Assembly (NCBI GenBank): GCA_963717515.1
Contig: OY970338.1
Coordinates: forward strand, 1,448,621-1,512,620
From: an uncultured Candidatus Woesearchaeota archaeon
GTDB taxonomy: Archaea > Nanobdellota > Nanobdellia > Woesearchaeales > DSVV01
Reading direction: 5' to 3'
Length of the DNA: 64,000 nt
Below are positions 1-64,000 of the stretch, piece after piece (position 1 is the first letter of the stretch; every line of letters begins with the position of its first letter). The notes under the pieces are model-generated. The model saw nothing but the letters and a program-made list of their open reading frames with translations. It had not been told where the DNA came from and did no database searches. A program made the translations under genes and the position numbers.

Positions 1-164
1 ATTTGAGCTCGGCGCTTCTATCTCACTGTTTTTTGCTGTCAGGCATGCGATACAAATGCATCAGAAGGGATGAGACCAGTCTTTTCACATCATTGCACTT
101 CTCCTGTAATGTGCAGGAAAATTCACCACAAACAATATTAATAAGCTATGAATGCCTTTCTGGC

Positions 165-782
165 ATGGACAAGAAATATCTTCTATTAATAGGGGTTCTT
201 GCAGTCGTCCTGATTGCACTTGCGTGGAATTTCTTAAGGGTCGGGCCTGTTGCAGATGCAAATCCAAATGAGGTGAATAAGATGGCTGAGATTGTTGTAC
301 TTGAGACTAATATGGGAGATATCGAGATAGGGCTTGACAAGGGGCATGCGCCTGTGACTGTGGATAATTTCCTGCAGTATGTCGATGAGGGGTTCTATGA
401 CGGGACCATATTCCACAGGGTCATAAAGGGCTTCATGATACAGGGCGGCGGGTTCACGCCTGACGGGGTCCAGAAACAGACCCAGGCTCCGATAAAACTT
501 GAGTCAGGCAACGGCCTGAAGAATGTCATAGGCACGGTTGCCATGGCGAGGACGAGCGTGCCTGACAGCGCGACAAGCCAGTTCTTCATAAACACTGCTG
601 ATAACAGTTTCCTTGACAGGGCTTCGGGCAATGACGGATACGCAGTGTTCGGGAGGGTGATATCCGGGATGGATGTTGTCGAGAAGATTGAATCAGTCGG
701 GACAGGAGCAAAGGGGCAGAACAAGGACTGGCCGCTCAAGGATGTCATCATCAATAAAGCTTATGTCAAGAGTTCACAATGA
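165..782 (+). CDS. ppiA: Cyclophilin-type peptidyl-prolyl isomerase with N-terminal membrane anchor/signal
   Basis: Motifs FYDGTIFHRVIKGFMIQGGG, AMART, ATSQFFIN, YAVFGRV; likely ATG at 165 (MDKKYLLLIGVLAVVLIALAW). Confidence 0.95.
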   Translation: MDKKYLLLIGVLAVVLIALAWNFLRVGPVADANPNEVNKMAEIVVLETNMGDIEIGLDKGHAPVTVDNFLQYVDEGFYDGTIFHRVIKGFMIQGGGFTPDGVQKQTQAPIKLESGNGLKNVIGTVAMARTSVPDSATSQFFINTADNSFLDRASGNDGYAVFGRVISGMDVVEKIESVGTGAKGQNKDWPLKDVIINKAYVKSSQ

Positions 783-2117
783 TGCGACCTTAAGAAGAGC
801 CTCTCTTGTCTTCTCGATGTCTTTTGGAAAAGTGTCTGCATAGTATGATGCCAGCAACGCGGCGTCCGAATTCCCAATCTTGCCGTCGACAATGTATCCT
901 CTCTTCCTGGCATATGCAAGGATGCTGTCTGAGACTGACATTTTCGATTCTATCATGTCATAGACAGGCCTGATTATCCTGTAATAAGACCTGGGAGTCG
1001 CTGAGCGGGCGAACAAGTACAGCCTCTTAGCATAATTAAGCATCTCATCCTTTTCATAGCCATGGTATGCACTCCATAACTGGAGATTATTCCTGACATA
1101 CGTGTGCGGAGGGATATACATGACATTCCCCTCGACCTTGAATGCCTCATCAATGGCGAAATCCGCAGGGATGACCTCTAAGAAATCCCTCTGGATCTTC
1201 TTCAGGCAGTATTTCAGCATGACTGTTATTCCGACGACGACAGACATGTAGTTTATGTCCATGCCCCTCTGTTCAAGGGTGCCGTGCTTGTTTATCTTCA
1301 CAGGGTGCCATCCGATGTCGAGCTTGAACGGGTAGAGGACATTGAAATCCACTGACGGGTCGACTTTCTTGACTTCTCTTTCCCATCGTATCCATCTTCT
1401 GGAGAGGCTTATCAGGAGGTCGGTCGCTGTCTGCTTGTACGGAGGAAGCCCTCCTATTTGCTGGAGCGTTGCATAGACCCCTCCCATGTACCGGAGCTTC
1501 CTTCCTCCCCTGTAAATGAGGGTCCGGGAATCCTTTGCAAGGTACTGCCCTTCGAGTAAGGGGGATGACTGGGCATATAGGGTGAGGGCCGGGTCTGCTG
1601 CAATCTCGAAATTATAGGATGCCATCATGGACCTCTCGAGCTTGCTCTTCCTCATCAGCTTGAGGAGCTTCTCCCTCGCATCAAACACCCCTTTTGGCAG
1701 GCTGTAATGGTGATGGAATCCCGTCGCCCTTGCTGCATTTTCTATCTTCGGATAGCCGAATATCTTCTTCTTTATGTCGTATTGCAGGCCCTTAGTGAGC
1801 ATTGGCTGGAACTTTCCAGGATAAGTGGCAAATGGATAGAGCTTCAATCCGTTCTCCCTGCAGATATCGAGGCTCTTCTGTATTGAGTCGATCAGGTCGA
1901 TCGTCGGGTTGACAGCCGGGACATCGGGATAGCAGCCGAACTCAATCATGTTCATGCCGACCTCCTTGCTCACATCTACATTCTTATGGGTGTGCCTGAT
2001 GGCGGAAATCACTTTTGAGGAATCATTGGAGATATAGCCTTTGTCGTCGATGATATGGAACTCCGCCTCGATGCCTGTCTTTGATCTCTTGAGCGGCCTC
2101 TCTTTCTTTTTTACCAT
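774..2117 (-). CDS. Glutamate-cysteine ligase-like (GCS2) carboxylate-amine ligase
   Basis: N-terminal TGIEAEFHIID (GxExE), KE...MIE, GFHHHY (GxHxH), HGTLEQRGMD (TxExRxxD). Confidence 0.8.
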   Translation of the reverse strand: MVKKKERPLKRSKTGIEAEFHIIDDKGYISNDSSKVISAIRHTHKNVDVSKEVGMNMIEFGCYPDVPAVNPTIDLIDSIQKSLDICRENGLKLYPFATYPGKFQPMLTKGLQYDIKKKIFGYPKIENAARATGFHHHYSLPKGVFDAREKLLKLMRKSKLERSMMASYNFEIAADPALTLYAQSSPLLEGQYLAKDSRTLIYRGGRKLRYMGGVYATLQQIGGLPPYKQTATDLLISLSRRWIRWEREVKKVDPSVDFNVLYPFKLDIGWHPVKINKHGTLEQRGMDINYMSVVVGITVMLKYCLKKIQRDFLEVIPADFAIDEAFKVEGNVMYIPPHTYVRNNLQLWSAYHGYEKDEMLNYAKRLYLFARSATPRSYYRIIRPVYDMIESKMSVSDSILAYARKRGYIVDGKIGNSDAALLASYYADTFPKDIEKTREALLKVASL

Positions 2118-2231
2118 ACTCAATAAAGATTTGGGTATCCTTTATATAATTAATTATTTTAAATGTGTACGACCGATTTTGTCACGGAGTTTGCCGGATA
2201 ATTTAAATATCCCCGGTGGTTTTTGGGGCTG

Positions 2232-3560
2232 ATGGACAGGTCAGCGGAGGATGAATTGAGGAATTGCATCCTTGATGACAAAACCCTTGCGATGAAGTCA
2301 TTGGGCATAATAGGCAGGGGGTATTCTGATGCAGGCATGAAGGCAGGAGGCAGGATGCTGCCCTCATTCCTTTTTGCAAATTTCCTATCGGCAGATCAGT
2401 TTGAAAAAATCAGGCATTATGCTGAAGGGTTTGCAGGCATACTCAGCAGGATAGCTGATCATATCTGCAATGATTCAATGAATAATTTTATCGATATCGA
2501 CGTCCCGGAATACGGGCTGTTCAGCAGAGACTCTCATTGTGATGATGCAGACATGATAATCAGGCTTGACATGTTCTTTGACGGCAGAAGCCTGAAGCTT
2601 GTGGAATACAACTGCGAGAGCCCGTCCGGCATGGGAAGGATTGCACTCATAGAAAAGATATATCAGGGCATTCCACAGCTGGAAAGGTTCAGGAACAGGA
2701 TGCTTCATAAATTTGATACAATGGATATATTGCTGGATTTGACCCTTCAGGCCTACAGGAAGCATGGAGGCAGGAATAAGAGCCCTTTGATTGCGCTTGT
2801 GGACTGGAAAGATGTCGTGACTATCGCTGACCAGGAATACATCATAAGGTATTTCAATTCAATGGGACTTAGGGCAATCTGTTGTGAGCCTGGCGGCCTG
2901 AAGTATTCAGAAGGGAAGCTGTATCATGGACAAGACCGGATAGACATAGTCTTTCGGAGGGTGATTGCCAGGGAGCTCATGGAAAGGGAAAGCAGCTGCC
3001 GGGATTTCATACAGGCATTGAAGGAAGGCAGTGTCTGTGTCATCAACCCGAACATCTCCATTGTCCTCAATGACAAGAGGCTACTGGATCATCTGAGCAG
3101 GGGGAGTTTCGACATGCTGCTTGATGATGAGATGATTAAAATCATAAGGGACATAGTTCCCTGGACCAGGAAGGTTGCTGATAGGACAGTCACTGGCCCA
3201 GCAGGCAAAAAGATCAAGCTGGATGAGTATATCCTGGAAAACAGGGAGAGGCTGGTGCTCAAGCCTGGGATTGGGTATGGGGGCTCGCAGGTGGTACTGG
3301 GATGCGAAGCGGATGACAATGTCTGGGCAGATGCGCTGAATAGTGCGCTTGCCTTACAGGACTGGGTAGTGCAGGAGTATGTGGATATACCGGAAATCGA
3401 GGTCTTCGGCAAAGACGGGTTTGAGAAAAAATACATCAATCTAAGCCCGTTTGTCATCGGCAGGAGACTATCGGGCTTCTTCACTAGGGTATCTGATTCA
3501 AAGATAATCAACATCAGCAAAGGCGGCGGGCTCATACCTACTTATGTTCTGAAAAAGTGA
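2232..3560 (+). CDS. Circularly permuted ATP-grasp (glutathionylspermidine-synthase-like) ligase
   Basis: RLDMFF...KLVEYNCESPSG, IDIVFRR, NDKRLL, LVLKPGIGYGGSQVVLG, WVVQEYV, INISKGGG. Confidence 0.85.
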   Translation: MDRSAEDELRNCILDDKTLAMKSLGIIGRGYSDAGMKAGGRMLPSFLFANFLSADQFEKIRHYAEGFAGILSRIADHICNDSMNNFIDIDVPEYGLFSRDSHCDDADMIIRLDMFFDGRSLKLVEYNCESPSGMGRIALIEKIYQGIPQLERFRNRMLHKFDTMDILLDLTLQAYRKHGGRNKSPLIALVDWKDVVTIADQEYIIRYFNSMGLRAICCEPGGLKYSEGKLYHGQDRIDIVFRRVIARELMERESSCRDFIQALKEGSVCVINPNISIVLNDKRLLDHLSRGSFDMLLDDEMIKIIRDIVPWTRKVADRTVTGPAGKKIKLDEYILENRERLVLKPGIGYGGSQVVLGCEADDNVWADALNSALALQDWVVQEYVDIPEIEVFGKDGFEKKYINLSPFVIGRRLSGFFTRVSDSKIINISKGGGLIPTYVLKK

Positions 3561-3566
3561 GAATAT

Positions 3567-4724
3567 TCACTTCAGCATCTTTTCTGACGCCTTCGTCTTC
3601 TTGTCTGCGAACTCCGGCCAGTCCTTGAGATTCTCTTCCGGCGGATCGATATCGAAGATGTTGACAAGGTCAAGAGAGAGCTTCTCAAGCTTCTTATTCA
3701 CAGAAACTGTCCTGTCCCTGTTCATGTAGAGCTTCTTGTTGACCTCCATCGAGAATATGAACATGTCCGGGTATTTTGTGCTGAGCCATCTCAGGATATA
3801 TCCTCCACCGTACGGCGTGTTGAGCAGGACCGGGCTGTAGCCGAGGCCTATCATCTTCCTCTGCATGCTTGTGGCTATCGGGATATAGAAGTTCGGTATG
3901 TAGCGCGTGCCAATGCTTATGTTCGGCCTGCCAGGGAGGTCTTTCATGGAATGCCCGTCGAATATTATGTTGAACTTGTAGGTATTGACCAGGGTCGAGA
4001 GCATGAAATAGAATTCCCTGTAGGAGTTGAATATCTCCTTGTATTCTGACTTTGATGGGAGCTCTTTCCAGACATCCGAGTATTTTCCCCTGCGGATGTT
4101 GTAGTTGTCGTAGACAGCCCTCTCGATCCCCCTGTTGAAGTCAATCACGAACCTTGACTTCTTGTTGTCTATCCATATCCCTCCTTTCTCGAGCACGAGC
4201 TTGCTGTAGATCCTGTGCGTGTCCCTGTCCTCCTCGAGCCTCCTGTCTTTCTCTGTGACCAACTGCTTCTTCTTTATCTTCTCCGGCACCCAGGTCCCTG
4301 AATGTATTGTCAGCAGGAGGACATTGAATGAATTCTTCTTGTAGTTGTCATAGATTATCACTCCGTTCTTGGTTATGGTGAGGTTGATATCCTTATATTT
4401 CGGATGAAGATACTCGAGGTCCCGCTTCACAAGCTCATATAGCTCAATGCCATCGAAAAAATTCTTGAAATACAGCCTGTTCCTGTCCCTGTGGAACTCA
4501 TGGAGCGTACCTGTCAGGAGCTTTCCGAATATCTTGTAGCTCTTCAGGACAGAGATGAAATTCAGGTGCGGCTCTTCCTCTATCAGGTTCACCAGCCTGT
4601 TCATCAGCTTGAAGAGGAAGAACCTTTTTGATATGCCTATTGTTAGCGAGGAAGAAGTCGGCCTGATGAGCACAGGGCTGATGTTCTCGAGGAACTCCAT
4701 AATCTTTTCCATGGGCTTATCCAT
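3567..4724 (-). CDS. N-formylglutamate amidohydrolase-family Zn peptidase with N-terminal extension
   Basis: HSGT, EEDRDT, SRFVIDFNR, DGHSM, NTPYGGGYI, MEVNKKLYM. Confidence 0.85.
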   Translation of the reverse strand: MDKPMEKIMEFLENISPVLIRPTSSSLTIGISKRFFLFKLMNRLVNLIEEEPHLNFISVLKSYKIFGKLLTGTLHEFHRDRNRLYFKNFFDGIELYELVKRDLEYLHPKYKDINLTITKNGVIIYDNYKKNSFNVLLLTIHSGTWVPEKIKKKQLVTEKDRRLEEDRDTHRIYSKLVLEKGGIWIDNKKSRFVIDFNRGIERAVYDNYNIRRGKYSDVWKELPSKSEYKEIFNSYREFYFMLSTLVNTYKFNIIFDGHSMKDLPGRPNISIGTRYIPNFYIPIATSMQRKMIGLGYSPVLLNTPYGGGYILRWLSTKYPDMFIFSMEVNKKLYMNRDRTVSVNKKLEKLSLDLVNIFDIDPPEENLKDWPEFADKKTKASEKMLK

Positions 4725-4768
4725 TGCATATCGCTAAACAGAACACATTAATATATTTAACTATGGAA

Positions 4769-5428
4769 TCAGTCTTCAGAGACTGTAGCATCCCTTCCGA
4801 TGAAGACGCTTGAGATTCCATGCACAATCCTCAGGACAAACTCAAGCAGGATCACGAAGAGCAGGTAATAGACAAGATATTGGGCAAGGTCAGGAATCGC
4901 CACTGCTGCCTGGAGCGAGTTGGTGATCGAGAAATAGCTGACATCTATCAGGAACACGCCGAGAAGTGCGAAGGGTATCATCTTCGCAAGGTCCTGGGAG
5001 AGGTTCTCACTGTAGTAGGATGTTATCCTCACAGCTGCCACAATCGAGGCTGAGGTGAGAAGTATCGAGTCAGGGTTCAGGTTCTTCGAGAGCAGGAGAA
5101 GGAGCGCTGCAAGCACAAAGAACCAGAAGAACACGAGTATAGGGATCAGGATGAGGTTCTCAAGCACATAGAATAACCCTCTCCCGACATGGTTCATAAC
5201 GCCTTCATACGACTCGTAATATCTTGTCTTGAAATGGATTATGTCCCTCCTTGCCAGGAACTTGTAGAACTTGTACACAAAGATTGCGTATATTGTCATG
5301 CCGATGACAAAATACATGAGGGGCTTGACACCGTTCATGAAGTCTGTGAGGGAGAAATTCGAGATCGTGAAATGCGAGAGGGACTCTTTGGAGAAGGACA
5401 TGTTGAGGGCAGAGATGTTGATTGCCAT
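4769..5428 (-). CDS. Hypothetical multi-pass membrane protein
   Basis: About 5 hydrophobic segments; probable start MAINIS. Confidence 0.7.
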   Translation of the reverse strand: MAINISALNMSFSKESLSHFTISNFSLTDFMNGVKPLMYFVIGMTIYAIFVYKFYKFLARRDIIHFKTRYYESYEGVMNHVGRGLFYVLENLILIPILVFFWFFVLAALLLLLSKNLNPDSILLTSASIVAAVRITSYYSENLSQDLAKMIPFALLGVFLIDVSYFSITNSLQAAVAIPDLAQYLVYYLLFVILLEFVLRIVHGISSVFIGRDATVSED

Positions 5429-5516
5429 GGAATCCCTGTTGTTGATAGGATTTTTAAATGTTTCTTTTTTTTGGGTTTCACAAACATTTAAAAACAATAA
5501 TTTTTTCTCTCAGATA

Positions 5517-6077
5517 ATGGATGAATTCCAGTACGAGCTGAAGATGCCCAGGGACAGGGTGGCTGTTCTCATTGGCAAGAAAGGCGAGATAAAGAAGGAG
5601 CTTGAGAATAACACCCATACAAAGATAACAGTCGACTCAAAGGAAGGGGATGTATTTGTAAGGGGCAATGATGCCTTGAGCCTATATACTGCCAAAGAGA
5701 TAATCACGGCTATCGCGAGGGGCTTCAATCCTGACATAGCGCAGAGCCTGCTCAAGCAGGATTACTGTTTCGAGCTCATCAGGACTGACGACTTTGTCAA
5801 GAGCAAGAACAGCCAGCTGAGGCTCAAAGGCAGGGTCATCGGCAAGGAAGGCAGGTCAAGGAAGGCTATCGAGATGCTCACAGAAACATATATATGTGTC
5901 TACGGCAAGACCATTGGCATAATAGGGCTGACCGAGGATGTCGCAAACGCAAAGAGGGCCGTCGAGTCGCTTCTCTCAGGCAGCCCGCATTCGAATGTCT
6001 TCAGGTGGCTTGAGAAGGTCAGAAGAGACCAGAGAAGGTTCGATATAGAGGATAAAGATGGCGCAGGGAAAATCTAG
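5517..6077 (+). CDS. KH-domain ribosome biogenesis protein (Dim2/Pno1/Krr1 family)
   Basis: [43 protein letters not shown]; usual position upstream of top6B. Confidence 0.92.
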
Positions 6078-7767
6078 CATAAAGGCAGTGGAGCTTGCAA
6101 AAGGCCAGAGAGAGATAGGGGTAGCAGAGTTCTTCTCAAGGAACAGGCATCTGCTCGGGTTCGACAACAAGAAGAAGGCGCTCATGACAACCATCAAGGA
6201 GGCTGTCGACAACTCCCTTGACGCTTGTGAAGAAGGAGGGGTCCTTCCTGAGATACAGGTCGAGATAATAGACATGCAGAATGACAGGTTCAGGGTGATA
6301 GTCGAGGACAACGGCCCGGGCATAGTCAAGAAGCAGATCCCGAAGATATTTGCAAAGCTCCTCTACGGCTCAAAGTTCCACAGGCTAAAGATGAGCAGGG
6401 GGCAGCAGGGAATCGGCATATCAGCAAGCGTGATGTACGGCCAGCTGACGACAGGAAGGCCGGCAAAGATAATATCCAAGATAGACCCGACTGAGCCAGC
6501 GCATTATTACGAGCTGAAAATAAACACCCAGAAGAACACCCCTGAGATATTGAAGGAAGCCATGATGGACTGGCCTAAGGAGCACGGCACCAGGGTGGAG
6601 ATTGATATCGAGGCGACATATTCAGGCGGCCAGCAGTCGGTGGACCAGTACCTGAAGGAGACTGCAATCATAAACCCACATGTAACGATAATATACACCA
6701 ACCCGAAGGCCCAACAGATAATATTCCCCCGGGTGACAGAGATACTGCCCAAGGAGGCAAAGGAGATCAAGCCCCATCCATACGGAGTCGAGCTCGGCGT
6801 GCTCATGAACATGCTCAAGATGACTGAGTTCCGGACTCTCCAGGCATTCCTGACCAACGAGTTCTCGCGGGTAGGTGCAGGGACTGCAAAGCAGATCTGT
6901 GAGAATGCCGCGCTCCTTCCTAACAGCCAACCCAAACGCATATCAAGGGAGCAGGTTGAGAAGCTCATCGATGGAATAAAGAAGACGAAGATAATAGCTC
7001 CACCTACGGACAGCATAAGCCCGATTGGGGAATCGCTCATCGAGAAGGGGCTGAGAAAAGAGATAAACGCGGAATTCTACTGTGCCACTACAAGACCGCC
7101 GTCTGTGTACAGGGGAAACCCGTTCATCATCGAAGCCGGCCTCGCATACGGCGGTGCTCAGGAAAGAGAAGGACAGATAAACATAATGAGGTTCGCAAAC
7201 AGGGTGCCTCTCCTCTACCAACAGGGTGCATGCGTTGTGACAAAATCCATAACAGCGACGAACTGGAGGTCATACGGCCTTTCCCAGAGCTCAGGGGCAA
7301 TACCTCAGGGGCCTTGTACAATCCTGGTCCACATCGCGTCAGTGTGGGTGCCTTTCACGTCAGAGAGCAAGGAGGCAATCGCCCATTATCCTGAGATAAT
7401 CAAGGAGATTAAACTCGCTCTTCAGGAATGCGGACGGATGCTCGGAAGCTATGTAAACAAGAAGAAGAGGGTGCATGACGAGCTCAAGAAAAGAGGCTAT
7501 ATCGAGAAGTACATACCCCATGTCGCAGAGGCGCTCAGGGACATTCTCGGCCATGTCGACATGGCGACAATCGAGAAGAATCTCAGGGAGATGCTCGAGT
7601 CCAAGAGGGGCAGGATTGACGACCTGGAATTTGACCCTTCAAAAAATGTGGACTATGATGAGGAATTTGCGAAGATCGGCAGGGATGAAGAGTCTCATGA
7701 CGACATTGGTGATGATTCAGGAGATGATTCAGGGGAAGATCAGGGCGTTGAAGGTGATGAAGAATGA
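6058..7767 (+). CDS. top6B: DNA topoisomerase VI subunit B
   Basis: [61 protein letters not shown]. Confidence 0.98.
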
Positions 7768-8858
7768 GCGCGAAGAACACAAATACACTTGCAGGCATAA
7801 AGAACATCGCAGCTGGTGTCCTGAACAAGGTCATGAAGAAGAAGCATCCATCGCTTTCCATGCCTATCAGGTCCCTTCAGAATGTGAAATACGACCCCAA
7901 GGACGGTTATTTCGAGCTAGTGGGAAAGATGAAGGAGAGGACCCTTACGGCATCAACTGTCAAGACTTTTGCCCAGACCCTCAGGTTGATGAGCTTCTCA
8001 AAGGAGCTAATCGAGACAAACGACATCGCAACAAAGAGGGAGGCTTATTACATCAGCAAGAACTGGGGGGATGCAAGGTTCAAGGAGCAACCCGAGTCAG
8101 ACACTATTATGGATGATGTCGAGGCCATGATGATGGTCAATCGCGAGCAAATAGGCTTCATCCCAGAGGAGAAGGGAGGTGACATCGCAGGCAGGTTGAT
8201 TGTCGTCGACAAAGATCCAGAGACTGGAAAGGAGCTGAAGATAGACTGCACAAAGTTCGGCTCAGGGGCATACTCTATTCCCAGCTCTGTCGAGGAGCTC
8301 AAGTTCGAGACAAACGCGAAATTCATACTTGCGATAGAGACTGCAGGTATGTTCCAGAGGCTGGTCAAGCATAATTACTGGAAAAAGGCAAACTGCATCC
8401 TGATATCGATGGGAGGGGTGCCGACGAGGGCCTGCAGGAGGTTCATCAGGAGGCTTTCCGACGATAAGAAGCTGCCCGTCTATGCATTCACAGACGGCGA
8501 TTTCTACGGTTATTTCAACATATACAGGACATTGAAGGTCGGCTCGGGCAATGCTGCTCACATCAACCAGTATTTCTGCGTGCCGAATGCCAAGTTCATA
8601 GGCATAACTCCAGAGGATATAATTGAATACCAGCTTCCGACACATCCAATGAAGGATGTCGACATAAAGCGGGGCAGGGACGCGATGAAGAACGACCCGT
8701 TCGTCATCCACCATAAGCCCTGGCAGAATGCCATAAAGCAGCAGATAGCCCTGAAGAAGAGGGCAGAACAGCAGGCGCTTGCCAAGCACGGGCTGAATTT
8801 CGTGATATCAGATTACCTTCCGAAGAAGCTCGGCGACCAGAAGAAGTGGCTGCCCTGA
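7764..8858 (+). CDS. top6A: DNA topoisomerase VI subunit A
   Basis: [46 protein letters not shown]; ATGA overlap with top6B. Confidence 0.98.
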
Positions 8859-8863
8859 ATTGA

Positions 8864-9760
8864 TCACATCTGCTGGAGCCTTCTTATCCTCTCCTGTATC
8901 GGTGGATGCGTAGAGAACAAGCCTTCGACAAACCCGCTCCTTTTTCGGAAAGGAGTCGATATGAAGAGGTGGGCAGTCGCCTTGTTCGCCTTGTCGACGA
9001 GCGGGTCAGGGTCCTTTGATATCTTCTCAAGCGCGCTTGCAAGCCCCGGCGGATACCTCGTGAGCGTCGCTCCGCTCGAGTCTGCCATATATTCCCGCTT
9101 CCTGCTTATCGCAAGCTTTATGAGCTGGCCGATTATAGGCGCCAGTATCGCAAGCAGCAGCCCGACGACTATCATTATCACTCCCAGCTGACCACTGTTC
9201 CTGTCCCTGCTCTTCCCTCCCCAGAGAAACGACCTGAGCATGAAATCGCTCAGCAGCGTGACGATGCCCACAAGGACAGCTGTAAGCATCATGAACCTGA
9301 TATCATAGTTCTTTATATGCGACATCTCGTGGGCGATGACGCCTTCGAGCTCCTGCCTGTTCATGACTTTCAGGAGGCCGGTCGTTACTGTTATCGATGC
9401 GTTCTTAGGATCCCTGCCGGTGGCGAACGCGTTCATGGCAGAGTCGTCAATCACGTACGCCTTCGGTGTCGGGATGCCTGCTGATACAGCAAGTCCCTCA
9501 ATCGTGTGATAGAGGTACGGATACTCCTGCTTGGTCACTGGCTTTGCGCCTGACATCTTCAGGATCATGCTGTCGCCTGAATAGTATCCTATAAGAGAAT
9601 ATATTATCGCAACTATCATGGCAAGGACAACCCCGAAATATATGTTGCCCATGTACACCCCGAATGCAACACCTAAAAAGGATATCAATACAACGAAGAA
9701 AAAGATGAGGAACCATGACTTTATCATGTTGTTCCTTGTCTCATTGAAAGATATCCGCAT
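8864..9760 (-). CDS. htpX: M48 zinc metalloprotease HtpX
   Basis: NAFATGRDP, ELEGVIAHEMSHI, SRKREYMAD, FSTHPP; downstream of lemA. Confidence 0.95.
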   Translation of the reverse strand: MRISFNETRNNMIKSWFLIFFFVVLISFLGVAFGVYMGNIYFGVVLAMIVAIIYSLIGYYSGDSMILKMSGAKPVTKQEYPYLYHTIEGLAVSAGIPTPKAYVIDDSAMNAFATGRDPKNASITVTTGLLKVMNRQELEGVIAHEMSHIKNYDIRFMMLTAVLVGIVTLLSDFMLRSFLWGGKSRDRNSGQLGVIMIVVGLLLAILAPIIGQLIKLAISRKREYMADSSGATLTRYPPGLASALEKISKDPDPLVDKANKATAHLFISTPFRKRSGFVEGLFSTHPPIQERIRRLQQM

Positions 9761-9770
9761 AACCCATCAC

Positions 9771-10319
9771 CTAGAACTCGACCTTGACGTTCTTTCTCTC
9801 TTCTTCTGCAGCTTCGAACTGCTTCTCTTCTGTGAAGTGGAACATTCCTGCGAACATGTTGTTAGGGAATGTCTCAATCTTGGTGTTGAAGAGCATGACT
9901 ATGTCGTTGTAGTGCTGCCTTGCATAGGCAATCTTGTTCTCTGTGCCGGTGAGCTCTTCCTGGAGCTGGAGGAAGTTCTGGTTTGCCTTGAGGTCCGGGT
10001 AGTTCTCTGAGACTGCGAAAAGTGATTTCAGAGTCTGCGACAGCATGTTCGAAGCCTTCGCCGTGTCCTCGACAGACTGGGCAGCGAGCACAGCAGAGCG
10101 TGCCTTTGTTATGTTCTCAAGAGTCGTCTTCTCATGCTTCATGTAGCCCTTGACAGTGCTTACGAGATTAGGTATGAGATCGTTTCTCCTCTTTAGCTGG
10201 ACATCTATCTGCGCCCAGCTGTTCTTGACCTGGTTCCTGAGCCTTATGAGGCTGTTGTACATCAGTATGATGAACAGGACAACCACTACGGCTATTATTC
10301 CTATAATCCATCCTATCAT
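9771..10319 (-). CDS. lemA: LemA family protein
   Basis: [46 protein letters not shown]. Confidence 0.97.
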
Positions 10320-10412
10320 TTTTTCACCCCGTGATGAAAGATCATTGAATGAGACATCAATCAGTTATATAAATATTTTGTTAAATGATTGTATACAATG
10401 CTTTAGGAGAGA

Positions 10413-11792
10413 TCACTCAACTGTGCTGCCCTCTTTTACCCTCTCCCTGTACTTCCTTCTCATATCTTTCTGCTCATCTGTGAGCTTCTGCCTGCCTTTA
10501 TTGTCATTGCCCTGCGCAATCCTTGCTTTGAGCACAGCATAGTTTACAGGATTCTTGATCCTCGGGCAGAAATTGTCAGGGGTGCAGACACCGAAGTTCT
10601 TGTAGTATGACAGGTTGTCACAGTTCGGAGGAAGGACCTTCTGCTTCTGCATCCTCCTGTACCTGACCTGGCCCCTGATATTGACCTCCCTGAGCTGTTC
10701 CCTGTTCCTCTTGTTCCATTCATGCAGGAGCTCGTCAATCCTGTCGTAATCATAGCCGGTGTTCGAGAAGAAATTGATTAGTATGAACATCGAGCGCTTC
10801 CTCCCGTCCTCGATTCCTTTAAGGATGTTGTGTATGCAGGGCGGGAAGAAATCAGCAGGGATGGCAGAGGTGAGCTCCTCGAACTCCTTATCATAATCCC
10901 TCTTTGGCCTGTCGTCTGTTTGCGGTATTGAAAAGTCGAATGCCTGCAGGATCAGGTCCCTTGCCTCATTCTCTTTGGTTCCTGAAGTGTCGAGGAACCT
11001 GAAACTGGAGACCTTGACATCATCAGGCTCAGCCATCTGCTTGTCGAATTCCATGACCCTGTCGGGATCAATCGGTATCGAGCACAACCCTGATTTCTCA
11101 TGCAGTGAATACGGCATCCTATAGAGGTGGCGGGAAGATATGAGCAGTGTGTCAATATCGATTATCGAAAAAGGGTCGAACTTGCTGTTCTTTATTATCT
11201 CATCGAATCTCCTGCCTGTCGTCTTCATTATGTCATCGACAGAGTTAGTCTTCAGAATCTCTTCTGAAAGCCGTTCCCTGATGAATTCATTCAGGTAAAG
11301 TGCGATTCGTTTTGCGCCTTCAGGGAAAAACAGCCTCGTGTCCTTCCCATGCAGCTTGACAGGGAATGCCTGGTATGGCACTGCGATATGGAAACCCTTG
11401 TTGCCGGAGAACTTGCATGAGATAGACCTGATGCCATGGTGCCTGAGGGCCTGGATGAGCATCTTTGCAGTGAGCTTGGAATATTCCCAGAAATAGCAGT
11501 CGATGTCAAGAACCAGATCCCAGCCTGTCCTGAGCGCGTCAAGCTCATCAGTCCTGAGCTCAGGGCTGAGGCTCAATGCATTCGACCAGTGCTCTTCTGA
11601 TACATGGAATGATGTCGCACGCTGCTTTGCGAACTCTATGATGTCCTTCGGATAAGTGAGTGTGTCGGGGCGTTTGCCGAAACCTTTGTCCCCATACTTC
11701 ACAGCGACTTCCCTGTCTCTTGCACACCTCACAATCTCCTCCTGGATATCCAGGCGCTTGTAGTGCCTGAGCACTGTGCCTATGTCAATCAT
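10413..11792 (-). CDS. priSL: Fused DNA primase (PriS catalytic domain plus PriL Fe-S domain)
   Basis: WDLVLDID, FSGNKGFHI, RMPYSLH, then PPCI, PPNC, C-x5-C...KNP. Confidence 0.92.
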   Translation of the reverse strand: MIDIGTVLRHYKRLDIQEEIVRCARDREVAVKYGDKGFGKRPDTLTYPKDIIEFAKQRATSFHVSEEHWSNALSLSPELRTDELDALRTGWDLVLDIDCYFWEYSKLTAKMLIQALRHHGIRSISCKFSGNKGFHIAVPYQAFPVKLHGKDTRLFFPEGAKRIALYLNEFIRERLSEEILKTNSVDDIMKTTGRRFDEIIKNSKFDPFSIIDIDTLLISSRHLYRMPYSLHEKSGLCSIPIDPDRVMEFDKQMAEPDDVKVSSFRFLDTSGTKENEARDLILQAFDFSIPQTDDRPKRDYDKEFEELTSAIPADFFPPCIHNILKGIEDGRKRSMFILINFFSNTGYDYDRIDELLHEWNKRNREQLREVNIRGQVRYRRMQKQKVLPPNCDNLSYYKNFGVCTPDNFCPRIKNPVNYAVLKARIAQGNDNKGRQKLTDEQKDMRRKYRERVKEGSTVE

Positions 11793-11884
11793 AGATGAGA
11801 GGAATCAGATATAGCTTTTAATGTTTTTCTTTAGGGACCACTGGCTAGTCATCCAAAGAATTTATATATTTTTACTGACAGGTA

Positions 11885-13111
11885 TTGATTATGGGTATTT
11901 TTGACAGCTTCAAAGACACCATACAGCTCCTCAAGAACACTTTTGTTGTCATCGGGAAGAATCCTGCAATATTCCGGCCGACCATCACCCAGATAATAAT
12001 CTTTTCTGTTTTCTATGTCCTTTTGCTTGCCTGCGTCTTTGCATTCTATCTTGCATCTGGCCTGTTTATCCTGGTAGCTCTTCTCCTAGCCCTTTTTTCA
12101 ATATTTATCATAGTCCCGTTATTCCCATACATCAAAGTATATTACAATGCTGCGCAGTGCTGGATTGTCTACAATACATTCATCGGCCACAACATCTCTT
12201 ATCAGGATGGCCTGAAGAGGGCGAATGAGAACAAGATGGACATTTTCATCATCGGGACGCTAGACATAGTCCTGACCTGGATTGCAAACAAGCTCAAAGA
12301 GGGAGCCCGCAAGGGCGGAGTCTGGATGGTCGTTGGTTTCATCCTCAGGGCGCTTGCCAAGGGCATTGAAGAGGGCTGGGACCTCATAGGCCATTATCTC
12401 CTCCCGGCTTCGATAATCCAGGACAAGTCAGTAAGAGAGGTACTGCCTGAGATAAAAAACATCAAGAATAACGTGCCGGGGGCTCTAGTCGGGGTGTTTG
12501 GGATCGATTTTGCCGGTAACTTCATAATGGGATATATTTCCTTGTTTTTTGTCCTTCTATTTTTTGCAGCTGCCGGGCTGACTTACGTGGTCGGCTCTTC
12601 TGTCCCAATCGTTGCTGTCCTGATATTAGTCATAGGATTGAATGTCATCTTAAGGATATTTGTCGACATGGTCAAGACAGTGTATTTCACAGTATTCTAT
12701 GTCGCCCTTACGATGCCGATGAGCATCCCTGAGCAATACAGGCCGGATGTGACAAATTATCTTCTCTTCAAGGGGGTCCAGAAACCTGCTGGCAAGTCTG
12801 CTGCACAATTTCCTACGTCTGCCTATCAGCACCAACAGCCGAGAGCAGAGGTATCATCTCACCAACCAGGTGCAGTCGGAAATCCATTTCCTCAGCATCC
12901 TGGCAATCATGATTATCAGGGTGCTGTTGTCCAGCCAGCACCGCAGGAGGGTGATATGGCATCACAACAGATTGATCCCGCAGCTGTAAAGCTGCTGAGC
13001 TATATAAAGGCTTACAGGGAACAGGGCCATCCTGACGAGCAGATACTGAGATTTCTCATCCAGCACAACTGGCCTGAAGACATCGTGAGGAAGGCGCTGG
13101 AATACAGATGA
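11885..13111 (+). CDS. Membrane protein with P/Q-rich linker and short C-terminal helical domain
   Basis: Several TM segments; QPAPQ-rich linker; tail YIKAYREQGHPDEQILRFLIQHNWPEDIV. Confidence 0.7.
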   Translation: MIMGIFDSFKDTIQLLKNTFVVIGKNPAIFRPTITQIIIFSVFYVLLLACVFAFYLASGLFILVALLLALFSIFIIVPLFPYIKVYYNAAQCWIVYNTFIGHNISYQDGLKRANENKMDIFIIGTLDIVLTWIANKLKEGARKGGVWMVVGFILRALAKGIEEGWDLIGHYLLPASIIQDKSVREVLPEIKNIKNNVPGALVGVFGIDFAGNFIMGYISLFFVLLFFAAAGLTYVVGSSVPIVAVLILVIGLNVILRIFVDMVKTVYFTVFYVALTMPMSIPEQYRPDVTNYLLFKGVQKPAGKSAAQFPTSAYQHQQPRAEVSSHQPGAVGNPFPQHPGNHDYQGAVVQPAPQEGDMASQQIDPAAVKLLSYIKAYREQGHPDEQILRFLIQHNWPEDIVRKALEYR

Positions 13112-13165
13112 TTATAATATGATTTCTCACGTAGTTCTTGTTTTTGAAAACCTATAAAAGGAGAT

Positions 13166-13570
13166 ATGCATTCTCAGCCTGATATGAGAAGGCAAAAGGT
13201 TTCTGTTGACATGATAATCAGATACAAAGGGGGCATCGTCTTAGTGAAGAGGAAGAATGAGCCTGTGGGCTGGGCGCTTCCGGGCGGTCATGTGGAACTT
13301 GATGAGACCCTCGAGGCTGCTGCTGTCAGAGAGGCAAAAGAAGAGACGAATCTTGATATAAGCCTCATAAGGCAGTTCCATACATATTCTGACCCGGAAA
13401 GGGACATGAGAAACCATGTCATAACAACTGTGTTCATTGCAGAGGGCAAAGGAGAGCTCAGGGCCGGGGACGATGCAGCAGAGGCAAAAGTCTTCGATGT
13501 GGATGGGCATCCCAGGCTTGAATTCGACCATGGGAAAATCCTGATGGATTACCAGAACGAGGAGTATTGA
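13166..13570 (+). CDS. NUDIX hydrolase (ADP-ribose pyrophosphatase-like)
   Basis: [26 protein letters not shown]; AGDDA; FDH. Confidence 0.93.
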
Positions 13571-13917
13571 GGATGAAGGATATCGATGAATGGCTGAAAG
13601 GAATGCGCAGCACCGAGAAGACAATCATAGTCGAAGGACCGAAGGACAGGGATGCACTGGAATATTTCGGGATAAAAAATATAGTCATGCTCAGCAGAAA
13701 GCCGCTTTTTGAGATAATTGAGGATGTTGCTGCAAGCAGCCGGGAGGCAATAATCCTGACTGATTTCGACAGGAAAGGCAGGGAGCTCTACGGGAAGCTG
13801 TCCTCCGGCCTGCAGAGGCTCGGCGTGGAAGTGGACAACAAATTCCGGGAGTACCTGCAAAGGACCCGCCTGAGCCATGTCCAGGGATTGGTAGGGTTCG
13901 TTTCAAACAATAATTGA
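13567..13917 (+). CDS. Small TOPRIM-domain protein
   Basis: IIVEGPKD and ILTDFDRKG motifs. Confidence 0.9.
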
Positions 13918-14001
13918 ATCATAAAGGAAAGTTTTATAATGAAAGGTATATATCAGACATCATCAGATAGATATTTCAAAAACATATGCGAGGTGGATCT
14001 C

Positions 14002-14034
14002 ATGGGCGGTGGATGCTGTGGCGGAAAGAAATGA
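14002..14034 (+). CDS. Candidate 10-aa micropeptide MGGGCCGGKK
   Basis: GAGGTG SD at 13990-13995, ATG..TGA, AT-rich promoter-like region upstream, T-tracts downstream. Confidence 0.5.
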   Translation: MGGGCCGGKK

Positions 14035-14121
14035 TCAAGTAAATACCATTTTTCAATTTTTTTTTAAGGCTTCTTCTTATTTTGGAAGATAAACAGCAAA
14101 ATTTTTATAATATGATTCTAA

Positions 14122-16110
14122 TTGAATATATCTAAAATGAGGTGCGCCTTAATATTCTTTGCATTATTGCTTGTATTTGCCAGCTCTGCATATGCAGGGA
14201 ATATGACGATAACTGCAGCCGAGGGAAACGGCAAGGACAAGTACTGCATAGGACCATGCTTCAACACTGATGAGCTTGTGTTCTCAGACAATGCCACAGG
14301 CAGGGTCTATATAAAATTCGACCTGTCGGCCGTCCCAGCCGATGCTCAGGTGAAAAACGCCTATCTCCTGTTCAGGTACAAGGGTAATTCATCAACAGAC
14401 TCTGATTTTGCCAAGGTATACCCAGTGCACGGGGGCTGGCAGGAGGATGACAGCCAGCAGCCTGGCTATGGCCAGCTTGTCGGCAGCATGGAAAATATCG
14501 ATTGCGGAAAGGTATGCAGAAATGAGTCTGGCTGGTTCGGCACCAGCGGATATGGCCTTATATACATACTCAACCAGTTCCTCACAGGGACCAATGACGG
14601 GCTGGTCATCACGGATGCGACCGGCAATTTCAGAGCGTATTCATCTGAAGTCAATCAGGACGAGCCCTTCCTCTATATTGAATACGAGGCAGGCTGCTAT
14701 GACCTGGATAATGACGGGTTCGGAATAGGGGACTGCCTAGGGGGGATAGACTGCAATGACTCAGATCCTGGCGTGAACCCGAATGCGACCGAGGTATGCA
14801 ATTTCCTCGATGATGACTGCAACGGCCAAGTCGATGACTCAGGCCATGATTGTGTCTCTTGCAGTGATGCAGGTGGATTCCAATGCAACCAGAGCGAGTA
14901 CTGCACAGATGCATACCTTGATGTCCTGGACTCATCTTCGTGCTGTCCTGAGAAATGCAGTGACACTTGTTCAGAAGGCCAGACCAGGACATGCGGAAGT
15001 GATGAAGGCGAATGCGTGTCGGGTTACTCTGTCTGCCACAAGAACTTATGGAGCGAATGCATAGACGAGGTACTGCCATCAGAGGAGACCTGCAATGACA
15101 AGGATGATGACTGCAACGGAATCATCGACGACATTTCGAATCATGCAGCCTGCGGTTGCTTCAATGGCAGCTTGCCAACGAGAGAAGTATATGACAAGAC
15201 AGACAATGACTGTGACGGGAAGATTGATGAGAACACGACCTGCCTAAGCAGGGGAGGGAGCGAATGCGCAGCCGATGAGGCATGCCCGGGCATAATGCTT
15301 AACGGCACTGAGGTTTCTGTGTGCTGTTCCCAGACATGCTCAAGAGATTGCACAGAAGGCGAATCAAAGTCCTGCGGAATCTCAGAAGGTGCATGCCAGA
15401 CAGGGTTGATGAACTGCATAAATGGGCTTTGGGGGGAATGCACCGGCTCTGTTGGTCCTGTCTCAGAGATATGCAACAGGATCGATGATGATTGCAACGG
15501 CATCATCGATGATGTGGGGGACGTCTCTACATGCAGGTGTTTTAGGGATAAAGAGCCTGTCGGTGAATTATGCAATGAGATCGATGATAACTGCGACGGC
15601 CAGATTGACGAGGGATGCACATTCATATATGATGCCTGCAGTGACGGAAGGATGGATTTCGATGAGAACGGTACAGACTGCGGTGGTTCATGCGGGCCTT
15701 GTGAAACAGACCAGGATGATGGTGCGATGCTGGGTTCTGATAACATGACAGGATACAATCAAAACATTCCATATGAATCAGCTAGAGAAGGAGCTGGAAT
15801 TGAGAATAACCATGTTGATTCAGGGAGCAGCTCATCAGGGGCCAGGGTCTTTCTGTATCTCTTGATACCACTTGCAGCCATCATCATAGGGCTGGTCCTG
15901 TATCTGACACTGTTCCAGGGCAGAAAGAAACCCGACAATAATATCGGCGGGGGCATTGACAGGGGTGAGATATTCTATCCTGGCAGTCCGCCTCCTTCCC
16001 AACCAACACCTCAGGCCAGGGTAAACAGGTATGAGTCGCTTCTAAAGGATTCAGAGCGCAAAGGCAGTTCTGCTGAAGAGCTAAAGAACAGGATAAATGA
16101 GAAATTCTAA
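14122..16110 (+). CDS. Surface protein with signal peptide, DNRLRE-like domain, Cys/Asp MopE-type repeats and C-terminal TM
   Basis: YIKFDLS; repeated ExCNxxDDDCNGxxD; DENGTDCGGSC; C-terminal hydrophobic helix. Confidence 0.8.
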   Translation: MNISKMRCALIFFALLLVFASSAYAGNMTITAAEGNGKDKYCIGPCFNTDELVFSDNATGRVYIKFDLSAVPADAQVKNAYLLFRYKGNSSTDSDFAKVYPVHGGWQEDDSQQPGYGQLVGSMENIDCGKVCRNESGWFGTSGYGLIYILNQFLTGTNDGLVITDATGNFRAYSSEVNQDEPFLYIEYEAGCYDLDNDGFGIGDCLGGIDCNDSDPGVNPNATEVCNFLDDDCNGQVDDSGHDCVSCSDAGGFQCNQSEYCTDAYLDVLDSSSCCPEKCSDTCSEGQTRTCGSDEGECVSGYSVCHKNLWSECIDEVLPSEETCNDKDDDCNGIIDDISNHAACGCFNGSLPTREVYDKTDNDCDGKIDENTTCLSRGGSECAADEACPGIMLNGTEVSVCCSQTCSRDCTEGESKSCGISEGACQTGLMNCINGLWGECTGSVGPVSEICNRIDDDCNGIIDDVGDVSTCRCFRDKEPVGELCNEIDDNCDGQIDEGCTFIYDACSDGRMDFDENGTDCGGSCGPCETDQDDGAMLGSDNMTGYNQNIPYESAREGAGIENNHVDSGSSSSGARVFLYLLIPLAAIIIGLVLYLTLFQGRKKPDNNIGGGIDRGEIFYPGSPPPSQPTPQARVNRYESLLKDSERKGSSAEELKNRINEKF

Positions 16111-16180
16111 AATTTTCCGGTGAATATGATAAACTTTTTATATACTGTCTGATAATTAAGCTATTGGTGAGGGTATACTG

Positions 16181-16561
16181 TTGATGAGAGGGAAAATTGC
16201 TGCCGGCATGGGTATCACCAGCATGATACTTCTAATTTGCCTGATTTTGATAGGGGCGATAGTCGCTTATGTCCTGATACAAAACCAGGACCAGCAACAG
16301 GAGGACAGCCTCAACACAGCCAATGCGGCGAAACGGGAAGTGACGACTCAGATCCAGCTTTTAGACCTCTCGGCGACAGACGGAAGGGATGGGAGCCTTG
16401 ATGAATTCCGTTATTCTATCCGGCTTAAGCCTGGAGCAGATGCAATCAAGCTTTCTGATGTCGTCCTGTACATGAACACTTACAATGATACCCTCAGGCT
16501 CGTATACAGGAAAGGAGGGACAAGAAGGGATGCTCAGAATGGATTCTTCACATACAGGTAA
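16181..16561 (+). CDS. Archaellin-like protein, N-terminal half
   Basis: GMGITSMILLICLILIGAIVAYVLIQ class-III-like helix; IRLKPGADAIKLSDV resembles the archaellin core; ends early at GFFTYR. Confidence 0.7.
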   Translation: MMRGKIAAGMGITSMILLICLILIGAIVAYVLIQNQDQQQEDSLNTANAAKREVTTQIQLLDLSATDGRDGSLDEFRYSIRLKPGADAIKLSDVVLYMNTYNDTLRLVYRKGGTRRDAQNGFFTYR

Positions 16562-16577
16562 TGCAGGGGAAACCGGG

Positions 16578-17585
16578 GTGACGGCAAATACATTCATCAT
16601 TATCGCAATAAGCCTCCTCATGCTTTCACTATTCACATCATCTGCCCATGCCAGTGAATATCATCAATGTGTGCACAGCTGTTACCAAGACAAAACATCG
16701 TGCTATTCTGACTGCTATACCTTGTATTGCGGAGGAGGATGCGGCTCTGATTATCTCAACTGCACAGACATCTGTGATGATGATTTCGACCTCTGCCATT
16801 CAGCATGCGGAGGGATTGATGAGGATAGCGACGGAATCAGTGATTTCAATGACAGCTTAATAGGGTCAGAGGATGATGTATCTGTTGAGGGCATGGGCAG
16901 CCTTGAAGTGTTTGTCGGCGGATACCAATCAAATGAAAGCAGTGCCTCGACTGTGACCGGTACACAGACTGTCACATTCATGGCAGACAATGAGACTGTG
17001 CTTGAGTTTGAGCAGGATTTCACAAATTCAAGCCTGAATCTTCTCGATGTGCATCTCAAGGAGCAGGAAGCCCACAACAGGCACGGGATAGTGGTGGGCG
17101 GGATAAATGGGACAACTGTCCCGACCAAGACAGTCTATCTTGAAAAACGGCTAGGCACAAGCTCCCTTTGCGTTAAGGATGCTGAGGTTGAGGATATCAA
17201 GGACATCTCTGATGGTTGCCAGGGCAAGGATGAGTATTTCTTCGGGAAATGCGAAGATGGCGAGACCTATGACGGCATCAAATGCAGTATCGTGAACAAT
17301 AAGTACAAGATAGAGGGGTTGAAGCATAGCGGGGCTGTTGAGATGAACATCTCAGGCATATATTCAGGCTTTTTCACAGTGAAATACCTGAACACTGCAA
17401 CAAATCATAAGGATGGATACTTAAATCCTGGTGAAGAGGTAGAGATATATTTCGAGTCTGCACGCCCTATCCTGGATGATGAGAGCCTGAAATTTGTCTT
17501 TGTCCCCCTATACGGGGGGCTGAGCGTCAACGAGATGTACACTCCACACACAATAAACCTATACAATGTCCATATCTACCCGTAG
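16578..17585 (+). CDS. Secreted Cys-rich protein ending in an archaellin C-terminal-like segment
   Basis: Probable GTG start (16485/16530 also possible); Sec signal ending AHA; Cx3C repeats; C-terminus GYLNPGEEVEIYF...VFVPLYGG...TP. Confidence 0.65.
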   Translation: MTANTFIIIAISLLMLSLFTSSAHASEYHQCVHSCYQDKTSCYSDCYTLYCGGGCGSDYLNCTDICDDDFDLCHSACGGIDEDSDGISDFNDSLIGSEDDVSVEGMGSLEVFVGGYQSNESSASTVTGTQTVTFMADNETVLEFEQDFTNSSLNLLDVHLKEQEAHNRHGIVVGGINGTTVPTKTVYLEKRLGTSSLCVKDAEVEDIKDISDGCQGKDEYFFGKCEDGETYDGIKCSIVNNKYKIEGLKHSGAVEMNISGIYSGFFTVKYLNTATNHKDGYLNPGEEVEIYFESARPILDDESLKFVFVPLYGGLSVNEMYTPHTINLYNVHIYP

Positions 17586-19777
17586 GTGCTATCGACGACA
17601 TCCCTTATCTTATTAGCCTTGACATCCCCAATGAGCTCGACAGCCTTGAGCTCATCCACTGAAGAATTGAGGATGTCTTTCACAGAACCGAATCTTAAAA
17701 GAAGCGGCCTTGCAAGTGCCGGCCCGACACCGGGCAGGGCCGAGATGAGGTATTCCTGCTGCTCTTTCAATGTAAGCGGCTTCTTCAGCCTGTGTGGAGA
17801 GAATTCCTTTCCATATTCTTCCTGCTCCCTTTTTGCAATGGCCAGGATCAGCCCTGCAGTGTCCTTGTAATTTTTTGTCTGGAGAATGGGGACTCCGAAG
17901 CTCACTGTGATAGTCGCAAGAAGGCCCCTTAGGGCATTGGGATGGATGTTTCTCACTGAATATAAATCCTGGTTGCCCTCGACAATTATCAGGGGCTTCT
18001 CGAAATTCTGCTTGAGCGCCCTTACCTGCTTGAGCAGCCTTCCATCAATAAGCGAATCCACAAAATCAGGGACTGTCTTGAATTCTATTCCACATCTCTG
18101 GCTGCAGATGTAGTCAGCGACCTCAAGCTGCCTGAGGTCTATCTCAGCCCCCATGTCTATGAGCTCTTTTATGACGCCTGAGGCTTTTTCCCGGTAATCA
18201 GCTGAGACCTTCACCCCTGAATCCTTTTCACGATATCTTGAGAGGTCTGCATTGACCTTTTTTGCTATCATTCCCTTCTTGAGGCTCTCGAGGGTCCTGT
18301 ACATCCTCTTCTCCTTATGGTGCGCTGTCCATTTGTAGGCCTCATCCCTTGTGCCTTTGGCCATGAGTATGAGCACCTCGCCCTTTTCCATCCTTGCAGT
18401 CCTGCCCCTCCTCTGGATATGCCTTATAGCTGACGGTATCGGTTCATAGAATATCACGCAGTCGACCTGGGGTATGTCAAGCCCTTCCTCGCCTACAGAG
18501 CTTGATACCAGCACATTGTAGACATTATCTTTGAACTTTCCAAGTATCTCAATCTGGTTCTTCTGCGAGAGTCCAGTGCCGTTCTTCTTTGCCTGGCCGA
18601 CAAAGAGGACAGGCCTCGAGTTTGCCACTTTTCCAAGCTCATCCACTATCTTGACGCCGGAATCCCTGTATTGCGTGAAGACAATAATCTTGTAACCCGG
18701 CTTTTTGAGCTTCTCAGAGGCCATCTTCCTGAGCTCATAAAGCTTTGGATGCTCAATGCCCTTATCGAACAGCGCCCTTGTCTTTATCAGGGCTGAGCGG
18801 AAATTGATGTCTCTCACGAGATTCTGCACAGCTTTGACTGAACTGGTCCTTGACTGCCTGTCGATGTCCTCAAGATACCTGCAGAGAGGATCTATCCCCT
18901 GAGTCTCAAGAAGCTCAATCGCATGCTGGACCTTCAGCGCCTCAGCTGCCAGCGAGACGGATCTCATCAGCAGAGGATCCCTATTGCCTGCCGCAATCTC
19001 TCCCTGCAGGGTTCCCTGCAGAGCCAAAAGGTCCCTCTTGCTCTTGCCGAATGCCTGGATCTCAGAGAGATAACCATTATTCTTTATATCCTTAAGCTTT
19101 GACAAAAAGCAGCTGTTTAGGTATTTCTGGATGCTCCTGAAATCCTCTGGAAGCTCAACCTTGACCCAGTTGATATTGAGCTGCTGGATGTATTCTGCAA
19201 CATCTGGGCTCAAGTCTGTCCTTATCTCAATCTCCTCCACATGGAGGTTCTTAATTACCTCGTTTATCTTCTCAAGCTCTGAGCCGGGAGATGCAGTGAG
19301 GCCGACAATCCTTGGATATCTTGCCTTCTTTTCATACTGTTTTGCGATGAAGACATAGCTATAGTCGCCGACAGCACGATGCGCCTCATCAACCCCGAGA
19401 AGTGAGACCTCCTCCAGGCTTATCTTGTTCCCTATTATGTCATTCTCAAGCCCCTGGGGTGTCGAGAAGATGATTGCTGACTTTTTCCAGAGCTCCTGAC
19501 GCTTTTCAGGCTTGACAAGACCCGTGAAGATAGCCATCTTGTCCTTATCTATCTCAAAATGCTTCTCAAAGACCCTGAAGTACTGATCAATGAGCGGCCT
19601 GGTCGGGCCGATTAGGAGAATCTTGGAATTTGGATATTGTGTCAGCCTGTGGGCTGCAAGCATGAGGAATATGTTAGTCTTTCCCATGCCTGTGGGAAGA
19701 ACAACCAATGTATTTGCCCTGCTTGCTGTAGCAAATATGGTCTCCTGGTACAACCTCGGCTTAAAATTTTTAATCAA
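17576..19777 (-). CDS. hef: Hef helicase/ERCC4 nuclease
   Basis: PRLYQ, LPTGMGKT, DEAHRAVG, GLTASPG, EEGLDIP, QRRGRTAR; ERCC4 domain (ADY..EFKT); HhH LPGVG. Confidence 0.96.
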   Translation of the reverse strand: MIKNFKPRLYQETIFATASRANTLVVLPTGMGKTNIFLMLAAHRLTQYPNSKILLIGPTRPLIDQYFRVFEKHFEIDKDKMAIFTGLVKPEKRQELWKKSAIIFSTPQGLENDIIGNKISLEEVSLLGVDEAHRAVGDYSYVFIAKQYEKKARYPRIVGLTASPGSELEKINEVIKNLHVEEIEIRTDLSPDVAEYIQQLNINWVKVELPEDFRSIQKYLNSCFLSKLKDIKNNGYLSEIQAFGKSKRDLLALQGTLQGEIAAGNRDPLLMRSVSLAAEALKVQHAIELLETQGIDPLCRYLEDIDRQSRTSSVKAVQNLVRDINFRSALIKTRALFDKGIEHPKLYELRKMASEKLKKPGYKIIVFTQYRDSGVKIVDELGKVANSRPVLFVGQAKKNGTGLSQKNQIEILGKFKDNVYNVLVSSSVGEEGLDIPQVDCVIFYEPIPSAIRHIQRRGRTARMEKGEVLILMAKGTRDEAYKWTAHHKEKRMYRTLESLKKGMIAKKVNADLSRYREKDSGVKVSADYREKASGVIKELIDMGAEIDLRQLEVADYICSQRCGIEFKTVPDFVDSLIDGRLLKQVRALKQNFEKPLIIVEGNQDLYSVRNIHPNALRGLLATITVSFGVPILQTKNYKDTAGLILAIAKREQEEYGKEFSPHRLKKPLTLKEQQEYLISALPGVGPALARPLLLRFGSVKDILNSSVDELKAVELIGDVKANKIRDVVDSTYG

Positions 19778-19921
19778 TTTATTGCCTAGTATGCAATCTT
19801 GCTTTATAAGGTTTGCTGGAGGTTGTCTAGTGGCCAGTGCTTGTCGATATCCAGGACTTTTTGAAAATATACCATCTTCAGAAAAATTGCTTCAATTTAT
19901 TATTTTACATGTAAACTTTAT

Positions 19922-19955
19922 TTCAGGATAAATTACATGACATTTTTATCCTGAA
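19922..19955. promoter_or_regulatory. Palindromic operator-like site, copy 1
   Basis: TTCAGGATAAA-N12-TTTATCCTGAA perfect inverted repeat just upstream of an AT-rich TATA-like tract. Confidence 0.55.
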
Positions 19956-20110
19956 GCAATAGATATATTTATAACATCTAAATTATAGAATATATCAAAA
20001 AAGAAGAAGGAAATTTTTGCTAATTATTCATAAAACCATTCCAACCTTAACTAATCACGCGTGGTAATCAGGCATCAGAATCATTAATCCATCTTCATCC
20101 GAAGGCAAGC

Positions 20111-20512
20111 ATGAGACCCATCATAAAATTTTTGATTGCAGTAATCCTGGTGGTCTTGCTATTTGAAATTGTCGTCCTATTCAGGAGCAGGCATAGCGAT
20201 AGTATGGGCACTGGCTTTGTCAGTTATGAAAAAACTGCTGTCGGAAATTTCAATCTGCTCTTTGTCTCTGAAAATGATACTACATCGGTCAACATGACTG
20301 AAGTCTGCCTGATTGACAATACTGCAGAGGACGTGAACACATCCTCCTGCACCTTCATCGATGAATTCATAAGCAGTAACTGCAGAGATTTAGATTCACG
20401 GCTTTGCATTGTTCAGGATAAATACTGCTGCTGCCCAGGACATCTGTTCATATCGGATTCCAACACTTCACTCGTATTCTTTTGCGATTCACCAATAGAT
20501 ATCGTTGGGTGA
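20111..20512 (+). CDS. Small secreted/anchored Cys-containing hypothetical protein
   Basis: N-terminal hydrophobic helix, TGF motif, 8 Cys. Confidence 0.6.
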   Translation: MRPIIKFLIAVILVVLLFEIVVLFRSRHSDSMGTGFVSYEKTAVGNFNLLFVSENDTTSVNMTEVCLIDNTAEDVNTSSCTFIDEFISSNCRDLDSRLCIVQDKYCCCPGHLFISDSNTSLVFFCDSPIDIVG

Positions 20513-20629
20513 ATAGGGTTGTCGCTGGCATAGCAGGGCTGTTCGCACTTTATGTCTGTACCAAACAAGATGTTGATAAGGATGTCAAGATTCTTTATTT
20601 GGAATCCAATATGTTTTTAATTAATCTAT

Positions 20630-20663
20630 TTCAGGATAAATATTCACAAAAATTTATCCCAAA
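20630..20663. promoter_or_regulatory. Palindromic operator-like site, copy 2
   Basis: TTCAGGATAAA-N12-TTTATCCCAAA; same half-site and spacer length as 19922. Confidence 0.5.
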
Positions 20664-21250
20664 TTTATGGAAAACTTTAAAAAGATTAAGTTAAACAATA
20701 ATATTCACAATTTTAATTAGGCAGGACATGATAAGTCCGAATAAGAAAAACCACGCGGATAAGGTGTCCAAACATATGCAATAACCTAAAATTTGCTTTT
20801 GACAACAATAGTCTACGACGGGAGATAAGATATCATCGGAAGGAGTCTGAAGTTCAGAGTACATGGTTCATAGTTAATCAAGACCTTAGGGCACAGAGCA
20901 CCCACAGGTTGTAATCATAGGAGAGCGGAATCATTTTTATTCAGAGCCTGCAGAATTCAGCCATGATAGCAATAACAGATTTCCAGCCGATAAATGGAGT
21001 GCAGAACTCAGGAAATCTTGCTATTCACGCTGCAGAAAGGAGAGGCCTAGCCTCTGCAACACTATGAAGAATATGGTTACAGACCCAGGCATCTTTGCAT
21101 CGCCGGATATGGCTGTGTCACTTATCGCTTGTTGGATAGGTCATGATGGCATGGAGTGAAAAGACCATTAGCAGCATCGGATTTAGAATCGTCTGGATGG
21201 CGTTAAGAGAACTTGAGGAAAAAGAAATTTAATATTGCTAATAATAATGG

Positions 21251-21565
21251 ATGTACGCCAAGGCAAAAATGGGGACAGTCATAAGTTCAAAAGTCAGGGA
21301 TGACGGCAAGGTAGTATTCGAGGTATGCGTGGAAGAGGCTGAAGCATTGCAGCTTGCAGGTCATCTCAGCAACATCCACTTATTTTCAGAGAACAATCTG
21401 GATATCACGACATCAATGTCAGGGCGTGGAAAGAATGAAGCTACAAAATATTTCCTGATCCCAAAGTCAATCCGTGTAGACCTGAATACAAGGAAAAAGG
21501 TGCATTGCCAGAAGATAGAGACAAAGACCAAGATGATGTTCATTTTTGTGATGGACAGGATATGA
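21251..21565 (+). CDS. Small beta-rich protein, possibly AbrB-like
   Basis: RGKNEATKYFLIPKSIR resembles a swapped-hairpin motif; co-oriented with the KaiC-like gene. Confidence 0.6.
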   Translation: MYAKAKMGTVISSKVRDDGKVVFEVCVEEAEALQLAGHLSNIHLFSENNLDITTSMSGRGKNEATKYFLIPKSIRVDLNTRKKVHCQKIETKTKMMFIFVMDRI

Positions 21566-21571
21566 TATAAG

Positions 21572-22267
21572 ATGGAACGGACAAAGACCGGGATACAGGG
21601 ATTCGACAAGCTAGTCAACAGCGGATTTCCAAAGGGCAGCTCTATCCTGATTTCAGGATCACCTGGTTCGGGAAAGACGATATTCGGGCTTGAATACCTG
21701 TACAGGGGCGTATCAGAGTTCGATGAAAACGGCCTTTACGTGACATTTGAGGAAAAGCGTGAAAACGTTTTCAGGCAGGCAATGCAGTTCGGCTGGAATC
21801 TGGCGGCACTGGAAAGCGACAGGAGGCTTTTCATAACCTGCATTCCGTCTGATGCCATCGACAAGAGCACTATCGAGTTCATCCTCAATACGATCAAGGA
21901 GAACAATATACTGAGAGTAATAATAGACTCACTATCCACATTATCAATAATCACTCCCATGCTTAACTCTTACAGCAGCACAGGCGACATCGCGATCAAG
22001 AGATTCGTCTATGAGTTCATCTACAAGCTCTCGTCATCTGGAGCGACCACGCTCCTGATATCTCATACATCCAATGAAGGAGCGTATTCTATCGACGGGG
22101 TATCTGAATTCCTCTGCGATGGACTGATAACCATAAAGTTCCAGTCCCTGGGCGGTGATTTCTCAAGAGTGCTTGCAATCCAGAAGATGAGATCTGTCAG
22201 GAATGATGAGGATATTCATCCTCTTGAGATAAGTGACAAGGGAATCATCATACACAACCTAAACTGA
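21572..22267 (+). CDS. Single-domain KaiC-like (RecA superfamily) ATPase
   Basis: RTKTGIQGFD, GSPGSGKT, YVTFEE, IIDSLS, EFLCDG, KMR. Confidence 0.93.
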   Translation: MERTKTGIQGFDKLVNSGFPKGSSILISGSPGSGKTIFGLEYLYRGVSEFDENGLYVTFEEKRENVFRQAMQFGWNLAALESDRRLFITCIPSDAIDKSTIEFILNTIKENNILRVIIDSLSTLSIITPMLNSYSSTGDIAIKRFVYEFIYKLSSSGATTLLISHTSNEGAYSIDGVSEFLCDGLITIKFQSLGGDFSRVLAIQKMRSVRNDEDIHPLEISDKGIIIHNLN

Positions 22268-22378
22268 CTATAAGAACCAGGACATAAAATCTTTGCTATA
22301 TCATGCATCATTTGGCATCTCAGCAGCGATTCTCAGGTCATAGAGTCCTATTTTAGGAACAGAAAAGCTTTTCAGCCG

Positions 22379-22711
22379 TCACTTGCTCCATCTCTTCTCC
22401 ATTATGTAATCGCCGATATAAGACCCTATTGCGAAGAATATCAGGATGACTATCCAATAACCTCTCCTGGTAACTAGGTTGCCCACGATATAACCAACCA
22501 GGTATCCGAATATTATGAAATAGAATGGAAAGCCCAGCTTGTTCCTTCTGATATGATAGAGCCTTCCGACCATTATTCCGCAGATGAGTATGACTGCATA
22601 GCTCACGATGGCAGAGTCAATGAGAAGGCTCACAATGAGGCCTATTACAAGAAATACCCCCGTAGCAGTCTCTCCCCACGCATCAAGCCATTTTATCCCT
22701 TTCTTGTTCAT
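22379..22711 (-). CDS. Small membrane protein
   Basis: About 4 hydrophobic segments; translationally coupled to upstream gene. Confidence 0.7.
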   Translation of the reverse strand: MNKKGIKWLDAWGETATGVFLVIGLIVSLLIDSAIVSYAVILICGIMVGRLYHIRRNKLGFPFYFIIFGYLVGYIVGNLVTRRGYWIVILIFFAIGSYIGDYIMEKRWSK

Positions 22712-23439
22712 TTACCACCACCTTCAATGAACCAGTACCACAGGAACCAGCAGGCTGCACCTATTATGAATGCGAGAATCCAGGAATATATCCCCGCAAG
22801 GGACAGGAGCACATAACCTGTCAAGGTCGCTGCTATGAATACATACGAGAGCCTTGACATGAAGAATATGTGGATGCCGTTTGTCTTCGGGATAGGGAGG
22901 AGATTGTATATTATCATTATGCCGTTTATCCTTGCTGCATAGTCAAAAAATGTCGGAAGGATATGGAGCTGTCTCGAGAATGCGAGGGCAATTGTCATGA
23001 GGATGAGATGCGCAAATGCCCCTGCTGCTGCTATGGTACCATAGGCTATCCTGTTTATGCCGTACCTGAATTTGCCGAGCCTGAGTATCATGTGGTGGTG
23101 GAGGAACAGCCCGCCTGCAAGGACGAGCGGGAATTTCCCTCCAGTGAGAAGGGTGACTATTATTCCAAGGCCGATGCCTGTAGGCCACATCCTGTACTCG
23201 GCCCTGTATCCCTGCTGGAGAGCAGAAACCTTCATAGCCCCGTCATACAGAAAGAAGCTGACAACGACTATCACTGCTGTCATGAGGAAATTTATTAGCC
23301 AGAGCGCGAGATTGAATGTCGCCCTGCCATCATTGTAGGCGAATATGAATGTTATCCCGAGGATGCTAAGCCATATGTCGCGGAGCTCCCTCGGTTCCCA
23401 GCGGTAGAACCTCTTAATCCTGAAAGCCAATTCGCCCAT
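22708..23439 (-). CDS. M50/site-2-protease-like membrane protein with degenerate catalytic motifs
   Basis: GYRAEYR, IAAAG and NLLPIP..NG layout; HExxH position reads YDGAM. Confidence 0.7.
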   Translation of the reverse strand: MGELAFRIKRFYRWEPRELRDIWLSILGITFIFAYNDGRATFNLALWLINFLMTAVIVVVSFFLYDGAMKVSALQQGYRAEYRMWPTGIGLGIIVTLLTGGKFPLVLAGGLFLHHHMILRLGKFRYGINRIAYGTIAAAGAFAHLILMTIALAFSRQLHILPTFFDYAARINGIMIIYNLLPIPKTNGIHIFFMSRLSYVFIAATLTGYVLLSLAGIYSWILAFIIGAACWFLWYWFIEGGGK

Positions 23440-23530
23440 GGGCAGTTTTATCAGGAGTGACTTATATAAATATTTTGGTTTTCAAGAGATTCAAGCAGGA
23501 TATGTTTAATAGTGGAATCCCTGCATTTCT

Positions 23531-24286
23531 TCAGACCGGAGAGAACCCGTTGATGTCCACGGTCTGTTCATCCTGGCCGCTATAGTCAAAGCTGTATGAA
23601 TAAGAGGGCAATGAGATGAGTTCCCTTATGCCCTGGACGTGGCCTGCGCCGACGACAGCGACAACGCTCTTTCCCTGGGCTGATATCTCAGAAAGCTTGC
23701 CTGCCATGTAGACATTCCTCTCATGCACGAGAACCCTGTATATGGATGGATACCTGTCCTTCATCATGTCCATCATCTTCCCTATGAGGACTTCAGATGG
23801 GACCTTGCTCAGGTCAAACTCATCTATTCCGTATCTCTGCATCTCCCTCTTTCCGAAGAACATGCCTTTGATGATATCAGCAGCGATTCTCCATCTTTCC
23901 TTCCATGTAAGGTATCTTGAGAACCTCGCAAGCGTTATCTCGATATCCTGGTCGATGAGGGCGATCTTAATCTTCTCCTTATTGGCTGTGTTGATTGCAG
24001 CTTTCATCTCATCGCCCGGCTCGACACCGACCATCCTGCCGAGTTTCTTCGAGACCCATGAGCCGATGACTGCAAAGAGATATCCCTTGAAGCCGACCCT
24101 CGATATGTTATAGAATGAGAATCTCTGCGGTTTTGGCGCGTGGGTGAGGGCATAGTACCTTTTCATGTCAAGCTCTACAGCAACCACGTCAGGCTTCTGC
24201 TCCTGTATCTCCTGCCTTACCTTCCTGATGCTCTCTTTTGCGATGTGTGATGTTCCTATTATTGTTATATTGCTCATTCTCTTCAT
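23531..24286 (-). CDS. traB: TraB/PrgY/GumN family protein
   Basis: IIGTSH, PDVVAVELD, PGDEM, LVHERNVYM, VVGAGH. Confidence 0.92.
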   Translation of the reverse strand: MKRMSNITIIGTSHIAKESIRKVRQEIQEQKPDVVAVELDMKRYYALTHAPKPQRFSFYNISRVGFKGYLFAVIGSWVSKKLGRMVGVEPGDEMKAAINTANKEKIKIALIDQDIEITLARFSRYLTWKERWRIAADIIKGMFFGKREMQRYGIDEFDLSKVPSEVLIGKMMDMMKDRYPSIYRVLVHERNVYMAGKLSEISAQGKSVVAVVGAGHVQGIRELISLPSYSYSFDYSGQDEQTVDINGFSPV

Positions 24287-24368
24287 CTGCCTCGTGCAGT
24301 GTTACTACAGAAAAATTTATATACTTTAATATTTTATCAAATTAACGTAATTCAACGGAGGTCTGAAC

Positions 24369-24647
24369 ATGCTGAACATGAAACATATCACTGAGACATA
24401 CGACATGAAGGTTTTCACTGATTCAGGGGAATATTTCGGAGATGTCGAGGAATCCATCGTGACCCAGAATAAGGTGTTCGGGTGGAGGATTAAGTCGACC
24501 AGGAACTCTTACCTGAACAGGATCCTGGGAAGCGCAAAGGGCGTGATAGTGCCTCACCAGCTCGTCAAGAGCATCGGCGACATCATGATAATATCCAAGT
24601 CCGCTGTGCCGAGCTACAACCCTGAAGAGGACGATTCGGCTGCTTAA
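24369..24647 (+). CDS. PRC-barrel protein (CdpB-like cell division factor candidate)
   Basis: VFTDSGEYFGDVEE, IVPHQLVKSIGDIMII. Confidence 0.85.
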   Translation: MLNMKHITETYDMKVFTDSGEYFGDVEESIVTQNKVFGWRIKSTRNSYLNRILGSAKGVIVPHQLVKSIGDIMIISKSAVPSYNPEEDDSAA

Positions 24648-24656
24648 TTTTTTCTT

Positions 24657-24827
24657 TTGATATGTCAGGAATACCGCTCCTCTTTTGAGGGATGGACAAG
24701 CTTCACTTGTTTCTCTATATCATAAGTCGTGGTATTCCTGAGCATGCTCAAGAACCACTAGTCCTCATAATGAAGAAGGAAGCTTCGCCTTCATGCTACC
24801 GGTCTCTGAGGTGGTTCTTGACATCAA
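24657..24827. other. Intergenic double-hairpin element (candidate ncRNA or MITE-like)
   Basis: Perfect 11-bp stems 24665-75/24731-41 and 24748-58/24811-21 joined by the palindrome TGAGCATGCTCA. Confidence 0.6.
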
Positions 24828-24890
24828 GTCTTTTTCTTATATTCTCTTAAATCCAGAAAATATAAATACCATTTGGTTTACTAAAGCAGC

Positions 24891-25946
24891 ATGACCTTTT
24901 CAGAAATCCTGAAGAACGTGTATATGGGCAACTCTGTCGCTGAATACCTGACTGCTGCTGTTGTCTTCATTGTCTGTGTCCTCCTCCTGAAGATATTCAA
25001 GCAGATAGTACTTCTAAGGCTGAGGATGTTCACACAGAAGACAGAGACAAGGCTCGATGACCTGGTCCTGTCGATAGTAGATGTGCGCTGGCCGTTCTTT
25101 GTGTTCGTATCTCTCTACATCTCATTCATGCTTATCACTGTCCCTGCAGCGCTGAACGTGGCAGTCGACTACATCCTGCTCATCATACTGACTTACTATA
25201 CTGGAAAGGCCCTGCAGAAACTCATCAGCTACCTTATCCACAGGCATGCAGAGAAAAAAGGGGGCAAGAGGGAGGATTCCTCTATGCTTGATGTCCTCGG
25301 GGTAGTCGCAAAGATAACACTATGGATAATCCTCTTCCTGTTCATATTGTCAAACCTCGGTTACAACATATCGACCCTCCTGACAGGTCTTGGGATAGGC
25401 GGAATCGCCATCGCATTCGCGCTCCAGAATGTCCTGGCAGACATCTTTGCATCAATATCGATATTTTTTGACAAGCCTTTTGTGGTCGGTGATTTCATAA
25501 TGATCGGCAATGACATGGGCGAAGTGAGAAGAATAGGCATCAAGTCCACGAGAGTAAAGACCCTTCAGGGCCAGGAGCTGATAATCTCGAACAAGGAGCT
25601 CACAGAGGCAAGGGTGAACAATTTCAAGAAGATGGAGAGGCGGAGGGTCGTGTTCTCGTTTGGCGTGACATATGACACCAGCTCTGCAAAATTAAAGGAG
25701 ACCCCTAAGTTGATTAAGGGGATAGTTGATAAGATCGAGCTTGCAGAATTCGACAGGGCGCATTTCAAGAGCTATGGCGACTCAGCCCTGCTATTTGAGA
25801 TAGTTTACTATGCTGACACGAGCGATTATACCACCTACATGGACATACAGCAGGAGATAAACCTGAAGATAAAAGAGGCATTCGAGAAGAAGAAGATAGA
25901 GATGGCCTATCCTACACAGACAATCTACCTGAACAAGTTGAAATGA
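24891..25946 (+). CDS. mscS: Small-conductance mechanosensitive channel
   Basis: LGIGGIAIAFALQ, DKPFVVGD, IGIKST, FGVTYDT, AYPTQT. Confidence 0.95.
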   Translation: MTFSEILKNVYMGNSVAEYLTAAVVFIVCVLLLKIFKQIVLLRLRMFTQKTETRLDDLVLSIVDVRWPFFVFVSLYISFMLITVPAALNVAVDYILLIILTYYTGKALQKLISYLIHRHAEKKGGKREDSSMLDVLGVVAKITLWIILFLFILSNLGYNISTLLTGLGIGGIAIAFALQNVLADIFASISIFFDKPFVVGDFIMIGNDMGEVRRIGIKSTRVKTLQGQELIISNKELTEARVNNFKKMERRRVVFSFGVTYDTSSAKLKETPKLIKGIVDKIELAEFDRAHFKSYGDSALLFEIVYYADTSDYTTYMDIQQEINLKIKEAFEKKKIEMAYPTQTIYLNKLK

Positions 25947-25964
25947 AAGCTTATTATTCCGCAA

Positions 25965-26468
25965 ATGGCTGAAAGACCGATTCCTGTCGCTGTCTGTGCT
26001 GTGGTCTCTGGCAGCAGAATCCTTCTCATAAAGCGAACAAAGGGTAATTTCATCGGCTATTGGGCGCTTCCCGGAGGGAAGATTGAGCCTGACGAGCACC
26101 TTTCTGACGCAGCTGTCAGGGAAATAAGGGAGGAGACAGGCATTGATTCTGAATTCATTTCGTACATTGGTCTCGTTTCAGAACACCTCATATCCGATTC
26201 AAGGGTCACTGATCATTTCATCCTGCATCTCTGTAAAGTGAGGCCCGTAACCACAAAAATAACAAGGAATGAGGCTGGGAAAGCCAGATGGTTTGAGCTT
26301 GAGAAGCTGGATGAGCTTAAGGGAGGGATTGTTCCGAGCGATCTTGAGATGATTGACAGGATACTCCTGAAGAATGAGGGCACATATTTCGAGAGCGTCA
26401 TGGAATGGCAGGGCAAAAGTCTTGTTCTGAAAAAATTCGAGCATAAGACAGGATTGCAGATCCGATAA
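25965..26468 (+). CDS. NUDIX hydrolase
   Basis: WALPGGKIEPDEHLSDAAVREIREETG. Confidence 0.92.
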   Translation: MAERPIPVAVCAVVSGSRILLIKRTKGNFIGYWALPGGKIEPDEHLSDAAVREIREETGIDSEFISYIGLVSEHLISDSRVTDHFILHLCKVRPVTTKITRNEAGKARWFELEKLDELKGGIVPSDLEMIDRILLKNEGTYFESVMEWQGKSLVLKKFEHKTGLQIR

Positions 26469-26526
26469 TCACTTAGTGATGATAAAATCAAAAATCTTTA
26501 TATTTGATAATTTATTCTTGCTGTCC

Positions 26527-26826
26527 ATGAAGAAGGAGGACATGGAAAAACAGTTAATCTTATCATTAAGAGGAGAGCTGAGCGACATGCTTGAATATAT
26601 CGTCCTCGAGGAGAAATGGGAAAATCGAGAGCAGTATAAGTTCCGGGTGAACGGGAGCTATATAGGCGCATCAGAAATGCTTGACAGGATAAGGAACAAA
26701 AAGAGGCATGCAATGCAATGCTTGAGGAAAGCATACGATCTGTACATCGCAAGAATCCAGGCTTCAGATAACCCATCCTCAATGACCAGCAAATACATCC
26801 ACTTCAAGAAGAGGGAGCAACATTAA
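26527..26826 (+). CDS. Hypothetical protein
   Basis: ORF with plausible composition after a TATA-like tract; no motif recognised. Confidence 0.5.
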   Translation: MKKEDMEKQLILSLRGELSDMLEYIVLEEKWENREQYKFRVNGSYIGASEMLDRIRNKKRHAMQCLRKAYDLYIARIQASDNPSSMTSKYIHFKKREQH

Positions 26827-26889
26827 GCAATTATGCTTTTCGATCCTTTGACTCGGTTCCCAAATTGATGGCAGCTGAATATCCTCTGA

Positions 26890-27516
26890 CTAAATCCTTC
26901 CGCTCCTGATGAATTCCTCTATATCATCATTGTCCATATGTGTCTTTGAATGGAACTTTTTGTCGAATTTTTTCCTCTTGTCTTTAAGGAAAAGGCCATA
27001 GAGGAGGCCTGAGGCGAGACCTGCGAGATGGGCTGCATGCGCGACACCCGGAAGGATGCCGAATAGGTCTGTCAAAGCGATTATTATGCCTGCTGTCCTG
27101 AGCGACATAGGGATGATGAAGAGTATCACCCTGAGGTCCGGCATGAGTATTATAGCTACTCCGAGAATGCCCATTATAGCACCGCTCGCACCGAGCGCAG
27201 CATCATACACGAAACTTGAAGCAGCCGATGCAAGAATCCCGGATGCCATGTAGATCAATATGAATCTCTTTGTCCCTATCCTCTGCTCAACCAGCATGCC
27301 GAACATGAAAAGGACCCACATGTTTATGAAGATATGGAGGATGCTTGCATGGAGAAACATCGATGTGACCAGTGTCCAGGGGGCTCTCAGAAGATCCCCC
27401 CTATGCACCAGGAACATCTCTGTTATGGTGTCTTTTGAGAGAATCTGCAGAATATAGATGATTACATTTAGAACAACCAGGACAATCGCAGCAGATATCC
27501 TCTTTCTGGTCATCAT
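26890..27516 (-). CDS. Rhomboid intramembrane serine protease
   Basis: PWTLVTSMFLH, HIFINM, GASGA, AHLAG. Confidence 0.95.
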   Translation of the reverse strand: MMTRKRISAAIVLVVLNVIIYILQILSKDTITEMFLVHRGDLLRAPWTLVTSMFLHASILHIFINMWVLFMFGMLVEQRIGTKRFILIYMASGILASAASSFVYDAALGASGAIMGILGVAIILMPDLRVILFIIPMSLRTAGIIIALTDLFGILPGVAHAAHLAGLASGLLYGLFLKDKRKKFDKKFHSKTHMDNDDIEEFIRSGRI

Positions 27517-27711
27517 CAGACGATAAGCGATATTTCTTTTAAAAGTTTGCTTTTTAACGGTTCAGCAATTGAAATGTCTTTCATAATTATGATTTTTACA
27601 ACGACAAGATTTATCACTGGAAAACGGACCAATGTTTCTTAAAATATATCTTTCACTTACAAAACCTTTATATATTATGGCAGGGTAATCCAGCCGAGGG
27701 GGTTTGAGCAC

Positions 27712-29328
27712 ATGACAAAATATATCGTGGTTACTGGCGGGGTACTTTCAGGACTTGGCAAGGGAGTGGTCACTGCATCCATCGGCAAGCTTCTCCAGAT
27801 GCAGGGATACAAGGTCACGGCAATCAAGATAGATCCGTACATCAATATCGATGCAGGGACCATCAGGCCGACAGAGCATGGAGAGGTCTTTGTAACAGAG
27901 GACGGCGGCGAGATAGATCAGGATCTCGGCAACTACGAAAGATTCCTGAACATCAATCTTCATAAGGACCATAACATAACAACAGGCCAGGTATATCTCA
28001 AGGTCATCACAAAGGAGCGCGCAGGCGAATACCTGGGCGAGGACGTGGAGGTCATGCCTCACATCCCTGAGGAGATCAAGAGAAGGATAAGGGAGACAGC
28101 AGATAAGACCGGCGTGGATTTCTGCATGGTGGAAATAGGAGGGACAGTCGGCGATTATCAGAACATTCTCTTCATGGAGGCTGCAAGGCAGATGAAGCTT
28201 GACGGTGACGAGATAGTGTTTGTTCATGTGGTGTATCTCCCTATCCCAAAACACATAGGGGAGATGAAGACAAAGCCTGCGCAGCACTCGATACTCAGCG
28301 CCTTTGCAATAGGAATACATCCTGATTTCATAATAGGAAGGGCTGAGCAGCCGCTCGATGAGCCTAGGAAAAAGACCATATCTTTCACATGCAGCATACC
28401 CCGGGACAGGATATTCTCAGCACCGGACCTTGAATCGATATACGAGGAGCCTATCATATTTGCTGACCAGAACCTCGACAAGGAGATACTGGAACTCTTC
28501 AACCTGAAATACAAGCAGAACGGTGAGCTCAGGAAATGGAGAAAATTCATAGATGATATCAAGAACCTGAAGAAAAGCGTGAAAATCGGTATTGTGGGCA
28601 AATATTTCGACACAGGCGATTTCTCGCTTGAGGATTCTTACATATCAGTGCTGGAGGCTGTCAAGCATGCCTGCTTCAACAACAAGGTAAGGCCGGACAT
28701 ACGCTGGATTAATTCAAAGACCTTCGAGAAGGATCCTGCCAGTGTGAAGATGCTTGATGACGTGGATGCACTCATTGTTCCGGGTGGATTCGGCACCAGC
28801 GGAGTCGAAGGCAAGATCATTGCGATAAAGTATGCCAGGGAGAATGATATCCCTTATCTGGGTCTGTGCTATGGGCTCCAGCTCGCTGTCATCGAATTTG
28901 CAAGGGATGTCTGCAACCTCAAGGGTGCGAACACCACAGAGAATGACAAGGACACGAAATACCCGGTGATTGACATACTGCCAGAGCAGGTCAAGCACAT
29001 GAAATTCTCTGATTACGGCGCTACGATGCGACTTGGCGAATGGAAGGCTGTACTCAAGCCAGGAACAGAAGTATTCAAATTATACGGCAAAAAGGACATT
29101 TCCGAGCGCCACAGGCATAGGTATGAGGTGAATCCTGAATACATCCCTGTCATTGAAAAAGCAGGGCTGGTCTTCTCAGGTAGGTCGCCTGACAGGAGGC
29201 TGATGGAGTTCATCGAGCTTCCGGGCCACAAATTCTTTGTAGGGACACAGGGCCATCCTGAATTCAAGTCAAGGCCGCTCTCTCCACACCCGCTGTTCAA
29301 CGGCCTCATCAGAGCAGCCATGAAGTGA
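27712..29328 (+). CDS. pyrG: CTP synthase
   Basis: TGGVLSGLGKG, KIDPYIN, KTKPAQ, PGGFG, GLCYGLQ, RHRHRYE, HPEF. Confidence 0.99.
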   Translation: MTKYIVVTGGVLSGLGKGVVTASIGKLLQMQGYKVTAIKIDPYINIDAGTIRPTEHGEVFVTEDGGEIDQDLGNYERFLNINLHKDHNITTGQVYLKVITKERAGEYLGEDVEVMPHIPEEIKRRIRETADKTGVDFCMVEIGGTVGDYQNILFMEAARQMKLDGDEIVFVHVVYLPIPKHIGEMKTKPAQHSILSAFAIGIHPDFIIGRAEQPLDEPRKKTISFTCSIPRDRIFSAPDLESIYEEPIIFADQNLDKEILELFNLKYKQNGELRKWRKFIDDIKNLKKSVKIGIVGKYFDTGDFSLEDSYISVLEAVKHACFNNKVRPDIRWINSKTFEKDPASVKMLDDVDALIVPGGFGTSGVEGKIIAIKYARENDIPYLGLCYGLQLAVIEFARDVCNLKGANTTENDKDTKYPVIDILPEQVKHMKFSDYGATMRLGEWKAVLKPGTEVFKLYGKKDISERHRHRYEVNPEYIPVIEKAGLVFSGRSPDRRLMEFIELPGHKFFVGTQGHPEFKSRPLSPHPLFNGLIRAAMK

Positions 29329-29329
29329 G

Positions 29330-30310
29330 CTTTTTCTTTTGTTTCTTATCTAAATATGTAAATATTAAAGTATTATAAATGATATAAATATAAGTATTTT
29401 TATAATGGTTTATTATATAATATAAGTATAATTATAATTAATTATATTTGGTAATTAATTACTATTATAATAAGTTAAATTAATATAAATTATAATTATA
29501 TTATTATATATCTTTAAATAAGTTTTTAAATTGATATATTAAATTATATTTAAATAGGTTGTTAAATAAGTATAATAATATGTATTTGTATATTGATTAA
29601 GTATTTTTATTTTGAAAATAATAAGTTATATAATTAATAAAAAATAATAGAAATAAATATGTAAAAATATAAGTAAATATCATTGAACTAATTTAAGCAT
29701 CAATCCAGATCTTTATGAAAATGGCTATATTTTATTGACTTATAAGTATTATATATTGTAAAATAATAAGTATTATACAATATGAATTAATATTTAAATA
29801 TATAAGTATTAAAATATGTAATTTATGAATAAATAAGTATTTTAATATGATATATTATATATCATAATTAAATGAAATATATTAATATTTATATATGTTT
29901 TAATATTAAGATTATAATTAATATTTATTAAAGAATAATAATTAATAACTATATAATGTATAATAATAATATTTTTATAATTAAATATATAATGAATATC
30001 TGTCATTAATCAGGGAGAATCAAAGTTACAGGATTGGAAGCTTCGGTAATGAAAATCTCAATGCAAACAAAGGATGATCAGGTAGGCTTCACAAGGAAAG
30101 ATTTCCATATGCACTGAAGGCATGAATCCATAAATCAATAAGTTTAAATATAAAATAAGTAAAAAAATAAGTTAAATAATATGAAATTAAAATTGTATCA
30201 AAATAATAAACTTTATATACTAGTACATTAATATATTTATTAGTACACTAGTTAAGATAAATATTCATAAAAAAAGTGTTAAATAAATTAACAAAAAAAT
30301 AAGTAGTTTC
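29330..30310. repeat. Extremely AT-rich non-coding region with co-oriented ATAAGT repeats (candidate replication origin)
   Basis: Nearly pure A/T at 29340-29995 and 30130-30305; about 15 ATAAGT on + versus 1 on - (counted by eye). Confidence 0.6.
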
Positions 30311-30317
30311 AGCAAAA

Positions 30318-30485
30318 ATGACTGAGATCAAAAGGAAACTTTACAAGAGGGGCTCAAGCTTTGAAACTACTATCCCCATGCCACTTCTGTTTGCACTTGA
30401 CAAGTCAAAAAAGCATAATGTCGTCTTCAAGTATGATGCGCCGTCCAACAGATGGTATATTGAATTCGAGGAGAGGGTCAAATGA
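30318..30485 (+). CDS. 55-aa AbrB/MazE-like DNA-binding protein (below ORF-track cutoff)
   Basis: MTEIKRKLYKRGSSFETTIPMPLLFALDKSKKHNVVFKYDAPSNRWYIEFEERVK; ATGA overlap with next gene. Confidence 0.75.
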   Translation: MTEIKRKLYKRGSSFETTIPMPLLFALDKSKKHNVVFKYDAPSNRWYIEFEERVK

Positions 30486-30871
30486 GCAGGAAAAAGTCGC
30501 TCGAGAACTTAGTGAAGTCCCAGGCAAGGGACAATCACGTGAAACATTTCGACCCGATAGATGCCATCTCCCATCATGTGGTAATAGTGATATTCCTTTC
30601 AATGCTGTTCCTCTTCAGCCTCGTCCTATTCTTCACCTCAGTGCAGAATCCTGGCTCTGCCACAGCCTATGCAATTATAGAATTCAAGGCTCCGACATTC
30701 ATGAACAGCATAGGCTCAGGTGTATCAGGATTCATCAGCAATGTGCGACAAAGTGAGGAACGACCCCTCATCTTGTTGACCTTGTATACCTTCTGGATCG
30801 TAATTTTCGGTCTGGTTAACATGGCTCTCTACGAGAGAAATCTCCACAAAGAGCACAGGAAGAAGAAGTGA
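30482..30871 (+). CDS. Hypothetical membrane protein (2 TM)
   Basis: Two hydrophobic helices; coupled to upstream small ORF; T-rich terminator follows. Confidence 0.65.
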   Translation: MSRKKSLENLVKSQARDNHVKHFDPIDAISHHVVIVIFLSMLFLFSLVLFFTSVQNPGSATAYAIIEFKAPTFMNSIGSGVSGFISNVRQSEERPLILLTLYTFWIVIFGLVNMALYERNLHKEHRKKK

Positions 30872-30902
30872 AATCCAGAAGGTTTTTTTATTTTTTTATT
30901 AA

Positions 30903-31910
30903 TTATTTGATAAATTGCTGAATCTTATTTGGAATTATGGCTGTAGCCTTATATTTCCTTCTTAAAATTTCCTTAGCTAGCGGGTATCTATCCCTGGGCA
31001 TGATAATATTGACCTGGGAAAATTTTCTGCCCCTGTTTACAGTCGGTTCATCAGCGCATAATCCCTGTCCAATCAGATAATTTGTGACTATTTCAATATT
31101 TTCTGTTGGGATATTAAATTTAACATCATAATTTTTTCTTGCCAGAATCACACCGTACAGGGAATCAAAAATATCTTTTGCCTTCTCTGTCTTCCAACCG
31201 ACACAACCAGGGCCAGCATACAACCCTACATTTGATTCCATTATTTGCTCAAGTTCAATCAGGCCGTATCTCTTCAAAGAAGATCCTGTCTGGGTAATAT
31301 CTGCAATGAGATCCGCGCCTTTCCTGATATATGATTCAGTCTCGCCATCAGACAATATTACCTGGACCATTTCATTGTTTCCGACAACAATCCCTTTTGC
31401 CTGGGTCAAAGGCTCTTTATTTCCATATAATTCTCTATATGTCTCATTATCCATTATCTTTTTTCTTGCCAGATTGACTAATTCGCTGAAACAAAGAATC
31501 GGCTTGTCATTCTCAAAAGATCTCTGAATCAGATCTGATAATGATGAAAATCTGGAATGATTTGGAACCGCGAGAACCAATCTGGTCTTACCATACTCCA
31601 AATCACCGATTTTCCATATCCCATTCAGATTATTATTAGTTGTCTCCTCCTGGACCCAATCATCTCCAATCAATGCAATATCAATAAGCTTCCTGCTCAA
31701 TTCAATGGGGGCACTTTGTGGCCTGGATAAGAATAGGGCAATCTCTGGATCATTCAGTATTTTCAGGTCATATCCATCTTCCATTTTTGGGACATAACCT
31801 TGAATATCATACCCGGCATCTGCCATGATCTGATATGTATTTGACCTCTCTGGATTGTTAAGGCTGCCTTTAGGAAGGCCAAATTTTATCAGCTTTTAGA
31901 TTTTTTCCAT
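30903..31910 (-). pseudogene. hisG: ATP phosphoribosyltransferase (long form) with in-frame TAA at codon 5
   Basis: MEKI*KLIKFGLPKGSL...RPQ..P, DIALIGDDW, GETE, ADLIADITQTGSSL, PTV; stop at 31896-31898. Confidence 0.75.
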
Positions 31911-31980
31911 GCTAGTGCACTGGAATTATGATTATATTTAAATATTTTATTATTTTTACCACTAATAAGAAATAACAAAT

Positions 31981-32580
31981 TTACCTGCTTGAGTCTGCCT
32001 GTCTTTCCATCTCATGCTTCTTTGAGATTGCCACTGACTGCTGGCTCTGGTTGTAGGCATGGATTATCTCGTCAGCAAGCGTTTTCTCGATAGGAGTCTT
32101 TGAGTTGAATGACTTCTGGTATGCTCCCTGGGTGAAGATCCTCAGGGTCATGTCAACCCTTCTCTGAGGCGCGCACTCGACAGGCTTTGGGTAATGTGCC
32201 CCGCCGTACTCAATCATTATTATCTCTTCTCTCGGCGATGCATTCTCTATTGCTTTGACGAGGACCGCAATGGGGTTCGTTTTTGTCCTCTGCTCGATTA
32301 TCTCGAGAACCTTTTCAGTGATGTTGAATACAGTATGGCTCTTGCCTGTGTTATGGCCGCTCGACTTGAAATGTTTCTTTGATTTGTGGCCTGAGTTCTG
32401 TATCTTGTTCATGAACCTCTCGATTATGAAGACCCTCGACTTGTGGAACCTGCTGCCTGCGTACCTTGCACCAGTGCGAGGCACATATGTCGCATCAAGA
32501 TCGATATATCTCTTAAGTCCGGGATCTTCCACCTGGATGCCCTCTGTGCTCCACCTGTTGAATGCTTTTATCTCTGCCAT
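31981..32580 (-). CDS. rps7: 30S ribosomal protein S7
   Basis: AIENASPREE, APQRRVD, ERQADSSR; operon position. Confidence 0.98.
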   Translation of the reverse strand: MAEIKAFNRWSTEGIQVEDPGLKRYIDLDATYVPRTGARYAGSRFHKSRVFIIERFMNKIQNSGHKSKKHFKSSGHNTGKSHTVFNITEKVLEIIEQRTKTNPIAVLVKAIENASPREEIIMIEYGGAHYPKPVECAPQRRVDMTLRIFTQGAYQKSFNSKTPIEKTLADEIIHAYNQSQQSVAISKKHEMERQADSSR

Positions 32581-32581
32581 C

Positions 32582-33019
32582 TTACTTCCTTGCCTTCTCC
32601 ATCCTTCCGCTCAGAAGAGCCGGGAGGGACTGGTCATTGACCTTTGTTACGCACCATCTGACACCGGGAATGTCGCCCTTTGCCCTTCCCATCTTGCCGC
32701 CGATGCACTCAATTACGACTTCGTCGTGCTCGTCTATGAGCTTTGTCGCGCCGTCCCCAGGGACAAATGCAGTGACCTGCTTCCCGTTCTTTATGAGCTG
32801 GACCCTGACGCATTTTCTCATCGCAGAGTTCGGCTGTTTCGCCTCGAGCTGTATCTTCTCAAGGACAATGCCTTTTGCCTGCGAGCTTCCGCCCAGGGGG
32901 TCTGATGCCTTCCTGAGGTCATATATCCTCCTGAACAGCTTTTTCTTGCTTAGCCTGAATACTTTCCTTCTTTTCTGCAGCTTGCTTGCAGCGTTTATGC
33001 CTTTTGATTTTTTCCCCAT
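32582..33019 (-). CDS. rps12: 30S ribosomal protein S12
   Basis: [29 protein letters not shown]. Confidence 0.99.
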
Positions 33020-33059
33020 CTTAAACAATTCTTCTTTTCATCAATATTAAATGATCATA

Positions 33060-33476
33060 TCACATGACCTTGATCTCCTCAAGATCAAAATACCTCTTCA
33101 TGATGTCCTCGAAATTGCGGAGGTTCTCAGCCCCCCTGCCTATCAACAGGCCCCTGCCCCTGTGGTCAGACGCCTCGACAATGAGCTTCTTTCCGTCAAC
33201 CTCGGCATTCTTCAGCTTTACAGGGTAGACGACATTCCTGAGGAATGTTATCTGGTCAGGGTTAAACTCTACTATTTTAATCTTTCTATTGATCTTTTTC
33301 TCGACAAGCCTTGCCTTGAACCCTCTCTTGCCTATGGCCCTTCCAAGCTCCTTTTCCTCGACAACGAATGTAAGCATCCTGCTCTTGTCCATGAAGCAGT
33401 CCTTTAGCCGAGTGTTCGTGATATTCTCGAAAATATTCATGTAATGCATCAAGTCTGAATCATATTTTATCTTCAA
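33060..33476 (-). CDS. nusA: Archaeal NusA (KH domains)
   Basis: GRAIGKRG, LLIGRGAENL; conserved position. Confidence 0.93.
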   Translation of the reverse strand: MKIKYDSDLMHYMNIFENITNTRLKDCFMDKSRMLTFVVEEKELGRAIGKRGFKARLVEKKINRKIKIVEFNPDQITFLRNVVYPVKLKNAEVDGKKLIVEASDHRGRGLLIGRGAENLRNFEDIMKRYFDLEEIKVM

Positions 33477-33483
33477 TAAAAAA

Positions 33484-33768
33484 TCACCTGACGATTCCCA
33501 ATACAGAGATAGAGAACGGCTTCTTGCAAATTACTCCAAGCTCGTCATTCGGGCATCGCAGCCTTATGATGCTGAACTTTCCCAGGCCTGCCATGTGCTC
33601 CACGTCATCAGCAAGCCCGCTGCTGGGGTTAGATGCAAGATATACTTTCTCGAATTTGTCAGCCCGAAGGCCCCTTATCACGCTTTTCTGGCCGATGACA
33701 GCCTTTCCTTCCTTGATTAGTCTCTTTATGTCCTCAATGTTCTTGTCTATCTTCTTTGCTTTTGCCAT
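33484..33768 (-). CDS. rpl30e: 50S ribosomal protein L30e
   Basis: ELGVICKKPFSISVLGI; between rpoA2 and nusA. Confidence 0.92.
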   Translation of the reverse strand: MAKAKKIDKNIEDIKRLIKEGKAVIGQKSVIRGLRADKFEKVYLASNPSSGLADDVEHMAGLGKFSIIRLRCPNDELGVICKKPFSISVLGIVR

Positions 33769-33775
33769 TTTCGCA

Positions 33776-34909
33776 TCATTTCTTTATCTTTGTGATCAGT
33801 CCCGGAAGCCCTGTCCCTATCGGCACCGGCTGGTTGAGCATGACATTTTCCACGACACTGTTGAGCTTGTCTTTCTCGCCGACAAGTGACGCGCTTATGA
33901 GGTGCTTTATGGGAGTCTCAAATGAGGCCTTTGCAAGGACGCTTGACTTTTCACTCACCACTCCATACCTGGTTATGCCCTTGATATGGCCGTTCACGCA
34001 CATGATGTCAGCGACTAGCATGATATGCCTTATGTCGACATTGAGCCCCTGTGCATCGATGACCTTGATGACCTCATCGATTATCGCCTGCCTGGCGGCC
34101 TCGATTCCCAGGACCTGTGCTATCTCATAGATGTTGTTTGATGTTGTCCTTGTAGGGTCGACGTATTCCAGTTCGAGGACATCTGTAAGGTTAGTCCCTG
34201 CAGTGACTATGATGAATTCATCCCCTCTCTTCACCGGAAGCACCTGGTTGATGCCTTTCACGCCGGCTATATAGAGCTCCTTGAGCTTCTCCTTGAATTT
34301 GAACAGCTGGTTTATCTCCTCGTTCTTTCCCTTCTGCTTGATTATTATCTTGTCCTGCTTGGTCTTGACATTGAAGCTCTTGGTGCTCTTGGATATTATT
34401 GCTGTCACCTTGCCGACATCAAGGCCAAGGGACTTGGCAAACTCCTTGTTCAATTCTATCTCAATCGTGAAATCCCCTATGTTCACCACTATCTCTTTTG
34501 TGACTGACTTGAGAGTGGTCTCCCTTATGAGGGATGCTATCTCTCTTATGTTCTTGCCTTTTGAATAAGGTGCCTGGAGGTATATCTCCATCATTGGTGT
34601 TGAGAGCGATTTCGATCCGTCAAGTATCTCGATTATCCTGGGCAGGCCCATCGTGACGTTCATCTCTGCGACACCTGCAAAGTGGAATGTGTTGAGGGTC
34701 ATCTGCGTGCCAGGCTCGCCGATGGATTCTGCGCCTATGAGACCAACTGCCTCGCCAGCCTCGACACTCATGTTCCTGTATTCTTTCACTGTAATCTCCA
34801 GGATCTCCTTGAGCTTTTTCTGGCTGGTGCCTTTGGGCAGGTATTCCTTGAGGTCGCTGATTATCTTTTGCGGCAGCTTATCCTGGTATTCTTCAAAAAG
34901 TTTTGACAT
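33776..34909 (-). CDS. rpoA2: RNA polymerase subunit A''
   Basis: [43 protein letters not shown]. Confidence 0.99.
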
Positions 34910-34910
34910 C

Positions 34911-37481
34911 CTAATCACCTGCCTGCTCAATTATCTTTTTGACATTGAGCTTCCCGTTCTCGCTTTTCGAGACATCGATATTGTCCTCTCCATAGTTGTA
35001 CTGGATGATTTTCCCGCTAGCATCCCTCACAGTCATGTCGTATTCAACCCTGAGGTCCTGGGTCGCATTTGCAAGCCTCCTGTAGAGGTATCCGGATTTA
35101 GGTGTCCTAAGGGCTGTGTCCATCAGGCTGTCCCTCCCTGTCATGGAGCCGTAGAAGAACTCGGAAGGGCTCAGCCCTGACTTGAAGCTGTTCTGGATGA
35201 AGCCATGCGCTGCTGGGCCGAGGTCATCTTTTTTGAAGCATGAGAGCGCTCTCCTGTTGTACCCCTTCTCTATCCTGTGCCCTCTCATCGCCTGCTGTCC
35301 AACGCAGCCGCTCATCTGTGCAAGGTTGAGCGGATTTCCGCGCGACCCTGACAGGTTCATGACCATCATGGATGTGTCCTTGTTGTTGTACTGGGCGACA
35401 ATTGTTCCTGTATCGTTCCTTGCCTTGTTAAGTATCTCGAGTATCTTGAGCTCAAGCGTCTCCTTTATGCTCCTGCCCGGGAAGGCCTCGAGATCTCCCT
35501 TGTTGAATGAATCGATCAGCTCGTCGACCTTCTCCTGCGCCTTCACCATTATGCTGCTGATTGTCTCATTCGCCTCTTTTGGGAGGTCAACATCGGAAAT
35601 CGCTGTCGAGAAGCCTAGCTTCAGAAGTGTCTCAATGCCGAGCCTGAACATCCTGCCCAGGATGTTGATGGTCTGCTCCGGCCCGTATCTTTTGTGGAGG
35701 TTCCTAAGAAGAAGGCCTGAGCCTTCGCCGAGGTTCGCCTTGTCCATGGTGCCTGACAGCAGCTTGCCCTTCTTTATAAGGACTTCGTTTCCTGCCCTGT
35801 CAGACCCCCTGAAATCAAAGTCGGAGGGAAGTATGCAACTGAATATCTCTTTGCCTGTCACCTCTGCTTTTTTCGGTATGTCCTTGAAATCATTGATGCG
35901 GATCGACGAGAGCAGGTCGATAGCCTCATCTCTCGTCATCTTAAGGTCCTTTGTAAGCAGGTAATTACCTGATATTGCATCCTGTATGCAGCCGATGATG
36001 CTCAGTCCGTACCTCGGGCTGATCAGCTGTGTCCTGACTTCCATCAGTATCTCAGCTTCGACCCTGGCCTCTTCTGTCTGAGGTATATGGAGGTTCATCT
36101 CATCACCATCAAAATCTGCGTTGTACGGCGCGCATACTGCAGGGTTGAGCCTGAATGTCTTGTGAGGAAGGACCTTGACCCTGTGGCACATCATCGACAT
36201 CCTGTGAAGGGACGGCTGCCTGTTGAAGATGGATATGTCGCCGTTCATGATATGCCTCTCGACATAATAGCCCGGCTGGATCTCTTCAAGGAGCTGCTCC
36301 TTTGTCTCATCTGTTATCTTCTTCTTCTTGCCGTCAGGCCTGACGATGTAGTTAGCCCCTGGATATTCTGACGGGCCTTTCTCGACAAATTTCTTCAGAT
36401 ATTCAAGATTCCACTCTGTCACCCTTTCAGGAATGCTAAGCTTCATGGCTATCCTTCTCGGGACGCCTACCTCGTCGATATCAATCATGGGGTCAGGGCT
36501 GATGACTGTCCTTGATGAGAAATTTGTCCTCTTGCCGACGAGGTTATGCCTGATCCTCCCTTCCTTGCTCTTTATCCTTGCAGTGATGGTCTTGAGGGGC
36601 TGGCCTGACCTGTGCCTTGCAATAGGGAGCTGCGCGACCTCGTTGTCGAAAAATGTTGTGACATGATACTGCAGCAGGTCCCAAAGATCCTCTATGATTA
36701 TCTCAGGCGCGCCTGCATTGATGTTCTCGAAGAGCCTCTGATTTATCCTCACTATGTCGCCCAGCTTGTGGGTAAGGTCATCCTCGCTCCTTTCCCCGCT
36801 CTCAAGTGTGATGCTTGGCCTCATGGTCACAGGCGGGATAGGCATGACAGTGAGCACTGTCCATTCAGGCCTTATATGCTTCGGGTTGAGTCCGAAGATT
36901 TCCAGGTCCTCATCAGGGATCTTTTCAAGCCTTGTCCTCACCTCTATAGGCGACAACCTCTTCTCATTCTCAAGGAATGTCGTCGGCTTCTCGATAGTTA
37001 TCTTCTGCTGCCTTGCCTTGCAGTGGGGGCATTTGTTGATTGTCCTGAGGCCCGTGATGATGTCAGCTATCATCTTCCTTCTCCCGATAAGGCCTTCCTC
37101 ATTCTCGACCTCATTGAGCTTGTCGATGTTGCTGTCTATCTTATTATTAGGGATTAGTATCCTCCCACACTCCTTGCAGCTGCATTTCAGGAGATTCAGG
37201 ATAACTCCGATATATTTCAAGTGGACTATCGGCCTTGCAAGCTCTATATACCCGAAATGCCCGGGGCATTCCTTTAGCTTGGAGCCGCAGGTCTTGCACG
37301 TGAGGCCGGGATCGATCACTCCCAGGCGGATGTCCATAAGCCCTCCGTCCACAGGATATCCTTCCTTGTCATACAGCTCCGGCGTCACGACCTTTGCCGA
37401 TGCCATCTTCTTGATGAGCTTCGGGCTAAGCATCCCGAATTGTATCTCATTGACCTTTTTGTGTACCAGTTTTTCTTCCAT
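34911..37481 (-). CDS. rpoA1: RNA polymerase subunit A'
   Basis: [32 protein letters not shown]. Confidence 0.99.
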
Positions 37482-37506
37482 TTTTCTTGTTACAACATCC
37501 TTTTTT

Positions 37507-39318
37507 TCAGTATTTATTGGCCAGTATCAGCCTTGGATATATGCAAAGGCTCTTGAATTCGTCAAGGAGCAGCTTGAATGCATATGCTATCTCTATGAAA
37601 TTTATCTCGACATTGTCCCCGCATATGGGGCAGTACGACCTTTTCCTCATGCTGTCATGGATGGCTATGAGCCCGCAGTTCGAGCATACCGGGACGACAG
37701 TCTTGTCCGAATCGAACCTCTCCTTGAGGAGCAGGCTTGTGCCGTGGGCGACAAACGTGTCTTTCTCCATCTCCCCTAGCCTCAGCCCGCCTTCAAGAGC
37801 ACGACCCTCTGTAGGCTGCCTTGTTAGAAGCTGTATTGGCCCTCTTGCCCTTGAATGTATCTTGTTAGCGACCATGTGCTTGAGCTTGAGATAATACATG
37901 TCTCCGATGAATATCTTTGCATCGAACTGCTCGCCTGTCATGCCGTTGTACATGGTCTCTGTACCGTTCTCCCGGAAACCCATGGACCTGAGCTCTTTTC
38001 TGAGCTCCTCTTCCGGCTCTGAATCGAATGTAGTCCCATCTATTGACCTTCCTGAAAGTGCTCCGACCTTGCCTGCAATCAGCTCAATGAGATGGGAAAC
38101 TGTCATCCTTGACGGGATCCCATGCGGTGAGAATATCAGGTCGGGGATGATTCCGCTGGCTGAAAATGGCATATCCACTGCCGGGATTATTGCACCAATG
38201 ACACCTTTCTGTCCATGCCTGCTTGTGAACTTGTCACCTATCTCAGGAATCCTCTGGTCCCTTATCCTGACCTGGACCAGCCTGTTCCCTTCCTCATTCT
38301 CAGTGAGCAGGACAAAATCTATGATGCCCCTCTCTCCATGCTTTATGGAAGATGATGATTCCCTCCTCATGCTTGAGGCCAGGTTGTATTCATCAAGGCT
38401 TGAAAGGAATCTCGGCGGCGATGTCTTGCCGATGACCACGTCATCTTCCGCGACTTTCGCCTCTGGGACGATTATCCCGTCTTCTTCAAGCATCCTGTAG
38501 TCTTTTTCTGACTTGTATCCCTTGACATCCTTGTCAGGGACGCCTATCTCATCAATGAGCCCTCCGGAATACCTGAGCTCCTCTGCGATGATAGGCCTAA
38601 AATAAGTGGACCTTGCGACCCCTCTCTGTATAGATGACTTGTTGAGGATTATCGCATCCTCCATGTTGTAGCCCTTGTAACTCATTATTGCGACGACAAG
38701 ATTCTGCCCTGCCGGGTGCTTGTCATAGTCGGATATCTCATGCATTATTGTCTGGGTGATAGGCATCTGAGGCGTCTCGAGGATGTTGACGTCCATGTCC
38801 ATCCTCACAAGATAGTTTGCTGCATAGAACCCCAGGGCATGCTTCTGGTTCTTGCTTCCTGCATTGAGCCTCGTCGATAGCAGATGGTTGCCAAACGGCA
38901 CAAGCGATGTGCATAGGCCGAGGATGTCGAATGCGACTACCTCCATATGCGTGTGCTCAGGGGTCAGCTCCTCCTCGCTGAATGCGACAAGAGCATTCTC
39001 TTCTTCCATTGCATCGACATATTCGATAATGCCCTGCTTTACCAGGTCTGACCATGAAATCTCATTCTTCTCGAGCTGGCTCCTCTGCTTCTCTGTCAGC
39101 AGCGGCTTGCCGTCTTTCACGACTACAAGCGGCCTTCTCAGCCTGCCTTTCTGGCACTCGATCCTTATCTTCTTCTGCTCCTTGTCATAAAGCAGGTTGA
39201 TGTTCTGTGACAATGCCCCTTTCCTTCTCTCAAGGAATACGCTCTCCACGAAATTGTCAGGCTCATCCGTAGTCCCAATGAATTTCCCGTTCAGATACAC
39301 TTCATCCATATTTCTCAC
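37507..39318 (-). CDS. rpoB1: RNA polymerase subunit B'
   Basis: GYNMEDA, GDKFTSRHGQKG, RQPTEGR..GGLRLGEME. Confidence 0.99.
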   Translation of the reverse strand: MRNMDEVYLNGKFIGTTDEPDNFVESVFLERRKGALSQNINLLYDKEQKKIRIECQKGRLRRPLVVVKDGKPLLTEKQRSQLEKNEISWSDLVKQGIIEYVDAMEEENALVAFSEEELTPEHTHMEVVAFDILGLCTSLVPFGNHLLSTRLNAGSKNQKHALGFYAANYLVRMDMDVNILETPQMPITQTIMHEISDYDKHPAGQNLVVAIMSYKGYNMEDAIILNKSSIQRGVARSTYFRPIIAEELRYSGGLIDEIGVPDKDVKGYKSEKDYRMLEEDGIIVPEAKVAEDDVVIGKTSPPRFLSSLDEYNLASSMRRESSSSIKHGERGIIDFVLLTENEEGNRLVQVRIRDQRIPEIGDKFTSRHGQKGVIGAIIPAVDMPFSASGIIPDLIFSPHGIPSRMTVSHLIELIAGKVGALSGRSIDGTTFDSEPEEELRKELRSMGFRENGTETMYNGMTGEQFDAKIFIGDMYYLKLKHMVANKIHSRARGPIQLLTRQPTEGRALEGGLRLGEMEKDTFVAHGTSLLLKERFDSDKTVVPVCSNCGLIAIHDSMRKRSYCPICGDNVEINFIEIAYAFKLLLDEFKSLCIYPRLILANKY

Positions 39319-40802
39319 CTGACCCCCTTCAGCCCCATGTTTTTCAATACCTTGAGGATATCCTGCTCATCATCCTGCTTTGACACCTGTGAGAGCAGTG
39401 AAAGGTTCTTCCTAAGGCCTATGTTTGTCCCTTCCGGGGTCTCTATGGGGCAAAGCCTGCCCAGATGGGTGCTGTGAAGCTCCCTGGCATCGAAATTCTC
39501 CTGCGTCGCTGACAATGGTGAGATCACCCTCTGCAGGTGGCTCATGGTCTCGAGAAAATTGAGCCTCTGGATCCTCTGGCTGATTCCCTTCCTTCCCCCG
39601 ACCCAGTTGCCTGTAGCCATGGAGGTATACAGCCTCTGTGTGAGGAGCTTGTCCCTGATCACAACCTTTATCGACGGGAACTTGCCCCTCTTTACGATTC
39701 TCTGGAAATTATAGAGCATGTCACCTATCAGCACCTTCAGATTCACCCTGAAGAGGTCTGCAAGGAGGTCCCCGCTCATCTTCACCCGCTTGTTCATGTA
39801 ATGGTCCTTGTCATCAAGAGGGATCTCGCCATTTGAGACCTTGATGAATTTTTTCATAAGCTTGCATAGGTTGAAGGCCTTGAACAGCCTGTCCTCCTTC
39901 TCTGTTCCGAGGTGAGGCAGGAGATACTTGTCTACTATCTCGCCCATCCTCTCTATCCTTATGTCTTTTGACTGTGTTATGCCTATCCTTTTCGCGATAT
40001 TGTCCAGAGCGTCCTCTTCGTTCTTGAGGCTGTGGAATTCCAGCAGGTTGATGTATATGTCGTCATTCTGGGCATTGTCAGACACCTGCTTCATGATATC
40101 CTCGTCCTTGACAAGACCCAGCGACTTGAGGATTATCACCAGAGGTATCTTCTTGACCCTGGTGAAAGTTATGTAGAATATCCCGTCCTTGTGCTTCTCC
40201 ATCACATGAGGGATCTTGAATGAGCCCCTCTCAGAGAATATCTTGCCCTGGAACCTGCTCGGGCCTATCTTGTTCTCCTCGACCAGGAACTGGTTTGCAG
40301 CCAGGTCCTCGATGTTGATGAGCACCCTCTCGGTGCCGTTGATTATGAAGTATCCTCCAGGGTCGTATGGATCCTCGTTGTTTGCCACCAGCTCTTCCCT
40401 GCTCAGCTTGTTGAGATGGCAGAATTTTGATTTGAGCATTATTGGAATGGCTCCAACCTGGGTCACAAAGGATTCCCGCTGAATGCCGTTGATGTGGGCA
40501 CTGACCTCGATATAGCATGGTGCTGAATAGCTTATCTTCCTGAGCCTTGCCTCTATGGGGAATATCGGCCTCTTCGATCCGTCAGCCTCTGTAATCTCCG
40601 GTTTGGTTACCCATATCTTGTCAAGCCTTATCTTGAACTCATCGATATTATGAGGGATTATCGTAGGCTCGATTATCTTGTTCTCATTGATTATGACCTG
40701 GAGCTCATGCTCAATGAAATAGTTGAACGATTCTATATCAGATTCAACGAGCGAATGCTCGTTGAAATACTTCTTTATCAGGGTTTTTGAGGTTTTATTC
40801 AT
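39315..40802 (-). CDS. rpoB2: RNA polymerase subunit B''
   Basis: DPGGYFIINGTERV, DKDHYMNKR, CPIETPEGTNIGL. Confidence 0.99.
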   Translation of the reverse strand: MNKTSKTLIKKYFNEHSLVESDIESFNYFIEHELQVIINENKIIEPTIIPHNIDEFKIRLDKIWVTKPEITEADGSKRPIFPIEARLRKISYSAPCYIEVSAHINGIQRESFVTQVGAIPIMLKSKFCHLNKLSREELVANNEDPYDPGGYFIINGTERVLINIEDLAANQFLVEENKIGPSRFQGKIFSERGSFKIPHVMEKHKDGIFYITFTRVKKIPLVIILKSLGLVKDEDIMKQVSDNAQNDDIYINLLEFHSLKNEEDALDNIAKRIGITQSKDIRIERMGEIVDKYLLPHLGTEKEDRLFKAFNLCKLMKKFIKVSNGEIPLDDKDHYMNKRVKMSGDLLADLFRVNLKVLIGDMLYNFQRIVKRGKFPSIKVVIRDKLLTQRLYTSMATGNWVGGRKGISQRIQRLNFLETMSHLQRVISPLSATQENFDARELHSTHLGRLCPIETPEGTNIGLRKNLSLLSQVSKQDDEQDILKVLKNMGLKGVR

Positions 40803-41049
40803 TTACGACACACCTGTAATACACTGCCTCTCCTGCTGTCGGGCTGGGACGCACTATCTTTATCACATCCCCTACAGTGACATTGAGGGGCTGGATGATA
40901 GGGTCCTTTGCCGAGATCTTGGGCAGCTCTTTTATTGTTATGTTGAGCTTCTTGAGAAGGTCGTTCTTGTCTTTCTGGGTGAGTTTTGCGTGCTTCGGAA
41001 CCAGCACGTGAGTCCTAACATCGAAACTGACTTTTTTGTTTTTTGCCAT
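40795..41049 (-). CDS. rpoH: RNA polymerase subunit H
   Basis: HVLVPKH, LPKISAKDP, RPSPTAG..YYR. Confidence 0.99.
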   Translation of the reverse strand: MAKNKKVSFDVRTHVLVPKHAKLTQKDKNDLLKKLNITIKELPKISAKDPIIQPLNVTVGDVIKIVRPSPTAGEAVYYRCVVNE

Positions 41050-41164
41050 CTGGAATCTCTCCTTATATATTTACATGGGTGCAAAAATCTTATTGACACC
41101 CCCCTGCCCCGCTGCCGGAGCACACCCGATAACCGGCCCCTTATCCTGACGACCTGGTTAGTTA

Positions 41165-41252
41165 TGGGCCCGACGAGGTTCGAACTCGCGACCACTCGAT
41201 CCCTTCCGGAAAGTTAAAAGTCGAGTGCTCTACCAGGCTGAGCTACGGGCCC
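41165..41252 (-). tRNA. tRNA-Lys(TTT) with ~14-nt intron at 37/38 (about 41201-41214)
   Basis: GGGCCCG acceptor; TAGCTCAGCCTGGTAGAGC; CTCGA-CTTTTA[intron]A-TCGAG; GTTCGAAC. Confidence 0.92.
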
Positions 41253-41310
41253 TTAAAGATTTGGGACCGTATCCCAGAGTCTCCAGGTTCCTTGTCCCAA
41301 ATCTTCAATA

Positions 41311-41431
41311 CGCCCTGGCCGGGACTTTCTAACGACCTCCTTTTTCCATGAAAAAGGCAAAATATCGTTTTTCGAACCCGGGTCGAAGCCTCGACAGGGC
41401 TTCATGATAGGCCGGACTACACTACCAGGGC
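41311..41431 (-). tRNA. tRNA-Asp(GTC) with ~46-nt intron in the T-loop (about 41325-41370)
   Basis: GCCCTGG acceptor; AAGCC-CTGTCGA-GGCTT; CCGGG TTCGAA[hairpin insert]T CCCGG. Confidence 0.9.
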
Positions 41432-41678
41432 TTTTAGGCTAAACTATGCATAAAATCCTCCTATAATTAAAATAAGCACAAATTGGCCTTGTCTTTTGAT
41501 TTTGCGCTCTAGAAGGATTTTTCATAGTTGACTTCTAACTTTTTTTTCTCTTTATAAACATTACTGTTTTTTGATATTATCGCTATATAATATGCATCAT
41601 AATACAAGCCCTGGACTGGCCTGCATTCATCGCGGAAATCCAAAATACATATATATTAATTAATTTTTGCATTAATGA

Positions 41679-42590
41679 ATGGAAAAAAACAGGATATTCT
41701 TTCATAAGCCCAACCTTGAGCTGTTCCACAGCATGGGCCTCTCGAGCGTTGACATGCATTACCATACCCGTTTCTCTGACAGCTATACGCGTATATCGAC
41801 TGTGATGAGAAAAGCCAGGAAAAAGAAGATGGGCGTGGCTATAACAGACCATAATGCGATCGAGGGCTGTGTCAAGGCATCCGCAAACAACATGGGCATC
41901 ATGATCATACCCGGCATAGAAATCAGCTCCAGTGACGGCCCTCATATACTTCTGTATTTCTATACCATAGATGAGCTGGGAGAGTTCTACAAGAAGCATA
42001 TAAAGCCGAACAAGCAGGGCAACCCGTACATGGCCGTCAAATTGAGTGTTGAAGAAATATTGAACAGGACGCGGGATTTCAGCTGCATGAGAGTCGCTGC
42101 CCATCCTTACGGGTTCGCAATAGCAAACCAAGGCCTGTCAAAAAGCGTGAAAAAGCATTATATAGATGAGAGCGTGTTCGATGACATCGATTCCATGGAA
42201 GTCATATGCGGAGGGATGACCAGGCGGCTCAACAGGAAGGCAGAAAAGAGGGCTGGAGAGCTTGAAAAAGGGTTTACAGGAGGATCTGACGGGCATACAA
42301 TATTTGAGCTCGGGAAGGTCGTGACCAGCAGCCATGCGCATGACGTTGAGAGCTTCCTCAAGAACATCAGCATGAAGAAAAATTTCGTCATCGGGACAGA
42401 GATTAGGACATTGTCCAAACTCATACACGGGACCAATATGATGTCGAGACACATGAGATATGCTGTCCCTACCCTCAGGCTCCAGTATCATATGAACAAG
42501 GGCAGGGTGAAAAACGTGCCTGCAAAGCTCATGAGGGGCTCAACTGCGCTCAGGGAAAGATTCAGGAATATCACGAACGGCAAAGATTAA
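41679..42590 (+). CDS. PHP-domain metal-dependent phosphoesterase
   Basis: DMHYHTRFSD, AITDHN, IPGIEIS, AAHPY, GGSDGH. Confidence 0.93.
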   Translation: MEKNRIFFHKPNLELFHSMGLSSVDMHYHTRFSDSYTRISTVMRKARKKKMGVAITDHNAIEGCVKASANNMGIMIIPGIEISSSDGPHILLYFYTIDELGEFYKKHIKPNKQGNPYMAVKLSVEEILNRTRDFSCMRVAAHPYGFAIANQGLSKSVKKHYIDESVFDDIDSMEVICGGMTRRLNRKAEKRAGELEKGFTGGSDGHTIFELGKVVTSSHAHDVESFLKNISMKKNFVIGTEIRTLSKLIHGTNMMSRHMRYAVPTLRLQYHMNKGRVKNVPAKLMRGSTALRERFRNITNGKD

Positions 42591-42650
42591 GTTTTTTATA
42601 TTGGTATTAGAATCTGGTTCTTGTTGCAGGCAAAACATCATATAACTGAC

Positions 42651-42814
42651 GCCCCTGTAGTCTAGCCTGGCGACCTTTTGTGTTCACCTGCGGTGAAACA
42701 AAGGCTCGAGCAAAATCCTGGGGTTGCCCTCATTCTGCGGGCAAGCCACTTTGTGCTCAGATAGGACGCACCGTTGCGGACGGCGTAACCCGGGTTCGAA
42801 TCCCGGCAGGGGCA
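42651..42814 (+). tRNA. tRNA-Arg(GCG) with ~90-nt D-loop insertion (about 42671-42760)
   Basis: GCCCCTG TA GTCTAGCCTGG[insert]ATAGGAC; loop TTGCGGA; CCGGGTTCGAATCCCGG CAGGGGCA. Confidence 0.88.
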
Positions 42815-43155
42815 TTATTTCTTCGAAATGATATCAATCCCTGCGGAATTCGAACATCTGCGGAAAACTTCGTTTTCCTTGACCTTTCGTTCGTGTTCCA
42901 CGAACTTCAAGGAATCCCGGCAGGGGCATTATTTCTTCGAAATGATATCAATCCCTGCGGAATTCGAACATCTGCGGAAAACTTCGTTTTCCTTGACCTT
43001 TCGTTCGTGTTCCACGAACTTCAAGGAATCCCGGCAGGGGCATTATTTCTTCGAAATGATATCAATCCCTGCGGAATTCGAACATCTGCGTAAAACTTCG
43101 TTTTCCTTGACCTTTCGTTCGTGTTCCACGAACTTCAAGGAATCCCGGCAGGGGC
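42798..43155 (+). repeat. Three tandem 114-bp direct repeats giving four copies of the tRNA-Arg 3' end
   Basis: GAATCCCGGCAGGGGC at 42798, 42912, 43026, 43140; units identical except G>T at 43091. Confidence 0.97.
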
Positions 43156-43158
43156 GTT

Positions 43159-44001
43159 TTATTTTTCAGAATCCATTCTTTTTTTCTCTTTTTGTTTAGG
43201 TAAATAATTATCTCTCGAAATGATTGATTTACCGATATTGCTTTCAATATCAACTCTTGTTCTTTTTGCGATGTTTCCACCTTTGTTTGCAGATTCCCTG
43301 CATTCCTCAAATCCCTGCGAGTCTTTTTCTCTTGTGATGTCGGTTGTTGCCTTTTCTCCAACCATTGTAAGAATAAGCTCCCAGTCAGTCATGTGATCTC
43401 GAAGATTCTGATTCTTTTTTTTAAGTTGCTTGAAATCTTTGTATTCACCCACTGTTTTTCCAAAAGTTGCTTTTGATATTTCATTTGTAAGAATTGAAAA
43501 TTCTTTTTGTGTTTTAATTTCTCTGTCATTCCATTCATCTGTTAATTCCTGTCTTACAGAAATTCCTCTTAATCGTTTGTCAATCCATTCTTTTGGATAC
43601 CCTTTGAGTTCATAATATTCTTTTATTCTATCCTGACCCAATTCTGGATTTTCAATCTCTTCAATTCTTTCATAACCAACTTGAGCCAGCCATTGTTTGA
43701 AAGGCTCGGCTCTAGGAGATGGAATCGATTGAATTAACCTGAATATCTCTTTGGTATTGCCTATGTCTGTAAGCCTCAATTTACCATCGACTGCTGGCAT
43801 TTTCAAAGCGTTACAATTTGTAACGGTTTCATTTCCTTCATCTTTAAGTCTCTTTTTAAGGACTCTCCAATACACTTGAGGATTGTCACTTTCTGTTAAA
43901 ACAGCTATAATGTCAACTATAGAAAAATACCATTTTTCATTATACCAGATACGTCGGATTTTTTTATCCTGAAAAACTACCAGTTTATTCTTATCTTCCA
44001 T
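43159..44001 (-). CDS. Bro-N domain protein (phage antirepressor-like)
   Basis: IRRIWYNEKWYFSIVDII, DGKLRLTD, RLIQSIPSPRAEPFKQWLA, NLRDHMT; visibly more AT-rich than neighbours. Confidence 0.9.
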   Translation of the reverse strand: MEDKNKLVVFQDKKIRRIWYNEKWYFSIVDIIAVLTESDNPQVYWRVLKKRLKDEGNETVTNCNALKMPAVDGKLRLTDIGNTKEIFRLIQSIPSPRAEPFKQWLAQVGYERIEEIENPELGQDRIKEYYELKGYPKEWIDKRLRGISVRQELTDEWNDREIKTQKEFSILTNEISKATFGKTVGEYKDFKQLKKKNQNLRDHMTDWELILTMVGEKATTDITREKDSQGFEECRESANKGGNIAKRTRVDIESNIGKSIISRDNYLPKQKEKKRMDSEK

Positions 44002-44183
44002 TGTTTAAATGGTAATCTTGCTATATTTATATATTTTAAGCTAGCTTGTCCAGTGGCAAGGGGAAAAATGAGATTAGAGTAATAGAATGGTATATATTGA
44101 AATCCCACCAAAATAGACAAAAAGGCACTGTGCCCGGCAGGGGCATATTATTTTCCAGGAAGAATGATATCGATATGCACAAG

Positions 44184-44699
44184 CTACCTGCCAAGCCTTC
44201 TGCCATCCAGGCTCCGTGGCCGGTATCCTATGAAGATCCTGTCCTTGTAATTGCCATCGTTTCTCTTGAGGACCTTATGTCGGCTGTTGACTATCTGGAC
44301 AAGCATGGATGTGCCGATAGGGATGTCATAAAGAGCGTTCGCCTCATCTATCGATGATAAGCCGGCATATTTCCTGAAATGCCCAGATTGATAAGGAGTG
44401 TATCTTGGCTCGAATCCGATCACTTTTATATGGTTGATGACCCCTGACCATTTCCTCTCTTCAGATTCATACCATTGCAGAAGTTCATACCCGTCTCCTT
44501 CATAATCCAGAGCAGGCTTCGGCTCTTTCCTCATGACGATATTTCCAAGATGCCTTACGCTCATTAGGCCGCTGGAGCCTGAGACATCTGCCAGCAGGAT
44601 CCTGTTCGATCTCTCGATGTCTATCCAGTCAGGATATTCCCTGACAAGGCTAGCATATATCAAATCAAATGGGATGTAATCCTTCTCTTCCTCTGACAT
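44184..44699 (-). CDS. Hypothetical protein
   Basis: 171-aa ORF with upstream TTTATAA-type tract; no motif recognised. Confidence 0.55.
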   Translation of the reverse strand: MSEEEKDYIPFDLIYASLVREYPDWIDIERSNRILLADVSGSSGLMSVRHLGNIVMRKEPKPALDYEGDGYELLQWYESEERKWSGVINHIKVIGFEPRYTPYQSGHFRKYAGLSSIDEANALYDIPIGTSMLVQIVNSRHKVLKRNDGNYKDRIFIGYRPRSLDGRRLGR

Positions 44700-44773
44700 G
44701 TCCGCAGGAAAGCGAGAACATTATTTATAATTAATGCAAAATACGAACTTAGGTCTGCTCTAGGATAATAGAT

Positions 44774-46213
44774 TCAATTGTTTATTCCCGGCAGCCAGAA
44801 TGAGAACGTGCTTCCCTTACTCGAGGACTCAAGCCTGATGTACCCCTTATGGGCTTCGATTATCTCCCTTGATATGGCCAGCCCGAGCCCGGTGCCTAGT
44901 CTCCTGTACTTCGTGTCGAGCTGGCTGAATTTTACAAAGAGCTTGTCCATGTCTTCTTTCTTGATGCCGATGCCGGTATCCTTCACCTGGACAAGAACCC
45001 CTCCTTCCTTTTCTGATGCTGATATCCTGACACTGCCTTCTTCAGTGAACTTGAATGCATTTATCATCAGGTTGCAGAGCACCTGGATGATCCTTCCGCT
45101 GTCAACCCGCACCCTGGGCAGTCCGGCACTGACGCTCTTTGTGAATTTCAGGTTCCCTGCCTCGGTCTTCATCTGCAGGTAGGATGTTTCAAGGACCTTC
45201 TCCATGTCTGTCTCCTTCATCTCAAACCTCATCTTCCTGCTCTCGAGCTTAACGATGTCAAGGAAATCATCCACGAGGTGCTTCATCCGCCAGGACTCCT
45301 CGCTTATGACTTCAATATGCTTCCTCTCGGTCGCTCCCAGCTTACCCTTCTTAAGAAGCATCTTTGAATATCCGACGATCGAGGTCAGTGGGTTCCTCAA
45401 CTCATGTGCTGTTATGTTCATGAACTCGACCTTCGTCTCATTCGCCTCTTCAAGCTTCTTCTCCTTCATCTTGATGTCCCTGAACATTGCTGTGTAGGGC
45501 TCCCTCAGGTTCGTGACTATGACTGCCTGGTATATCATTGCAAATGACGTGAGCTTGAAGAAATGCCCTATCAGGTTGAAAAGTCCGAATGGGTCTGTAT
45601 ACAAAGTGAATGACAGCTCACCCAATACTGTAAAGACGATCGATGCTGCGAGTAGCCTGTAGATGTAGCGGGAGAACCTGAGCCTGTTCTTCCAAAGCAG
45701 ATACAGGGCGATTAGGAGGATTGCACATATGATGTACTCGGTTGCAATCTTGAACACAGTCAGGCCGTTGTCGAATGCTGTCGGGAATATGCCTATCGTG
45801 ATAGTGGTCACAATAATTGCAAAGACAGCTGTGAAGCCTACCCAGACAAGCCTGAAATCCGGCCTGCGTTTCAGCAGGAGAGGTGCCACCATGAAGGACA
45901 CTGCCTCGACAAACCTCGCAGATATCCAGTACTGGGTCGCCATGTTCGCGCCATGACCTATTACATTGATCCCTTCATAGGAAAGGGTGTGCAATGTATC
46001 GATGAACGCAATGAAGAGATATGCGATGCCGAGGAAGAGGAAATAGTCATTCCTGTTTATCCTCCTGGTGTTCCATGCGACCATGAAGATCCCAGCTGCT
46101 ATGAATATGCTCGCGAATTCAGCGATGCTGTGGAAAAGGAGGTAATTGAATCTGCTTATTATGAAAAGGACTGCGAAAAAGAAAAGCCATATCAGGATAT
46201 CCCGGGGCTTCAT
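44774..46213 (-). CDS. MASE3-domain sensor histidine kinase
   Basis: HSIAEFASI, DTLHTLSY (MASE3); HELRNPL, NLMINAFKFT, DTGIGI, GTGLGLAI; start MKPRD preferred over TTG 46303. Confidence 0.92.
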   Translation of the reverse strand: MKPRDILIWLFFFAVLFIISRFNYLLFHSIAEFASIFIAAGIFMVAWNTRRINRNDYFLFLGIAYLFIAFIDTLHTLSYEGINVIGHGANMATQYWISARFVEAVSFMVAPLLLKRRPDFRLVWVGFTAVFAIIVTTITIGIFPTAFDNGLTVFKIATEYIICAILLIALYLLWKNRLRFSRYIYRLLAASIVFTVLGELSFTLYTDPFGLFNLIGHFFKLTSFAMIYQAVIVTNLREPYTAMFRDIKMKEKKLEEANETKVEFMNITAHELRNPLTSIVGYSKMLLKKGKLGATERKHIEVISEESWRMKHLVDDFLDIVKLESRKMRFEMKETDMEKVLETSYLQMKTEAGNLKFTKSVSAGLPRVRVDSGRIIQVLCNLMINAFKFTEEGSVRISASEKEGGVLVQVKDTGIGIKKEDMDKLFVKFSQLDTKYRRLGTGLGLAISREIIEAHKGYIRLESSSKGSTFSFWLPGINN

Positions 46214-46315
46214 GAATGCGGGGTATTCATAGAGTTTATTTAAAGTTATTCCGATAAAAGCAAAAAATATTAATACTCGATAGATGTATTGCCTGTCCCT
46301 CAAAGAGGTGAGAAC

Positions 46316-46540
46316 ATGGCTTCGGTGTTTTATTTCAGCAATGGCGCGACAGCAGACAGTATCAGCTCACTTGCCAAGATCCTTGAGCAGGTTGACGACG
46401 ACACATTCAGCTATCACTGCAACAATGAGAAGAATGATTTCTACAACTGGATTTCTGACGGGCTCGGGGAAAAGGCGCTTGCATCAAAGATCAAGAGGAT
46501 AAAGACCCGGAAGGGGCTCATCAAGAAACTGATGGCATGA
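46316..46540 (+). CDS. DUF5752-like small protein
   Basis: FSYHCNNEKNDFYNWISDGLGEKALA; SD GAGGTG. Confidence 0.75.
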   Translation: MASVFYFSNGATADSISSLAKILEQVDDDTFSYHCNNEKNDFYNWISDGLGEKALASKIKRIKTRKGLIKKLMA

Positions 46541-46573
46541 GCATTCATCCCAGGTAGGTGCGGGTGATCCCTC

Positions 46574-47500
46574 TCATTTGATTTTTCTTTTGATAAATAA
46601 TCCTGCCAGCGAATCCCTTGCAGATTCAAGATTATTTTTCATCCTTTTTATGGCCAATTTTGGTGTGCCTGCCTCTGACAGGTTCTTCTTCAGCCTGTTG
46701 TAGTCCCTGTTCATCCGGTTGATCTGCCTCTCGACCATATGCAGCCTTTTCTCAATCGGCTTGTTGAGATTCCTTGAGAAATCTGCAAACTCATACTCGA
46801 CTGAACCATCCCGTATTTCCCCCTTCGTCATCCTGAAATATTCTGCCTTCAGATACTTGCCGGCAAGGAGCAGCCTCCCCTCTTTTCTCAGCCTTCTCAC
46901 GCTGACCTTAATATAAACCGAATTCAGGAGCCTTAATGGCCTGAGTTTTGAGGCTCTCCTGACCAGGTCATGGTCCTCAGCAAGAGTAATCGATTCATCA
47001 AAACCCCCAATGCGGAAAAAAAGCCTCCTGGAGATGAAGATACAGAATCCCGGGGCATGGGCCGAGGTGAACTGGCCGAGTTTGATATATGAATATGCCA
47101 GCTCATGCATGACCTTGTCCACATAGAGGCTGGACAGAGGCCTGAACTCGCATGATGCAAGGTCAAGGAACCTCTCCTGCATCTCACTGTGTGCTTTTTC
47201 AAGGAAACCTCTCGGAAGCTTTACATCTGCATCAAAGAAGAACAGAAGTTCACCCCTGGCAGCTTCTGCTCCCCTGTTCCTGCCAGGTCCGGGCATCCCT
47301 CCCTTCACGACCCTTGCCCTGAATCTTTTGGCAATCTTTTTTGTCTTGTCTGTAGAACCTGCGTCAGCGATGATTATCTCGTAATCCGTGAAATCCTGCT
47401 TCCTTATGCTCTCAAGGAGCTTCGGGAGGTACTTCTCCTCATTCAGCGTCGGGATGATTAAGCTAATCTTGGGCATTGGAATATCAATATGGCCAGTCAA
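46574..47500 (-). CDS. GT2 glycosyltransferase with C-terminal helical extension
   Basis: SLIIPTLNEE, DAGSTD, GRNRGA, FFDAD, EDHDL, VSVRR. Confidence 0.93.
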   Translation of the reverse strand: MTGHIDIPMPKISLIIPTLNEEKYLPKLLESIRKQDFTDYEIIIADAGSTDKTKKIAKRFRARVVKGGMPGPGRNRGAEAARGELLFFFDADVKLPRGFLEKAHSEMQERFLDLASCEFRPLSSLYVDKVMHELAYSYIKLGQFTSAHAPGFCIFISRRLFFRIGGFDESITLAEDHDLVRRASKLRPLRLLNSVYIKVSVRRLRKEGRLLLAGKYLKAEYFRMTKGEIRDGSVEYEFADFSRNLNKPIEKRLHMVERQINRMNRDYNRLKKNLSEAGTPKLAIKRMKNNLESARDSLAGLFIKRKIK

Positions 47501-47573
47501 TATTTAAAATTTATCCATTTTATGCCTGCATTTTCAATTAATTTTAAATACCCATGACATATAACCTTCGATA

Positions 47574-48012
47574 ATGAAGAAAAAAATCCTAGTAGTGGAC
47601 GATGAATACACTATCAGGGAGCTTGTCGACCTGACGCTCGCGCCGGAATATGACGTCATCAAGGCAGAGAACGGCAAAGAGGGGCTTGAGATGATAAAAC
47701 AGAACCCTGATCTCGTGATACTTGATATAATGATGCCCCAGATGGACGGCTGATGAGGTGTGCGAGAAGCTCAAGACAGATGAGAAGACCAGGCATATAC
47801 CTGTGATAATGCTCACTGCAAAGCACTCCATGGAAGACCTAAAGAAGGCTGTCAAAGTAGATGTCGACGAGTACATAACAAAGCCATTCGAGCCTGAGTT
47901 CCTCAAGAAGAGGGTCGATGCATACCTGGGCGATGAGAAGAAAGACATCAAGAGCAGGCTGTTCCAGTACGACAAGTCCCTGCATTATGTGAAGGAGAGG
48001 GAGGAAGACTAG
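47574..48012 (+). pseudogene. CheY-like response regulator with a 1-nt insertion at about 47752
   Basis: MKKKILVVDDE...DLVILDIMMPQMDG then TGA; the next frame continues EVCEKLK...IPVIMLTA...YITKPF (GGC T[G]AT GAG). Confidence 0.85.
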
Positions 48013-48659
48013 AGCACCTTGCTCCCGTTGATATAGAGCCCGAAGCTGCATCCCAGGAATTCTGCCGCCCGCCGTGCCATGAGCATCCTGTCCATGAATA
48101 TCTCGAAATATTCCATGACCGGGCTTATGCCTGTATCGATCGTTAGCTCAAGCGCGATTGCATTCTCATCAGGCTTCACATTGAGAAAAGACTTCTCCAC
48201 AGCCCAGTTGACCCTGTCGTGGATATCCATCTTTATGTCTACTGTCTTTCTCACACGGCTCTTGTGGACGTCGGTCTTGTCTGCAATTATCAGGGCTGCT
48301 GCAATGAAGCTTATCGGGTGGCCCTCGTCTTCATGATGGTTTCCGATCGCCCCGACGATGTCCATTATGTCATTGATGTCAAATCCCATCTCATTGAGGA
48401 GATCGTAGACGATGACAGCGCCTGTCTGAGCGTGATTCACCCTGTTTATCGCATTGCCTATGTCATGGAGATAGCCTGCAATCTCTGCAAGCTTCTGCTC
48501 CCTCTCTGAATAATCAAGCCTTTTCAGGATATTATGCGCGATATTTGAGACGAGCTCAGCATGCCTCCTCCCATGCTCAGTGAACCCGAGATTGCCTATG
48601 AACTCGTCAGTCTTTGCAAGCATGACCTCGACACGTGGGTTCTCTTTGATGTGCTGCAT
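48009..48659 (-). CDS. HD-domain phosphohydrolase
   Basis: TEHGRRHA, YLHDIGN, IGNHHE, IADKTD. Confidence 0.92.
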   Translation of the reverse strand: MQHIKENPRVEVMLAKTDEFIGNLGFTEHGRRHAELVSNIAHNILKRLDYSEREQKLAEIAGYLHDIGNAINRVNHAQTGAVIVYDLLNEMGFDINDIMDIVGAIGNHHEDEGHPISFIAAALIIADKTDVHKSRVRKTVDIKMDIHDRVNWAVEKSFLNVKPDENAIALELTIDTGISPVMEYFEIFMDRMLMARRAAEFLGCSFGLYINGSKVL

Positions 48660-48751
48660 ATTGAAAGTCCTATATCTCCTTGATTTTAATATTTTCCGCT
48701 TGAGAGTCAGGATGTGTCTTGCCAGCCGGCCCAGAAATAATAAGCAATCAT

Positions 48752-49510
48752 CTAATAATATGGTACAATCTTGCTAATGTCCCTGCCGGGAAGGTTTCTT
48801 GCCTTCATGCATTGGAGTTCATGCGTGCATATATTGGAGCAGTAATCATTCATGGATGTCATGACCTGCCATGAAAATGCATTGCTCTTCAAGAACAATG
48901 GCATCGCCCCGAATTCATCCTTGGTATGGGGGGGCTTCTGGTTGATATTCTCATTTATGAATTTAAGAGTTTGGTTTTCACCCAGGCTTTGGATGACATA
49001 TCCAAGCATCTCCTTGTAATGACTGGGATCACAGAATCCCTGATTGACCGGGTTTTTCTGGTTCAGTGCAATTGTCTTCCCATAACAGACACTCTCATTA
49101 TAGATGAATCTCTTCACTGCTTCATTATATCCTATATCACCATTATTCTCAATGCTCTTCTGGAACTTGAAGTCCTGCATCGGCTTCTTCAGACCGAGAA
49201 TATTGAGGGCGACAGACATGATGATGGATTCATACCCTGCAAGTTCATGCGGGATATTTTTCCTGATCCCTTCCATCTGCCGGGAATCAACCAAAGTCTT
49301 ATATCTGTCATTAAGGGCATCAGGGTCATATTTACTGATTTTAACTGCCGGGGTGATCTCAACCAGAGATGGTTCCTCCCGAGATATGTAAATGGGTGCA
49401 TTGGGTCCATTCCTGAGAAAAAACCTTTCAAGAGCTACAGGATGCTGACCAATCAATATGCTTTCCAGACTTCGCTCTTGCGCTTCCTGTGCCAAAGAAA
49501 CATTATCCAT
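48752..49510 (-). CDS. Hypothetical protein
   Basis: 252-aa ORF with AT-rich upstream region; no motif recognised. Confidence 0.55.
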   Translation of the reverse strand: MDNVSLAQEAQERSLESILIGQHPVALERFFLRNGPNAPIYISREEPSLVEITPAVKISKYDPDALNDRYKTLVDSRQMEGIRKNIPHELAGYESIIMSVALNILGLKKPMQDFKFQKSIENNGDIGYNEAVKRFIYNESVCYGKTIALNQKNPVNQGFCDPSHYKEMLGYVIQSLGENQTLKFINENINQKPPHTKDEFGAMPLFLKSNAFSWQVMTSMNDYCSNICTHELQCMKARNLPGRDISKIVPYY

Positions 49511-49644
49511 TTTTTATACTATCTGATATGATATTGTAATATATTGTATTAAGTATTTATAAACTTTTCTATCTTTTAGTATATAATAGGCCTAATTTCC
49601 ACATTAAACCACCCAAACCCTGGTCAAATAATTAGAAACAACAG

Positions 49645-51663
49645 CTATTTTGCAGACACGCTGTAATGTACAAGGAAACATTCCCTCTGGTCTTTCACTG
49701 TCGTGAATTTCGAGACAAGGGCCTTGACAGAATCCATCCTCTGCTTCTTCTGGAGGATCTTGCCTGCGTCTGTCCTGTGGAACTCAATCTTCGCATAGAA
49801 TGCATGTCTCGCGATGTCAGTCAGGATATACTTGTCAGAGATCTCATAATTCCCATACTTGTTGTCGAGATAACCTTTTGCTGCGAGGGACTTGATTACA
49901 CTCTCGGTATCCAGCCCTCTTCCTGTCTTCTGGATGAAAGACTCAATCGTGAATCTCTTCTGCCTGAACGCGTTCTCGAGGACCTTGAGCTCCTCACTAG
50001 TGAGCTTGTCAAGCTCTGGCAGGAATGCTGATTTAATCTTCGCCTGTTCGATGTCGGTCACGACACTTCCGTTCACCATCTCTACCAGGAGGTTGAACTC
50101 CCTGCCCTTGTTCTCGCAGAGAAACATCACGCATGGCACAAGGACAGTCTCGATAGCCACCTCTTTTTCGCTCATCAGCCTGATGTCCTTGGGTGTGAGC
50201 TTGGGCTGGATTACGGGCATGAGCTTCTTGTCCTTGAAATCCTTGAGCTCATCAAAGAACTTGTCCTCGCCCTCCTGCATGCCGAGGATGTCCACTGCCT
50301 CTCCTCCATGCCTGGTCTTCCTGGGCCTGAAATTGACAAGCAGAGGCATGTCGACTATGCCTGTTATCAGGGCAGTGCCCACAGGCAGGTTCTTTATCTC
50401 GTTCTCAGTCTCGTAAGTGATACCCTCTACAGAATTCGTTATGGCTTTGAGGTCATTGGGGTTTGTAATCTTGAGAATGACCTGGGTGGTGCACTGGGAA
50501 AGAACTGTCTTCTGCACAATAGCCGGCCTCTGGGAGACCACGCAGAGCCCGAGGCCGAATTTCCTGCCCTCAGATGCGATGGTCTTGATAATCTTTGATG
50601 ACTTTGCCTCGCTGAAGCCCTTCTCCGGGACGAAGTTGTGCGCTTCTTCAATCACAAGGAAGAAGGGAGGGATCTTCTCGAGCTTCCTCTCGCTGAATAG
50701 GTCCTTTAGGAGTTTATATATCATTATCTCCTGCACCTGAGGGTCTATGCCTTTCAGGTTTAGGATGGAGCATCTCCCAGACTGGACAAGCTCGTTGAAG
50801 GATGTGGGGTTTCCTGAGAAGAGCTTGAGCCCTTTGAGGTATTCGACCATGTTAATCAGGTTCCATTTCTGGTTGTTCTCGCTTGACTGCAATGCAAGTA
50901 TCAGGTTGTCAAGGTTGAGCCGGTCGAGCTCCTTGATGGTGCTGTAGAGTATCCCCATCTGGCTGCTCGTGAGCCTTGCAGGCAGCAGGTTCACAATCTC
51001 ATCAGGGGTCAGGTTCTCATCAAGCTTGAGGGGCTTGAAACCCGGGTCAAGCTGGGTATCCCCATATACCGAGACTTTCCTTGCATATGACTTTGGCTTT
51101 ACCTTGAACCTGGACATCGCTGCCTTGTCTTTCTTGTTGTCATTCTCCTCCTTGAGGGTGATATATTCGCCGTGCGGGTCGATGATGAGCAGCGGCACAT
51201 TCTTGTCCATTATCTCCTCGAGAAGAACTCCGACTGAATAGGACTTGCCTGAGCCGGATTTCGCAAGGATTGCGACATGCCTTGTCAGGAGCTTGTTGAG
51301 GTCGAGGTATACAGGTATGCTCGTGCCTTCAAGGAGCCCTACGTAAGCCCCTTTCTGGATATCGTCGAGCATGACAACTGCTTTTATGAAATCCTCTTCA
51401 GCCTTAAGGACCTCTGTTCCGACATCAAATGGGCTCCTTACCTGCCTTATCCTTCCGTTCTTGTCCCTGTAGCCGATGATTATGCAGCGGGCCTTCACCT
51501 CTTCTGTGGTCTTCTCCAGCTCGATGACCTGGCAGAGGACATACTCATATTCCCTGTGATATACCTGGCAGTAGTCGAATTTCTCTGTCTTGTTCTCCAC
51601 GAGAAAATCAAACCTGGTTGTCGTAACCCTTCCTGTTATCTTTCCGAGTATGAAGCTTATCAC
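49645..51663 (-). CDS. HerA/DUF87-family ATPase with N-terminal HAS barrel and C-terminal extension
   Basis: HVAILAKSGSGKS, IIDPHGEY, EEAHNFVP, EGRKFG, SQRPA, SQC. Confidence 0.92.
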   Translation of the reverse strand: MISFILGKITGRVTTTRFDFLVENKTEKFDYCQVYHREYEYVLCQVIELEKTTEEVKARCIIIGYRDKNGRIRQVRSPFDVGTEVLKAEEDFIKAVVMLDDIQKGAYVGLLEGTSIPVYLDLNKLLTRHVAILAKSGSGKSYSVGVLLEEIMDKNVPLLIIDPHGEYITLKEENDNKKDKAAMSRFKVKPKSYARKVSVYGDTQLDPGFKPLKLDENLTPDEIVNLLPARLTSSQMGILYSTIKELDRLNLDNLILALQSSENNQKWNLINMVEYLKGLKLFSGNPTSFNELVQSGRCSILNLKGIDPQVQEIMIYKLLKDLFSERKLEKIPPFFLVIEEAHNFVPEKGFSEAKSSKIIKTIASEGRKFGLGLCVVSQRPAIVQKTVLSQCTTQVILKITNPNDLKAITNSVEGITYETENEIKNLPVGTALITGIVDMPLLVNFRPRKTRHGGEAVDILGMQEGEDKFFDELKDFKDKKLMPVIQPKLTPKDIRLMSEKEVAIETVLVPCVMFLCENKGREFNLLVEMVNGSVVTDIEQAKIKSAFLPELDKLTSEELKVLENAFRQKRFTIESFIQKTGRGLDTESVIKSLAAKGYLDNKYGNYEISDKYILTDIARHAFYAKIEFHRTDAGKILQKKQRMDSVKALVSKFTTVKDQRECFLVHYSVSAK

Positions 51664-51796
51664 CTGCTGTATGCAGTTAATAGATTTCCTGATTATATAT
51701 TAAGTTTCCTATATAATATAAATTGTTTAATTTATTCCTTTATAATGACAAAATTTAAATATTCTGGGCGAAAACCGTTCCAATAGTGGGAGTAAG

Positions 51797-52045
51797 ATGA
51801 GAACTTATTGTTTATCATTGCTATTGATTGTTCTGATAATCCTTGCAGGCTGCAAAAGCCATACCAAAGTCTCAACTGTCTCCAATGATTCACAGATGGC
51901 AAACCCTGCGTCAGTCCATTGCATCGATGATGGAGGCAGCCTTGAAATAAGGACAGCCCAGGACGGAAGCCAGGCAGGGTACTGCATATTCGAGAACGGT
52001 TCAGAATGCGAGGAATGGGCTTTCTACAGAGGTGAGTGCCCGTGA
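51797..52045 (+). CDS. DUF333 lipoprotein
   Basis: Lipobox LAGC; ANPASVHCIDDGG...GYC....CEEWAFYRGEC. Confidence 0.9.
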   Translation: MRTYCLSLLLIVLIILAGCKSHTKVSTVSNDSQMANPASVHCIDDGGSLEIRTAQDGSQAGYCIFENGSECEEWAFYRGECP

Positions 52046-54894
52046 TCAGGAGGAATCTGCTTATCCTGGCGATTGTCTTTGTCCTGTCTGTCACTTTTTG
52101 TTTCGCTGTCCAGAATCCTGCAGCAGGCCTTTGCATCCAGATGGGAAATGACTACCAGATGAAGGTCGATTCTTCTGGGAACCAGTACGGAGTCTGCGTA
52201 ACACCGGACGGCAAAGAGATAGAAGAATGGGAATTCTACAGGGAAATCAGCGAACCTGTCCAGAACAAAAAAACAGCTGCTGAAACAGGAATAATGAGCC
52301 TGGAATCCGGCAATGATTATATAAATTCTGAGAATCAAAAGATTATAACGCCGGTGATTAGCGATAAGATTATCAGCCCTTCGCCTATTTTCAGCAGGAA
52401 ACCTGCAGAAATCCAGCCAACGACTATATCTGCAAGCTCACCTAATAAATTTGACTGGAGAAGCTTTGAAGGGAGCAACTGGATTACTCCTGTTAAGGAC
52501 CAGGTCTCATGTGGAGGATGCTGGGCATTTACAGTTACAGGAATAGCAGAAGCAAGCATCAACATTAATCTGGATGACAATGACTATGATATTGACCTGT
52601 CTGAGCAGGACCTGATTTCCTGTGATCATTTATGCTACGACGGGTATACATGGCCGGGCATCGGATGCCAGTCAGGGTGTGACGGCGGGTATTTAGACCT
52701 GACTTTTGATTATCTGAAAAACACAGGAATAGTTAGGGAGTCATGCTTCCCATTCACAAGCAGCGGAGGCTCGAATGGGGATTGCAATGACAAATGTGAA
52801 GGCTGGGAGGATGAACTTGTCAAAGCTGATTACAGTCAGGTATCAGCTAGCAAGAATGCAGTCAAGGCTGCTATTGCGGATTATGGACCTGTAACTGCGA
52901 AAATGGTAATCTGTAATGATTTTGACGGCTCAGAAGAAGTATATTCCCATGATGAAAATGTCTGGGAGGATGAATCATGCTGGCATGATGGAGGGGATGG
53001 ATATTATTATCTCAACTGGCATGGGGTCGATATCGTGGGATATGATGAAACCAGTGATTACTGGATATGCAAAAACAGCTGGGGGACGGGTTTCGGTGAT
53101 GATGGCTTTTTTAAAATCTCGTTTTCAAACAGCGTCTATGACTTCAATTCCTGGGTAGATAATCTTGAGAATGATGGCGATTCAAGAGTATTTTTTCTTT
53201 ATGACAGCTATTACATTACTAATACAGATATTGATGATGACGGTGTATGGGATGGTACAGATAACTGCCCGGAAATTTCCAATCCTTCCCAGGATGATGC
53301 TGATTCTGACGGTATAGGAGATGAATGTGATTCCTGTCCGGGGGATGCCACTAATGACTTTGACAACGACAGTGTCTGTGGTGACATAGACAACTGCCCA
53401 TTTGTAAATAACTCAATGCAGCTGGACATGGACAATGACAGCATTGGCGATGTTTGCGATTCAGATGCTGACGGCGACAATTACACCAATGCTTCTGACT
53501 GTGCTGATTTCAACGCCTCCATAAATCCCGGCATGACCGAGATATGCGACGGAATCGACAACAACTGCGACAGCCTCATCGACTGGGAGCTGCTCCCAAA
53601 TCAGCTTGGCCTTTGCTTTGGCAACAACATGTTCTGCAATGGCAGCAACATGATGGTTAATGCAAGCAATTACGAGCCTGTCAACGAAACGCTAGACACC
53701 AAGGACGATGACTGCGACGGCTCTGTCGATGAAGGTTTTGTCGTCGGGAGCATGTCTAATAATGTTATCAAATTCTATGATTACTTCTCTGATAATGAAA
53801 CAGGAGAATATACTAATTCAGAAAGCCCATATTACAGCATGATTAAAGTCAGCATTTCAGACAATGCATCGAACAGCACCTGGGTCGAGTTCCCATGGAA
53901 TGCTTCATCATCACTTTTCAATATTTCAAGCATCACCAAGGAAGAGAATTCCGGAGGGAGCATCGGATCGATAATAGTCAACGGCATCGACGTCCCTGAG
54001 GGCATGACAAAGACATTGTATGTCGACGACCTGGAACAAGGCATGGACCATTTATGCATAAAGGACGCTTCAATAATTAATATATCAGAGATCAGCGCAG
54101 GTTGCGACGGCGACAATGAGACTCTTGTCACATGCGACAATACCTCTGTTGATGGCTATGCATGCACAGTGGCAGGCAGCAGATACAAGGTGACAGGCCT
54201 GCACCATTCAGGGATTGTCCAGAAATGCACAGATGCTGACAGTGACGGATATTATGCAGAAGGAGGAAGTTGCAGTCTTGCGGACTGCGATGACAATGAT
54301 GCGGAATCATATCCCGGTGCTTCCTGCGCAAGGGACTGCTACAGCGGCTCGGCACTCGACTCTTCTTGCCAATGCACAGGTGGAACATACACCTGCGGAG
54401 GCGGCGGTGGAGGAGGGGGGGGTGGTAGCAGTTCACGGTGCACTGAGAGCTGGAGCTGCGCAAATTGGTCAGAATGCTCGATGACAGGGCTCAAGTCAAG
54501 GGTTTGCCAAGATACAAACAACTGCTCAACGATAACATTCAGGCCGGTACTTACTATGGCCTGTGTGTATGTGTCTCCACAAGAGCCTATTGGTTCAGTT
54601 GCAGAACACAGCACTGACACAGTAGCTACTGTGAATGTTCCTGAATCCCTGGTTGCCAACAATACCATTCTTGCTGAGAACCAGAGCAGTACCTTGATGG
54701 CAGGCGAAGTAAACATCAGAGTCAACAATTCATTGCAAGTATCAAATGATATTTCCGAAAAAGGCTCTAGGTTAGGCTGGCAGAGCATAATTATAGCAGT
54801 GATCGTGATTGCTTTAGCATCTTCGGCTGTGTTATATATCAGGAAGAATGGAAAAAAGAAAGGGATGAAGAAAGAAGGGAATCCGCACAAATAA
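52036..54894 (+). CDS. Surface-anchored papain-family (C1A) protease with DUF333, TSP3 and MopE-type repeats
   Basis: NPAAGLC..EEWEFYR; FDWR, Q.SCGGCWAF, WHGVDIVGY, KNSWG; DNCP repeats; poly-Gly; C-terminal TM plus basic tail. Confidence 0.92.
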   Translation: MPVIRRNLLILAIVFVLSVTFCFAVQNPAAGLCIQMGNDYQMKVDSSGNQYGVCVTPDGKEIEEWEFYREISEPVQNKKTAAETGIMSLESGNDYINSENQKIITPVISDKIISPSPIFSRKPAEIQPTTISASSPNKFDWRSFEGSNWITPVKDQVSCGGCWAFTVTGIAEASININLDDNDYDIDLSEQDLISCDHLCYDGYTWPGIGCQSGCDGGYLDLTFDYLKNTGIVRESCFPFTSSGGSNGDCNDKCEGWEDELVKADYSQVSASKNAVKAAIADYGPVTAKMVICNDFDGSEEVYSHDENVWEDESCWHDGGDGYYYLNWHGVDIVGYDETSDYWICKNSWGTGFGDDGFFKISFSNSVYDFNSWVDNLENDGDSRVFFLYDSYYITNTDIDDDGVWDGTDNCPEISNPSQDDADSDGIGDECDSCPGDATNDFDNDSVCGDIDNCPFVNNSMQLDMDNDSIGDVCDSDADGDNYTNASDCADFNASINPGMTEICDGIDNNCDSLIDWELLPNQLGLCFGNNMFCNGSNMMVNASNYEPVNETLDTKDDDCDGSVDEGFVVGSMSNNVIKFYDYFSDNETGEYTNSESPYYSMIKVSISDNASNSTWVEFPWNASSSLFNISSITKEENSGGSIGSIIVNGIDVPEGMTKTLYVDDLEQGMDHLCIKDASIINISEISAGCDGDNETLVTCDNTSVDGYACTVAGSRYKVTGLHHSGIVQKCTDADSDGYYAEGGSCSLADCDDNDAESYPGASCARDCYSGSALDSSCQCTGGTYTCGGGGGGGGGGSSSRCTESWSCANWSECSMTGLKSRVCQDTNNCSTITFRPVLTMACVYVSPQEPIGSVAEHSTDTVATVNVPESLVANNTILAENQSSTLMAGEVNIRVNNSLQVSNDISEKGSRLGWQSIIIAVIVIALASSAVLYIRKNGKKKGMKKEGNPHK

Positions 54895-54985
54895 AACCAA
54901 AGCTCAAAATAAGCCGATACTTCTGTCACAAATTATATATAATAGTACAGGTTATCAGGAATAAAACTATCAGGAGGTCATCATC

Positions 54986-55237
54986 ATGGCAGAACAGCAG
55001 AAACAACCGGAGGCAAGCAAGGAAGAGCAGATAGGCTTTCACAAAGGAGCCCTCTCGACCCTTATGAAGGAAAGAGAAGAGATGGCAAAGATCATCTCGA
55101 TTGTCGAACAGCTCATCCAGATGCATGTCAAAGCGCTCAAGGAGCTTGGGGTGGACCTTGTATCCCAGGCACAGGCTGCACAGCAACAATCCACAAAAAA
55201 ACCCACTGACAAGCTTGACGAGCTGATCAAGAAATAG
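54986..55237 (+). CDS. Small coiled-coil hypothetical protein
   Basis: SD AGGAGGT; helical sequence EQIGFHKGALSTLMKEREEM. Confidence 0.75.
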   Translation: MAEQQKQPEASKEEQIGFHKGALSTLMKEREEMAKIISIVEQLIQMHVKALKELGVDLVSQAQAAQQQSTKKPTDKLDELIKK

Positions 55238-55240
55238 AAT

Positions 55241-55468
55241 ATGGGAATGCTTTTCAGCGAAGACGGCGAGTGCATTGTATGCGGCCTTCACACCAATAAG
55301 TACTGCGATGCCTGCAGAAGATTTATCTGCGACAGCCATCAGGTCGAAAAGAAAGTCGAAGGTTCAACCAAGGTTCTTATATTCTGCAAGGATTGCTTTG
55401 AGAAAGGTAAAAATCCAAGGAATTCAGACATGAAGGGGCTTCATCCGCACTATCACTTCGATAGATGA
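55241..55468 (+). CDS. Small zinc-finger protein
   Basis: CxxC, CxxC, CxxH, CxxC. Confidence 0.75.
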   Translation: MGMLFSEDGECIVCGLHTNKYCDACRRFICDSHQVEKKVEGSTKVLIFCKDCFEKGKNPRNSDMKGLHPHYHFDR

Positions 55469-56511
55469 GCCCTCGCTATGATGTACATCGCGTGGCTCCA
55501 TGCAAGGGGCTTGACTGATACCTGGGTCTTGTTGGTGAAGAGCTGTTCTGGGATGTTCTTGTTGCGGTCAAGCCTGTCCACGACATTCTTTATATATTGG
55601 GTTGCTCTTTCCTTGTCCCCCCTGATTGAATAATATATTGAAATCCAGAAATTGGCTATGGGCCATGTGCCTGCTCCTCTGAAGGCATCTGTTCCCTGGA
55701 ACCTGAAACTGTCATAGTCATCATATTGGTACCTGTGGAAAGTCCCTTTCTCTTCAAGGACCTTGTGAAGGTTGTCCACAGTGTTTATGATGCGGATGTC
55801 ATCTGCCTTCAATATCCCGAAGGGCCATATCAGCCCGAGTATGGAAATGTCGGGCCTGAAGTCGATGTTGAGTCCGTTCCTCCTGACAAAAAGAAACTCA
55901 TGGTAAGAGCCCTTGACCATGCTCTCCATCTGTTTTGAGACCTTCATCCAGCTCCTGTTTGAGGATATGGCGTTAGCGCATTTCAGCCCTGTTGCGCATG
56001 CTGCTATTGAATACGTATGGTTGTTCTTCATCTCCGGATACGTGTATCTCTCTTCCCAGATGTCCTGGGTTATAACTGAGAAATGTTCCTTTTTCCAGAC
56101 CCTGCAGATGCCATCGGCGAGAAGCTTTACGAGAGATATGAACTCCTTCTTGTACCCGGGATTTCTCTTAATGAAATTATATAGCGCCCATAATATGGTC
56201 CCGTTCTGGTCAGGCTGAAACCCTGTCCATCTCTTCCTGCCATTGGTATGGTAGTTCTGGAACAGCAGCCCTGTCCTCTCAAAGTCCTCGGCTCTTTTGA
56301 GCCATCGGAAGAATTTCGCCTGTTCATCTTTCATCCCAAGCAGATCAAGTGCATAGCATATGTAGGCAGCATCCCTCGGCCAGACATATCTGTAGCTCTG
56401 GACATCATGGGGATAGTCCGGCCTGTCAGAATCAGCCGCTATTATTGCTCCGTTCTTAAGGCAACAGCCCAGCAGAACCTCTCTTGATTTTTCGACCAGG
56501 GCATCATCCAT
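55453..56511 (-). CDS. Glycoside hydrolase family 15 (glucoamylase-like)
   Basis: GAIIAA, YRYVWPRD, QPD, DIWEE, PEQ, PLAWSHA. Confidence 0.92.
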   Translation of the reverse strand: MDDALVEKSREVLLGCCLKNGAIIAADSDRPDYPHDVQSYRYVWPRDAAYICYALDLLGMKDEQAKFFRWLKRAEDFERTGLLFQNYHTNGRKRWTGFQPDQNGTILWALYNFIKRNPGYKKEFISLVKLLADGICRVWKKEHFSVITQDIWEERYTYPEMKNNHTYSIAACATGLKCANAISSNRSWMKVSKQMESMVKGSYHEFLFVRRNGLNIDFRPDISILGLIWPFGILKADDIRIINTVDNLHKVLEEKGTFHRYQYDDYDSFRFQGTDAFRGAGTWPIANFWISIYYSIRGDKERATQYIKNVVDRLDRNKNIPEQLFTNKTQVSVKPLAWSHAMYIIARAHLSK

Positions 56512-56614
56512 ATTACTGAAGGTATATCATATGCGGTATATATGTTTTATTGAATTGAAGCTGTCATGGGACAATCCAGAAGAATCGAATCAATATGAAA
56601 AAAAGAAAAAATAT

Positions 56615-57295
56615 TCAGTTCACCTGCTTGAGGTTTGCGTCCAGAATAGCCTTCTGTATCGGATCGAGGGTCTCGGCTCGAGCCAGCCTCGGCGGGGGTG
56701 ACCTTGCATGTGGCCTGGCAGTAGCCGGCCTTGCCTGGGGTCTAATGGGTGCTGATTTCATAGGTGGTTTACTCCCCGGGACTCGCTTAAGCGGCTTCCT
56801 TCCCCTTATCAGGAATTTCTTCGTATTCTTGGAGAGATCGAGGAAATCATCAGCCTCCTCCCTAATATGCTTTGATGCTGTCTGGGCGAAAGCGATTACC
56901 TCGCACCTGCATCCATGGGATTTCAGGTATTTGAGAAGCTCTGCAAAATCTCCGTCACCGCTCACGAGCACTACTGTATCTACCTTGTTCGAGAGCCTGA
57001 CAGCATCCATTGCGATGCCGATGTCCCAGTCGCCTTTTTTTGCCCCGCCCTGAAAAATCTGGATGTCCTTTGCCTTGACCTCGATGCCAATCTTGTTGAG
57101 AGCATCGTGGAAATTCACCTCATCCTTTATCTCTGTCTTGATCACGTATGCTATGGACCTGATGAGTATCCTCCCTGCAACTGCCGCATTGAGTATCTCC
57201 TTGAAATTCACTTTCGTGTCATAGAAGTGCTTTGCACTGTAGTACATGTTCTGCACATCGAACAGAACCAGAACTCTCTGGCCTATGTGTTTCAT
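56615..57295 (-). CDS. NYN/LabA (DUF88) PIN-like protein with Pro/Arg-rich tail
   Basis: DVQNMY, KGDWDIGIAMD, SGDGDF, ADDFLD. Confidence 0.92.
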   Translation of the reverse strand: MKHIGQRVLVLFDVQNMYYSAKHFYDTKVNFKEILNAAVAGRILIRSIAYVIKTEIKDEVNFHDALNKIGIEVKAKDIQIFQGGAKKGDWDIGIAMDAVRLSNKVDTVVLVSGDGDFAELLKYLKSHGCRCEVIAFAQTASKHIREEADDFLDLSKNTKKFLIRGRKPLKRVPGSKPPMKSAPIRPQARPATARPHARSPPPRLARAETLDPIQKAILDANLKQVN

Positions 57296-57353
57296 TTTTT
57301 CACACCTCTGGAAAAATGAAGCCTTAAATTCTTAGATTTTCCCTGTTTCATAT

Positions 57354-58256
57354 TCATTCACCTTTTGCTATCCTCTTGTATATGGCCTGGGCTGCAATCG
57401 CTCCCTCAGCCTGCGCTGCGACAATCTGGCGCATGTAGTTCGAGCCGTTGGTTATGTCGCCTGCTGCATAGAGCCCATCAATGTTTGTCGATTGTGTCCT
57501 GTCGACATCGATATGCCCCCATTTGTCCTTTTCAACCTTGAGCTGTTCCAGCATGGCAGTGTCAGGGATCGAGCCGACCTCGATGAACACCCCGCCGACA
57601 TCAAGCTCCTTTCCGGAATTCAGCATCAACTTCTGTACGACATCTGAACCTATTATCTCCTTTACACTTTCGCCTGTCATCACTTCAATCTTCGGATCCT
57701 TCCCTATTGCATCCATCCAGACTGGCTCTGTCGGCAACTTCTCCATTATCTCGATTATATATACTTTTGTAGCGTACTCTGCAAGAAGGAGCGCTGCAGT
57801 CGTCCCAGAATCATTGCCACCGATGACAGCGACATCCTTTCCCTTGAAGAACGGCGCGTCGCAAGTTGCGCAGAGCGCGACACCCTTTCCCAGGAACTCA
57901 TCCTCTCCCGGGACTTTGAGCTTGCGCTTCTTTGTGCCGACTGCATACAACACATATTTTGCCTCGTACTCTCCCTTATCAGTCTTAATAATGAAGCTTT
58001 TTTCTGCCTTTGTCACTTCTGCCGCTCTCTCTCTCTTGTACTCGATGTCATTGGCTTTCACATGCTCTGTGTAGAGCTTCTTGAGCTCTTTTCCTAAGAC
58101 AGAGACCCTGCTCGGGAAATTCTCAATCTTGTGGGCCTTAGCAGCCCATCCGCCAATGTCAGGGGAGAGAAGGAGAGTCTTGAGCCTGTACCTTGCCGCA
58201 TAGATGCTCGCTGTTATCCCTGCCGGCCCTGCGCCGATTACTGCTATGTCGTACAT
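57354..58256 (-). CDS. trxB: Thioredoxin-disulfide reductase
   Basis: GAGPAG, CATCD, GGNDSG, AAGD. Confidence 0.93.
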   Translation of the reverse strand: MYDIAVIGAGPAGITASIYAARYRLKTLLLSPDIGGWAAKAHKIENFPSRVSVLGKELKKLYTEHVKANDIEYKRERAAEVTKAEKSFIIKTDKGEYEAKYVLYAVGTKKRKLKVPGEDEFLGKGVALCATCDAPFFKGKDVAVIGGNDSGTTAALLLAEYATKVYIIEIMEKLPTEPVWMDAIGKDPKIEVMTGESVKEIIGSDVVQKLMLNSGKELDVGGVFIEVGSIPDTAMLEQLKVEKDKWGHIDVDRTQSTNIDGLYAAGDITNGSNYMRQIVAAQAEGAIAAQAIYKRIAKGE

Positions 58257-58305
58257 GGGTGATTAAGAAAAAGTTCTTTTATATATAATTTATGGATAAA
58301 TAAAT

Positions 58306-58395
58306 CTAGAAATCACCGGTGATTGCCCCCACATCTGCGGGGGCGCTCATGTCGGTTTGGGGGTACGTGAAATCAAGCTCGATATATTCTTCCAT
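58306..58395 (-). CDS. Candidate 29-aa peptide MEEYIELDFTYPQTDMSAPADVGAITGDF
   Basis: AGGTGA SD 6 nt before the ATG; hairpin leader 58428-58487; TATA-like tract near 58511-58520. Confidence 0.5.
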   Translation of the reverse strand: MEEYIELDFTYPQTDMSAPADVGAITGDF

Positions 58396-58591
58396 ATCAA
58401 ATCACCTTTTTTGTTTATCATGGCCTTGGAAAAAACCCCCTGAGGTGTTATTAATGAGTATTGCAGGTGCAGGCTGGGGTTTTTCCCACTGTCCTTGTGT
58501 ATACCATATGTTTTATATATCCCTTATCAAGGCCAAATCTTTAATTCAAATCCATAAAATTTAAAAAAAGAGGCAGTGTTGCACCTTCCAG

Positions 58592-59272
58592 GTGGATAAT
58601 GTGGGGTTTGTTTTCGGTCCAAGCTGGTTCTACAGCATAGGCTTCGGTTTCGAGATATTCGCGCTCCTGGTCACACTCCTTATCGCTTTCTACAGCCTGA
58701 GGGTATACAATATAACAAAGGACAGGAGGTACCTGTATTTTACGCTGGCATTCCTCTCAATCACTGCATCATACATAATAAGGGCTGCTGCCGACTATGT
58801 CGCTTACACCCATCTAATCGGGAGGATACCTAATGTCACAGAGGCCCTCTCTAAGGTCGCGACTCTTCCGTTTCTGTACAGCATCGCCTATTTCATCCAT
58901 GTCTTCTTCATGCTTGCAGGGTTCATGATACTTGTCGCGGTGTTCCTGAGGATTGACAACATCAGGACCGTGTCGCTCCTGTTCATCCTCGCATTGATCC
59001 TCGCATTCCTGTCCCAGAGCACGTTTTTCGCATTCCACATAACCCTCATCATCATGCTGCTCTACATCGTCATCCACCTGTTCCACAACCACTCAAAGAT
59101 AAGGAAGGTGAATTCATTCATCGTCCTCTACTCAATGCTTGCCCTCCTTGTCTCGCACATATTCCTGCTGCTCGTAAGCGTGGAGAGGCTGTATTTCGTG
59201 GTTGGCAATGTGCTTCAGCTTGCTGGATTTGCGCTGCTGCTGCTCAACATGGTGCTGGTGTTCAGAAAATGA
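58592..59272 (+). CDS. 7-TM membrane protein (sensor-like)
   Basis: About 7 hydrophobic helices; upstream of a wHTH gene. Confidence 0.7.
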   Translation: MDNVGFVFGPSWFYSIGFGFEIFALLVTLLIAFYSLRVYNITKDRRYLYFTLAFLSITASYIIRAAADYVAYTHLIGRIPNVTEALSKVATLPFLYSIAYFIHVFFMLAGFMILVAVFLRIDNIRTVSLLFILALILAFLSQSTFFAFHITLIIMLLYIVIHLFHNHSKIRKVNSFIVLYSMLALLVSHIFLLLVSVERLYFVVGNVLQLAGFALLLLNMVLVFRK

Positions 59273-59324
59273 AGGTTCACTCAATAGAATTTCGGAACTT
59301 CCAATTTTCCACTGAGGTGAAAAA

Positions 59325-59597
59325 TTGAAAGAGAAACGGAGCAGGCTCGACATCATCCACGACATCATGCTTGCCATACAGAGAAAGAGGGGGCGCATAA
59401 AACCCACGCACCTTCTCTACAAATCCAACCTCTCCTACCAGAGGATGAACGTGTATCTGGAAGAGCTTATCGAGAAGGGCCTTGTCAAGAAGGATTTTGA
59501 CGAGAAGAACAAGTTCTATGTCCTGACAGACAAGGGTCATAATTTCATTGCAGAGTTCAAGAGGATAAGGGAGTTCCAGGACAGCTTCGGGCTGTGA
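59325..59597 (+). CDS. Winged-helix transcriptional regulator
   Basis: RSRLDIIHDIM, THLLYKSNLS, YLEELIEKGL, YVLTDKG. Confidence 0.9.
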   Translation: MKEKRSRLDIIHDIMLAIQRKRGRIKPTHLLYKSNLSYQRMNVYLEELIEKGLVKKDFDEKNKFYVLTDKGHNFIAEFKRIREFQDSFGL

Positions 59598-59607
59598 GAT
59601 CCTGTTT

Positions 59608-60015
59608 CTAGATTCCTGCAATCAATCCTTTTACCATCAATTCAATCCTGTCCCTGACACCACAGTAGAATTGATAGTCCCTGTATTTGGTATCAGGAAC
59701 ATCCCAAATCTCCACTTTGCCTGAGCCTGTGAGGTATTCGGGCAGGGACTGGGTGTCCATCACAACTACCCTGTCTGCATTGACAACCATTTCAAGGGTC
59801 AGCTGTTTCCTGAAGCTGCCTTCAATATCAATACCCTTCTCTACCATGCATCGTATTGTGTACTCAGGCGGGCTTTCGCGCTTTTTCTCTGTCTCTTCCC
59901 TGACCATAGTGCCTGCGCTTGTCGCATAGTGGCTGCTTCCCGCAAGCATGTTGAAATACGCCTCGGCCATCTGGCTTCTTGCCGCATTTCCACCGCAGAC
60001 AAACAGGACCTTCAT
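59608..60015 (-). CDS. LMW-PTP/ArsC-fold protein
   Basis: VLFVCGGNAARSQMAE P-loop, SAGT, WDVPD. Confidence 0.9.
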   Translation of the reverse strand: MKVLFVCGGNAARSQMAEAYFNMLAGSSHYATSAGTMVREETEKKRESPPEYTIRCMVEKGIDIEGSFRKQLTLEMVVNADRVVVMDTQSLPEYLTGSGKVEIWDVPDTKYRDYQFYCGVRDRIELMVKGLIAGI

Positions 60016-60116
60016 CTGGCTTGTGTTCTGTCTTGAATATAAAAAGGTTCTTATGGACAATCAGGTGTTTTACCGAAAAGAATTTAAATACATATCGCTC
60101 CCTTGGATAAAAAAGG

Positions 60117-60428
60117 GTGATGGGAATAAGGCTGACGTACAATTACAAGATATGGCTGGAATATGACAAGAAGCCGCTCCTCGGAATCGGCAGATACGGG
60201 CTTCTGAAGAACATCAAAAGGACGAGTTCTCTAAAGAAAAGCGCTGAAAAGCTCGGCATATCATACAAGACCGCATACAACTATATCCGGAAGATAGAGA
60301 AGCACCTCGGCAGGAAGATAATCGACTCGCACAAGGGAGGCAAAGATGCAGGAGGCTACACCAAGCTGACGCCTGCAGGCGAGAAGCTGATAAAAAAATA
60401 TGAAGAGGTGGCGGAAAAATTGCATTGA
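60117..60428 (+). CDS. modE: ModE-type winged-helix regulator (DNA-binding domain only)
   Basis: GIGRYGLL..I....SLKKSAEKLGISYKTAY, GGKDAGG.TKLT. Confidence 0.85.
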   Translation: MMGIRLTYNYKIWLEYDKKPLLGIGRYGLLKNIKRTSSLKKSAEKLGISYKTAYNYIRKIEKHLGRKIIDSHKGGKDAGGYTKLTPAGEKLIKKYEEVAEKLH

Positions 60429-61261
60429 TCGACTTGACAGGCAGAAAGATAGACCACCTCAGGATATCGCTGACGAACAGGTGCAACCTCGACTGCTTCT
60501 ACTGCCACAGGGAAGGCAACGGCGATTCAGCAGGTGAGATGGACACTGCAAAGGTGAAGAGGGTCCTTGATGAGGCCAGGGCCTCAGGCATCAGGACAAT
60601 AAAGTTCACAGGAGGCGAGCCGCTCCTGAGAAGCGATCTGTTCGAGATTATTGGCCATTCCAGATCACTGGGGTTCTCGGACATCAGCCTGACGACAAAC
60701 GGTACCCTGCTTGATGAATATTCAGTAAGCCTCAAGGCTGCAGGGCTTGAACGAGTGAACATAGGCTGCGATTCCCTGACAGGCGTCCTGCCGAAGAACC
60801 TGGAAAGGCTCACTAGCGGTATTCTATCTGCAAAAGATGCCGGGCTCGGTGTCAAGCTCAACATGGTGGTGCTAAAGGGCATAAACGAGAATGAGGTGAT
60901 GAGCATGCTCGGATTCTGCATGGGAAGCAGCGTGAACCTCCAGCTCATCGAGCTTGTCGAATGTGATTCCTATGACAAATACTTTTTCTCGCTTGAAGGG
61001 ATAGAGAAGCTGCTGTCGGCAAGGGCGGATGAGATTATGACAAGGGACATGCAGAGGAGAAAAAGGTTCGTCATCGGGGATGTGTTTGTCGAGACAGTGA
61101 GGCCGAGCAGGGAGTTCTGCGAGAAGTGCAACAAGATCAGGATGACAGCTGATGGCAGGATAAGGCAGTGCCTGATGAAGGATACAGGCATCATCGACTT
61201 TACAGGCAGGGATTCGATTGAGATCACAGCAAGGACGAGGGATGGATATGGGTATGATTGA
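60425..61261 (+). CDS. moaA: GTP 3',8-cyclase (radical SAM)
   Basis: LRISLTNRCNLDCFYCH, FTGGEPLLR, FCEKCNKIRMTADG...CL. Confidence 0.95.
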   Translation: MIDLTGRKIDHLRISLTNRCNLDCFYCHREGNGDSAGEMDTAKVKRVLDEARASGIRTIKFTGGEPLLRSDLFEIIGHSRSLGFSDISLTTNGTLLDEYSVSLKAAGLERVNIGCDSLTGVLPKNLERLTSGILSAKDAGLGVKLNMVVLKGINENEVMSMLGFCMGSSVNLQLIELVECDSYDKYFFSLEGIEKLLSARADEIMTRDMQRRKRFVIGDVFVETVRPSREFCEKCNKIRMTADGRIRQCLMKDTGIIDFTGRDSIEITARTRDGYGYD

Positions 61262-61688
61262 CGTGTCAGGAAAAAATATCATGGAGCGGACCGCTGTCGC
61301 CGAGGGCAGGATAAATCTCCGGGAAAAGACTATTGCGGCGATAAGGAAGAAAGAGGTAAGGAAAGGTGATGTGCTCTTTGCATCCGAGCTTGCGGCGATT
61401 TCGGGTGTGAAGAAGACGCCTGATATCCTCCCCTACTGTCACCAGGTGCTTATAGAGGATGTCGACGTGGATTTTAAAGTTGATGATTCAGGTGTCATAT
61501 GCTGGGTCACTGTCAAATCCACAGGCAGGACAGGGGTCGAGATGGATGCACTCATGGGAGTCTCAATCGCACTTAATTCTATCTGGGACATGGTGAAATA
61601 TCTTGAGAAGGATGAAAAAGGCCAGTATCCTCATACCAGCATAACAGACATAAGGATTGTGAAGAAGGTGAAATCAGATGGGAGATGA
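61248..61688 (+). CDS. moaC: Cyclic pyranopterin monophosphate synthase
   Basis: MIDVSGK, KGDV, KKTPDILPYCH, TGVEMDAL, WDMVK. Confidence 0.96.
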   Translation: MGMIDVSGKNIMERTAVAEGRINLREKTIAAIRKKEVRKGDVLFASELAAISGVKKTPDILPYCHQVLIEDVDVDFKVDDSGVICWVTVKSTGRTGVEMDALMGVSIALNSIWDMVKYLEKDEKGQYPHTSITDIRIVKKVKSDGR

Positions 61689-62214
61689 TAAGGAGGGCGG
61701 GCATTCAGATACAGGCAAGAAGCACAAGGAATCGGCACCTGTTCGCCTGGGATTTGCAATCCTCACGATGTCGAATACCAGGACGATGAAGGATGACACC
61801 TCGGGAAAGACAATCAGAGAGCAAGCAGTGGCAGAGGGACATCTAATCACACATCATCATGTAGTGAGGGATGACCTGGATGAAATCCAGATTACACTGA
61901 AAAGCATTCTTGATGATGATAGGACAGATATAATCGTGATGAACGGGGGGACCGGCATATCTCCTGCCGACGTGACCATCGAGGCAGTCAGGCCCATGTT
62001 CGACAAGGAACTCAGCGCGTTTTCAGCGCTGTTCCATGTCCTGAGCTATGAGAAGGTGGGGAGTGTCGCGATGCTATCGAGAGCAGCAGCAGGAATAGTT
62101 AAAGGCAAAGCTGTGTTCTGTGTTCCCGGCAGCCCGAGGGCTGTGGATTTGGCGATGGAGAAGCTGATCCTGCCGGAGGCAGGGCACATAGCAAAACATA
62201 TGGGTGATAAATGA
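61678..62214 (+). CDS. moaB: Molybdopterin adenylyltransferase MoaB/MogA
   Basis: DTSG, NGGTGISPADVTIEA, AMLSRA, PGSP. Confidence 0.93.
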   Translation: MGDDKEGGHSDTGKKHKESAPVRLGFAILTMSNTRTMKDDTSGKTIREQAVAEGHLITHHHVVRDDLDEIQITLKSILDDDRTDIIVMNGGTGISPADVTIEAVRPMFDKELSAFSALFHVLSYEKVGSVAMLSRAAAGIVKGKAVFCVPGSPRAVDLAMEKLILPEAGHIAKHMGDK

Positions 62215-62516
62215 TGGGTGGAAAATGTGAAATGACAGGGCGTGATTTTTATGAACATCTTGTTGAGACCGGGGATTCCTATTATGCGGATATGTTCCTT
62301 GGCAAGATGTTCCCAAAAGACATTACGGCGGAAAGGCTGGAAAAAGTCCTTGAAGAATTAAATCATTATGTCATCATAAGGTCCCATAGGGAGCTGTTGG
62401 ATGAGCATGCAAAATCAATGTATAAGAACGGCAATGCAGCCATCAACCAGGTGCTGGAGAACAGCCCTTTGAAGGGACCATTTGATCTGGATAAAATTAT
62501 GAGTGGATACAATTGA
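62211..62516 (+). CDS. Hypothetical protein within the Moco operon
   Basis: 4-nt overlaps with both neighbours; no motif recognised. Confidence 0.55.
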   Translation: MMGGKCEMTGRDFYEHLVETGDSYYADMFLGKMFPKDITAERLEKVLEELNHYVIIRSHRELLDEHAKSMYKNGNAAINQVLENSPLKGPFDLDKIMSGYN

Positions 62517-63721
62517 CAAAACAGGGTTTCGGCAAGCTTGCATCATTGTCTGAGGCTTTCGGGATAATCGACAGGATAGTCAAGCAAACCGGGGTGCAGA
62601 AAATAAGTATTGATGAAGCAAATGGCAGGGTGCTTGCTGAGGATGAGGTATCACCAATCGATGTACCCAATTTCAGGAAGAGCGCGATGGACGGGTTTGC
62701 GGTCATTGCAGAAGACACTTTCGGCGCATCGAACACGAACCCGAAAAGGCTGAAGATAATCGAATCTGTCACAGCAGGGGTCATGCCGAAAAAAGACATC
62801 AAGTCAGGCGAATGCATTGAGATCACAACCGGGGCGCCATTGCCCAAGAGCGCAACAGCAGTCCTCATGGTCGAGTATACTGAAAAAGAGAAGGATGGGC
62901 TGGTCTATTACAAGACATGCGCACCTTCTGAGAATGTAATCAACATAGGTTCTGATATAAAAAAAGGGGAAGCACTTTTCAAAAAAGGGACTATACTCAA
63001 TCCCAGGTTTCTCGGTGTCATCTCAGCAGCAGGAATAAAAGAGCTGAAGGTGCGTATCCCGCCCAGAGTGTCATATTTCTCCACTGGCAATGAAGTGCTT
63101 GGAGCAGGCGAGCCGCTTCAGGATGGTAAGGTCTATGATATAAACACCAGGACTATCGTCGATACATTGAAAGAGCATGGGCTGGAAGTGAAGTTCCTCG
63201 GCATTGTGATAGATGACCTGAAGCTTATCAAGAGGACAATACTTGAGAATATCGACAAGTCAGACATCATCCTCCTATCCGGCGGTTCGTCTCTCGGTGG
63301 AGAGGATTTCATGGTCGAGGCTGTAAAGGAACTCGGTGTTGTCCATGTCCATGGAATCGCTGCAAAGCCGGGAAAGCCAGTCCTGATCGGCGAGGTCAGG
63401 GGCAGGCTGGTGCTCGGGCTTCCGGGATACCCAACATCTGCATTGTCCAATACGTACAGCCTCGTCCTGCCTGCGGTCTACAGGATGATGGGCTCAGAGC
63501 TCAGGACAAAGAAGGCACGTGCAAGGCTCTCGAGAAAAATCGCGTCGACCATTGGCAGGTATGAATTCCTTCCCGTGAAGCTCGAAAACGGCATGGCAGT
63601 GCCTGTGATGAAAGGCTCTAGTGCGATATCGACGATGTCCCTTGCTGACGGCTACATCACAATCGATGAGAACACCGAGGTCGTGAACAGGGATGACGAG
63701 GTCGAGGTGAATCTCTTTTGA
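62513..63721 (+). CDS. moeA: Molybdopterin molybdenum/tungsten transferase
   Basis: GRVLAED, SAMDGFAV, TGAPLP, STGNE, SGGSSLG, KPGKP, LPGYP. Confidence 0.96.
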   Translation: MTKQGFGKLASLSEAFGIIDRIVKQTGVQKISIDEANGRVLAEDEVSPIDVPNFRKSAMDGFAVIAEDTFGASNTNPKRLKIIESVTAGVMPKKDIKSGECIEITTGAPLPKSATAVLMVEYTEKEKDGLVYYKTCAPSENVINIGSDIKKGEALFKKGTILNPRFLGVISAAGIKELKVRIPPRVSYFSTGNEVLGAGEPLQDGKVYDINTRTIVDTLKEHGLEVKFLGIVIDDLKLIKRTILENIDKSDIILLSGGSSLGGEDFMVEAVKELGVVHVHGIAAKPGKPVLIGEVRGRLVLGLPGYPTSALSNTYSLVLPAVYRMMGSELRTKKARARLSRKIASTIGRYEFLPVKLENGMAVPVMKGSSAISTMSLADGYITIDENTEVVNRDDEVEVNLF

Positions 63722-64000
63722 AAGTAATCTCTGTGAATACCAGCCCTGGAAAAGGAACCCCAAAGAAGCCAGTCAGCGAGGCAAGCCTCATCGAGGGCCT
63801 CGGCATCAAAGGTGATGCGCACGCCGGTCCCGGAGACAGGCAGGTTTCTCTGCTGGCAATCGAGTCCTATCGAAGGTTTGAAGAAAAGGGGCTCGGCAAG
63901 ATCTGCCTCAAGCACGGCTCATTCGGCGAGAACATCATCACTGAAGGCATTGAGCTGCACAAGCTTGAAATAGGCAAGAGAATGCGTATAGGTGATGTTC
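63718..64000 (+). CDS. MOSC-domain protein (truncated by window end; not in ORF track)
   Basis: TTG start after SD GAGGTGA; KGTPKKPV..GIKGDAHAG..RQVSLL..FGENIITEG. Confidence 0.88.
   Translation, partial: MKVISVNTSPGKGTPKKPVSEASLIEGLGIKGDAHAGPGDRQVSLLAIESYRRFEEKGLGKICLKHGSFGENIITEGIELHKLEIGKRMRIGDV

Follow-up and report, generated by a model that had tools for sequence, protein, structure and literature searches.

A putative ligase–ligase–amidohydrolase module in a Woesearchaeota archaeon and the linkage of its gene families in archaea and bacteria

Described amide-forming systems and the layout of the locus

The metabolism of glutathione and glutathionylspermidine (Gsp) combines a GshA-type ligase, an ATP-grasp enzyme (GshB or GspS) that acts after it, and the Gsp amidase. 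The archaeal locus described here has a similar composition, with a ligase of the glutamate-cysteine ligase (GCL) fold (gene A), a GSP_synth-family ATP-grasp ligase (gene B), and an amidase (gene C), which would provide for two ATP-dependent steps of amide formation in sequence and one step of hydrolysis. The differences are nevertheless considerable. Gene A is a very divergent member of the GCS2 family, which falls below the Pfam cut-off, while gene B is not GshB, given that it reaches only 18.9 bits with the GshB model PRK12458, against a cut-off of 408. In contrast with the bifunctional Gsp synthetase/amidase of Escherichia coli (Gss), no CHAP amidase domain is fused to B, as Pfam recovers only synthetase families over its 442 aa, and the amidase of the module is a separate protein of the FGase fold.

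Gene A can also be compared with YbdK of E. coli and the haloarchaeal GshA, both of the GCS2 family, with which it shares the predicted fold and the aligned catalytic motifs. The haloarchaeal enzyme makes gamma-glutamylcysteine, the haloarchaeal thiol, as stated in a review (PMC7278568). However, the structural alignment gives A an identity of only 13–14% with YbdK, its 447 aa include approximately 75 extra residues, most of them helical and C-terminal, and it typically has a hydrolase gene as its partner. The stand-alone GSP_synth-family proteins YgiC and YjfC of E. coli, cited in a further paper as peptide-spermidine ligases (PMC12568646), resemble B in belonging to the same Pfam family and in having no amidase domain, a likeness which holds at the level of the family.

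The third gene resembles HutG, the N-formylglutamate amidohydrolase (structures 2q7s and 2odf), with which C shares the fold and the HSG, DxNR, DxH, and E motifs, although C scores well below the HutG equivalog TIGR02017 (24.3 bits, cut-off 278.75) and is thus not a HutG orthologue. It also has no histidine-utilisation context, and carries an additional N-terminal region of some 90 aa. A bacterial cassette formed by a papain/C39-like peptidase, an RLAN-RimK ATP-grasp enzyme, GCS2, and FGase was reportedly described by Iyer, Abhiman, Burroughs and Aravind in 2009, and resembles the present locus in bringing together ligases of the GCS2 and ATP-grasp types with an FGase-type hydrolase. Here, by contrast, the ATP-grasp enzyme is of the GSP_synth/circularly permuted type, the genes alternate in strand and do not form a fused operon, and the neighbours in the window include no C39-like cysteine peptidase gene. 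The search of the literature for this gene combination found no paper on the module, which is an uncharacterised type, and a variation on the amidoligase-hydrolase neighbourhoods predicted by comparative genomics.

The window analysed is a stretch of 64,000 nucleotides from an uncultured Candidatus Woesearchaeota archaeon, in which the analysis of open reading frames recovered three long, intact genes between positions 774 and 4724 (Table 1). The reading frame of A extends over 774..2123 (-) from a TTG at 2123, with an ATG at 2117 that gives the tabulated form, which is 100% identical to a database entry, while that of B extends over 2223..3560 (+) from a TTG at 2223, with an ATG at 2232. The AT-rich gap of approximately 110 bp, across which the sequence-only reading had placed A and B in divergent orientation, compares with a GC content of 46.5% for the window, and the convergence of B on the FGase-family gene, also proposed there, leaves 6 bp between the two stop codons. 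The gap contains two TATA-like runs (at about 2141–2149 and 2200–2209), each some 25–30 nt upstream of one of the start codons, and a further run of this type is found at about 4749–4760, upstream of C. Both regions are therefore putative promoters, based on the typical geometry of archaeal promoters. The GC content is similar across the trio (A 0.49, B 0.48, C 0.48).

Table 1. Coordinates of the features of the locus, counted from the first nucleotide of the window.
Feature	Position	Strand	Evidence
Gene A: predicted divergent GCS2/YbdK-fold ATP-dependent carboxylate-amine ligase, 447 aa	774..2117	-	ORF, AF2, Foldseek, profile
A/B divergent intergenic region, 114 bp, 35% GC (putative promoters)	2118..2231	.	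Sequence and GC content
Gene B: predicted glutathionylspermidine-synthase-like circularly permuted ATP-grasp acid-amine ligase, 442 aa	2232..3560	+	Pfam
Gene C: predicted FGase-fold (carboxypeptidase-A-like) amidohydrolase, 385 aa	3567..4724	-	Pfam, AF2, VIA
Upstream region of C, 44 bp, 27% GC (putative promoter)	4725..4768	.	Sequence and GC content

Identity of the three enzymes

For A, no match to PF04107 (GCS2) was found at E<=0.1, and this model has none anywhere in the whole genome. The only Pfam match of A is a spurious one to LEF-8 (16.6 bits), and the NCBIfam YbdK/GCS2 model gave E 5e-4 and 19.5 bits, below its cut-off of 176. Homologues of A at 33–43% identity do clear PF04107, however, with 23–53 bits against a cut-off of 21, as do homologues at 40–60% identity, and a profile of the A family matches YbdK at E 9.4e-5, with the motifs GxExE, E, H, and GTxExR aligned. 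The AF2 model of A (pLDDT 93.2) has YbdK (1r8g) as its best Foldseek match, at E 4.3e-11 and a TM of 0.61/0.75 (0.75 on the target), followed among the top matches by 1tt4 and the plant glutamate-cysteine ligase 2gwc (TM 0.65), and 28 of its 30 ESM-Atlas matches are GCS2 clusters. Together, these results indicate that A is a GCS2-fold ligase, although it falls below the curated Pfam and NCBIfam cut-offs. All 35 sequences examined of the family, which has a mean column identity of 57%, retain E17, E19, E59, H135, E282, and R284, and these acidic, histidine, and arginine residues probably correspond, by analogy, to the ligands of the metal and ATP site.

Gene B clears both of its Pfam models, with 47.4 bits for GSP_synth (PF03738; cut-off 29.3) and 35.4 bits for CP_ATPgrasp_2 (PF14403; cut-off 32). 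Across 36 sequences, there is no variation at R111, D113, E125, N127, K282, and K344, which form an RxD...ExN pattern plus lysines, in which the spacing of the first four is presumably equal to that of R316, D318, E330, and N332 in the GspS of E. coli. A short segment (residues 113–144) matched the NCBIfam Gsp synthase/amidase PRK10507 at E 0.023 and 12.9 bits, far below the cut-off of 882, which provides no support for a likeness to GspS. The apparent likeness of B to glutathionylspermidine synthase is thus carried by the Pfam GSP_synth match. Searches of the PDB with the single protein sequences returned a weak C-terminal match of B to 3n6x (E 0.0019), and nothing useful for A or C.

Gene C clears the Pfam FGase model (PF05013) over residues 134–334, with 71.8 bits against a cut-off of 28.9. 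Its AF2 model (pLDDT 85.8) was aligned by VIA with the FGase structures 2odf (Z 21.7) and 2q7s (Z 21.6), and with the M14 carboxypeptidase-like fold at a Z of about 12, the Foldseek and VIA coverage being mainly of residues 94–360. The HSGT and DxNR motifs align with those of 2q7s, and 17 sequences, from archaea and bacteria, all share H141, E165, D166, R191, D195, N197, R198, H258, and E327. These residues are presumed, by analogy with carboxypeptidase A, to be involved in the binding of zinc and of the carboxylate, and to provide the general base. The N-terminal extension had been estimated at approximately 130 aa in the sequence-only reading, but the alignment with 2odf covers model residues 90–362, so that the part outside the FGase fold is formed by residues 1 to about 90, in agreement with the multiple alignment. 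This extension is conserved and lineage-specific. A search of the ESM-Atlas with residues 1–133 gave no usable match, and a complex prediction for A and C, which addressed the docking of the extension on A, scored 0.00, a value which has no bearing on binding either way.

The three families named in the sequence-only reading (GCS2 fold, circularly permuted ATP-grasp, and FGase) are all upheld, although the profile searches suggested as a check succeeded for both models of B and for C, and left A below the GCS2 models. Structure prediction, whose failure would have counted against that reading, recovered the expected fold for both A and C, and the active-site residues are conserved in all three proteins.

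Linkage of the families in archaea and bacteria

The survey of 300 other genomes of the same phylum recovered strong matches to the A family in 28, which indicates that the module is not unusual there, as opposed to unexpected in a reduced archaeon, as had been supposed. Gene C is present in 10 of these 300 genomes, and directly adjoins a gene of the A family in eight of the 10, in three different orientations, so that synteny in the relatives shows the genes to be linked, rather than unlinked. In one genome (G247), C and an A-like gene are located on separate contigs. An amidohydrolase lies no more than two genes from A in 17 of the 28 genomes, represented by FGase (8), Amidohydro_2 (5), a class-II GATase-like protein (3), or an M20 peptidase (1), four families which are mutually unrelated, while no hydrolase was found nearby at the other 11 A loci. 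None of the nine genomes with a non-FGase partner has a match to C, and the module's own genome (G000) has no Amidohydro_2. Gene B is close to A in only one of the 28 genomes with a strong A match. The conserved core in these DPANN archaea is thus A plus a hydrolase, with B as a rarer addition, and given that B is missing from most of the A–C loci, A and the hydrolase would work without it, while B may serve a side branch.

The A(-)B(+)C(-) layout is nonetheless repeated in two further archaeal contigs, L022 and L040, in which B is 64% and 41% identical, respectively, and the order A, B, and then Amidohydro_2 is found in two others, L010 and L052, the latter from Aenigmatarchaeota. The B gene groups with four other archaeal B genes, every one of which adjoins an A-type gene, in one clade, which had an SH-aLRT of 98 in a quick, long-branched tree. 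A recent insertion of B from bacteria between A and C was considered and ruled out by the neighbour-like GC content, the archaeal clade, and the retention of the trio layout at 41–64% B identity.

Beyond the phylum, the survey of the B family covered 80 loci, in 31 of which, from about seven phyla, an FGase gene adjoins B. In 29 of the 31, the FGase gene follows B immediately and in the same orientation, in Bacteroidota, Bacillota, Desulfobacterota, KSB1, Neomarinimicrobiota, and Thermoplasmatota, whereas the arrangement is convergent in the archaeal trio loci L022 and L040. Amidohydro_2 takes the place of FGase after B in 15 further loci of the 80. A GCS2 gene adjoins B in six of the 80. In three loci of Acidobacteria, B precedes a canonical GCS2 gene, which scored 218 and 213 bits in the two that were scanned, and distant B-like genes adjoin distant GCS2 genes in three genomes (G271, G133, and G111). 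A DUF3335 (C39-like) gene is found in distant 'type-2' loci of relatives (L012, L013, and L114).

Besides the hydrolases and B, the families that recurred in at least three loci in the all-against-all clustering of the flanking reading frames were a beta-CASP RNase, an HTH-type family (three loci), and a small MS-channel-like protein, to which the membrane protein at 4769–5497 of the window is unrelated. The possibility that the three genes are chance neighbours which do not work together may be raised by their alternating strands, which imply that A, B, and C do not form one transcript, and by the absence of B from most A–C loci. It is extremely improbable, however, given that all three pairings recur in distant lineages and in varied arrangements, counts of synteny which largely refute it, and that the exact trio layout persists in L022 and L040 despite the divergence of B.

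The sequence-only reading also considered protein tagging. Under such a scheme, A, B, or both would modify a protein at a side chain or the C-terminus with an amino acid or another small tag, to be removed by C, as in PafA/Dop, RimK, or the tubulin glutamylases with their M14-type deglutamylases. Gene A belongs to the same superfamily as PafA/Dop, C has an M14 carboxypeptidase-like fold, and its conserved extension could recognise a macromolecule. Even so, the Foldseek matches of A to PafA/Dop are weak (E about 7e-3, TM 0.40–0.42), and it is far nearer to the small-molecule ligases YbdK and GCL (TM 0.61–0.76, E 1e-9 to 4e-11). No conserved small-protein gene was recovered beside the module in the 20 + 80 loci surveyed, and the swapping of the hydrolase partner among four unrelated families would be easier with a simple, small substrate. 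GspS, one of the characterised members of the family of B, acts on small molecules. The same applies to the members treated in PMC12568646. Nothing in these data favours tagging, which is decidedly unlikely.

Proposed function and significance

The repeated occurrence of these families side by side in archaea and bacteria suggests that the trio probably builds and breaks down one small glutamate-type compound. On this basis, A, B, and C may be one cytoplasmic ligase/ligase/hydrolase module, which would make and cleave a small amide-linked pseudo-peptide of the gamma-glutamyl type, a reading to which a probability of about one half is assigned. The folds, the conserved catalytic residues, and the repeated linkage of all three family pairs are shown by the analysis, while the substrates, the order of the steps, and the physiological role are proposed by analogy. 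In the first step, A, as a glutamate-cysteine-ligase-type enzyme, would spend ATP on the activation of a carboxylate, which is most likely to be the gamma-carboxyl of glutamate, and join it to an amine or amino acid. In the second, B, as a glutathionylspermidine-synthase-type ATP-grasp enzyme, would add a second amide on a free carboxylate of this product, using a polyamine or a further amino acid. Finally, C, an N-acyl-amino-acid amidohydrolase of the zinc carboxypeptidase fold, would cut one of the bonds, for turnover, the control of levels, or recycling. The overall scheme would parallel the synthesis of glutathione and glutathionylspermidine with its amidase. Known FGase enzymes cut the amide on the alpha-amine of glutamate, rather than a gamma-glutamyl bond, and for this reason the target bond of C is uncertain. 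The write-write-erase arrangement suggested from the sequence thus survives as a small gamma-glutamyl-type compound, the best reading, without its tagging variant.

The ligase may instead act as part of a carrier or protecting-group scheme, by adding a glutamyl or acyl group transiently to an intermediate of another pathway, which the hydrolase would remove at the end, as in EgtA/EgtC in the synthesis of ergothioneine, PuuA/PuuD in the use of putrescine, and LysX/LysK in archaeal lysine synthesis. A ligase and a hydrolase in one operon would otherwise represent a futile cycle, and the partners of A include the class-II GATase-like Ntn hydrolase (three loci) and the M20 peptidase (one locus), the hydrolase types to which EgtC and LysK, which remove glutamyl groups, belong. 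This scheme is unlikely, however, as the clustering of the flanking reading frames recovered no recurring enzyme for the middle step, such as an oxidase, methyltransferase, or aminotransferase, and DPANN genomes are small, with few biosynthetic pathways.

Salvage or catabolism is a further alternative, in which C, or the hydrolase that replaces it, would release an amino acid, such as glutamate, from a gamma-glutamyl peptide or N-acyl amino acid taken up by the cell, with the ligases re-using the pieces in a nutritional module. The DPANN archaea rely on scavenged metabolites, and the partner families include catabolic enzymes, such as FGase in the use of histidine, and an AstE/AspA-like gene that adjoins the module in L052. 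Transporters also adjoin some of the bacterial B–FGase loci, as a TonB-dependent receptor (12 loci) or a sodium:solute symporter, but no transporter recurs beside the archaeal module. Nutritional use would leave two ATP-consuming ligases tightly linked to a hydrolase unexplained, and C is not an orthologue of HutG, which makes this alternative improbable.

Returning to the small gamma-glutamyl-type compound, a role for the product as a thiol, polyamine, or osmolyte can be suggested only weakly. Genes for a pyruvoyl arginine decarboxylase and a homologue of spermidine synthase are present in the genome of the archaeon, and polyamines should therefore be available. Redox-type neighbours occur in only a few loci, in the form of a flavoprotein disulfide reductase (in one genus), MsrB, a peroxiredoxin, and a GILT/DsbA-like protein, and glutaredoxin matches also appear in control genomes without glutathione. 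The flavoprotein disulfide reductase family is present in 87 of the 300 genomes, that is, 14 of the 28 with A and 73 of the 272 without it, but the related genomes are not independent, and this co-occurrence was dropped as support for a thiol role, given that the family is too common and the genomes too closely related.

A more elaborate and quite unlikely conjecture is that many DPANN archaea use A to make an undescribed small gamma-glutamyl compound. This might be a thiol based on gamma-Glu-Cys, to which a GspS-like B would attach a polyamine in some lineages, yielding a glycine-less thiol similar to trypanothione, or else a new compatible solute of the dipeptide type, which would leave the cell via the neighbouring MS-channel-like proteins. 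The amount of the compound would be controlled by a dedicated amidase, for which FGase, Amidohydro_2, GATase-like, and M20 proteins would be interchangeable. Apart from this, B with FGase or Amidohydro_2 might form an unrecognised, widespread bacterial acid-amine ligase/amidase system.

The DPANN archaea have very few biosynthetic enzymes. The high conservation of an ATP-spending ligase in such enzyme-poor organisms, and its retention beside a dedicated hydrolase, thus suggest that the metabolite is important to their physiology, and the product may contribute to redox buffering, osmotic balance, or exchange with the host. Low-molecular-weight thiols are unknown for most archaea, according to the review cited above (PMC7278568). 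Given that A, B, and C are soluble enzymes whose size is not unusual, the question of the product is directly testable in vitro. The analysis also exposes, in many bacterial phyla, a conserved and unstudied gene pair, formed by a GSP_synth-type ligase and an FGase or Amidohydro_2 hydrolase.

Organisation of the locus

The module consists of a gene for a divergent ligase of the GCS2/YbdK fold (gene A), a gene for a GSP_synth-like circularly permuted ATP-grasp ligase (gene B), and a gene for an amidohydrolase of the FGase fold (gene C). ORF calling places them at window positions 774-4724 as three long ORFs on alternating strands which, together with the family and fold assignments, bear out the three-gene observation of the sequence-only reading. 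The intergenic region between the start codons of A and B spans 114 bp, with a GC content of 35% (vs. 46.5% across the window), and contains two TATA-like runs, one for each start codon, approximately 25-30 nt away. Genes B and C converge, with only 6 bp between their stop codons, and another TATA-like run lies upstream of C. The GC content of A, B, and C is nearly equal (0.49, 0.48, and 0.48), the host genome is a single contig of 1.84 Mb with an estimated completeness of 89.9%, and the closest database homologues are labelled Woesearchaeota or Nanoarchaeota.

The flanking genes also encode a KH-domain protein and an M48 peptidase. The cyclophilin, whose N-terminal portion resembles a membrane anchor, converges on gene A, with the 3' ends overlapping by 9 bp. 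The predicted membrane protein matches no Pfam or NCBIfam family, and ORF clustering revealed no relationship with the MS-channel-like neighbours found in the relatives. A topoisomerase VI gene is also found near an A-family ligase in one sampled genome (G247), which hints at an older conserved synteny.

Features of the window and of comparable loci (positions refer to the window unless preceded by a sampled genome, G, or a fetched locus, L)
Feature	Location	Strand	Details
Cyclophilin-type peptidyl-prolyl isomerase	3-782	+	169 bits
Gene A	774..2123	-	ATG at 2117, 447 aa; database form 100% identical
Gene B	2223..3560	+	ATG at 2232, 442 aa, equal to the database form
Gene C	3567..4724	-	385 aa
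Predicted membrane protein	4769-5497	-	242 aa; directly upstream of C, same strand
Topoisomerase VI subunits B and A	6058-8858	+	4-bp overlap between the two genes; module 1.3 kb away
Topoisomerase VI A, two genes upstream of A-family ligase	G247 (L112:3454-4542)		
FGase-like match	G247:C28:18162-19223		one in-frame TAG
FGase-like match	G077:C10:82938-83615		one in-frame TAG; 270 aa, without N-terminal extension
Full MscS gene beside A-family ligase	L108:3895-4950		
Type-2 module	L012:432-4559, L013:5156-9338		G133, G111; also L011, L114; same phylum
B-GCS2 pairs of Acidobacteria	L094:796-3975, L097:2622-5436, L098:7992-10463		no FGase

Family and fold of the three proteins

Pfam fails to identify the product of gene A (PF04107 has no match anywhere in the host genome), and its YbdK/GCS2 matches in NCBIfam are all below threshold. 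Its identification as a GCS2-type ligase follows from other lines of evidence. A profile of the A family (35 sequences) matches YbdK (1r8g; E 9.4e-5), with the GxExE, E, H, and GTxExR motifs aligned, and the AF2 model (pLDDT 93.2, pTM 0.92) finds YbdK as the best Foldseek match (E 4.3e-11, TM 0.61/0.75), together with 1tt4 and the plant glutamate-cysteine ligase 2gwc (TM 0.65). In addition, GCS2 clusters account for 28 of the 30 matches in an ESM-Atlas feature search, and homologues with 33-43% identity exceed the Pfam GCS2 cut-off. GshA/GshF and the glutamine synthetases form the next tier of Foldseek matches, and PafA/Dop matches weakly (E about 7e-3, TM about 0.4). The residues conserved in the family alignment are E17, E19, E59, H135, E282, and R284.

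Gene B exceeds the Pfam cut-offs of both GSP_synth (47.4 bits vs. 29.3) and CP_ATPgrasp_2 (35.4 bits vs. 32), and its conserved residues include R111, D113, E125, N127, K282, and K344. Scoring against NCBIfam ruled out its assignment as GshB or as a bifunctional Gsp synthetase/amidase.

Gene C exceeds the Pfam FGase cut-off (71.8 bits vs. 28.9) over residues 134-334, and its model (pLDDT 85.8; 60-75 over residues 1-70, mostly above 90 elsewhere) aligns with two FGase structures, 2odf (Z 21.7, over model residues 90-362) and 2q7s (Z 21.6), with the M14 carboxypeptidases next (Z about 12). The invariant residues, with the bacterial partners included, are H141, E165, D166, R191, D195, N197, R198, H258, and E327. 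TIGR02017, at 24.3 bits where the cut-off is 278.75, rejects C as a HutG orthologue. In each of the three proteins, the conserved residues fit an active enzyme.

The N-terminal extension of C had been put at about 130 residues, and is shortened here to about 90, given that the core of the fold starts near residue 90, though the Pfam domain starts at 134, and the bacterial B-linked FGases (about 286 aa) align from about residue 92. This extension is conserved in the archaeal A-linked clade, in which N55, F56, K61, Y63, K64, and D80, among others, are invariant, and an ESM-Atlas search with residues 1-133 returned no usable match. In the sampled genomes, the FGase domain starts at residues 131-155 in seven of the eight A-linked FGases, the exception being a 270-aa form (L009) with a start at residue 56. 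The FGase-like copies of G247 and G077 (see table) may be decaying.

Recurrence of ligase and hydrolase pairs

All three proteins were used as queries against the same set of 300 other genomes, sampled evenly from the phylum. The sequence-only reading considered the module to be unexpected in such an archaeon, a view at odds with the strong matches to A (E<=1.2e-56) in 28 of these genomes, with weaker GCS2-like matches in nine more. Gene C has matches in 10 genomes, and directly adjoins an A-family gene in eight of them, with C followed by A on one strand (G222, G242, G195, and G207), A followed by C on one strand (G298 and G148), or the two genes convergent (G113 and G077). In the exceptions, the genes lie on separate contigs (G247) or both matches are weak (G261).

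All 28 A loci were fetched and their neighbours scanned against Pfam; in 17 of them, an amidohydrolase was found no more than two genes away from A. The partner is the FGase in the eight genomes with adjacent genes, Amidohydro_2 in five (G150, G074, G274, G012, and G035), a class-II GATase-like protein (GATase_4) in three (G170, G081, and G036, convergent and overlapping), and an overlapping M20 peptidase in one (G047). No hydrolase was seen beside A in the other 11 loci, in two of which the contig ends beside A. A match to C is absent from all nine genomes with a non-FGase partner, and Amidohydro_2 was not found in a search of the host genome, which argues for a conserved archaeal unit formed by the A ligase and some amidohydrolase. 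Genes of the mechanosensitive-channel type, either MscS-like or small MS-channel-like, adjoin A in five loci, which belong to three families of the phylum, including small MS_channel_1st_1 genes in L016, L017, L019, and L103.

B-like genes are rarer, being found in six of the 300 genomes. The only close relative (38% identity) is in G150, in which an A-family gene is followed by B and Amidohydro_2. The distant B-like genes of G271, G133, and G111 are grouped with distant GCS2, class-II GATase-like, and C39-like DUF3335 genes, and no GCS2 gene was present in the stretches fetched for G263 and G282. The type-2 modules, a second and distant kind, are composed of a B-like circularly permuted ATP-grasp gene, a C39-like DUF3335 peptidase, a GCS2 ligase (about 400-450 aa), and a hydrolase resembling the class-II GATases, the same logic as that of the bacterial cassettes of peptidase, ATP-grasp, GCS2, and hydrolase, but with different family members.

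A scan with the B-family alignment, one genome per species, confirmed 315 relatives, of which the best 80 were kept. The window's layout, A(-)B(+)C(-), recurs in L022 (B 64% identical) and L040 (41%), while in a contig of the Aenigmatarchaeota (L052), A is followed by B, Amidohydro_2, and an AstE/AspA-like gene. An FGase adjoins B in 31 of the best 80 loci by HMM (eight genes confirmed by Pfam): in 29 it is the next gene downstream in the same orientation, and in L022 and L040 the two genes converge; a 32nd copy is cut off by the contig end. These loci belong to the Bacteroidota, Bacillota/Syntrophomonadaceae, Desulfobacterota, KSB1, Neomarinimicrobiota, and Thermoplasmatota, together with these two archaeal contigs. 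Amidohydro_2 (about 240 aa) occupies the place of the FGase downstream of B in 15 of the 80 loci, mostly of the Omnitrophota (three Pfam-confirmed). In three Acidobacteria loci, a canonical GCS2 gene lies directly after B (218 and 213 bits for the two loci that were scanned), an independent bacterial case of the two-ligase pair; the ATP-grasp protein of L094 is unusually long, at 652 aa.

Taken together, these counts indicate that the A-hydrolase, B-hydrolase, and A-B pairings each recur independently, and that the two main hydrolase partners are common to both ligases. In a quick, unrooted maximum-likelihood tree with long branches, the five archaeal B genes that adjoin A-type genes form a single clade (SH-aLRT 98), within which both FGase and Amidohydro_2 partners are represented.

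Proposed chemistry and possible roles

The established part of the mechanism comprises the folds with their intact catalytic residues, together with gene linkage. By analogy with its family, A would activate a carboxylate, which among its relatives is typically the gamma-carboxyl of glutamate, and ligate it to an amine or amino acid, while B would couple a free carboxylate to an amine as an amide. Glutathionylspermidine synthase is a member of the family of B. YgiC and YjfC, of the same family, are peptide-spermidine ligases according to PMC12568646. The fold of C is built like carboxypeptidase A, with a conserved Asn-Arg pair. By analogy, this pair presumably binds the free alpha-carboxylate beside the scissile amide, and C would therefore hydrolyse an N-acyl-amino-acid-type bond. 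Among hydrolases of the M20, AstE/AspA-like, and class-II GATase-like types are known amidases of N-acyl-amino-acid or gamma-glutamyl bonds, such as DapE/ArgE, EgtC, and Dug2/Dug3, and the alternative partners would point to the same type of cleavage. In the simplest scheme, a single hydrolysis would follow, or counterbalance, the two ligations, an arrangement that parallels the synthesis of glutathione and glutathionylspermidine with its amidase. The best reading is a small-molecule write-write-erase module, as initially proposed, whereas the protein tagging offered alongside it has found no support.

The genomic context provides hints of a polyamine, thiol/redox, or osmotic role (the latter from the MS-channel neighbours), none of which is strong. 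Genes for a pyruvoyl arginine decarboxylase and for a spermidine synthase are present in the host, and the B-like genes of the Omnitrophota adjoin genes for arginine decarboxylase (14 loci), an N-carbamoylputrescine-amidase-like protein, and agmatine deiminase, although this context counts as a single observation, given that it is confined to one phylum. The conserved Omnitrophota block (L053, L059, L065, and others, about 14 of the best 80 loci) has citrate synthase and succinyl-CoA ligase upstream of the B-like gene, and DUF2203, Fpg, and the putrescine pathway genes (pyruvoyl arginine decarboxylase, CN-hydrolase, and agmatine deiminase) downstream. The neighbours of A include MsrB, a thioredoxin-reductase-like gene, a GILT/DsbA-like protein, and, in three genomes belonging to a single genus, a flavoprotein disulfide reductase that converges on A. 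Members of this reductase family are common in the phylum both where A is present (14 of 28 genomes) and where it is absent (73 of 272). Peroxiredoxins adjoin the module in L040 and L046, and a rhodanese-metallo-beta-lactamase fusion is present in L096.

According to a review of redox and thiols in archaea (PMC7278568), the archaeal GshA-family matches are mostly haloarchaeal, with some from DPANN, no archaeal GshB is apparent, and most archaeal thiols are still to be resolved. The review also describes a complementation experiment in which Haloferax gshA was placed in a gshA mutant of E. coli. The literature search found no publication on the product or function of the module. A comparative-genomics study of 2009 reportedly predicted a type of neighbourhood in which a GCS2 ligase occurs with an ATP-grasp ligase and a hydrolase of the FGase type. 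The bacterial cassette combines a RimK-RLAN ATP-grasp with a papain/C39-like peptidase, whereas the window has a GSP_synth-type ATP-grasp, no cysteine peptidase, and a ligase A of a divergent archaeal subfamily. The module is an uncharacterised variant of this predicted kind of neighbourhood, and is of moderate interest, with the question of its product open to direct test.

Follow-up and report, generated by a model that had tools for sequence, protein, structure and literature searches.

The 64,000-nucleotide stretch of Woesearchaeal DNA analyzed here (the window) carries a tandem repeat immediately behind a tRNA-Arg gene, which raises the question of what the repeated unit is and how it came to stand at the end of a tRNA. 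Tandem Repeats Finder placed the repeat at 42798-43155 with a period of 114, 3.1 copies, 99% matches and no indels, and a repeat search of the window returned three copies at 100/100/96% over 140 nt. The original prediction had described an array of 114-bp units that each rebuild the tRNA-Arg 3' end, and both elements of that description are real: three head-to-tail units span 42815-43156 directly 3' of an intron-bearing tRNA-Arg(GCG), an exact copy of the tRNA end closes each of them, and a degenerate inverted copy of the same end also lies inside each.

The host gene occupies 42651..42814 on the + strand, as judged from ARAGORN with introns allowed, an Rfam tRNA match and comparison with a congener and a relative. 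Exon 1 (42651-42670) is followed by a 90-nt intron in the D-loop region (42671-42760) and by exon 2 (42761-42814), whose last base, A at 42814, is the discriminator. ARAGORN with introns allowed returned exactly these gene ends under a wrong label, and the gene was missed both by default ARAGORN and by Rfam at its gathering score. The Rfam tRNA model scored 22.3 bits on 42745-42814 and aligned the anticodon loop of this 3' part as UUGCGGA, which identifies the tRNA as Arg(GCG). The orthologous Arg gene of a congener (G001) has a short insert where the window gene has its intron, and a contig of a relative skips 42671-42760. Over the whole genome, a closed single contig of 1.84 Mb, ARAGORN with introns allowed made 39 tRNA calls, most of them intron-bearing. 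Because tRNA finders mis-call or miss such loci, tRNA annotation of these genomes should expect units of this kind.

Counting from the base after the discriminator, unit 1 covers 42815..42928 on the + strand, delimited by sequence, RNA and DNA folds and a covariance model. Each unit starts with a 22-nt AT-rich spacer that is itself a small hairpin (in unit 1 from discriminator A 42814 to 42832), followed by a 5' arm, ATCCCTGCGGAATTCGAA (also given as TCCCTGCGGAATTCGAAC), which in unit 1 lies at 42838-42851 on the + strand and is a degenerate inverted copy of tRNA positions ~53-70. Hairpin 1, GGAAAAC-TTC-GTTTTCC, is followed by CTTGACCTTTC, and hairpin 2, GTTCGTG-TTC-CACGAAC, by TCCCGGCAGGGGC. 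In unit 1, the first stem-loop (SL1) consists of helix P1b (42857-42858/42881-42882) and hairpin 1 (42862-42878), and the second (SL2) of helix P3 (42883-42886/42909-42912) and hairpin 2 (42889-42905). Behind hairpin 2 come TTCAAGG and then GAATCCCGGCAGGGGC(A), the exact copy of the upstream gene's end, and the 3' arm runs from GAATCCC over 42912-42928 on the + strand. Unit 2 (42929..43042, + strand) is identical to unit 1 by repeat finding and the covariance model. Unit 3 (43043..43156, + strand) had been credited with one SNP and in fact holds two differences: 43091 G>T, by which the second base pair of hairpin 1 is lost, and 43156, its last base and discriminator, where A is replaced by G.

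Folded as a single strand, the unit pairs its 5' arm with the 3' tRNA-end copy, as the original prediction of an acceptor/T-arm minihelix had proposed, although the register is one off that of a true minihelix. The + strand folds as RNA at -34.2 kcal/mol (z -2.96), with a stable RNA fold on either strand, and as DNA at -16.6 kcal/mol (z -2.43), where DNA parameters give the shape of the whole family described below. The units contain no ORF in the ORF list of the window. An Rfam scan of 42600-43250, units included, gave no significant match at a permissive threshold (E up to 10); only the 3' part of the Arg gene matched tRNA, with nothing tRNA-like inside 42815-43156, and rows for an 'RSV primer-binding site' (E 3-5) were noise. 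No boxes that would support a C/D-box, H/ACA or K-turn reading were seen by eye. The window units lie 3' of a complete tRNA gene and hence are not, at this locus, endonuclease-spliced introns, which sit within the gene. The array had also been held not to be a CRISPR, rightly: the 17-nt tRNA-end repeats are separated by 97-nt stretches that agree completely or to within one base and thus fail as unique spacers, and Pfam matched no Cas family among the 14 ORFs between 34911 and 51663.

The copy number of three is taken from the assembly alone. No public read run contained more than 6% of the sampled words, and in four public runs coverage was limited to the conserved part of the tRNA and to a piece of another organism's related unit. 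That a single unit was wrongly expanded to three is nevertheless hardly credible, since unit 3 departs from the other two units at two positions, and since tandem arrays of 2-3 units (periods 88-117) recur at 12/93 sites, in assemblies independent of this one, as well as at three further loci in this genome.

Immediately beyond unit 3, composition marks a low-GC island of ~1 kb (43157..44132, GC 0.36, unstranded) with one ORF of 280 aa on the - strand (43159-44001; Pfam Bro-N, E=1e-10). Its right end has small hairpins and gave no match to the core of the units. What closes the island had escaped the original prediction: a fifth copy of the tRNA-Arg 3' end, CCCGGCAGGGGCA (44133-44144), followed by a diverged unit spacer ..ATTATTTTCCAGGAAGAATGATATCGAT, together 44133..44170 on the + strand, a region of repeat family D2 that matches 43144-43169 at 88%. 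The 12-mer CCCGGCAGGGGC occurs in the window five times exactly and seven times at no more than one mismatch, against 0.13 expected, a level that 0/100 shuffles reach. The ~1-kb island is a separate insertion at the same tRNA-Arg end, and 44133..44170 is the outer boundary of all insertions at tRNA-Arg.

The 114-bp array belongs to a widespread family of hairpin elements, small and devoid of genes, found in Woesearchaeal archaea. Relatives recovered by way of the RNA polymerase B'' subunit bear the names Candidatus Woesearchaeota or Nanoarchaeia, and an automatic 'Methanosarcinales' label is attached to some third-party records. The family is apparently undescribed so far: a literature search found no published description of such units, and they go unmentioned in the consulted part of a study of Nanobdellota genomes (10.64898/2026.05.13.725050). 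BLAST of one unit against its own genome matched the central 80 nt in three further places, in each case just 3' of a tRNA gene, and nhmmer added a fourth tRNA locus with two weak tandem units. A first covariance model (R1), built from 11 units, matched 11/28 genomes of the GTDB family; by genus and with the genome of the window excluded, matches were found in 3/3, 5/5, 1/4 and 1/1 genomes, and in 0/14 genomes of the other 11 genera. A second model (R2), built from 54 matches, gave 11 matches in all in the genome of the window and matched 26/151 genomes sampled across the order, 22 of these among 115 high-quality genomes; in a phylum-wide sample it matched 25/151 genomes, every one of the same order. 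The unit 1 match (42835-42928) reached 86.7 bits under R1 and 77.3 under R2. Over 86 fetched loci R2 returned 107 matches, 101 of them distinct. An unspecific 16-mer scan of contigs pointed to at least 80 loci; among the matches listed, real units were present only at L134 (2 matches). The distribution is patchy both among the 28 genomes of the family and among the 151 of the order.

As a side observation, tRNA-Pro, tRNA-Gly and tRNA-Ala of the same genome are followed by further small inserts that lie between direct repeats and whose two-hairpin cores differ from that of the units; those at tRNA-Pro form at least three tandem 98-nt units.

Across the family, the ends of the element track the tRNA beside it. 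The 14-nt 3' tail was repeated upstream (at most one mismatch, within 500 nt) in 75/107 matches and within 40 nt in 68, and 57 distinct tRNA tails were present among the tail-repeating matches. The window units and these 75 matches thus share with tRNA-borne elements a regenerated tRNA and a displaced 3' copy at the far end. The 5' arm follows suit: ATT[TC]GAA, the reverse complement of the T-loop, occurs in the 5' arm of 64/107 matches, and the check whether the arms of homologs change with the adjacent tRNA was passed at other loci and in other genomes, for example by CCAGATTTGAAC, TCGGGATTTGAAC and GAGGATTTGAAC. By eye, arm CCAGATTTGAAC stands 3' of ..GTTCAAATCTGG.. with a CTGGG/CCCAG T-stem, TCGGGATTTGAAC 3' of ..CCCGA.. 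and GAGGATTTGAAC 3' of ..CCTC.., and some 5' arms track the acceptor strand over 16-18 nt. Behind tRNAs, then, both strands of the outer stem derive from the tRNA: the 3' strand repeats it exactly and in direct orientation, beginning at the T-loop (AAT) and ending with the discriminator, and the 5' strand is an inverted copy of the T-loop, the T-stem and part of the acceptor. The direct repeat usually does not stop at the tRNA and takes in the first 6-35 nt of spacer as well.

An inverted copy native to the downstream side of tRNA genes is ruled out, being absent from tRNAs without units: in the genome of the window such a copy follows only the 4 tRNAs with a same-strand unit (scores 9.5-13), and the other 35 ARAGORN calls score at most 8. 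Mimicry of the T-loop by both core ends was likewise rejected because TTCAA at the right end holds in one genus only. The 32 matches without a tail repeat were viewed as one set of 17 and, for the other 15, in locus views. Among the 17, seven are tRNA-adjacent with a decayed 3' arm, one sits in a T-loop insert and nine stand free, enclosed by outer stems whose sequences are unrelated. The remaining 15 comprise five antisense matches, one composite, one behind a 470-nt insert, three intron candidates and five with no tRNA in view.

The succession of direct, inverted and direct copies is what two template switches would yield, a mechanism known from the literature on complex rearrangements, and the units could accordingly be read as local replication accidents, in which template switching at the palindromic T-arm made a triplication at each locus with no mobile unit involved. 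This is very improbable. A homologous core of ~60 nt stands between the inverted and the direct copy at more than 50 loci in many genomes, and because of this shared core independent accidents cannot explain the family; the idea would be tenable only for the step at which a mobile element inserts.

A second way to account for tRNA-end copies is that the units are leftovers of larger tyrosine-integrase elements (viruses or plasmids) in tRNA genes, the core being an att-proximal end and the units what remained after internal deletion, repeated by later integrations. A regenerated tRNA with a displaced 3' copy at the far end follows the logic of tRNA-borne islands set out in part of the Islander report (PMC4383910), the ~1-kb Bro-N island shares the tRNA-Arg end in the window, and one relative (G003) has a 470-nt insert, containing an ORF of 80 aa, whose far end is occupied by a unit. 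The left arm of this G003 unit copies the T-stem in direct rather than inverted orientation. We nonetheless consider this origin quite improbable. The units that begin within 40 nt of a tRNA (68/107) carry no cargo and share their boundaries, 310 kb of sequence around units revealed no integrase, the end of the Bro-N island lacks such a core, and the core also occurs in introns and intergenic palindromes. Moreover, a family of site-specific integrases would hardly share one core for 57 tRNA tails.

What the family conserves is a pair of stem-loops, SL1 and SL2, enclosed by an outer stem made of local sequence. In 101 distinct rows, 86.3% of cells were paired compared to 62.4% after shuffling, in alignments that were fitted to the model and so favor it; sliding the pair partners lowered pairing to 31-51%, and double-sided changes occurred at 32/32 modelled pairs. 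Pairing was 94.7% of cells for P1b, 97.9% for hairpin 1, 91.0% for P3, 94.0% for hairpin 2 and 73.0% for the outer stem, where 12/12 pairs covary. P3 was recognized only later and was absent from the first model, on whose alignment it was 90.3% paired with 4/4 pairs covarying. A possible 4-bp helix beside the outer stem, UGAA/UUCA, noticed by eye, competes with the covarying P3. The family is thus an imperfect inverted repeat kept in structure rather than in sequence, as integron attC sites and CTX attP(+) are; a central mismatch of the CTX attP type is absent, the mismatch rate simply rising outward along the outer stem. The acceptor part of that stem is about half paired with many non-wobble mismatches, and this decay indicates that a true acceptor/T-arm minihelix is not kept. 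Wobble pairs are also scarce in the inner helices, which, on the same alignments, hold 1643 Watson-Crick, 21 G-U, 41 A-C and 49 other combinations in 1754 cells; G-U pairs make up 1.2%, are outnumbered by A-C and show no sense-strand enrichment. Structured RNAs usually hold several times more G-U pairs.

The core is not confined to the space behind tRNAs. At four loci it lies between two halves of a T-arm or anticodon arm, and in two of the four candidates tried, in-silico removal of the insert restored a tRNA: without a 139-140-nt T-loop insert L285 was called tRNA-Glu by ARAGORN, and without a 149-151-nt T-loop insert L313 was called tRNA-Asp, neither having been called before. The other two candidates, L286 and L288, carry several inserts. 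At least two genomes therefore have the same core within T-loop introns of genuine tRNA genes, and the original prediction, which had remarked that the insert of the unit sits at the position of a tRNA-Asp intron, pointed the right way. In one genome (G105), related cores that share an outer stem occupy two T-loop inserts, and a further such core stands free between two tRNA genes. In free-standing and intronic copies, the outer stems are unrelated in sequence and still pair. A related 223-nt composite in G167 has two full copies, each enclosed by its own perfect inverted repeat of 16-17 nt made of local sequence; because there are only two, no rule can be derived from them.

A structured small RNA is a further possibility, and the original prediction had given a co-transcribed array cut into tRNA-like RNAs as its second alternative. 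In this reading, the units would be transcribed as a tRNA 3' trailer or as part of an intron and would fold into a three-way junction, which the enzymes of tRNA processing (splicing endonuclease, tRNase Z, RNase P) would cut out, perhaps in circular form. A processing helix would then be formed by the tRNA-end copy together with its complement, and the DNA repeats would merely reflect how such genes duplicate. Several observations suit this possibility, beginning with compensatory changes in all helices across an order. Among classified matches in tRNA flanks, 72 are sense and 6 antisense, and the core is sense-oriented in the two in-silico-confirmed introns and in two further candidates. Spacers can be as short as 0-8 nt, some only 0-3 nt, which leaves no room for a separate promoter, and T runs of at least 5 are found in 13/68 spacers (55/68 lack one) versus 20/56 positions after the last unit. 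The pairing of free-standing and intronic outer stems despite unrelated sequence fits as well, and a splicing endonuclease is encoded in the genome (C1:1075943-1076203). Against a small RNA stand the rarity of G-U pairs, the half-paired acceptor part of the outer stem, which means that no acceptor-like end is kept, the lack of a match to any Rfam family, the patchy distribution and the existence of antisense copies. On balance we regard a small RNA as possible and rather unlikely. Rare G-U pairs, the decayed acceptor stem, the occurrence of cores in both orientations relative to the tRNA and direct repeats that run on into the flank are all signs that point to the level of DNA, while sense dominance, the few spacers with T5 runs and the very short spacers would each suit co-transcription and so weigh against a mobile DNA module.

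Congeners differ in the number of units at orthologous tRNA loci. The Arg locus has 3 units here and 1 in G001, the orthologous Gly(CCC) locus 1 unit versus 2 in a congener, and a Gly(TCC)-like gene 2 units versus 1 in a congener; in one congener, units of two types alternate within an array. How similar two cores are does not depend on sharing a host tRNA. A unit found here 3' of the Gly(TCC)-like tRNA has 94% identity to one located 3' of a Ser/Leu-type tRNA in G001, but 77% to the G003 unit at the orthologous Gly(TCC)-like locus. Composite units with doubled cores or an insert in a hairpin loop also exist. Congeneric species keep units at the same tRNA loci, a retention that could also be read as function.

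We looked for an enzyme that could move the units. The closed genome contains no Y1 transposase, TnpB or reverse transcriptase. An IS200/IS605-type origin was rejected because it would have no partner there, and assignment to the MITE class because the arms change with the host tRNA and neither Y1 transposase nor TnpB is present. A retro-element route was set aside since no reverse transcriptase is encoded and since the 5' arm rarely reaches the last bases of the tRNA, so that it could not be used as a primer-binding site. Matches to PF00589 lie at 212, 525, 835 and 1281 kb, far from all arrays; the one at 1281 kb holds stop codons, and one tyrosine-recombinase ORF elsewhere in the genome (C1:835698-836162) is 289 aa long. 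No relatives of the ORFs at the other three PF00589 matches (212, 525 and 835 kb) were found in 310 kb around 114 unit loci, and no recombinase or transposase was linked to the units. Three scans of viral contigs gave two exact matches, both inside ORFs and neither an R2 match, and no circular form and no within-species empty-site polymorphism was found.

Of the accounts considered, we lean tentatively towards a mobile DNA module that is small, gene-less and non-autonomous, works through its hairpins while the DNA is single-stranded and is amplified locally by unequal recombination. The original prediction had offered a non-autonomous element that restores its attachment site, and this part of it fits most findings, namely the direct tRNA-end repeats, the copy-number differences between congeners, the patchy distribution and the movement of cores between tRNA loci. 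The order tRNA-end, spacer, inverted copy, core, tRNA-end could be the product of a single crossover between a tRNA gene and a circle (or folded single strand) carrying tRNA-end, spacer, inverted copy and core. The hairpins would serve as recognition structures in single-stranded DNA for a putative recombinase acting in trans, and the folded arms would mimic a duplex target; we infer the DNA-level mechanism, the single-stranded intermediate and the enzyme from the arrangement of the copies. Once a first unit was placed, the duplicated tRNA ends may drive unequal recombination or slippage, which would lead to the three identical copies here, and gene conversion through conserved arm-proximal sequences may shift cores between tRNA loci. 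A crossover on the other side of the core could put it into the T-loop as an intron.

A more specific and unlikely version, which we offer as speculation, is a hairpin-guided single-stranded-DNA insertion system of DPANN archaea, for which the near-palindromic T-arm of any tRNA gene would be a landing site. The tail would be copied on both sides of the two-hairpin core, and landings would occur behind the gene or in the T-loop or anticodon loop. If this were true, landings inside genes would be a direct source of non-canonical tRNA introns, whose route of arrival is called open in the consulted part of a report on Asgard tRNA introns (10.64898/2026.10.13.758758). Since the core is found behind tRNAs, in T-loop introns and free-standing, the family in any case offers a testable route for archaeal tRNA intron gain and the shedding of tRNA fragments. 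A mobile module would be the smallest tRNA-targeting element known to us, with arms rebuilt from each new target, and its insertion chemistry would be new to science, in archaea with very small genomes. If the units were instead a small RNA, they would form a new order-wide RNA family that borrows tRNA ends.

Each known system that the units recall differs from them in some respect. Small RNAs matured from tRNA-linked transcripts are exemplified by mascRNA, tRNA-snoRNA and tRNA-C/D sRNA dicistrons. Like these, the units are sense, stand directly 3' of a tRNA and have a tRNA-like 3' end; unlike these, they copy the neighboring tRNA exactly, including flank that is not tRNA, and they are tandem and patchy with helices that lack wobble pairs. 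MITEs, REP elements and palindromes derived from IS200/IS605 are small, gene-less, hairpin-rich multicopy repeats, sometimes nested in palindromes. The units share the small size, lack of genes, hairpins and many copies, and differ in terminal repeats copied from the local target and in their strong tie to tRNA 3' ends.

With genomic islands in tRNA genes the units have in common an intact tRNA, a displaced 3' copy at the far end of each insert and head-to-tail pile-up, whereas at 85-117 bp they are gene-less with no integrase in 310 kb of flanks. Their folded core is conserved, the target is present in them a second time as an inverted copy, and a single type of core serves 57 tails. Archaeal tRNA introns at non-canonical positions are known to 'transpose' between tRNA genes in Thermoproteales. 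Part of Sugahara 2012 (PMC3293823) proposes integration of mobile elements behind intron gain and tRNA fragments, and the tRNA fragments beside intact genes seen here resemble that picture. The core resembles such introns in lying in T-loop inserts in at least two genomes, with related copies in several tRNAs of one genome, and differs in being mostly outside the gene, between two copies of the tRNA tail as in the window, and in being known from DNA alone.

Integron attC sites and the attP(+) of CTX phage are imperfect inverted repeats that keep structure over sequence, occur in tandem arrays and have no recombinase of their own, and their integration leaves an inverted arm, a loop and a direct arm at one junction. 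The order of parts in the units resembles this logic, an analogy that may serve as a lead rather than as a test. The units share with both systems the structure-conserved inverted repeat, the tandem arrays and the lack of their own recombinase. They depart from them in their target, which is the T-arm and 3' end of a tRNA instead of attI or dif, in a loop that is itself conserved and folded, and in their archaeal host.

The ~1-kb, low-GC island (GC 0.36) that follows the hairpin units at tRNA-Arg, at 43157-44144 in the window, carries a single ORF on the minus strand, which encodes a 280-aa protein with a Bro-N domain. Copies of the tRNA-Arg 3' end lie at both bounds of this island, which is therefore a second insertion at the same tRNA, unrelated to the hairpin units.

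Other inserts ending in copies of a tRNA tail occur on the single contig of the same genome. A tandem run of at least three 98-nt units (about 20870-21164) lies downstream of tRNA-Pro(cgg) (c21165-21240). Each of them repeats the tRNA-Pro 3' end at its own terminus and holds a two-hairpin core different from that of the 114-bp unit; the covariance models gave no match to these tRNA-Pro units. An unrelated mini-insert of 85 nt with two hairpins, flanked by tRNA-end repeats, separates tRNA-Gly(CCC) from its unit (568240-568452), and a 50-nt unit, likewise flanked by tRNA-end repeats, lies 3' of a tRNA-Ala (about 1744920-1744983).

Introns are present in most of the genome's 39 tRNA calls. Within the window, tRNA-Asp(GTC) (41311-41431, minus strand) has a T-loop insert of ~45 nt, as read from the sequence, and the adjoining tRNA on the same strand (41165-41252; Rfam, 60 bits) was called by ARAGORN -i as Lys(ttt) with an intron. 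Also in the window, RNA polymerase subunit B is split between two genes (39315-40802 and 37507-39318, minus strand), adjoined by subunit A' (34911-37481).

The units themselves vary in architecture. In the congener G001, an array on contig C4 (locus L011, about 1135-1589) alternates two unit types in the order tRNA-A-B-A-B, with the type B core inverted and the type B left arm a direct copy of the tRNA variable-loop/T-stem segment. Composite units at other loci comprised two consecutive cores with no arms separating them (L016, 1428-1571), a 45-nt hairpin nested in the loop of hairpin 1 (L057, 754-883) and a doubled second stem-loop (L294, 1501-1630).

The core was also found inside a larger composite of 223 nt, present in two copies in the same-order genome G167 (L279 on contig C3 and L299 on C18), each enclosed by an inverted repeat, perfect over 16-17 nt and made of local sequence, that differs per copy; parts of this composite stood on their own at 6 further places. 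In another genome of the order, G174, a 300-nt intergenic stretch on contig C6 (L290, about 1430-1700 in the locus) consists almost entirely of hairpins of the same kind (AGAAAT..ATTTCT, GAAAAC..GTTTTC), nested in one another.
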